Of a DNA stretch of 29,727 nucleotides, positions 1 through 29,727 are shown in pieces (within the stretch, counting starts at the first letter, position 1; each line of letters starts with the position of its first letter). The DNA comes from a virus. Lineage: Duplodnaviria; Caudoviricetes. Location: the IMG/VR virus record IMGVR_UViG_3300011335_000409, positions 1-29,727 of that record; one strand, given 5' to 3'. The notes below the pieces were generated by a model. It did no database searches. It saw only the letters and a program-made list of their open reading frames with translations, and was not told the DNA's origin. The position numbers were made by a program, and so were the translations under genes.

Positions 1-251
1 ACAAAAGTGAAGAGGAGAAGGAACTTATGAAAGTAAGTAAGGAAAGCGGAAAGGTAACTGGCGAAAAAAGAAAAGTTCTTGGTCAACTCAAAGGAATAAT
101 GCAAGGCGGTAAGGCGGTATCACTTCGCCATTGCGTTGGATGTGTCAACAAGTTAGTGGATGAGTTAGGTCATCAACTTAAAAGAGAGGAATCGGAGTTA
201 ATCACCGAACCCATCACCGAATCAATCACCGAACCACAACCCAAGAAACGT
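1..251. repeat. Left copy of a 251-bp terminal duplication (circular assembly overlap)
   Basis: Matches 29477-29727 with 9 mismatches (positions 7,16,29,37,66,69,71,101,139), all G/T or A/C and concentrated toward the contig start. Confidence 0.95.
201..236 (+). repeat. Three tandem 12-bp units ATCACCGAAnnn encoding ITEP-ITES-ITEP
   Basis: atcaccgaaccc atcaccgaatca atcaccgaacca. Confidence 0.85.
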
Positions 252-271
252 GGACGAAGAAAACGAGCACA

Positions 272-460
272 ATGATGAGCCTTCTACATTTTTGTTTTAT
301 TGTGTATGGCACGATAGGATTACTACTTTTTGGATTTATCATAATACAGATGCGATTAAGATGGATTCCTTTTTCAATTGAAAACTTTTTAGGTGCGTTT
401 ACCGCTTCTATCCTTTGGCTCTATGTATTGATAAAGACATTGTTGAACAAAAGTGAATAA
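272..460 (+). CDS. Small membrane protein with two hydrophobic segments
   Basis: 62-aa ORF overlapping the upstream stop (ATGA). Confidence 0.7.
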   Translation: MMSLLHFCFIVYGTIGLLLFGFIIIQMRLRWIPFSIENFLGAFTASILWLYVLIKTLLNKSE

Positions 461-499
461 CTACTCTTTGTAATTTGAGGCAACCATTGTTTTTTATTG

Positions 500-507
500 C
501 ATCTTTG
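500..507 (+). promoter_or_regulatory. Possible Bacteroidota -7 promoter element (CATCTTTG) with TTTG at 474-477
   Basis: One mismatch to TAnnTTTG; lies directly before the structured tract. Confidence 0.4.
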
Positions 508-510
508 TAG

Positions 511-844
511 TGTTGAGTGGTTGATGATATGTCCCCCTTTCGTTATAACCCTCAACAAGTTACTACGATTGGGGGATTCTTTTTAATGACGGTGCGAATA
601 CGCTTGGTTAAAAGGAATAGCGTTACAAGGGGATGATGGCACAGCGCAGCGGTAGCATAAAGGACAAAGCCGTAAGACCATCACACGAGCCGAAAATCGT
701 GTTAAAGTAGTGTCCAGGTCAAAGGTCATCGGTGACACTTTGAAACTTGAAGGTGAAAGAACTCATTCGACTGAATGATAATTAACACTTAAGAGAGGAT
801 GACAACTGATGTTAAAGTCAGTTAGGATATTCTCATTCTCTCTT
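511..844 (+). ncRNA. Candidate large structured non-coding RNA, family unknown
   Basis: No ORF of 60 aa or more; at least 8 helices tile the region, plus two pseudoknot pairings (see findings). Confidence 0.65.
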
Positions 845-881
845 GGTTCAGAATCTATTCTCTTGAATAATAATTATTACT

Positions 882-889
882 TATATTTG
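882..889 (+). promoter_or_regulatory. Bacteroidota housekeeping-sigma -7 element TATATTTG
   Basis: Exact TAnnTTTG match 20 nt before the ATG at 910. Confidence 0.65.
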
Positions 890-909
890 TAATAGATAAC
901 AATATCAAT

Positions 910-1266
910 ATGATAATACTACCTGCTCAAATTGAATCAATTAAAAGTCGTAAGGATAGAACGACTGCAATCGTATTGGGTACAAATGAACTTACTCCAG
1001 ATAAGGCAGGGCAAATCTTCTCGCTTCAAAATTCGTTTGTTTACGTTGCTCTAAAAGAAGAAGAATTTGCGTCTAAAGAGAAAGAGATAATAGATGACCT
1101 TAAAGCGGACTTTGAGATTGATAGGAAAAGTAATGGTCAACGATTAAGGAACGTGATGTATAAGCTATGGGAACAAGACAAAGAAGGGTTCTTGACCTTT
1201 GCCAAGTATTATGACCATAAGATGGAGCAGTTGATAAATCACTTTAAAAGTAAGTTAGAATTGTAA
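910..1266 (+). CDS. Phage hypothetical protein
   Basis: 118-aa ORF with an upstream promoter and a natural amino-acid composition. Confidence 0.8.
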   Translation: MIILPAQIESIKSRKDRTTAIVLGTNELTPDKAGQIFSLQNSFVYVALKEEEFASKEKEIIDDLKADFEIDRKSNGQRLRNVMYKLWEQDKEGFLTFAKYYDHKMEQLINHFKSKLEL

Positions 1267-1287
1267 GTATCAATAAATTACAACATT

Positions 1288-1578
1288 ATGCCATTTGAGA
1301 AAGGTAAATCGGGCAACCCTAAAGGTAAACCGCAAGGTGCTAAAGGAGTTAAGACACTTCAATGGGAGGCACTTGGCGAATCCATCACAGGACAACAAGC
1401 GGAGAAGTTCAATGCGTTCTTGGATAAACTTTGGAGCAGTCGCAATGATGAGGATAAGATGATAGCATCCGAGTTGTATTTAAAAACACTTGAGTATTTC
1501 AAACCTAAACAGGCAAGACAAACGATAGTGGGTGAAGGTGATGCGCCAGTACAAATTGTAATTAGTGACAAGTTGTGA
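1288..1578 (+). CDS. Terminase small subunit-like protein (DUF5681-like N-terminus)
   Basis: N-terminal FEKGKSGNPKGKP motif and a C-terminal beta-strand tail (QTIVGEGDAPVQIVI), both typical of TerS-like proteins. Confidence 0.6.
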   Translation: MPFEKGKSGNPKGKPQGAKGVKTLQWEALGESITGQQAEKFNAFLDKLWSSRNDEDKMIASELYLKTLEYFKPKQARQTIVGEGDAPVQIVISDKL

Positions 1579-1802
1579 AGAAGTGTTTTAGTTGCGGTTG
1601 GAAGTTGCCATTGTTCTTATTTAGCAAAAGCCAAATGAAGTACCAACGACCAAGCGACAAAGGTAGGTTGAAGTGTTGTAGGGTGTGTACTTATCGCAGA
1701 TGGGTCAAAGACGGTGAGGCTTGGTTGTACGACTTTAGTATAGGTAAGTTTCAAAAGGTTGTGTTTAAAAGCAAATTAGAAATATTAAAAAGAGTATTAT
1801 GA
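1575..1802 (+). CDS. Small Zn-finger-like protein
   Basis: CFSC...CRVC; GTG start overlaps the upstream stop. Confidence 0.65.
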   Translation: MKKCFSCGWKLPLFLFSKSQMKYQRPSDKGRLKCCRVCTYRRWVKDGEAWLYDFSIGKFQKVVFKSKLEILKRVL

Positions 1803-1972
1803 ACGAAGCAAGAAATGAAAATATGCACCACACATACAGGCTATGTGTGATGTTTGGGATGTGGTTACAACAACCAACCCAAAGAAAGAGATTAAAGAAC
1901 ACCGAAATGACCACCCTATTCCAGGAGTGGATTGAACTTTTAAGTCAGCAGTTGGACAATGGCGAAGATTAA
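1799..1972 (+). CDS. Hypothetical 57-aa protein (below ORF-track cutoff)
   Basis: ATGA overlap with the upstream gene; MNEARNENMHHTYRLCVMFGMW...DNGED*; fills the gap. Confidence 0.55.
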   Translation: MNEARNENMHHTYRLCVMFGMWLQQPTQRKRLKNTEMTTLFQEWIELLSQQLDNGED

Positions 1973-2540
1973 ATTAGAGAAGGATTACTCAAAGGTCACC
2001 GTTAAGCAATACGTTGACTTTATTACCAACGAAGGAAACGACATTGGGCAAGTATCTGCTATCTTAAGAATCAATAAAGACGATGCGCGTAACTTATCAC
2101 CCGAAACCATTGGAGAGGTTATAGCCTTTTTCAAAGAAACCATAGACGAACCGAAAGCGGAACATCAGCACAAATGGAAGGGTTATGGTTTTGTACCAGA
2201 CATTAACAAGATTTCGTTTGGTGAGTGGTTAGACCTGGAGAGTAATTGCAAGGACTTTCCCAAACATTTAACAAAGATTCTTGCAATCCTTTACCGACCA
2301 ATTAGTTCCGAGATTGGCACGAAGTACAAAATTGAGCCATACACCGCAGAACATTTAACCAACTGCGATGACTTCAACGATATGCCGTTATCAGTTGCCA
2401 ATGGTGCGCTTGTTTTTTTTTCGAATATCGAAAACGAATTACTGAATCGTTCCCTCGAGTTTTTAGATACAACGATGACGAAGGAGATGATGAAGGCGAT
2501 TCAGATGATGGAGGAAGCTCTCAAGCAACAAGCGACTTGA
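1959..2540 (+). CDS. Putative tail assembly chaperone (G-like, zero-frame product)
   Basis: 193 aa; T9 slippery run at 2413-2421 followed by an open -1 frame. Confidence 0.65.
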   Translation: MAKIKLEKDYSKVTVKQYVDFITNEGNDIGQVSAILRINKDDARNLSPETIGEVIAFFKETIDEPKAEHQHKWKGYGFVPDINKISFGEWLDLESNCKDFPKHLTKILAILYRPISSEIGTKYKIEPYTAEHLTNCDDFNDMPLSVANGALVFFSNIENELLNRSLEFLDTTMTKEMMKAIQMMEEALKQQAT

Positions 2541-2698
2541 GTGAGCGGTACGGATGGTTTCACGTTATAGAAGAGTTAGCAGATAGGGATATCACCAAGT
2601 TCGACCAAGTAACCGAAACCCAAGCCTCAACTATCTTCGCTCATTTGAGTTATAGGATTGATTACTTTTCTTTTCAGAAACAACTCCTAAAAAAGTAA
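2420..2698 (+). CDS. -1 frame extension of the tail chaperone (GT-like product, ~246 aa in total)
   Basis: The -1 frame is open from 2372 to TAA 2696-2698 and has no ATG. It reads FEYRKRITESFPRVF...ERYGWFHVIEELADRDITKF...LLKK. Confidence 0.75.
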   Translation, partial: FEYRKRITESFPRVFRYNDDEGDDEGDSDDGGSSQATSDLSERYGWFHVIEELADRDITKFDQVTETQASTIFAHLSYRIDYFSFQKQLLKK

Positions 2699-2719
2699 CC
2701 TTTAGCGTCTTTGTAATAT

Positions 2720-3193
2720 ATGGCAACTGCAAGTTCACTTTACACCTATAACGTAGTAGTAAGCAAGTTTCAGCAATTCGCTGAACAACACGCTTTAATA
2801 AGACGATTCACCCACGGACAAATCGCACAGGCTGATTTAGAAAAGGAAACCGAATACCCTTGGATGCACGTTACACCAACGGGCATAAGTTTCGATAAAG
2901 GACAACTATCTTACACATTCGATGTGTTCTTTGCTGACTTGCCACGTGATAAGGATGAAAAGACGGAATACCAAAAACAAGCAATTAGTGATTGCATCTT
3001 ATTGGCTTCCGATTTCGTTAATATGTTGGAGTTAGGTCACATCTTTGACGAATCAGTTGTATTGACAACACCAATAAGCGGTAGTCCTTTCGTGGAAGAA
3101 TTTAGCCACGTGTTAACTGGGGTTCAGTTGTCTATTGAGTTGGCGGTTGATTACACTTGGAACGCTTGTGAAATTCCATACATTGGGGACTAA
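2720..3193 (+). CDS. Virion structural protein, possibly tail terminator/completion
   Basis: 157 aa, acidic and beta-rich; size and position fit. Confidence 0.5.
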   Translation: MATASSLYTYNVVVSKFQQFAEQHALIRRFTHGQIAQADLEKETEYPWMHVTPTGISFDKGQLSYTFDVFFADLPRDKDEKTEYQKQAISDCILLASDFVNMLELGHIFDESVVLTTPISGSPFVEEFSHVLTGVQLSIELAVDYTWNACEIPYIGD

Positions 3194-4311
3194 TGGCAAA
3201 GAAGGTACAATATACAACTAATGATCCAAGCGCATCCACTGATTACTTGGCTGCTGATAACACTTGGAAGCCAATGTCGGGCGGTGGTGGTGGAGTTCCC
3301 ACAACGCGAACTTTGACTATCAACGGAACAACGCAAGACCTTTCGGCGGATAGAACGTGGACGGTTGGGGATATGTTACAATCCGTTTATGATACCGATG
3401 TTGATGGGGTTGTGGATAGCGCTGAACGAATTGAAATAGTTGTAAGAAATAGTACAGGTTCAACACTAACCAAAGGTCAAATTGTTTATTTAAGCGGTGC
3501 AACTGGCAACCGACCTAACGCGGTACTTGCCCAAGCGAATAGCGAAGCCACATCTTCAAAGACGATTGGGATGGTGACGGCTAATATCGCAAATAACGCT
3601 GATGGATATGTAGCAGTAAACGGAACACTTCACGACATTGATACTTCTGCATTTACTGCGGGTGATATGTTGTGGTTAAGTGCAACAACTCCGGGTGGAG
3701 TGGTAGCAAATACACCACCTGCTGAACCCAATCACACGGTCTTTATTGGTTATGTGGCAAGGGTTCACCCAACACAAGGAAGGGTTGTTTTGGCTATTCA
3801 AAATGGTTATGAGTTGGGAGAGTTACACGGAGTTGAAATAACAACCCCAAGTAATGGTCAAGTGTTGTCGTATAATTCAACGAGCGGATTGTGGGAAAAT
3901 ACAACTCCTACAACTCCATCATCCGTACAAACATTTGGATTTCAACTTGCCAACACAATAGCGTTAAGTGCCACAACTTGGGTGGGTGTAGGTTTGAATA
4001 ATGGCTCAAACGAATCAACGGCAACTTATATTATGCCTGTGGCTTGCACATTAAGCCATATGTATACAATGCATTATAATACAACACAACCTGCATCTGG
4101 CAGTCAAGTGTTCACGGTTCGCAAGAATGGTGTAGATACTGCGTTATCTATTACTATTGCGGCGGGTAGCGTTCCAACTACAACACCTTATTCGAATACG
4201 GCTAACTCGGTTACGTTTTCAGTTGGTGACAAGTTAAGTATTAGAAGAACTAACAACGCGGTGGCAATAGGTGGGGCGGTTAACGGCTTATCATTTAAGA
4301 TGACAATATGA
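3193..4311 (+). CDS. Fibre/appendage-like structural protein
   Basis: Thr/Gly/Ser/Asn-rich and modular, with fibre-like linkers (TRTLTINGTTQDLSADRTW; NGQVLSYNSTSGLWEN). Confidence 0.65.
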   Translation: MAKKVQYTTNDPSASTDYLAADNTWKPMSGGGGGVPTTRTLTINGTTQDLSADRTWTVGDMLQSVYDTDVDGVVDSAERIEIVVRNSTGSTLTKGQIVYLSGATGNRPNAVLAQANSEATSSKTIGMVTANIANNADGYVAVNGTLHDIDTSAFTAGDMLWLSATTPGGVVANTPPAEPNHTVFIGYVARVHPTQGRVVLAIQNGYELGELHGVEITTPSNGQVLSYNSTSGLWENTTPTTPSSVQTFGFQLANTIALSATTWVGVGLNNGSNESTATYIMPVACTLSHMYTMHYNTTQPASGSQVFTVRKNGVDTALSITIAAGSVPTTTPYSNTANSVTFSVGDKLSIRRTNNAVAIGGAVNGLSFKMTI

Positions 4312-4502
4312 GGTATACTATAACACAACAAGAAGGTGTGACAATGATTCACGTGTTGGGTCACAATATCTTTTTCGGGTACGATGATTCATCCGATTAC
4401 GATGGATTTCGCGTTGCATTAGATACCAAAGGAATCGATGCCTTTGTTGATCTATTGATTCAAGATTCAAACACCGCATTTAACACTTTTGTGAATGGCT
4501 AA
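4308..4502 (+). CDS. Small hypothetical protein, possibly fibre-associated
   Basis: 64 aa; overlaps both neighbouring genes. Confidence 0.6.
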   Translation: MRYTITQQEGVTMIHVLGHNIFFGYDDSSDYDGFRVALDTKGIDAFVDLLIQDSNTAFNTFVNG

Positions 4503-5022
4503 TAGTCCTTTAAACGATTTAATCAATCAATTCGGTGCTGATGTTGTCGAAAAGGCAATGCAGAACTTGGGTGCATATCGTACCGTTAAGGGAAAGAAAC
4601 GTAGAGCGGTAGCGAGTGACACTTTACGGAAATCGTTGGCTTATTACTACAACGCTAAAAAAGGGAAGTTAGAGTTCTTTGCGAAAGGTAAAGCGAGTAA
4701 CTACGCTGATGTAGTTGAACAAGGACGAAGGGCAAATTCAAAACGCCCACCTATTGAAGCCATCATTCAATGGATGAAGATAAAACCTATTAGGGTTCGT
4801 TCTTTGGATGGTAAGATAGTGAAGCAAACACCAGAGCGAATTGAAGCGGCTGCTTTCAACATTGCAAGGGCAATAGGTCGTAGGGGTATTCCCCCTCTTT
4901 TCTATTGGCGCGATGCGGTAAATGAGATAGTGGATGAATACGAGCCAAAGTTCGCAGAGGCTTTAGGAAAGGAAATAAAAATTGTAATTGAGGATAACTT
5001 ACAAAAAAGAATTAAAGTATGA
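4495..5022 (+). CDS. Neck/tail-completion protein (HK97 gp10-like)
   Basis: Basic 175-aa protein with SDTLRKSL, YADVVEQGR and GIPPLFYW-type motifs. Confidence 0.55.
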   Translation: MANSPLNDLINQFGADVVEKAMQNLGAYRTVKGKKRRAVASDTLRKSLAYYYNAKKGKLEFFAKGKASNYADVVEQGRRANSKRPPIEAIIQWMKIKPIRVRSLDGKIVKQTPERIEAAAFNIARAIGRRGIPPLFYWRDAVNEIVDEYEPKFAEALGKEIKIVIEDNLQKRIKV

Positions 5023-6842
5023 TAACGACAAAGATAACAGGACTTTCAGCGCAAGGGTCAACCGAGTTGAATGGTCTTGCGTTTAGCAATAACGATGTAG
5101 CAGTTACGATGTATAGCGACAATGTAACTGAACCTGGATTTAAATATGTGTTTAATATCTCCGATTACAACACAGGCAATGATTATAAGTTCTACGTTGC
5201 ACCAAACGCGCAACTCAATGGTGTATTCAATGTTAAGACGTTATTTAATCAGTTGACACTTACGCCAATGGTATATAATACAACAGATGTATTGATGCAT
5301 ATTAGCGCACCGATGAACGCGGTGGAATTAAATGTCAATCAATTTAGAGTACAATGCTATGAAGGTTGGGAGATAGGCGGTGTATTTACCGAGGATGAAA
5401 ACAATATTGTGCAATATGACATAATGAGTGTTTACGGAAGCGGTAAGCAGAACTTCATTGTGATGGGTACTAACGACACGAAGCCTTTGGCATTATCGCA
5501 AATGTACGATAACACTTTAGGGTTCAACGCTGAATCAGTAGCAACGGAATTAAACTTACCATTGACACTTCAAAATGAGGTTATAAATTGGCGCAAGATT
5601 TCACGTTCAAAGGTTACTAATGACGAAAGTTCCGCATATTCAATACTTTCGTTCATAGCGGATGATACTACATTCATAAATGAGAATTATCCGATATTAA
5701 CAATGAATGAATTTTTATTTGAGTTGTATGATGATACAAGTACAATGATTGATTCGTTTACTATTCCATTTACTTTAATGGGTGGTTCGTTGTATCATTT
5801 ACCAACTGGACTTAAAAACCTTGTTAATGGTGGGTATATAGATCAATCAACTGCGGATAGTACGAAGTTTTACACCGTTGTTGGTCAAAATCACGGCGAT
5901 GATGTAACCGCTAAATATGGCTATTGGGTAGACGAGGATTGTAAATACAACCCAGTGCATTTGTATTGGCTTAATCAGTTGGGCGGTTGGGATAGTTTCT
6001 CATTCATCAAAAAAAATGAAAGGTCTATCGATGTAGAACGCAAAAGATACAAGACCTATTTAGGTGACTACAACAACGCGACAACTGACTACCCATTTAG
6101 CACTCAAGCCTTTTCACGTTCATTGACTGAAAGAGAACCGATTGTAAAAACATTCTTAAATTTAACAAGTGATTGGCTTACTGAAAGTGAGTTCCGTTAT
6201 TTAAAAGATTTGTTCCGTTCCAAATCCGTTTGGATGGTTGATGATAACACCGATGGATATTCGGTTGTTCCAGTTGTAGTTGAGGACAACAACTATTTGA
6301 TGCGTAGAGAAAGAAACTCACACAAGTACAACCAAAACATCCGTCTACAAATAGCCAACGAAAACGAAACATTGAATATTACCGCGAGTGAATATCCAAT
6401 TCCTGCTCCTGTTGCTTGTTCTTATTTTAACACTTTTGCAAAGGTTGGCGGTTCAACTACTTTGGTAGTTGGTACAAATGTCGGTAATGCGTGTAACATT
6501 GTTAGCACGGCTTCGGCTTCTGCACGTTACATAACGGTTAGCGTTGCAAATAGTTTAGGAGTAACACCAATCGCAGGACAAGCGTATTATGTAAGTTTGT
6601 CTTATACATCAAACGTACCTACACCAATTAAGAATGGATACATTGATTTGGGTAATGTGGTGACAGGTGGCGGAACACGTACTTCGTTTAATATGCAAAG
6701 TTTTGGAACTCCTATTGTCGCAAGTGGTGTGTGGGGTACGGGTACTGATCCGAATACTTTTTACATCAAACTACCTGCTTGGAGTTCGGGAACTTGGACT
6801 GGTAACATTTATGTAACGGTTGGATTTGGAAATTGTCCTTAA
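5019..6842 (+). CDS. Tail/baseplate structural protein
   Basis: 607 aa, beta-rich, with a WLNQLGGWDSF motif; lies in the tail cluster. Confidence 0.6.
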   Translation: MITTKITGLSAQGSTELNGLAFSNNDVAVTMYSDNVTEPGFKYVFNISDYNTGNDYKFYVAPNAQLNGVFNVKTLFNQLTLTPMVYNTTDVLMHISAPMNAVELNVNQFRVQCYEGWEIGGVFTEDENNIVQYDIMSVYGSGKQNFIVMGTNDTKPLALSQMYDNTLGFNAESVATELNLPLTLQNEVINWRKISRSKVTNDESSAYSILSFIADDTTFINENYPILTMNEFLFELYDDTSTMIDSFTIPFTLMGGSLYHLPTGLKNLVNGGYIDQSTADSTKFYTVVGQNHGDDVTAKYGYWVDEDCKYNPVHLYWLNQLGGWDSFSFIKKNERSIDVERKRYKTYLGDYNNATTDYPFSTQAFSRSLTEREPIVKTFLNLTSDWLTESEFRYLKDLFRSKSVWMVDDNTDGYSVVPVVVEDNNYLMRRERNSHKYNQNIRLQIANENETLNITASEYPIPAPVACSYFNTFAKVGGSTTLVVGTNVGNACNIVSTASASARYITVSVANSLGVTPIAGQAYYVSLSYTSNVPTPIKNGYIDLGNVVTGGGTRTSFNMQSFGTPIVASGVWGTGTDPNTFYIKLPAWSSGTWTGNIYVTVGFGNCP

Positions 6843-6851
6843 TAACAAAGA

Positions 6852-9824
6852 ATGGAAACAGCACTTATAATTTATAGCCAAGGCGACAACGTGCCAACGT
6901 TGGTTGACCTTTATGAAAACGAATCGATTTCGTTACAATACAACTTTACGGACATCAAAGATTTGCGACCACGCGGTAGTTATTCGCGTACGTTTAGAAT
7001 ACCAGCAACTCCAACAAACGCAAAGATATTTGGATTCATTCAAGAGAATACCTACCAATTTGCGAGCTTCAATCCAAAGAGAAAACTCAACGCGATTATC
7101 ACCGTTGATACCATTCCAACTTTGGAAGGTAGCGTACAATTCAAAGCGGTGTACACCCAAGACGGACAAAACCACGAATATGAAATTGTATTCTTTGGCA
7201 ACGTGATTGACTTCTTCAAGAATATTGGAGATGCCGATTTTAAGAACTACATCGGTGCACAACTTCAAACCGATTATCCGGTTGTTATCGAATACGATAG
7301 TATTGCCACTATAAATGCTGAAACGGATATTTATTTAGGGTTAACGGATAGAGGGCAAAATTGGGTTAATAATATTGCAGGTGGTAGGTCTATAAATACT
7401 TTGAATGTAGACCGCGTTTGTAAGGCGGGTGAAATGACACCATTCGTATCGGCTCGATACATCTTCAATAAGATAATGTCTTTGAGTGGTTTCAGTTTGG
7501 GTACTGATTCGGGAACACTAACAAGTGAGTTGGACTTTATGTATATCCCTTGGATAAGCGAAAGCCAAACCATTCAGCAAATAGGTGGCAATCCCGAAAC
7601 TGCAAAGTTTTTACTTAATGGATATACAACGCCTGTATTATTAAATAATACGGATTTCGTTAATGAAACTGTCTATAATACAACTTATCGAATTGCACAT
7701 TTACCAACTTTAAACGAAGCGCAAGACCCAGGAGGAAACGTAGTTGGGAATGTTTATACCGTTCCATTCAATGGTTCGTATAAGATAACTGCATCAATAA
7801 ATTTACAAGTAGAACCCGCTTTTCTTGGTGGTGACTTTTATGGCATTTTTGGTTTTAAATTTATCCGTACAAATGCATTAGGACAAAAGACATTTTTAAC
7901 CAATAGTGGATCAATAGCAACTTACACATTTGATGATAGCGGAACGCAAAACGCAATAGTGAGCAGTCCGATATTGGGAGAAACTGGAAACCAAACGCAA
8001 TTCTTAAACGAAGGTGATACAATAGAGGTTGTATTATATACCTTAAATACTACTGAATTAGATTTGTTTACAGGTGATTTTCAAATCAATGAAGTTGTAT
8101 TTCAAGCCCAAGAAATTAGTAAACCATTATTTGGAAACGTAATTGATTGGACTGCTAACGCGCCTGTGATGAAATGCAGTGAGTTTATCGATTCACTTTT
8201 CAAGATGTATAACTTGGTGGTTGTTCCAAATAAGTTCAACCAAAAGTTAATCGACTTTATACCGTTCCAAGAATACATTTCGCAAGGGGTTAGCAAAGAT
8301 TGGACTCCATTGCTTGACATTAGCAAAGACATTACGTTAATGTCAACTAATGATTACCAAGCGCGGAAGAATACGTGGACTTATAAAGCAAGTAGCGACC
8401 TATTCAACAACATTTATAACACGCAAGGAAACCGTGTATATGGTAGGCTTGAATTGATTGACTCCGAAAACGATTTTGCAACGGATGAAAACAAGGTAGA
8501 GTTGTATTTTGGTTCAACACCGATTGTTCCTGTTAATGGTACGACTTACGCTATTCCCAAATTTGTTAACGAAGATTATTCATATAGCGCACCTAACCCA
8601 AGAATACTTTACAAGGTTGGGGATACTATCAAATTCAATGTTTACAACGATACAACGGGCGGTGTTAACCAAGTTGAAACATTCTTATTTAGTCATTATA
8701 GTGACTTCGTTCCCGACATTCAAAGTAGGGACTTGAACTTTGGACAAGAAACACCATTGTGTTCAGTTAGTTCGATACCATACAAAACACTTTACGCGAG
8801 ATATTGGAACGAATACATCCAAAACATTTACGCACCTGATGCGCGTATTTTAGAGGCTTTCTTTTCGCTTGAATTTGCGGATATTTACAACTTTAATTTC
8901 AACGATAAGATATTCATTAAAGATTCTTATTGGCGAATCTTGTCCATTAGTGACTACGTTGTAGGAACACAAGACACAGTTAAAGTGACATTGATTAAAC
9001 AAGTAACCGCAGAACCTGATTGCTTACTTACTCCCGATTCAATAACCTCTTTAGGTGCGGTTGCTTTCGTTGATGCCAATGGTGATCCTGCGGATGCAAC
9101 ACAAACTTGTTGTGAGGTGTACAATTATAGTTGGAGGGATGGCGGGTGTTATGCGTTTGTTCCTGATTCCGATGGAACAGGCAAACCAAAGAGCGCACAA
9201 CTTACAACGGATAAAGTTTCAAGTGTTGAACCCAATACTAAATCCGCTTTGGTTGTTTCGGATAACAACTTTGTTGGGTTGGGTAATGATAACTCGATAG
9301 TGTTGGGAAGTGGTAACCGATTGGACAGCGGGTTAGATTCCGTTTTTGTTATGGGTTACAACGCATCAGTTATAAATGGCGGTGCTACCATAGGAAGTGC
9401 AGGAACTTACCAAGGTGAAATGCAGAATGGCTTAATACCTATGTGGGGTAAAGGTGACTTTACTAACAACACAACTGCCATAACTTTGTTGGCATATGGA
9501 ACAACTTACATAAATATGCCCGATAACTCGGTTTGGCTTGGTAAATTGCGGTTAATGGTTGGACAAGTAGGGGCTGTAATTGATGCAAGTGTAAGCGGTG
9601 AATACAATCTTCACATTGTACAAAGCGGTGGTACTATAAGCCTAAAGAATGTCACTACCATTGATGAAACGGCTATTGATATAGATGGCAAATTTATCAT
9701 TGACCTGAATATAGTAGGCAGTACATTCGCAATTACGGTTGTATTGGACGATGCAACGGCTTATCCTTACAACACAATCAACATTTCAGCGCAGTTTAAC
9801 TATACACAATACACTTATGCATAA
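6852..9824 (+). CDS. Large tail-tip/baseplate hub protein
   Basis: 990 aa; N-terminal YSRTFRIPAT motif; beta-repeat-like C-terminal part. Confidence 0.65.
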   Translation: METALIIYSQGDNVPTLVDLYENESISLQYNFTDIKDLRPRGSYSRTFRIPATPTNAKIFGFIQENTYQFASFNPKRKLNAIITVDTIPTLEGSVQFKAVYTQDGQNHEYEIVFFGNVIDFFKNIGDADFKNYIGAQLQTDYPVVIEYDSIATINAETDIYLGLTDRGQNWVNNIAGGRSINTLNVDRVCKAGEMTPFVSARYIFNKIMSLSGFSLGTDSGTLTSELDFMYIPWISESQTIQQIGGNPETAKFLLNGYTTPVLLNNTDFVNETVYNTTYRIAHLPTLNEAQDPGGNVVGNVYTVPFNGSYKITASINLQVEPAFLGGDFYGIFGFKFIRTNALGQKTFLTNSGSIATYTFDDSGTQNAIVSSPILGETGNQTQFLNEGDTIEVVLYTLNTTELDLFTGDFQINEVVFQAQEISKPLFGNVIDWTANAPVMKCSEFIDSLFKMYNLVVVPNKFNQKLIDFIPFQEYISQGVSKDWTPLLDISKDITLMSTNDYQARKNTWTYKASSDLFNNIYNTQGNRVYGRLELIDSENDFATDENKVELYFGSTPIVPVNGTTYAIPKFVNEDYSYSAPNPRILYKVGDTIKFNVYNDTTGGVNQVETFLFSHYSDFVPDIQSRDLNFGQETPLCSVSSIPYKTLYARYWNEYIQNIYAPDARILEAFFSLEFADIYNFNFNDKIFIKDSYWRILSISDYVVGTQDTVKVTLIKQVTAEPDCLLTPDSITSLGAVAFVDANGDPADATQTCCEVYNYSWRDGGCYAFVPDSDGTGKPKSAQLTTDKVSSVEPNTKSALVVSDNNFVGLGNDNSIVLGSGNRLDSGLDSVFVMGYNASVINGGATIGSAGTYQGEMQNGLIPMWGKGDFTNNTTAITLLAYGTTYINMPDNSVWLGKLRLMVGQVGAVIDASVSGEYNLHIVQSGGTISLKNVTTIDETAIDIDGKFIIDLNIVGSTFAITVVLDDATAYPYNTINISAQFNYTQYTYA

Positions 9825-9993
9825 CCCAAAGGACACCTTTAAAAATGTTAGACATTTATTACAACACGGACTTGGTAAGGACTTGCCAAGCAATGAAAAT
9901 AAATTGTCAAAAATGACTACTTTAACCATAAATTTTATAGTTTCTGCGTCTTTAATTGTAGGCACGATTTACCTAATTAAATTGATATTCTAA
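9817..9993 (+). CDS. Small protein with a C-terminal transmembrane segment (58 aa)
   Basis: ATG at 9817 overlaps the upstream gene end; stop overlaps the tape-measure ATG. Confidence 0.55.
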   Translation: MHNPKDTFKNVRHLLQHGLGKDLPSNENKLSKMTTLTINFIVSASLIVGTIYLIKLIF

Positions 9994-11714
9994 TGGCTAC
10001 ACAAAAGACAGTAATTGAAGTTGATATTCAAGGCAGTGAACGCGTTGAATCAATGCGCACACAAATGCGTAGGCTTCGTGAGGAGTTGGCGAGGTTGCCA
10101 GAGGGAACAGAAGAATTTAATAAAGTACAACGGCAATTAGGACAACTTAAAGACCAAGTTGACGATTTAGGTCGTGGAGTAAATACGTTGGCAGGTGATC
10201 CGTTAGAGCGTTTGAATAACTCCTTTGGGATGATTGGCGGTTCGTTAATGTCGCTTGACTTTGGCGGTGCGATTCAAGGTTTAAATGGTATGGCTTCCGC
10301 AGTTGGTGACATCAAAATGGATGACATCACCAAAGGCATTGAAGGACTTGGAACTGCGTTTTTAAATCTTGGAAAGTCACTACTTACAAATCCTATATTT
10401 TTAGTTGCGGCAACTTTAACGGCTGTTGGTGTTGCATTATACGAATACGGTCAAACGATGCCATTTGTAACCGATGAAACAAAACAACTTGCAGCGGCAA
10501 CACACGAAGCAACGGTAGCCAGTGAGCAATCATTGAAAGCGTTTGATTTAGAGGAAAGGAAGTTAAGGGCATTAGGTGCGGCAGAAGAAGATATTATAAA
10601 AATACGTAGGCAAAGAGTACAAGAAACTTTAAAGGCTTCTGTTACTGAATTAAAGGCACAACAAAAGCAATTAGAGGAACTGCAAAAGTCATACAATGAA
10701 TCACAGCAAAGAATTGGTAAGACAATGATTGGCGGAGGGTTCACTTACTTACAACAATTAGGAATTGAGAAACTCGGACAGGCTTTTGGATTGGTTGCAA
10801 GTGATGAACAAGTAGCGGATCAAACTAAAAACATTGATGAACTTAAAGGTAAAATTGCAGAATACGAAGTTCAAATCCTGGAACTCAACAAAAAAGAAAC
10901 CGACATCCACGAAAAGAAAGTTGAGCAAAAGCAAAAGGAAGTAAAAGCGGAAAAAAATTCTTTAATTGATAGGAAAAAATTAGTTGAAGATTATTTAAAT
11001 CAAGAAGAAGAAGATTTAAAATTTGCTGAAAGAGAAAAAACTTTAACAGAAGAAGAAGCGGAAAAACAACGATTAGAAAAAGCAAGAATTGCAGCAGTTG
11101 AATTAGGAGAATTAAAGACAAAATTTGCAACTGATTACGCGAGAAAATCAGCACAATTAGAATTAGAAGAAGCCGATAAAGCATCAGCACAAAGATTAGC
11201 AGCAGAAAAGGCTTTTCAAGATGCAAAAGTAAATATTGCAATGGATTCTTTGACCATATTAACTAACTTAAATAGCGCGTTAGTGGATAGTGGTTTAATC
11301 AATGCAAAGAAAGGATTCCAAATTGCTAAAACTTTGGGTATAGCACAAGCCACAATCTCAACCATTGAAGCCACACAAAACGCATTTAATACAGCTTCTG
11401 CTTCACCAATTACAACTGCTTTTCCTGCTTATCCATTTATACAAGCAGGTGTAGCGGCATCAGCAGGTTTAGCACGAATCGCATCAATTAGAGCGCAACA
11501 ATTTAACGGAGGTGGCGGTAACGTTCCCAAGCCAAGCGCAGGAGGTGGCGGAGTTGGTGGCGGTGCTACTCCTGCCCCTGCTGTGGATTTGTCGTTCCTC
11601 AATCAAGGTAGTAATAAATCACAACCTATTCAAACTTATGTCTTGGCAACTAACGTAAGCAATGCCCAGGAAGCGGAACAAAAAATTAAAGACCAATCAA
11701 GAATAATAAAATAA
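9993..11714 (+). CDS. Tape measure protein
   Basis: 573 aa; helical/coiled-coil, Ala/Gln/Lys/Glu-rich, with hydrophobic segments (TNPIFLVAATLTAVGVAL). Confidence 0.8.
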   Translation: MATQKTVIEVDIQGSERVESMRTQMRRLREELARLPEGTEEFNKVQRQLGQLKDQVDDLGRGVNTLAGDPLERLNNSFGMIGGSLMSLDFGGAIQGLNGMASAVGDIKMDDITKGIEGLGTAFLNLGKSLLTNPIFLVAATLTAVGVALYEYGQTMPFVTDETKQLAAATHEATVASEQSLKAFDLEERKLRALGAAEEDIIKIRRQRVQETLKASVTELKAQQKQLEELQKSYNESQQRIGKTMIGGGFTYLQQLGIEKLGQAFGLVASDEQVADQTKNIDELKGKIAEYEVQILELNKKETDIHEKKVEQKQKEVKAEKNSLIDRKKLVEDYLNQEEEDLKFAEREKTLTEEEAEKQRLEKARIAAVELGELKTKFATDYARKSAQLELEEADKASAQRLAAEKAFQDAKVNIAMDSLTILTNLNSALVDSGLINAKKGFQIAKTLGIAQATISTIEATQNAFNTASASPITTAFPAYPFIQAGVAASAGLARIASIRAQQFNGGGGNVPKPSAGGGGVGGGATPAPAVDLSFLNQGSNKSQPIQTYVLATNVSNAQEAEQKIKDQSRIIK

Positions 11715-11717
11715 AAA

Positions 11718-12305
11718 ATGGAAGAAGTAAAAGTTATAGAATACACTATCGATGATAGTGGTTATTTAGGGGTTAACGCGATTTCACTTGTAGAAAATCC
11801 TGCTATTGAAGTTGACTTTGTAGCGTTGTCAAAACAACACGTTAAACAAGCAGCAGTTGAAGAAGGTGAACGCAAGATGTTGTACGGTGCGGTAATGATT
11901 CCCGACCAACTTATTTACCGCGTTAATGGAATGGGTGAAGCCTATTATTGTAAGTATTCAAAGGAAACCATAAACAAGATAGCGCAAGAATATCTTAAAC
12001 GAAATATGCACCACAATTCAAACTTGGAACATCAAATCCCTGTGGCTGGATGTGTAGTTGTTGAATCGTGGATCAAAGAAGGCGCACACGACAAATCAAT
12101 GAACTTTGGATTTAGTTTCCCCGATGGTACTTGGTGCATTGGAATGAAGGTAGACAACGATGAAGTTTGGCAAGATATTAAGCAAGGTAGCGTTAAAGGG
12201 TTTTCACTTGAAGGATTCTTTACCGAAATGAGTGAGGAATATTTAGCCGAGCAAGAAATAGAAAAGATAATGAAGGAACTTGAAGGAGAGTTGAACGGAA
12301 TGTAA
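11718..12305 (+). CDS. Prohead maturation protease (XkdF-like serine protease)
   Basis: AISLVENPAIE, NLEH, VESW, GTW and GFSLEG motifs; lies upstream of scaffold and capsid. Confidence 0.8.
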   Translation: MEEVKVIEYTIDDSGYLGVNAISLVENPAIEVDFVALSKQHVKQAAVEEGERKMLYGAVMIPDQLIYRVNGMGEAYYCKYSKETINKIAQEYLKRNMHHNSNLEHQIPVAGCVVVESWIKEGAHDKSMNFGFSFPDGTWCIGMKVDNDEVWQDIKQGSVKGFSLEGFFTEMSEEYLAEQEIEKIMKELEGELNGM

Positions 12306-12308
12306 TAC

Positions 12309-12374
12309 ACACCCCTTGCCTCTCAACGATGCACACTAGGGGTGTCTTTTCATTACACCGCGTGCAGGTGTATG
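12309..12374 (+). ncRNA. Two hairpins with complementary loops (kissing-loop candidate)
   Basis: Stems ACACCCCT/AGGGGTGT and TACACC/GGTGTA; loops carry TGCAC and GTGCA. Confidence 0.5.
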
Positions 12375-12389
12375 TTTACCCGACAAACA

Positions 12390-12416
12390 AAGAAGCCCCT
12401 CGTTAGGGGCTTTCTT
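12390..12416 (+). terminator. Intrinsic terminator, probably bidirectional
   Basis: AAGCCCCT-CGTT-AGGGGCTT followed by TCTT and preceded by an A-rich tract. Confidence 0.8.
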
Positions 12417-12531
12417 CGTTGAACTAAAACTTAAACAAATAATAAAAACACAAATCGAGGAAATCGATGATTCAAAAGTAAAAACAAAAATGAAATTTTG
12501 CGTCTTAATACAAAATCATTTATTAACAATT

Positions 12532-13134
12532 ATGAGTAAAGTAAACGATATCGTTTCCAAGTACGCTGAAAAGTTGAAGTCATTTGGCATCAGCCTTTCC
12601 GCAGTTGAGGAAGCGGTAGAACAAAAGCAAATGGCTATGGCTGTACTTGCGGATGGAACCGAGGTTTACTCACCCGATGCTGAATTTGGCGTTGGTTCGG
12701 AAATCTTTGTTATGGATGCAGAAGGTAACCCAACCCCTGCACCCGACGGAGAACACGAAACCGCCGAAGGTAAGATATTGGTTGTAGTAGAAGGCAAAAT
12801 CACGGAAGTAAAAGACAAGCCTATGGAAGAAGAACCCAAAGTAGAAATCGAAATCGAAGAGGTTGAGCAATCATCTTTTGATGGAGTTTCTCGCGAGGAG
12901 TTCGAAACAACTATCAACAAACTAATCGAAGGTTTTGAAGCCAAGATTAACGCGTTGAACGCTGAAAAGCAAACCCTATCTGCAACAATTGAGAAGATGT
13001 CTAAAGCACCTGCCACCGAGTCGGTAAAAAAGACAACTCCAGTTGCACAAAAACAAAACGCGGTTGAACCAACTCCATTTAGAGCAATGGATGCACGTTC
13101 TCGCGCTTATCAATTAATTAATTCTAAAAAATAA
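12532..13134 (+). CDS. Capsid scaffolding-like protein
   Basis: Acidic, with an APDGEHET motif and a C-terminal coiled coil; directly before the capsid gene. ATG 12532 is preferred over 12490. Confidence 0.7.
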   Translation: MSKVNDIVSKYAEKLKSFGISLSAVEEAVEQKQMAMAVLADGTEVYSPDAEFGVGSEIFVMDAEGNPTPAPDGEHETAEGKILVVVEGKITEVKDKPMEEEPKVEIEIEEVEQSSFDGVSREEFETTINKLIEGFEAKINALNAEKQTLSATIEKMSKAPATESVKKTTPVAQKQNAVEPTPFRAMDARSRAYQLINSKK

Positions 13135-13138
13135 AAAA

Positions 13139-14047
13139 ATGGCTATTACTATTAATGGTACTTACGCTGGTGAATTAGCATTACCATATATTCACGCAGC
13201 ATTGTTGTCAGGGGATACCTTGGCTAAATCTTACGTTACTTTGAAAGAGGGTGTAAAATACAAAGCAATTCTTAAGAAATTGTCTTCTGCAAGTTTGGTT
13301 CAATCTTGGGATTGTGCGTTTACTGATGACACTCCTTTGACTTTGAATGAGGCAGTATTGACTGTAACTGATTTGAAGGTTAATCTTGAAGTTTGTAAAA
13401 CTGAATTTGCAAAGGATTGGGAAGCCGCACAAACTGGTCGCGGATTTGCTAACGATGTTGTACCAGCAAACTTCCAAGATTTCTTGATTGGTTATGCTGC
13501 TGCTAATGTTGCTCAAAACATCGAGTTCACAATTTGGCAAGGTACTGCAAGTGCTGGAACTTATCCCGCTTTTGATGGTTTGGAAAAGAAAATCAAAGAC
13601 CAATCATCACCAAGCACAACTTGGGCAGTTGCATTGACCGTTGATTCTATCATCGAAAGTATCCAATCAGTTTTGGCTGAATTGCCTACTTCATTGGTTG
13701 GTGATCCAATGGTTAAGGTTTATATGAACCGCGCTACTGCACAATTGTACAAACAAGCAATCGCGAAGGCTGGATATGCATTTGAATTCAACGCATTCAA
13801 AGAATTCAATATGCAAGTTGATGGTTATGATATCTATGTTTGTCCAGGTATTTCTGACAATACAATCATCGTATCTCGTCCCGACAATTTGTTTGTTGGT
13901 GTAGATGCCAATAGCGACTTCGCTGAAGTTAAGGTTGTTGATATGACTTTGACTGATGCATCCGATATGGTACGTATGGCTATGAAGTTCCGTGTAGGTA
14001 CTCAAATCGGATTTGCTTCTGATGTTGCCATCGGTTATCTTGACTAA
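13139..14047 (+). CDS. Major capsid protein
   Basis: 302 aa after protease and scaffold; IWQG...FDGL motif; followed by a terminator. Confidence 0.85.
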   Translation: MAITINGTYAGELALPYIHAALLSGDTLAKSYVTLKEGVKYKAILKKLSSASLVQSWDCAFTDDTPLTLNEAVLTVTDLKVNLEVCKTEFAKDWEAAQTGRGFANDVVPANFQDFLIGYAAANVAQNIEFTIWQGTASAGTYPAFDGLEKKIKDQSSPSTTWAVALTVDSIIESIQSVLAELPTSLVGDPMVKVYMNRATAQLYKQAIAKAGYAFEFNAFKEFNMQVDGYDIYVCPGISDNTIIVSRPDNLFVGVDANSDFAEVKVVDMTLTDASDMVRMAMKFRVGTQIGFASDVAIGYLD

Positions 14048-14061
14048 TAATTCACTATGAT

Positions 14062-14093
14062 AAAAAGGTGGGAGGGTTAGCCTCCTGCCTTTT
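14062..14093 (+). terminator. Intrinsic terminator after the capsid gene
   Basis: AAAAGGTGGGAGG-GTTAG-CCTCCTGCCTTTT. Confidence 0.75.
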
Positions 14094-14125
14094 ATTGTAA
14101 ATAATAACAACTTAAAATTTATATT

Positions 14126-14671
14126 ATGGCTTGTGAATTAACCGCAGGATTTACGTTGGATTGTAAAGAGGGCGTAGGTGGTATTAAGGCTATCTACCTT
14201 CAACAACTTGCTGACTTCCAAAATGGAGTAAGTGTAGACGCTACAACTGGCGAAATTGATGGATTAAGCACCGCTTCAATTTATCAATTCACCCTTCCAA
14301 AACATACAGGAAGTTTCACCGAAGAGGTGCAAAGTTCAGTTGAGAATGGAACTATCTTCTACACTCAAACAGTTACTGCTACTTTCTTTCAGTTGTCTGC
14401 TGCACGTAGAAAGCAACTTGAAATCATTGCAAAGAATCGTTTGGTTGTTTTTGTTTTAGATAACAACAACAACATTTGGATGGTTGGTAAAGTTGACGGA
14501 GCAGAAGTTACTGCTATGTCAACTGCTACAGGTACTGCTAAAGGTGATTTGAATGGTTACACCATCACTTTCACCGCAGAAGAAAAGAATAAGGCTTATC
14601 GTTTGGAATCATATGCTAATGATCCATTTGATAACTTCAATACTATCACGGTAGTAGCTCCAACTATTTAA
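14126..14671 (+). CDS. Major tail (tube) protein
   Basis: 181 aa; N-terminus MACELTAG..LDCK.GVGGIK and C-terminal NGYTITFTAEE strand. Confidence 0.7.
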   Translation: MACELTAGFTLDCKEGVGGIKAIYLQQLADFQNGVSVDATTGEIDGLSTASIYQFTLPKHTGSFTEEVQSSVENGTIFYTQTVTATFFQLSAARRKQLEIIAKNRLVVFVLDNNNNIWMVGKVDGAEVTAMSTATGTAKGDLNGYTITFTAEEKNKAYRLESYANDPFDNFNTITVVAPTI

Positions 14672-14673
14672 CT

Positions 14674-14681
14674 TATATTTG
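14674..14681 (+). promoter_or_regulatory. TATATTTG -7 element with a near-leaderless transcript
   Basis: Exact TAnnTTTG match 7 nt before the ATG at 14689. Confidence 0.55.
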
Positions 14682-14688
14682 TTTAGCA

Positions 14689-15096
14689 ATGAATTACTTG
14701 CAGACAAATACCGCATCTCAAACTCTCCTCCTTTCTCTTAAAGAGGGGAGTTTGTTATTTGCGACAACATACACGAATTACCTTGTTGTAATTCAAAACG
14801 AAATAACTTTAGAGACCTTCTATGTTATCCCTTCTACAATCAGCGAAAACGATAGGATTACGACTTTGGCAATTAGTACAAATGACGATGATCCAACTAA
14901 TGGTTCTATTCTTGTTGTTAATGGCGGAAGGTATAACTTTATTGTATATGGTCAGAACTCTGACACTAACCTTGACCCTACGAGTGGGGATGTGGTGGGA
15001 GAAATTAAGAGGGGATTTATACAATTCGAAACGGTTGTAAATTATTACAATCAACCCAATATAGTAATTCCAAGTGATATCGAATATAATGGATAA
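14689..15096 (+). CDS. Hypothetical virion protein, possibly head closure
   Basis: 135 aa, beta-rich, between tail tube and portal. Confidence 0.55.
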   Translation: MNYLQTNTASQTLLLSLKEGSLLFATTYTNYLVVIQNEITLETFYVIPSTISENDRITTLAISTNDDDPTNGSILVVNGGRYNFIVYGQNSDTNLDPTSGDVVGEIKRGFIQFETVVNYYNQPNIVIPSDIEYNG

Positions 15097-17443
15097 AAAA
15101 GAATCAATCGTTAACCGCTTTAGCGCAACTCAAGTAGAGTTGGCAAAGTACGTTAAAATCGACCCTATTGAATATGAGGACAAGAAGGGTTGGGTGGGTT
15201 ACGGAGAAGGCAATGCCTTTAGTAATTATTTAATTGAACTATATAACACCTCACCAGTTCACGGCGCATTGGTTAACTCCATTGCGTTTATGATTGCAGG
15301 AAAAGAATTTACTGCATCAACTACATTAGCGGTTAGAGAGATTCAAAGATTAAAGTTAGACAAGATATTAAAGGCAACTGCTTTAGATTTGAAGTTGCAA
15401 GGTGGATTTTATTGGGAAGTTATTTGGTCAATGGACAGAAGCACCATTGCACAAATCAATCATTTGCCTTTTGAGAATTGCCGTTTGGCTTGTTCCGATG
15501 ATAATGATGATGTTACAGGTGTTTGGTATTCTCGCGATTGGAACGACACTCGCAAGAAAAAGAATAACCCTCACTACATTCCGATGTTTGACATAAATAC
15601 CAAAGATGAAAATCCAAAGCAGGTATTGTTTCAGCATTCAATGATGATTGGTAGTGAGTATTATCCCAAGCCCGATTACATTGGTTCGATAAATGAGATT
15701 GAGAAATTAAGACAATATAGCGAATACCAAGTTAACTTGATTCTAAATGGATTCTTTCCATCTTTAATTGCATCATTTAACAACGGAATCCCTACACTTG
15801 AAGAGCAACGAATGATAAAAAATCAGTTGCAACAATCAATTCAAGGTGCGGAGAATGCAGGAAAAGTATTGACTTTCTTTAATGAAGAAAGAGATAGAGG
15901 AGTAGAGTTCACACCGTTTCCAGTTGGTGACTTGGATAAGCAATTTGAAAGCCTTGTAAATCCATCTATTGAGCAAATCTTGATAAGCCATAGAGTTACT
16001 TCACCGCTTCTTTTTGGTGTTCGTGATGGTGGTGGTTTGGGTTCGAATACTGACGAGATGAAAACTGCATTTCGATTGTTTTCAAAGCAAGTAATTAACC
16101 CATTTCAGCGGATCATTTGTGATGGTATAGATATGTTATTAAATGCAATGGGTGTCCCTTCCGATGTTGAGATAGTTGAGAATGATTTGTTTGAAGAAGA
16201 TGTTGTTGTAGATGCAACTGGAACACCTGCACCAACTACGGATTTGGCAAGTCAAGCGTTGAATGGTGCGCAGATTTCTTCTTTGTTGGAGATTATAACT
16301 CAAACAACTGCAAACGTATTGACTACGACAAGCGCGAAGGCAATAACAAAGGCAGCGTTTCCGATGTTGGCAGAGGTTGAGATAGATGCAATCTTTGACA
16401 ATTTAAGTAGTGTTAACTTACAACCAACGGATGTAATACAATCATCCGAAAAAAAAAAAGTTGAGCATAAACACACGCACGTTTCTCAAGCAGATGAAAG
16501 TTTTGAGCCAACTAACGAAATGGCAGCAGAAGCCGAGTTAGGTTTAAAATGGCGCGAGGAATATGGTAGAGGTGGAACGGAAGTTGGTGTAGCACGGGCA
16601 AGGGACATAAGCAATAAAAGAAATTTGTCTTTGGATACAATTCAAAGAATGAATAGTTACTTTTCACGACACGAAGTAGATAAACAAGCAAGTGGTTGGA
16701 ATGATGGAGAGGAAGGCTTCCCAAGTGCAGGAAGAATAGCCTGGCAACTTTGGGGCGGTGATGCAGGTCGTGATTGGGCAAAGCGAATAATGGAGAGTGT
16801 AAAGCAGTCATCGCATTTATGCCTTTCACATAGTAGTGATTTCACGGATGAAGAAGGTCGTGGTTTTTTAAAACAACTTGCCGAATGTGGTGAGTTAATT
16901 GATAACGAAGAATGGGAGTTAGTAGAAGAATGTCAAGTTGACGATTATGACAACGAAGAAAAATTTGCTAAAGTTCATCAAGGTCTTGAGAGTTACGAAG
17001 ATGCTGACGCTAAAAGCAAATTAGATGCAGGTGTTTACAAGGTTCGTTATCGTTATTCAACTTGGTTAAGCGACAATTCGCGCGAATTTTGTCGTGAAAT
17101 GGTACGACTTTCGAAGGGTGGAATTGTTTGGAGATACGAAGATATCATTGAGATGAGTGATGCTGGAGTTAATAGCCAATTCGCTCGTCGCGGTACTAAG
17201 ACAATAAATTTGTTCCGCTTCAAAGGGGGGGTCAATTGCCATCATTTTTGGATGAGGGCAATCTATAAACGCAAGAAAGAGAAAGGTCGCTATTTGCCAA
17301 ATGATGGAATGGATAACGATATGAAAATTGCAGTGCGTAAAGCGGAGAAAGAAGGATTTTCACCAATGGATACAACGGTAGGCTATCGCGATGCTAAAAC
17401 ACCAATGAAGGACTTTCCAAATGGAGGTAGATTAACTAAATAA
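15089..17443 (+). CDS. Portal protein with a ~325-aa C-terminal extension
   Basis: Portal-like N-terminal part (SPVHGALV, YYPKPDY, NGFFPS, HRVTSPLLFG, INPFQ), then an A11 run and extra domains. ATG 15089 is the likely start. Confidence 0.85.
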   Translation: MDKKESIVNRFSATQVELAKYVKIDPIEYEDKKGWVGYGEGNAFSNYLIELYNTSPVHGALVNSIAFMIAGKEFTASTTLAVREIQRLKLDKILKATALDLKLQGGFYWEVIWSMDRSTIAQINHLPFENCRLACSDDNDDVTGVWYSRDWNDTRKKKNNPHYIPMFDINTKDENPKQVLFQHSMMIGSEYYPKPDYIGSINEIEKLRQYSEYQVNLILNGFFPSLIASFNNGIPTLEEQRMIKNQLQQSIQGAENAGKVLTFFNEERDRGVEFTPFPVGDLDKQFESLVNPSIEQILISHRVTSPLLFGVRDGGGLGSNTDEMKTAFRLFSKQVINPFQRIICDGIDMLLNAMGVPSDVEIVENDLFEEDVVVDATGTPAPTTDLASQALNGAQISSLLEIITQTTANVLTTTSAKAITKAAFPMLAEVEIDAIFDNLSSVNLQPTDVIQSSEKKKVEHKHTHVSQADESFEPTNEMAAEAELGLKWREEYGRGGTEVGVARARDISNKRNLSLDTIQRMNSYFSRHEVDKQASGWNDGEEGFPSAGRIAWQLWGGDAGRDWAKRIMESVKQSSHLCLSHSSDFTDEEGRGFLKQLAECGELIDNEEWELVEECQVDDYDNEEKFAKVHQGLESYEDADAKSKLDAGVYKVRYRYSTWLSDNSREFCREMVRLSKGGIVWRYEDIIEMSDAGVNSQFARRGTKTINLFRFKGGVNCHHFWMRAIYKRKKEKGRYLPNDGMDNDMKIAVRKAEKEGFSPMDTTVGYRDAKTPMKDFPNGGRLTK

Positions 17444-17454
17444 ATTTGTAATAA

Positions 17455-18030
17455 ATGGCAATCCCACAAGAAATACTTTTGATTAACGAGGATGTGTTGA
17501 AGAAGTACACACCTTTGACTGATGCAGTTGATCCGAACTTAATTCGCCCTTGCATTTACGTGGCACAAGATATGTACTTGCAGAACTTTTTGGGTACTAA
17601 TCTCACGAATAAAATAAAAGACGATGTTGCTAATGGCACGTTAGCGGATCAATACGAAATCCTATTGAATGAGTACATATTAAAGTTGCTTATTTGGTGG
17701 ACAATGGTGGAACTTTACCCATCACTTTTGTATAAGCACGACAACGGAAACTTGGTTTCAAGACAAAGTGAGGACACTACTCCAGTAACCAAAGGTGAAA
17801 TGGAATCTTTGAAGGAAAAGGCGCGTGAGAACGCACGATTCTACACCAAAAGAATGGTTGACTATTTGCGTTTTAATACAACCTTGTTCCCCGAGTACAC
17901 GAACAACACGGATAACAATATCTTTCCCGATATGAATCCCTATGGAAAGAGTAATTTCTTAATTTCGGATAGTTATAAAACCCAAAGAATCAAATGGTCA
18001 ATAAACGACTTCCTACCACCTACGTACTAA
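17455..18030 (+). CDS. Head-tail adaptor-like protein
   Basis: 191 aa, helical, directly after the portal; AQDMYLQNFLGT motif. Confidence 0.6.
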   Translation: MAIPQEILLINEDVLKKYTPLTDAVDPNLIRPCIYVAQDMYLQNFLGTNLTNKIKDDVANGTLADQYEILLNEYILKLLIWWTMVELYPSLLYKHDNGNLVSRQSEDTTPVTKGEMESLKEKARENARFYTKRMVDYLRFNTTLFPEYTNNTDNNIFPDMNPYGKSNFLISDSYKTQRIKWSINDFLPPTY

Positions 18031-18101
18031 AGCGAGAGCAGTACGAAAAAATGTTAAAGGTTTATCTTAAAAAACAACAAGCAAAAATTAAAAAGAGTTG
18101 A
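17994..18101 (+). CDS. Small basic peptide (35 aa)
   Basis: MVNKRLPTTYVLKREQYEKMLKVYLKKQQAKIKKS*; stop overlaps the holin TTG. Confidence 0.4.
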   Translation: MVNKRLPTTYVLKREQYEKMLKVYLKKQQAKIKKS

Positions 18102-18523
18102 AAGAGTTAATGTTTTTGAAAGGTAAAGTTTGGTTGTTCGCATCACTTGCTGTATTCCTACCAATCAAAGAGTTGATGTTAACCATTGGCTTTTTGGTTG
18201 GTGCTGATTTAGTTGTTGGTGTATGGAAAGCACTCAAGACAGGTCAACGCATTAGGTCGCGCAGGATGTCGGACACGGTCACAAAATTATTGTTGTATCA
18301 ATTAGCAATAATGAGTGGATTCTTAATTGAAACTTTTATTATCAGCGAATTGATCCCTGTAACTAAATTGATTGCCACCGTTATTGCCATCATCGAGTTC
18401 AAAAGTATTATTGAATCGATTGAGGCGGTAACCGGTAAAGATTTGTGGAGTAAGATAAAAACGATTATAGGGCGCAAAAGTGAAGATATAACCGATGCAA
18501 TGACCGATGGAAAAGATAAGTAA
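18098..18523 (+). CDS. Holin (phage holin 4-like)
   Basis: Several transmembrane segments; D..VGVWKA and EFKSIIES motifs; directly before the endolysin. Confidence 0.8.
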   Translation: MKELMFLKGKVWLFASLAVFLPIKELMLTIGFLVGADLVVGVWKALKTGQRIRSRRMSDTVTKLLLYQLAIMSGFLIETFIISELIPVTKLIATVIAIIEFKSIIESIEAVTGKDLWSKIKTIIGRKSEDITDAMTDGKDK

Positions 18524-18968
18524 ATATGTAACCTACGCAGAGGTCACAAAGAGCAACCAGGCGAATGCTTTAAAGTTGGCTAACATTCCAAACGCAACGC
18601 AGTTAAACAACTTGCGGTTAGTGTGTACCAATGTATTTGACAAGGTGCGCGAACATTTTGGAAAGCCTATTGGAATTAGTAGCGGTTTTAGGTCGGTTGA
18701 GTTAAATGCCAAAATTGGCGGTAGTAAAACATCACAACATTGCGAAGGCAAAGCGTTGGATATCGATGGAGATATTTTCGGTGGCATAAATAACAAACTA
18801 TTGTTTTTTTATATAAAAGAAAATTGTATATTTGACCAACTCATATGGGAGTTTGGTAGTGAGAACGCACCAGATTGGGTTCACGTAAGTTACAACGAGG
18901 GAAAGAATAGAGGTCAAGTTTTACGTGCGTTAAAGGTAGGCGGTAAAACAATATACAAACCTTTCTAA
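18507..18968 (+). CDS. Endolysin, peptidase M15 family
   Basis: SGFRS, SQHCEGKALD and WVHVS zinc-peptidase motifs. Confidence 0.9.
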   Translation: MEKISKYVTYAEVTKSNQANALKLANIPNATQLNNLRLVCTNVFDKVREHFGKPIGISSGFRSVELNAKIGGSKTSQHCEGKALDIDGDIFGGINNKLLFFYIKENCIFDQLIWEFGSENAPDWVHVSYNEGKNRGQVLRALKVGGKTIYKPF

Positions 18969-18969
18969 T

Positions 18970-19953
18970 ATGGCTGAACAAGCGAAAACAAAGTTAGCAC
19001 GTGAAGTGCGCGAACGATTCCCCAACACACCAACGTTAACACTTGCAAAGAAGTTGATGGCAGAACATCCTGAAACTTTTATGGATGTTGAAAACGCAAG
19101 GGATACACTTCGCAGAATCGAAGGGAAAAACGGAAACAAGCCAAAAGACAAATCTTTGTATATTGAAGGTGATAGACCGAAGAACCCTTTTAAACTTCCA
19201 AAGTCATACGCAAAAGGTCGAAACCACGTTGACATAAAAGGCAAAAAAGTATTAGTATTGTCTGATATTCATATACCCTACCACGACATTGATGCAATTT
19301 CGGTTGCTATCCAAACTGGATTAGATGAGCAAGTTGATACAATCATTTTAAATGGCGATGCGCTCGACTGCCATATGGTAAGCGACTTTGTCAAAGACCC
19401 AAAGAAAAGACGATTTAAAGATGAGTTGTATGCAATGCGTACTTTCGTGTATGAACTTCGTCAAACGTTTCCTAACGCAGAGATAATCTATAAAGAAGGC
19501 AATCACGAAGAAAGGTATTGGCGTTATATGAGAGTGAAAGCACCCGAACTATTCGACATTGATGCGTTCGACTTTTCATCTTTGTGTCACCTGGACAAGA
19601 ACAACATTAAGTTCGTGGAAGGAAAGAACAAAATAAACATCGGTGGCTTATCACTTTTTCACGGTCACGAGTTCGGAAAGCAATTTATACCATCGGTAAA
19701 CGTGGCGAGAGGGTTGTTTTTAAAGACAAAAGCGAATGCAATGTGCGGACATCACCACCAAACCGCAGAGCATACTGAAAGAGATGTAAACGGAAAGGTG
19801 ATTACTTGTTGGGGTGTTGGTTGCTTGAGTGAGTTAAGTCCTGACTATAACCCATATAGTAAATACAATCACGGATTCGCAATTATAACCAGAGGCAATG
19901 GAAAAGAATTTCACGTTAAGAATTATCGTATTAGTAACGGTCGTATCTATTAG
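18970..19953 (+). CDS. Calcineurin-like metallophosphoesterase
   Basis: SDIH, NGDALD, GNHE, HGH and GHHH motifs. Confidence 0.9.
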   Translation: MAEQAKTKLAREVRERFPNTPTLTLAKKLMAEHPETFMDVENARDTLRRIEGKNGNKPKDKSLYIEGDRPKNPFKLPKSYAKGRNHVDIKGKKVLVLSDIHIPYHDIDAISVAIQTGLDEQVDTIILNGDALDCHMVSDFVKDPKKRRFKDELYAMRTFVYELRQTFPNAEIIYKEGNHEERYWRYMRVKAPELFDIDAFDFSSLCHLDKNNIKFVEGKNKINIGGLSLFHGHEFGKQFIPSVNVARGLFLKTKANAMCGHHHQTAEHTERDVNGKVITCWGVGCLSELSPDYNPYSKYNHGFAIITRGNGKEFHVKNYRISNGRIY

Positions 19954-20209
19954 CATCGGAATCGGTATCGGTGTTTTATTGTGCAGACCTAAACCAAGTA
20001 GGGTACAAAATGTAACCCACTTGGATACGGTTGTTGTGTTAAAGGCATACATTGACACGTTGGAAGTTGAACGGATCAAAACCAAAACAATTTATGAAAA
20101 ACAAATTGATACTATTTATCTTATGGATAGCGTTGCCATTGATAGCGCATACACAAAAGCAATACAACGACTTCAACAATTCGAAAACGCTGGATTCTTT
20201 AAGCGTTGA
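19898..20209 (+). CDS. Spanin-like protein with N-terminal hydrophobic anchor and Cys
   Basis: Hydrophobic stretch ending GVLLC, then a polar domain; lies in the lysis region. Confidence 0.5.
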   Translation: MEKNFTLRIIVLVTVVSISIGIGIGVLLCRPKPSRVQNVTHLDTVVVLKAYIDTLEVERIKTKTIYEKQIDTIYLMDSVAIDSAYTKAIQRLQQFENAGFFKR

Positions 20210-20471
20210 AAGGCGGTTAGTTGTACTTGGTGTCAAATCACTTGAGTATTATGTGTCATTAAACGGACTAAATCAGCGTATTTTGTCCACTCAAAGGGAC
20301 ATTATCTTGCACAATGAAAAAGAAATTGCACGTTTGAATGAGCAGAACACCACGTTAAATGCACAATTAACTGAACAATTAAGGGCAAAAAAAAGGTGGC
20401 AAAAAGCCACCCTTTATTCAGTTGTTTTAAATGTCACTTTTTTAGGGACATTATACGTTTTAAGTAGATAG
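20094..20471 (+). CDS. Spanin-like coiled-coil protein overlapping the previous gene
   Basis: ATG 20094 gives a signal peptide (MKNKLILFILWIALPLIAHT-Q), a coiled coil and a C-terminal transmembrane segment. Confidence 0.5.
   Translation: MKNKLILFILWIALPLIAHTQKQYNDFNNSKTLDSLSVERRLVVLGVKSLEYYVSLNGLNQRILSTQRDIILHNEKEIARLNEQNTTLNAQLTEQLRAKKRWQKATLYSVVLNVTFLGTLYVLSR
20387..20411 (-). terminator. Intrinsic terminator of the leftward operon, embedded in the + strand gene
   Basis: GGTGGC-AAAAA-GCCACC preceded by A8, which reads as a hairpin plus U8 on the - strand, just past the stop at 20434. Confidence 0.75.
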
Positions 20472-20646
20472 CGAAGTCTAACGCTTCTTCGTAAGCGTGG
20501 TGCATCCATTCCTTTTCGGATAGATTAGCATTGTCGACCGTTACTCCGTACTTTATTCGCCCCATTTTCTCACGTGCGATAAGGTCGCTGATTACTTCTT
20601 TGTAAACATCTGACTGGCAGTTGTCGAAATCGTGTGTGATGTTCAT
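20434..20646 (-). CDS. Small phage hypothetical protein
   Basis: G..KYGVT...W..HAYEEALD motif, seen in many phage proteins. Confidence 0.75.
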   Translation of the reverse strand: MNITHDFDNCQSDVYKEVISDLIAREKMGRIKYGVTVDNANLSEKEWMHHAYEEALDFAIYLKRIMSLKK

Positions 20647-20807
20647 TTCATTTTTTCTTTTAGTTTTTCTTGAAAAGATTTTTTTTCATTTTGAATTGTT
20701 TTACTACTATTCAAAAAATAAGTAATAAATGTTTGCGCTATTGCTTTAATAAATATATTGTACACAAATAAAGCGATAAAAACATTCAGTATAATTTCTA
20801 AATTCAT
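20643..20807 (-). CDS. Small membrane protein (54 aa)
   Basis: MNLEIILNVFIALFVYNIFIK...; ATGA overlaps at both ends. Confidence 0.6.
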   Translation of the reverse strand: MNLEIILNVFIALFVYNIFIKAIAQTFITYFLNSSKTIQNEKKSFQEKLKEKMK

Positions 20808-21226
20808 TCTACTTTGTTATTAAATTGGTTATACAAGTCATTCACCATTTGTACAGGTGTTGGTGGATTCAAAATTGCTTTAAGATTTGGCTTAAAATAC
20901 AAATCACTTTTAAGTACCTTTCCATCCTCGCGATAGATTGGGTTGCCGTCAATGTCCAACTTGCTCATATTAGACCTATGCACCTCGTCAAACATTGCCT
21001 CTAATTTGTCGTCTATTCCCAAGTCGATGGCGTATCCGAAAAGCAAATACATTTGATCTATGATGGCATCGGATATATCAACTACGTTGGTTGACATCTT
21101 CATTTCATCCAGTTCTTCTTGTATTAAGCGTTCGTGAAGTACGCAGTTTTCAAAGTTGTAGCCACGATTCAACGGAAGGTTAAAAGCCTTTCGAAATTCG
21201 ATTACTTGTTCTATTTGTTTATTCAT
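20804..21226 (-). CDS. MazG-like / PRA-PH-like all-alpha NTP pyrophosphohydrolase
   Basis: EELDE..DAIID, VHRSNMSK and DGKVLK motifs. Confidence 0.85.
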   Translation of the reverse strand: MNKQIEQVIEFRKAFNLPLNRGYNFENCVLHERLIQEELDEMKMSTNVVDISDAIIDQMYLLFGYAIDLGIDDKLEAMFDEVHRSNMSKLDIDGNPIYREDGKVLKSDLYFKPNLKAILNPPTPVQMVNDLYNQFNNKVE

Positions 21227-21228
21227 TT

Positions 21229-21417
21229 TTATAGATCTTTAAAGTTATTTGTACCCACTGCAAAATAAGACATAAACCCACCAATACAAAGAATAAAACA
21301 GAATCCACCTGGAAATATACCAGTCTTTTGTTCATACCATTGCGTGAATATAGGAAGTAACAATGCACTGATTAACGTGCATATAAACATTATATATAGT
21401 TTCTTTTGCTTACTCAT
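21229..21417 (-). CDS. Small membrane protein with two transmembrane segments
   Basis: Likely start MSKQKK at 21417, coupled to the upstream stop. Confidence 0.55.
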   Translation of the reverse strand: MSKQKKLYIMFICTLISALLLPIFTQWYEQKTGIFPGGFCFILCIGGFMSYFAVGTNNFKDL

Positions 21418-21658
21418 TGTTACCTCCAAATTTTTCGTTATAGTATTCTTGATATGTAGTACAATATCCGCCTTCCATTCCTTCACTATGTCCATCATTC
21501 CAAGCATTCGCTATCTCCTCCTTATGCATTGCTTTTAATTTTTCAATAATTGGTAAAATTGTATGAAATGTATATTCAGGATTCAGTTGTATATTATTTA
21601 ATTTCAATATAATTTGAATTTGCTCAATCAAAAAATCAATGCTACTTTGTTTTTTCAT
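21410..21658 (-). CDS. Hypothetical protein
   Basis: 82-aa ORF coupled to its neighbours. Confidence 0.65.
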   Translation of the reverse strand: MKKQSSIDFLIEQIQIILKLNNIQLNPEYTFHTILPIIEKLKAMHKEEIANAWNDGHSEGMEGGYCTTYQEYYNEKFGGNNE

Positions 21659-22008
21659 ATTACTTCAATTTTTTCTGCGGTTGCTCTTGCCTCTTGGATC
21701 AATTTAATCAATTCGGGTAGCATCCAATAACCGAACGATGCCATTTCATAGGTGAACTCATCGAGGTGTTCTGTGATGCTTGGCATTGTCACACCATCCA
21801 CGTTCCATAATGCGCTAATCGTCTTGCCGTGTTCACGTTGAATTGATTCGTTTAACCGCTTCATTAACATCTTTGTCTGATGGTTGTAGAACCATTTAAT
21901 CGTTTCGCATTCATCGGATGCGTAAAGTGTCGCTTGTGTCCACATCAACAGATTCAATACCTTCAATTTGTCGGCTTCGTCTTTCGTTAACTCTAATTTA
22001 GGCTTCAT
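21655..22008 (-). CDS. Hypothetical protein
   Basis: 117-aa ORF coupled to its neighbours. Confidence 0.7.
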   Translation of the reverse strand: MKPKLELTKDEADKLKVLNLLMWTQATLYASDECETIKWFYNHQTKMLMKRLNESIQREHGKTISALWNVDGVTMPSITEHLDEFTYEMASFGYWMLPELIKLIQEARATAEKIEVI

Positions 22009-22147
22009 CTTTAAGTTGTTTACTGATTAGTTCCATTGCGTACTTTGCACCTTCCATAAAAGAAAAGTAAGCGGTGTTGTCCATTTGTTCACCGTTATAC
22101 TGCGCGTGGATTTCCGCTTTCATTTTGATTAACTTGTGTAGTTCCAT
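21998..22147 (-). CDS. Hypothetical 49-aa protein
   Basis: MELHKLIKMKAEIHAQY...; follows the promoter at 22165-22172. Confidence 0.6.
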   Translation of the reverse strand: MELHKLIKMKAEIHAQYNGEQMDNTAYFSFMEGAKYAMELISKQLKDEA

Positions 22148-22164
22148 TTGTTTTTAGTTTGTGG

Positions 22165-22172
22165 CAAATATA
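22165..22172 (-). promoter_or_regulatory. TATATTTG -7 element
   Basis: CAAATATA on the + strand. Confidence 0.6.
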
Positions 22173-22173
22173 A

Positions 22174-22965
22174 TTAAAATAATTTAAGTTGCTTCATTGT
22201 TGTGTAACCATTTAAAACTTTTTCGGTATTTGGACTAATAAGGTCTGCAAATTCTATTTCGCAGAATGTTCCACAATCTGGAACTATTGGGGGTTCGTGT
22301 TTACCTTCATTGGGTTGTAATTCATCCAAAAATCTATTTTTGATACACGAATGACCTGCAATTCTTTCGGCTTTTGCCATTCGTTCAAATTGTTCGGGAA
22401 AGTTTTTCCTAACATGATTCCAATAACCCTTCCCACCTTTAACGCATCCAATACAATTATTGTTATGAAAGCCTAATTCGTACATTTTAGGTAATTTTAT
22501 TCCATTCATTAAAAGCAATTCAGCGCATTGTTGTTTGGTCATTTGCTTATCAATGAGAGGGTATAATGGCTTTGAACTTGGGTATTGTTCCGAAAATCTT
22601 ATTGCCCTGTTAATCTCTTTCTTGGAAAATTCAAACCCGAAAATCTGACCTTCAAATTCAATTTCTTTTTCTATTGCAATTCGTACATCCTTTTTTAAAA
22701 CCTTTGTACAAGCCGCACCACTTGCACCATTAACATATTTAATTTTTTCAATAACATCAAACTGGTCACGATATTTGGAACATCGTCTTCGTTCTACTTT
22801 TACACCCATCCATTCTTCACATTCTTCAATGAATCGTTCATTGTCTTTGTGTGCTGAATCAATCTCGATGTAAAACAATCGCACATTGTCTTTACCATAT
22901 TCATCGATTGCTAACTTACAAGCAATGGCGGAGGTAACACCGCAACTAAACCAACCTATTATCAT
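22174..22965 (-). CDS. PAPS-reductase-like (adenine nucleotide alpha-hydrolase fold) protein
   Basis: N-terminal PP-loop WFSCGVTSA, ACTKVLK, NNCIGCVKGG and C-terminal CGTFC. Confidence 0.8.
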   Translation of the reverse strand: MIIGWFSCGVTSAIACKLAIDEYGKDNVRLFYIEIDSAHKDNERFIEECEEWMGVKVERRRCSKYRDQFDVIEKIKYVNGASGAACTKVLKKDVRIAIEKEIEFEGQIFGFEFSKKEINRAIRFSEQYPSSKPLYPLIDKQMTKQQCAELLLMNGIKLPKMYELGFHNNNCIGCVKGGKGYWNHVRKNFPEQFERMAKAERIAGHSCIKNRFLDELQPNEGKHEPPIVPDCGTFCEIEFADLISPNTEKVLNGYTTMKQLKLF

Positions 22966-24260
22966 TGAAATGCATATTTACCAAAGTTTCTTTTTAATTC
23001 GTAAAATGACCGCATAATTATGGCATCCGCAAAGTCGGGACTTAAGCCGTGTCGCTTCTTTAAGTCCTCTTTGTTAGTCACTCTTAACTTTCCATCACTA
23101 TCCAGTTTCTCGCGCCTTACCATTTCAAGTTCTTTAACTATCGTGTCCTTGTGTGTTGGTTCAAACGTGATAAGGTTGTTCGTGATTAGTTCACCAAGTT
23201 TAAAATAACAATCGGATTTAAGGTTCATATAGTTATCACGTATCGCTTTTGAACCGTTCAAGAATCCTTTACATCGGATGTAATCCACTGCACCGCCACC
23301 AATACCATCTTCATCCACCAACACATTTGAAAGTTTGACATTGTGAGTTCGGATAAGTTCGTTGACTATTGCCACCGTTTCGTTAATCGGTTTGTGTTTT
23401 AGAACAATGAACTTTTCAGCGTGTAATCCATCCCACAATACAATCACGGTTCTATCGTCACCCATTCGCGCAATGTCAGCAGTAATGTACTTATCGCCTT
23501 TCGTTTGTTGTGGTCTAAAACAACGCAGTAAATCATCGTATTCATACAAGCGGTCTTTGGTTTCGTCATAATCCCAATCACCTTCTAACAACCTTTTGCG
23601 GTCAATGTCGGGAAGTAGTTGTAATGATTCTAAATATACTGGCGAAATATGTGGGTTGTCAGTTGGCAATGCTTGGATAAAGTCGCGGTCTTGCCTTATC
23701 GTTCCGTTACGCTTGGCATCAAAGAACTCGGAGTAAAGCCAACCTTTGTGAGGATTGCAAGTGAGCAATATCTTTGGCTTGTCATCTACCAATTTATAAC
23801 GCATACGAGAGGATAAGATGTCGATACACTTTTGACTTACCTCTCCTGCCTCATCTACAAATGAATCGGTTATTTCTATTGAACCGAACCTTTGGAACTC
23901 GGGGTCGGATGGCATATCGGCTAAGTCCATTAGTATCGTTTCGCTACCATTGTACCATTTAATTACGTGGTCTTGTCCGTTATATGTATAATGTTTGCCA
24001 GGAACAAGTCCATATTGAGCGCACAATTCAAAGAAAGTAGCCATTGTACTCAATCGTAACTTCTTTAACTCTGCACGACCAATTAAACCGCGTGTACCTG
24101 CGTATTTCAACCGTCTTTTTATTTGCCAATCGCAACCGAGGAACGACTTGCCTCCGCCAACTCCTCCACCATATAACACTTGTACTTTTTTAGAATTAGT
24201 TGATAGTGCTTCTAAAGCATCAAGTTGTTTTTTATGATAATTTATTGAACGTGCTTCCAT
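22962..24260 (-). CDS. terL: Terminase large subunit
   Basis: Walker A YGGGVGGGKS, Walker B SFVDEA, TCNP coupling motif, and nuclease motifs ADIARMGDD and SPDFADA. Confidence 0.92.
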   Translation of the reverse strand: MEARSINYHKKQLDALEALSTNSKKVQVLYGGGVGGGKSFLGCDWQIKRRLKYAGTRGLIGRAELKKLRLSTMATFFELCAQYGLVPGKHYTYNGQDHVIKWYNGSETILMDLADMPSDPEFQRFGSIEITDSFVDEAGEVSQKCIDILSSRMRYKLVDDKPKILLTCNPHKGWLYSEFFDAKRNGTIRQDRDFIQALPTDNPHISPVYLESLQLLPDIDRKRLLEGDWDYDETKDRLYEYDDLLRCFRPQQTKGDKYITADIARMGDDRTVIVLWDGLHAEKFIVLKHKPINETVAIVNELIRTHNVKLSNVLVDEDGIGGGAVDYIRCKGFLNGSKAIRDNYMNLKSDCYFKLGELITNNLITFEPTHKDTIVKELEMVRREKLDSDGKLRVTNKEDLKKRHGLSPDFADAIIMRSFYELKRNFGKYAFQ

Positions 24261-24829
24261 CTTCTTAAAATTGCATCTTTAATTGTATGATGACTAACTC
24301 CGTATTCTTTGGCTAACATTTCGCGAGTATAAATTCTTGGTTTGAACTTTTGACGAATCTCTTTTACCTGTTCTTCATTTAGTTTAGACATTCCGTTTTT
24401 TGATCCACGCGCTAATGGTAAATAATCTGGATTACCATTATTTAAAAATCTACCATTTATTTTTGAATGATAAGAATTTTCTTTAGGTGTAGCCCATTCT
24501 AAATTAGATACTCGGTTATCATCACGTTCAAAGTTTATATGGTTTACCTGCAATTTGTTTAATGGATTTTCAATCCAAGTTTCAGCAACTACGCGATGCA
24601 TTTTCACCGTCTTAAATTTACCATTGATTAATAGCATTGTGCGGTAATAACCATTGGCATCTTTTGCAGGTTTCATTATAGTACAACGTTTTGAACCGCG
24701 ATAACCAGTAGTAAGCAATCGCCCCATATTACTAACTAAATATCTATTGTTAGTGTTGGCAACGTATCTCCATTGTTCATTAGGCAAAGAATCCAATTCA
24801 ATCCCTAAACTTTCTAATGTGTAATTCAT
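24242..24829 (-). CDS. NUMOD4-HNH homing endonuclease with C-terminal HTH
   Basis: EQWR..Y.VSNMGR (NUMOD4); HRVVA...VNHINFERDDNRVSNLEW (HNH). An alternative start lies at 24847. Confidence 0.9.
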   Translation of the reverse strand: MNYTLESLGIELDSLPNEQWRYVANTNNRYLVSNMGRLLTTGYRGSKRCTIMKPAKDANGYYRTMLLINGKFKTVKMHRVVAETWIENPLNKLQVNHINFERDDNRVSNLEWATPKENSYHSKINGRFLNNGNPDYLPLARGSKNGMSKLNEEQVKEIRQKFKPRIYTREMLAKEYGVSHHTIKDAILRRWKHVQ

Positions 24830-24883
24830 AGTGCTAAAATACAACATTTATACATTGAATGTGCAACCAAAGTAATAAAGTTA

Positions 24884-25657
24884 TTAACTTAACTTTGCTT
24901 TAATTCGTTCTTGCAAAATATGACTATCCATAATATCCGCGTATAACAAACGCATTATCCCTTGGCGAACTTCTAAATCAAAGTTCTCCTTTTCAATGCG
25001 TTTCATATTAGTGACCGCGTAATTGGACAATCCCTTTTCACTGCAAAGATTTTGGAACGACATAAACTTGAACTTTTTCCACTCGTCATCACTCCAACAG
25101 TCGGGATGAATCGCGCCAAGTTCCTCGAACTTACGCATCATTGATGGCGCAAGTAACATAACCGCAACTCTTTGCCCTTCCTTCCATCGTTTCAAATCAC
25201 TTTCAAACATTGCTTTGAAATCAACTGGAGTATCGTCTATTGTAGTTGTACCAATGGACAACTTGGCTTTCTTTCGGTCAATATCCAAGTTCAACTGCAT
25301 CTTGTAAATCTTATACGCGTTCAACACATCTGATAAAAACTGAATTGACATAAGACCGTAATGTTCTATTCGCTTCCACGCCATTCCAACTGCATTGAGT
25401 TGGAACGCTAAACCGATTTCAGCAATGGTAAAGAAGCGGTAGTATTGTTGAGCAGTGTCGTATAGCATTTGCGTTTCCTCTGGTGACGGAAGTTGTTTAA
25501 TTCCGCTTATAACGATTCCCTTTGCAATTAACGATTTAAACATAGGTAAGGTGGATTCGCACACCTTTGTTTGATTTACCGCCTCTAAATAGGCTCTTTC
25601 GTCATTCGTCAAGCCATTGTTGTAGTGCTGACCTTTGTACTCTACCAAGTTGCTCAT
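24884..25657 (-). CDS. Replication-region hypothetical protein, possibly helicase loader-like
   Basis: 257 aa, directly after the initiator-like gene; function inferred from position only. Confidence 0.55.
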   Translation of the reverse strand: MSNLVEYKGQHYNNGLTNDERAYLEAVNQTKVCESTLPMFKSLIAKGIVISGIKQLPSPEETQMLYDTAQQYYRFFTIAEIGLAFQLNAVGMAWKRIEHYGLMSIQFLSDVLNAYKIYKMQLNLDIDRKKAKLSIGTTTIDDTPVDFKAMFESDLKRWKEGQRVAVMLLAPSMMRKFEELGAIHPDCWSDDEWKKFKFMSFQNLCSEKGLSNYAVTNMKRIEKENFDLEVRQGIMRLLYADIMDSHILQERIKAKLS

Positions 25658-25976
25658 TTTGATTATTGTTTTTAGTTACAAATTTACTTAAATCCCAAGC
25701 GCTACGCATTGCCGCTTTCCAATCTTTCATTTTATTTTTGCCGTACTTCCAACCTGTATTGGTGTAATGGCTGATAAAGACATCGGCAAAGTTAAGCGCG
25801 TCATTAGATGATGACATTGGAAGTCGCTCCAAAAAGTATTCCGCTACTTGCTCGGATGTTGGTGGAGTGAAATTCGTTCTCGGTGTCTTTTGATGCAACG
25901 AAGATATCATCTCTTCTATAGCAGATATTCTTGAATTTAACAATGCTATTGCGTGTTCTACTTGTTGTTCGTTCAT
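25602..25976 (-). CDS. Replisome-organiser C-terminal-like domain protein
   Basis: FTPPT.EQV..YF...HY...GWK.GKNKMKDWKAA.R.W motif. Confidence 0.7.
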   Translation of the reverse strand: MNEQQVEHAIALLNSRISAIEEMISSLHQKTPRTNFTPPTSEQVAEYFLERLPMSSSNDALNFADVFISHYTNTGWKYGKNKMKDWKAAMRSAWDLSKFVTKNNNQNEQLGRVQRSALQQWLDE

Positions 25977-26421
25977 TGATTCGTTTTGTTAATTTGTTAC
26001 AATTATAACCCATTTGTTCCAATTCTATAATAGCTAATCTAATTTTGTTTTTAAAAGAAACATCTACTTGACAAAGATTGATTGCCTTTTTTACCGAGTG
26101 GATGATGGTTGCGTGGTCTTGCTTGAATAAGGTTAAACCAATTTGGCGTAACGTATAGTTTGTACTGGCAAAGATTAGAAAGTAAATCGTTGCCCTTGCA
26201 TCTACAATTTCGCGTCTTCTAATATTCGACCTTAAATCAGTTATGTTTACCTCATAAATATTACTTACTATTTTAATGATATCCGTTTCAATAGATGGAG
26301 TCATTTCTTTCTCGTCCAAGAACTCAATCAATTCTTGTCTTGTATGGTTGTTAAATAGTTCAAGTAATTCGCGCCCATTCTTAACGCGATATTTAACCAT
26401 AAAATCAATTAATTTACTCAT
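25804..26421 (-). CDS. Protein with a DnaA domain IV (Bac_DnaA_C)-like HTH
   Basis: R.REIVDAR...TLRQIG....QDHATIIHS matches the DnaA C-terminal signature. Confidence 0.8.
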   Translation of the reverse strand: MSKLIDFMVKYRVKNGRELLELFNNHTRQELIEFLDEKEMTPSIETDIIKIVSNIYEVNITDLRSNIRRREIVDARATIYFLIFASTNYTLRQIGLTLFKQDHATIIHSVKKAINLCQVDVSFKNKIRLAIIELEQMGYNCNKLTKRINERTTSRTRNSIVKFKNICYRRDDIFVASKDTENEFHSTNIRASSGILFGATSNVII

Positions 26422-26659
26422 CTCCTTCGTGTTTAATTGTTCGTTGTTCGCTTTCCAATATTATGTTCACAACCTCTTTAATGTTGACTTTGGTATAAGT
26501 TGCAACTTTACTAATGTCGCATACGTGCATCGTCATTGGTTGTTCGTGCCATCTTTTCGCCTGTGAAAAAGATATGCCCATTGCTTTCGCAAGGTTTGAC
26601 GTGTTGCCAAACCAAGCGAAAACGAATGTTTCCCATTTACTTTTCATTAAGTTGCTCAT
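26414..26659 (-). CDS. Small HTH-like regulator
   Basis: FGNTSNLAKAMGISFSQAKRW; likely ATG start at 26659. Confidence 0.55.
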   Translation of the reverse strand: MSNLMKSKWETFVFAWFGNTSNLAKAMGISFSQAKRWHEQPMTMHVCDISKVATYTKVNIKEVVNIILESEQRTIKHEGDE

Positions 26660-26765
26660 TAATGGTGTCAATAATTGGGGTGAATAACTTGGCAATGTGT
26701 GGGTCGTAGGAATGTTTTTCCTGCTGCTTAACCGCGACTTCTAAAACTGCTTGTAATTGTTTCAT
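26637..26765 (-). CDS. Hypothetical 42-aa protein
   Basis: MKQLQAVLEVAVKQQEK...NEK*; A-rich leader. Confidence 0.5.
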   Translation of the reverse strand: MKQLQAVLEVAVKQQEKHSYDPHIAKLFTPIIDTINEQLNEK

Positions 26766-26812
26766 ATTATTATTGGTTTAAGGGGTTCTAAAATTCTTAA
26801 TACTTCTTGCTT

Positions 26813-27262
26813 TCAAAATGGAAGGTCATCACTATCCATCTTGGCATTGCTGCGTGCATTGTCTTGAGCATCGTCAGTTGGTGCAATTCCGTGTATTAAA
26901 TAGCGTTCAAATAGTTGAGCTACTTCAATAACCTTTGCTGGGTTATCAGAATGGTTCATATCAACCGAAGCCTTAAGAGCAACTGCACGTGCAATAGATT
27001 CCTCTTTCGCTTGTGAGTTATTAGATGAATAGTTACCGCCATTGCTTGGAGCAAATGTGCGTTGCTCTTGCACCCATTTGATTTTGTGACCTCTACCGCT
27101 TGGAGTGATTTCATAACTCTTTTCGTCACCAACTGCGAATGGTGGCGTTTGTGATTTACTGAACACCGTACCCGTGTCGTTGTTGTCCATTGTTACCTCG
27201 AATTTAAAGAGGTCGTTCCAAGTTCCATTCCCTTGGATGTGCGTAATTTTCGCTTTTTTCAT
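26813..27262 (-). CDS. Single-stranded DNA-binding-like protein
   Basis: OB-fold-like N-terminus and acidic DDLPF C-terminal tail. Confidence 0.7.
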   Translation of the reverse strand: MKKAKITHIQGNGTWNDLFKFEVTMDNNDTGTVFSKSQTPPFAVGDEKSYEITPSGRGHKIKWVQEQRTFAPSNGGNYSSNNSQAKEESIARAVALKASVDMNHSDNPAKVIEVAQLFERYLIHGIAPTDDAQDNARSNAKMDSDDLPF

Positions 27263-27268
27263 TTTGAT

Positions 27269-27469
27269 TTATTTAATTGTTAAATTGTTTTCGTTATCGG
27301 TCGAGCCTATCGCCCAAGATTCATCTTTAAGAATTGGGTGTTTAACGCTATGCGTCTTTTCGCAGTTGTCACACCAGGACTCACAATCGTGAATTGATGT
27401 CCAAACACCTTTACCATATTCGTTGTGAATCAATGTTCCACATCGTTCGCAAGGTACGTACTCTCTCAT
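27269..27469 (-). CDS. Small Zn-ribbon protein
   Basis: CERC...CDNC. Confidence 0.65.
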   Translation of the reverse strand: MREYVPCERCGTLIHNEYGKGVWTSIHDCESWCDNCEKTHSVKHPILKDESWAIGSTDNENNLTIK

Positions 27470-27630
27470 TTTTGGTAGGTTCTTTCGGTTAGTAGTTCGG
27501 TCATCCTTTCGAGTGGTGTTCTTGGTACTGAATTCGCGATGTGTTGCGCGAGTTGGTTGTAGTCCAGTTTCTCACTTGGGTAACTTGCGGATTGAACGCA
27601 AATAAACTTTCTTGGGTAATTACTTTGCAT
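27466..27630 (-). CDS. Hypothetical 54-aa protein
   Basis: MQSNYPRKFICVQ...YQK*; ATGA overlap. Confidence 0.55.
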   Translation of the reverse strand: MQSNYPRKFICVQSASYPSEKLDYNQLAQHIANSVPRTPLERMTELLTERTYQK

Positions 27631-27772
27631 TGTTAATGGCTTTTAAGGTTGTGTCTTTATCTTCTTTGCTGAAAAATACATCACTTGGCTCATAGTTGGT
27701 CACCGCTTGTTTTAAGAATAATAATTCAACATAAGTAACTTCAACTACCCATTTATCTTCTTTCTTTGCCAT
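27620..27772 (-). CDS. Hypothetical 50-aa protein
   Basis: MAKKEDKWVVEV...NAK*; fills the gap. Confidence 0.55.
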   Translation of the reverse strand: MAKKEDKWVVEVTYVELLFLKQAVTNYEPSDVFFSKEDKDTTLKAINNAK

Positions 27773-27775
27773 AAC

Positions 27776-27988
27776 TTAAATGATTTCAAAGATAAAGATT
27801 TCATCGCGAAAAGGAGAGGTTGCAGGGGTCATTGGGTCGTAAGCAAATGCCCATCCGTCTTGGTCAACTCTAACATCCAAGTTCATTTCACTTGCGTGTC
27901 TTTGAACTGATTGGTTGGCATCCTCGATTGTTGGGAAGTTAAAACTCTTTTTAACTGATCCGTCTGTGTAAATGTGAACTGTGTACAT
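27776..27988 (-). CDS. Early hypothetical protein
   Basis: 70-aa ORF with an A-rich leader. Confidence 0.7.
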   Translation of the reverse strand: MYTVHIYTDGSVKKSFNFPTIEDANQSVQRHASEMNLDVRVDQDGWAFAYDPMTPATSPFRDEIFIFEII

Positions 27989-28019
27989 AATTGTTTTTTT
28001 TAAGTTGTTAGTTTTTAGT

Positions 28020-28244
28020 TTATGCCTCTACAAAAATCATTGTAGAATCAATTTCGGCGTCATAAAGATATTCTACTTGTGCATTACCACTGATAAAATA
28101 CTTTGCGATTTTAAGCATTGCGTTTTTATTTTCACCTTCAAAGTGGAAAGTAAATGATCTTTCACCTCTGATAGACATATCAACCATAATTCCTGCATAT
28201 TGGCTGATGAACTGTTTTACTGCTTGAATCTTTGCGTTTTTCAT
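28020..28244 (-). CDS. Early hypothetical protein, first gene of the leftward operon
   Basis: 74-aa ORF downstream of a consensus promoter. Confidence 0.7.
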   Translation of the reverse strand: MKNAKIQAVKQFISQYAGIMVDMSIRGERSFTFHFEGENKNAMLKIAKYFISGNAQVEYLYDAEIDSTMIFVEA

Positions 28245-28269
28245 TGTGCTTTTGTTTTTGTTTGTTGAG

Positions 28270-28301
28270 CAAATATATATACATTCTTTTCTTCATTCCA
28301 A
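28270..28301 (-). promoter_or_regulatory. Consensus Bacteroidota promoter TTTG-N20-TATATTTG (leftward early promoter)
   Basis: CAAATATA at 28270-28277 and CAAA at 28298-28301 on the + strand. Confidence 0.8.
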
Positions 28302-28366
28302 ATTTATTTTGAAAAAAAATAAAAGTATTTTGTTTTTTGTAGGTTTTACAAGGGTTGTAGGATGTA

Positions 28367-28385
28367 ATTTAGACGTATTCTAAAT
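28367..28385. promoter_or_regulatory. 19-bp palindromic operator, Fur-box-like
   Basis: ATTTAGA-CGTAT-TCTAAAT, 5 nt before the ATG at 28391. Confidence 0.65.
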
Positions 28386-28390
28386 AAGAA

Positions 28391-28786
28391 ATGAAACAAA
28401 AGATACTTAATTCAGTAAAGCCACGCGCTAAAAAACCATTTAGCGGTGAAGCAGGATTGCAAGTTGCGGTAATTCAGTATCTAAAAATGGCTTATCCTAC
28501 GGCTATTTACTGCGCAAGTGCAGGTGGAATGTTTACATCAATGAAACAAGCCATCAAAATGAAGGCGACAGGATATGTAAAAGGATTCCCCGACTTACAA
28601 ATCTGCGAACCAAACGAAAAATACCACGGATTGTTTATCGAATTAAAGACATCGAAAGGGATTGCAAGTAAGGAGCAGAAGGAATGGATAAAGATTTTAA
28701 ACAAAAAGGGTTATTTCGCGTCTATATGCAAAGGCTTTGATGAAGCAAAAGAAGTAATTGATGGATATTTCAACGGCACAATATAA
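28391..28786 (+). CDS. VRR-NUC domain nuclease (putative Holliday junction resolvase)
   Basis: E..LQ, GFPDL, FIELK and S.EQ.EW PD-(D/E)xK motifs. Confidence 0.88.
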   Translation: MKQKILNSVKPRAKKPFSGEAGLQVAVIQYLKMAYPTAIYCASAGGMFTSMKQAIKMKATGYVKGFPDLQICEPNEKYHGLFIELKTSKGIASKEQKEWIKILNKKGYFASICKGFDEAKEVIDGYFNGTI

Positions 28787-29255
28787 CAAGTACCGCAAAT
28801 TTGCGGAGGTTATCGCAGGTAGTCGATACGATGGCGATGAACTTCTGCATTCTACATTACTGAATATCCTTGAAAGTCCATCGTTAAACATCCGCGACCT
28901 TGACAACTACGTGATGTGTTCACTTAAATGGGAATACACGCGCCCACGTACACGTTTTAAAAAGTTGGTAGGTGAGTTTCAAAGTAATTGGAAAGACCTG
29001 GAGCCATTTCAATTCGAGATTGCAATCAATGCCAATGGTGAAACTTGGGTAGGTAGTAGGTTAACTAATGAGCAGTTAGACATCCTAATCAGTAGGCTAC
29101 CATCATTTGAGCGCGATGTTTTCCAACTATACGTAATGAGCGACTTTAGTTACCGCGAACTATCCGAGGAAACAGGAATACCAGTATCGTATCTATACGA
29201 CACCGTTAAACGAGCCAAAGAAGAAATAAAGAAAAGTATCAAATATGACGAATAA
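28758..29255 (+). CDS. ECF-like RNA polymerase sigma factor
   Basis: Region-2-like GDELLHSTLL; region-4 LPSFERDVFQL...SYRELSEETGI....LY.TVKRAK. Confidence 0.75.
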   Translation: MMDISTAQYNKYRKFAEVIAGSRYDGDELLHSTLLNILESPSLNIRDLDNYVMCSLKWEYTRPRTRFKKLVGEFQSNWKDLEPFQFEIAINANGETWVGSRLTNEQLDILISRLPSFERDVFQLYVMSDFSYRELSEETGIPVSYLYDTVKRAKEEIKKSIKYDE

Positions 29256-29727
29256 AGAAATGTTCACCTATCGGATGGAGATTTGTTCAGCGTGTCCGAT
29301 ATTCAATAAGACAACCCGAACGTGTGGCACTCCACTTAACAAACTAAACCCATTTGCCGAATGGCACGAAATGAATGGGGTTAGGTTTAAGCCTTGTGGA
29401 TGCTTTATGGATGTTAAGGCAAGAATGGCTCTGCAAGAATGTCCTGCAGGTCTTTGGGGTTCGGTTGTGGATAATGACAAAATTGAAGAGGCGAAGGAAC
29501 TTATTAAAGTAATTAAGGAAAGCGGAAAGGTAACTGGCGAACAACGCAAAGTTCTTGGTCAACTCAAAGGAATAATTCAAGGCGGTAAGGCGGTATCACT
29601 TCGCCATTGCGTTGTATGTGTCAACAAGTTAGTGGATGAGTTAGGTCATCAACTTAAAAGAGAGGAATCGGAGTTAATCACCGAACCCATCACCGAATCA
29701 ATCACCGAACCACAACCCAAGAAACGT
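29245..29727 (+). CDS. Cys-rich putative metal-binding protein (~168 aa), continuing across the circular junction to the stop at 275
   Basis: ATG at 29245 overlaps the sigma gene end. Reads MTNKEMFTYRMEICSACPIFNKTTRTCG...PCGCFMDVKARMALQECPAGLW...HCVxC, is open to the contig end and is in frame with 27..275. Confidence 0.85.
   Translation, partial: MTNKEMFTYRMEICSACPIFNKTTRTCGTPLNKLNPFAEWHEMNGVRFKPCGCFMDVKARMALQECPAGLWGSVVDNDKIEEAKELIKVIKESGKVTGEQRKVLGQLKGIIQGGKAVSLRHCVVCVNKLVDELGHQLKREESELITEPITESITEPQPKKR
29477..29727. repeat. Right copy of the terminal duplication; unit genome 29476 bp
   Basis: Direct alignment to 1-251. Confidence 0.95.

Follow-up and report, generated by a model that had tools for sequence, protein, structure and literature searches.

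The window, meaning the whole 29,727-nt stretch of viral DNA analysed here, is a circular phage genome, nearly complete (99%) at about 29.5 kb; it has a terminal repeat of 251 nt (1-251 versus 29477-29727), whose copies are 96% identical, which suggests an assembly of strain variants. As for its layout, a structural operon of about 20 kb is on the + strand and the replication block on the - strand. The gene for the terminase large subunit (22962-24260) belongs to the early block, and so is encoded on the other strand than the TerS-like gene (1288-1578), in 22 of 22 genomes; accessory genes are patchy, with an HNH/NUMOD4 endonuclease (24242-24847) in 4/22 genomes and a PAPS-reductase-domain gene (22174-22965) in 3/22.

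Between two + strand genes, and away from the divergent junction (28245-28390), there is a gap at positions 461-909. The initial annotation had described it as the largest ORF-free tract, and with 449 nt it is the largest gap among the called genes, the runner-up measuring 184 nt. It had also placed one promoter before the region and another one before the next gene; both boxes were found, at 500-507 and 882-889, and a TATCTTTG/TATATTTG/CATCTTTG-like box occurs upstream of 49 out of 49 parsed copies of element A (below). The TAnnTTTG type of box, which we take to be the Bacteroidota -7 box, would place the host in the Bacteroidota; transcription would start near 510-511. Regarding replication signals, neither iterons nor clusters of DnaA boxes were found; GC skew tracks gene strand, and the skew at four-fold sites is uninformative, with no switch at the gap. 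The features of the locus are the following.

500-507, + strand: first promoter box, CATCTTTG, of the TAnnTTTG type, with TTTG at 474-477
510-587, + strand: element A, leader RNA with two crossing helices (pseudoknot/terminator), 49 distinct homologues
583-868, + strand: element B, multi-helix RNA of about 285 nt, candidate origin RNA, 37 distinct homologues
594-597, + strand: GNRA tetraloop capping the first stem of B, in 36 of 37 homologues and in all four GYRA forms
662-715, + strand: pseudoknot of B, 662-666/711-715, crossing 634-639/678-683, 649-653/669-673 and 684-688/697-701
716-844, + strand: 3' helices of B, namely the hairpin 716-747, 763-768/773-778, and 791-802/833-844 enclosing 804-809/818-823
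866-905: AT-rich stretch of 40 bp whose duplex is the least stable in the window (first of 83 peaks), candidate unwinding element
882-889, + strand: second promoter box, TATATTTG, followed by the 118-aa gene, the TerS-like gene and the structural operon

Structures of elements A and B

Element A is built on two helices that cross each other, P1 (511-522/547-557) and the terminator-like P2 (532-543/565-576), which contains a tandem U-U mismatch; it ends in a U-rich tail (577-584). P2 is the stabler one, at -16.2 versus -10.9 kcal/mol, and compensatory changes occur in both helices among the 49 distinct versions. The element comes after a promoter in nearly all of 65 close loci. A descriptor that combines the promoter, a 5' helix crossing a terminator stem and a U-tract has A as its sole match in the window, and it recovers A in 17 of 17 clade genomes along with 13 further short matches, regarded as chance. 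Upstream of module D (next section), three loci (L003, L004, L009) have a second version of A, unrelated in sequence, in which both the crossing helices and the tandem U-U mismatch recur.

As for element B, its 5' stem reaches 576-618, absorbing the U tail of A. This stem had been drawn with a GCG-AATA-CGC cap, which the comparison does not bear out: the homologues pair 588-591 with 601-604 and keep the GNRA loop, as GCGA (10), GUAA (9), GCAA (9) or GUGA (8). All the helices listed in the initial annotation exist in the sequence, and two that it omitted have to be added, the crossing helix P2 of A and the pseudoknot of B. In the latter, 4 of the 37 homologues have both sides altered at two adjacent pairs; these four are related, and the two double changes are probably one event. 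A possible second pseudoknot, 620-624/643-647, is invariant and was excluded from the scored structure. The weakest helix of B is 763-768/773-778, since it has no two-sided change, and it carries a U-U mismatch in 26/37 homologues. Each strand of one helix of B is present twice (763-768 and 833-838; 773-778 and 797-802), and RNAalifold prefers the alternative pairing of 763-768 with 797-802; this predicted alternative is possibly a conformational switch.

Covariation, which had been proposed as a check on the RNA, is found: across the 37 distinct homologues the 71-pair structure of B has 96.4% of its cells paired and two-sided change at 18 pairs, figures that overstate independence, as the structure was drawn from the same alignment on which it was scored and the homologues are closely related (87% column identity). 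None of 500 shuffles equalled it, and slid controls paired at 36-45%. B does not occur beyond one phage clade, so that few independent events stand behind its covariation. Folding energy, also proposed as a check, gave a moderate result, with z = -3.05 on the + strand and -2.36 on the - strand for 500-860; for B taken alone z was -2.5, and one of 20 coding-region control windows was lower (-3.3). With a folding energy only moderately low, the homologues were needed to show structure, and it is the covariation in their sequences that shows the structure of B to be real. G-U occurs at 18 pairs versus A-C at 5, a sign of + strand RNA.

A conserved short ORF, which would have offered another explanation of the region, is absent; a 51-codon frame on the minus strand is intact in 4 of the 37 homologues. 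The RNA had been reported as one without an assignable family, and the search agrees with this: none of the Rfam 15 covariance models matched the window above its gathering threshold, the best hit having E = 0.15 and 20 bits versus a threshold of 50, and ARAGORN reported neither tRNA nor tmRNA in the window. Two candidate motifs were rejected: the weak ops/JUMPstart-like match at 642-659, because these bases pair inside a covarying helix, and the interpretation of GUGCG at 592-596 as part of a group II intron, because these bases vary as a GNRA loop.

Regarding the distribution of B, it occurs in none of 14 members of the sister clade, which has about 50% identity in the 118-aa gene. Among the matches listed in two scans with 14-base patterns, most were due to chance, at least three were new copies of B and none was a distant homologue. 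A match in GTDB (L451), on a 4.9-kb contig in a Rhizobium bin, has the same B as one metagenome contig; it was treated as a stray phage contig and rejected as a clue to the host.

Modules of the gap and replication genes

The downstream 118-aa gene was used to recruit 80 loci, and comparison of the gap in the 65 close ones showed it to be modular. A and B are separate modules, since relatives insert 100-260 nt of tRNA-like or other elements between them, or replace B outright; the stand-alone RNA of about 335 nt proposed in the initial annotation holds as a structured + strand RNA, and falls apart into these two units. The place of B is taken in other genomes by either of two structured modules, here called C and D: among the 65 loci, 20 have B, 15 have C and 23 have D, with exactly one module in 58 loci and two in none, and the seven without a module are all truncated upstream. 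Of 79 distinct A matches in a wider set, 78 are followed by one module; two of the 78 were read by eye, the 79th is a chance match, and B is oversampled in this set.

The three modules are mutually unrelated, and the profiles of B and C do not match each other. Module C is a covarying RNA of about 330 nt, with two-sided change at 28 of 90 predicted pairs in 11 sequences; as seen in L010 (2628-2959), it has an end-to-end closing pairing, GNRA-like loops and an apparent covarying loop pseudoknot. Module D (about 165 nt) consists of a covarying hairpin pseudoknot followed by a G-rich run and then by a pyrimidine mirror repeat, the arms of which measure 20-27 nt; among 19 distinct copies, both arms are shortened jointly in L004 and L009, and they have matched interruptions in L022 and L047. 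A pyrimidine mirror repeat is unable to base-pair as single-stranded RNA, so it suits triplex DNA. In module D (L002 2780-2946 for reference), an A faces a G at the mirrored interruption in L047, L053, L058 and L369; such a facing pair would fit the G.T-A triad of triplex DNA.

B, C and D all lack a match in GenBank phages, and the Rfam search of C, D and the other leaders gave no match apart from tRNAs. No description of RNAs A, B, C or D was found in the literature; in a survey of csRNAs of up to 151 nt that used IMG/VR, the parts searched, including seven supplementary files, hold no match, and two large further files of the same work may hold models of A or of parts of B (PMC10690425). A, B, C and D represent four RNA families absent from Rfam.

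The tRNA-like extras of the gap are variable, being gained and lost among relatives. They lie between A and B or D in L013, L019, L021, L023, L029, L046, L063 and L440; their acceptor stem and D/T arms are constant, while the anticodon arm is replaced and is often long, and they are called by ARAGORN once (tRNA-Leu, L029) and by Rfam three times. A conserved hairpin module of about 130 nt is found between A and B in L015 and L016, with related ones in L063, L428, L440 and L446; Rfam gave no match to it in the loci scanned.

As for the genes that accompany the modules, in 22 genomes no family tracks the module type by its presence, with the exception of a 78-aa ORF that goes with C, and no allele of 29 core genes tracks it (smallest p = 0.016, uncorrected); near-identical replication proteins accompany B, C and D alike. 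This is as expected of a cis module served by host factors. The 78-aa ORF stands directly behind C (L001, L006, L028, L045, L060), in 4 of 6 C genomes, and was found behind C only.

The meltable tract that follows the module ranks first in its genome in 7 of the 9 genomes with B, 4 of the 7 with D and 1 of the 6 with C, and it ranks fourth or better in all 16 genomes with B or D. In the window it overlaps the second promoter, and so it may partly be promoter DNA; the genomes with the top tract after the module include some that have no promoter box at this place. The top tract of G001 is at the second promoter, behind the 78-aa gene, so that the tract may simply mark the promoter. Near the 3' end of B there is no G-run, its only G4 being at 629-632.

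Three genes of the replication block bear on the function of the gap.

24884-25657, - strand: 257-aa protein, directly downstream of the truncated initiator, no Pfam match
25602-25976, - strand: 124-aa protein, the C-terminal half of a phage replication initiator without the N-terminal DUF6291, from homologue comparison
25804-26421, - strand: 205-aa protein with a DnaA domain-IV (Bac_DnaA_C) fold, from domain scans

The 124-aa protein matches a 'replication initiation protein' of a Porphyromonas phage, which is itself followed by a DnaC-like loader, and PF19808 is present in 7 of its 10 longer homologues. The missing domain is lost throughout the clade: of 16 near-complete genomes none has DUF6291, whereas all 3 controls do. 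From its position, the 257-aa protein is the probable helicase loader; it has no match in GenBank phages or GTDB genomes, and the DUF6633-bearing clusters that the atlas offered for it are a lead only. Seven genomes fetched from the sister clade have neither the 124-aa nor the 257-aa protein. The 205-aa protein is the most variable of the 29 core genes (36% mean identity), and its fold makes it a possible rival, as an origin-binding protein. Polymerase, primase and helicase are all absent among the window proteins scanned (scans of 21, 19 and 9 proteins).

Regarding leaders in other phages, the A-type descriptor is matched at most 600 nt upstream of the initiator gene in 12 of 23 low-GC loci (about eight distinct leaders), versus 0/21 downstream and 1/23 on the reverse strand as controls; in higher-GC loci the count is 2/41. 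In eight whole records that bear an initiator, six out of ten descriptor matches precede it and four lie elsewhere; the leader of L601 has the same tandem-U-U stem as A. The leader that elsewhere precedes an initiator gene thus introduces, in this clade, an RNA module instead. The DUF6291-type initiator operons of these aquatic low-GC phages resemble the window in their promoter-pseudoknot-terminator leader and in the C-terminal domain of the initiator; they differ in having a full-length initiator gene behind the leader, where the present clade has an RNA module and no DUF6291.

The replication-origin model and its alternatives

Taken together, the locus is probably a transcription-dependent replication origin, a moderately confident reading that draws on likeness to the origins of the lactococcal phages of Ceduovirus, with which there is no sequence homology. 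According to the sections of PMC7150918 used here, those origins are of three unrelated non-coding types located between two promoters, they work without phage proteins, and they need a non-coding transcript, whose mechanism is described there as suggested only. The resemblance to the c2, bIL67 and 923 types, with their PE1 transcript, covers the ORF-free region between two promoters of the same direction and the occurrence of three unrelated types, conserved within type, one per genome and without a dedicated phage partner, as far as these sections tell; in addition, the c2 and 923 regions have runs of G7-G9, like module D. However, neither sequence comparison nor covariance models matched B or D to the three Ceduovirus regions, and C gave only sub-threshold matches; the present module is preceded by a pseudoknot/terminator leader, with tRNA-like genes that can intervene, and the phage keeps a truncated initiator and a probable loader. 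Furthermore, the Ceduovirus origin, in the same sections, lies between divergent early and late blocks, whereas the gap does not.

The R-loop origins of ColE1 and T4 would be looser analogues. Like ColE1 RNA II, which in the part of PMC4412123 consulted needs a G-run near its 3' end, the gap would produce a long folded transcript from an upstream promoter, proposed here to open the origin; the G-run is matched in module D and absent from B. As for a counterpart of the antisense RNA I, there is no minus-strand TAnnTTTG box, the one promoter type looked for, in 500-909, and control would come from the attenuator-like leader instead. T4 oriF and oriG, as presented in the same part of PMC4412123, also have a promoter followed by a highly meltable tract, a likeness confounded here by the second promoter; T4, however, encodes its own replisome, while in the present case a conserved, tertiary-structured RNA of about 285 nt stands between the promoter and the tract.

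In the proposed mechanism, the promoter at 500-507 would drive transcription through the gated leader A into B, with A metering read-through by its more stable terminator helix. B would fold while transcribed and stay on its own template, as an R-loop or open complex, thus keeping the AT-rich tract open, where the host helicase or priming machinery could load without an origin-binding protein from the phage; the truncated initiator and its 257-aa neighbour may help to load the host helicase there. Since the phage proteins show no co-variation with the three unrelated RNAs, opened DNA is a likelier target for them than one particular RNA fold. The RNA may also serve as the primer, in the manner of ColE1, where RNase H cuts a persistent RNA-DNA hybrid and Pol I extends it.

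Several observations argue for such an origin: the slot is obligatorily occupied by a single one of B, C or D, behind a leader that elsewhere precedes an initiator; DUF6291 has been lost, and the proteins scanned include no polymerase, primase or helicase; no gene tracks the module; a meltable tract comes after B and D, and D has its G-run and mirror repeat; and Ceduovirus would provide a precedent. Others argue against it. The tract follows C in just one of six genomes and may simply mark the second promoter, B has no 3' G-run of the kind required by ColE1 RNA II, and the skew at four-fold sites does not switch at the locus. A-type leaders are not exclusive to initiators, given the four of ten matches elsewhere, and 11 of 23 low-GC initiator loci have none; the covariation of B comes from one clade, and the DnaA domain-IV protein could define the origin by DNA binding instead.

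The initial annotation had offered packaging, a protein sponge or a ribozyme as possible roles, all of which fit worse than a replication origin, a role absent from its list. The sponge belongs to a broader possibility, in which B is an RNA acting in trans, as a protein sponge, anti-defence decoy or RNP scaffold, from a cassette of small RNAs, and an arms race picks among B, C and D as alternative cargoes. This seems unlikely: the gap of relatives does also contain tRNA, tRNA-like genes and small hairpin modules, B and C are compact and pseudoknotted, C being closed end-to-end, and no phage partner tracks B, C or D, but such accessory cargo varies in number while B, C or D is always present exactly once. 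Moreover, the mirror repeat of D is a feature at the DNA level, and the clade has lost DUF6291 and has its A-type leader pointed at an RNA. The position of A and B, on the same strand as the structural operon of about 20 kb and just upstream of it, together with the terminator anatomy of A, would also suit a cis-acting antiterminator or attenuator leader, for which the put RNA of HK022 is the model, and G009, G011 and G018 have no promoter box directly after B; yet the box at 882-889 serves the downstream genes in the window, and the G-run, the mirror repeat, the meltable tract and the lost initiator domain are left unexplained, which makes this role distinctly improbable.

As for packaging, the DUF5681 TerS-like ORF begins about 420 nt after B, a proximity that could indicate a packaging signal or a pRNA-like prohead RNA. 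We hold this to be very improbable: the alleles of the TerS-like protein (78-97% identical to that of the window), TerL, portal and capsid do not go with the type of module, TerL itself is a Terminase_3 enzyme of the ordinary kind, and no Rfam pRNA match was obtained. The chances are slimmer still that B is a ribozyme that cleaves or splices itself, or a mobile intron-like element; its pseudoknot, GNRA loop and invariant single-stranded motifs would be in keeping with one, but Rfam gave no ribozyme or intron match, and there is no empty-site allele, because B replaces C or D and does not insert into a fixed target.

Returning to the replication origin, a bolder version of it can be put forward, tentatively and with considerable doubt, in which a folded RNA took over the origin-binding half of the initiator. 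DUF6291 would have been discarded and the helicase-recruiting half kept as a free protein; any of the three RNAs would then mark the origin under the old initiator leader, and the tethered nascent RNA would recruit the truncated initiator.

In conclusion, RNA-driven phage origins have been characterised in few systems, and this clade would offer an independent case; as its three well-defined covarying folds occur in near-identical genomic backgrounds, swap experiments are easy to design. The locus would also document an evolutionary path on which a protein-initiator operon gave way to an RNA module behind the same leader, and it may be of practical use as a marker of origins in uncultured phages without a recognisable initiator.
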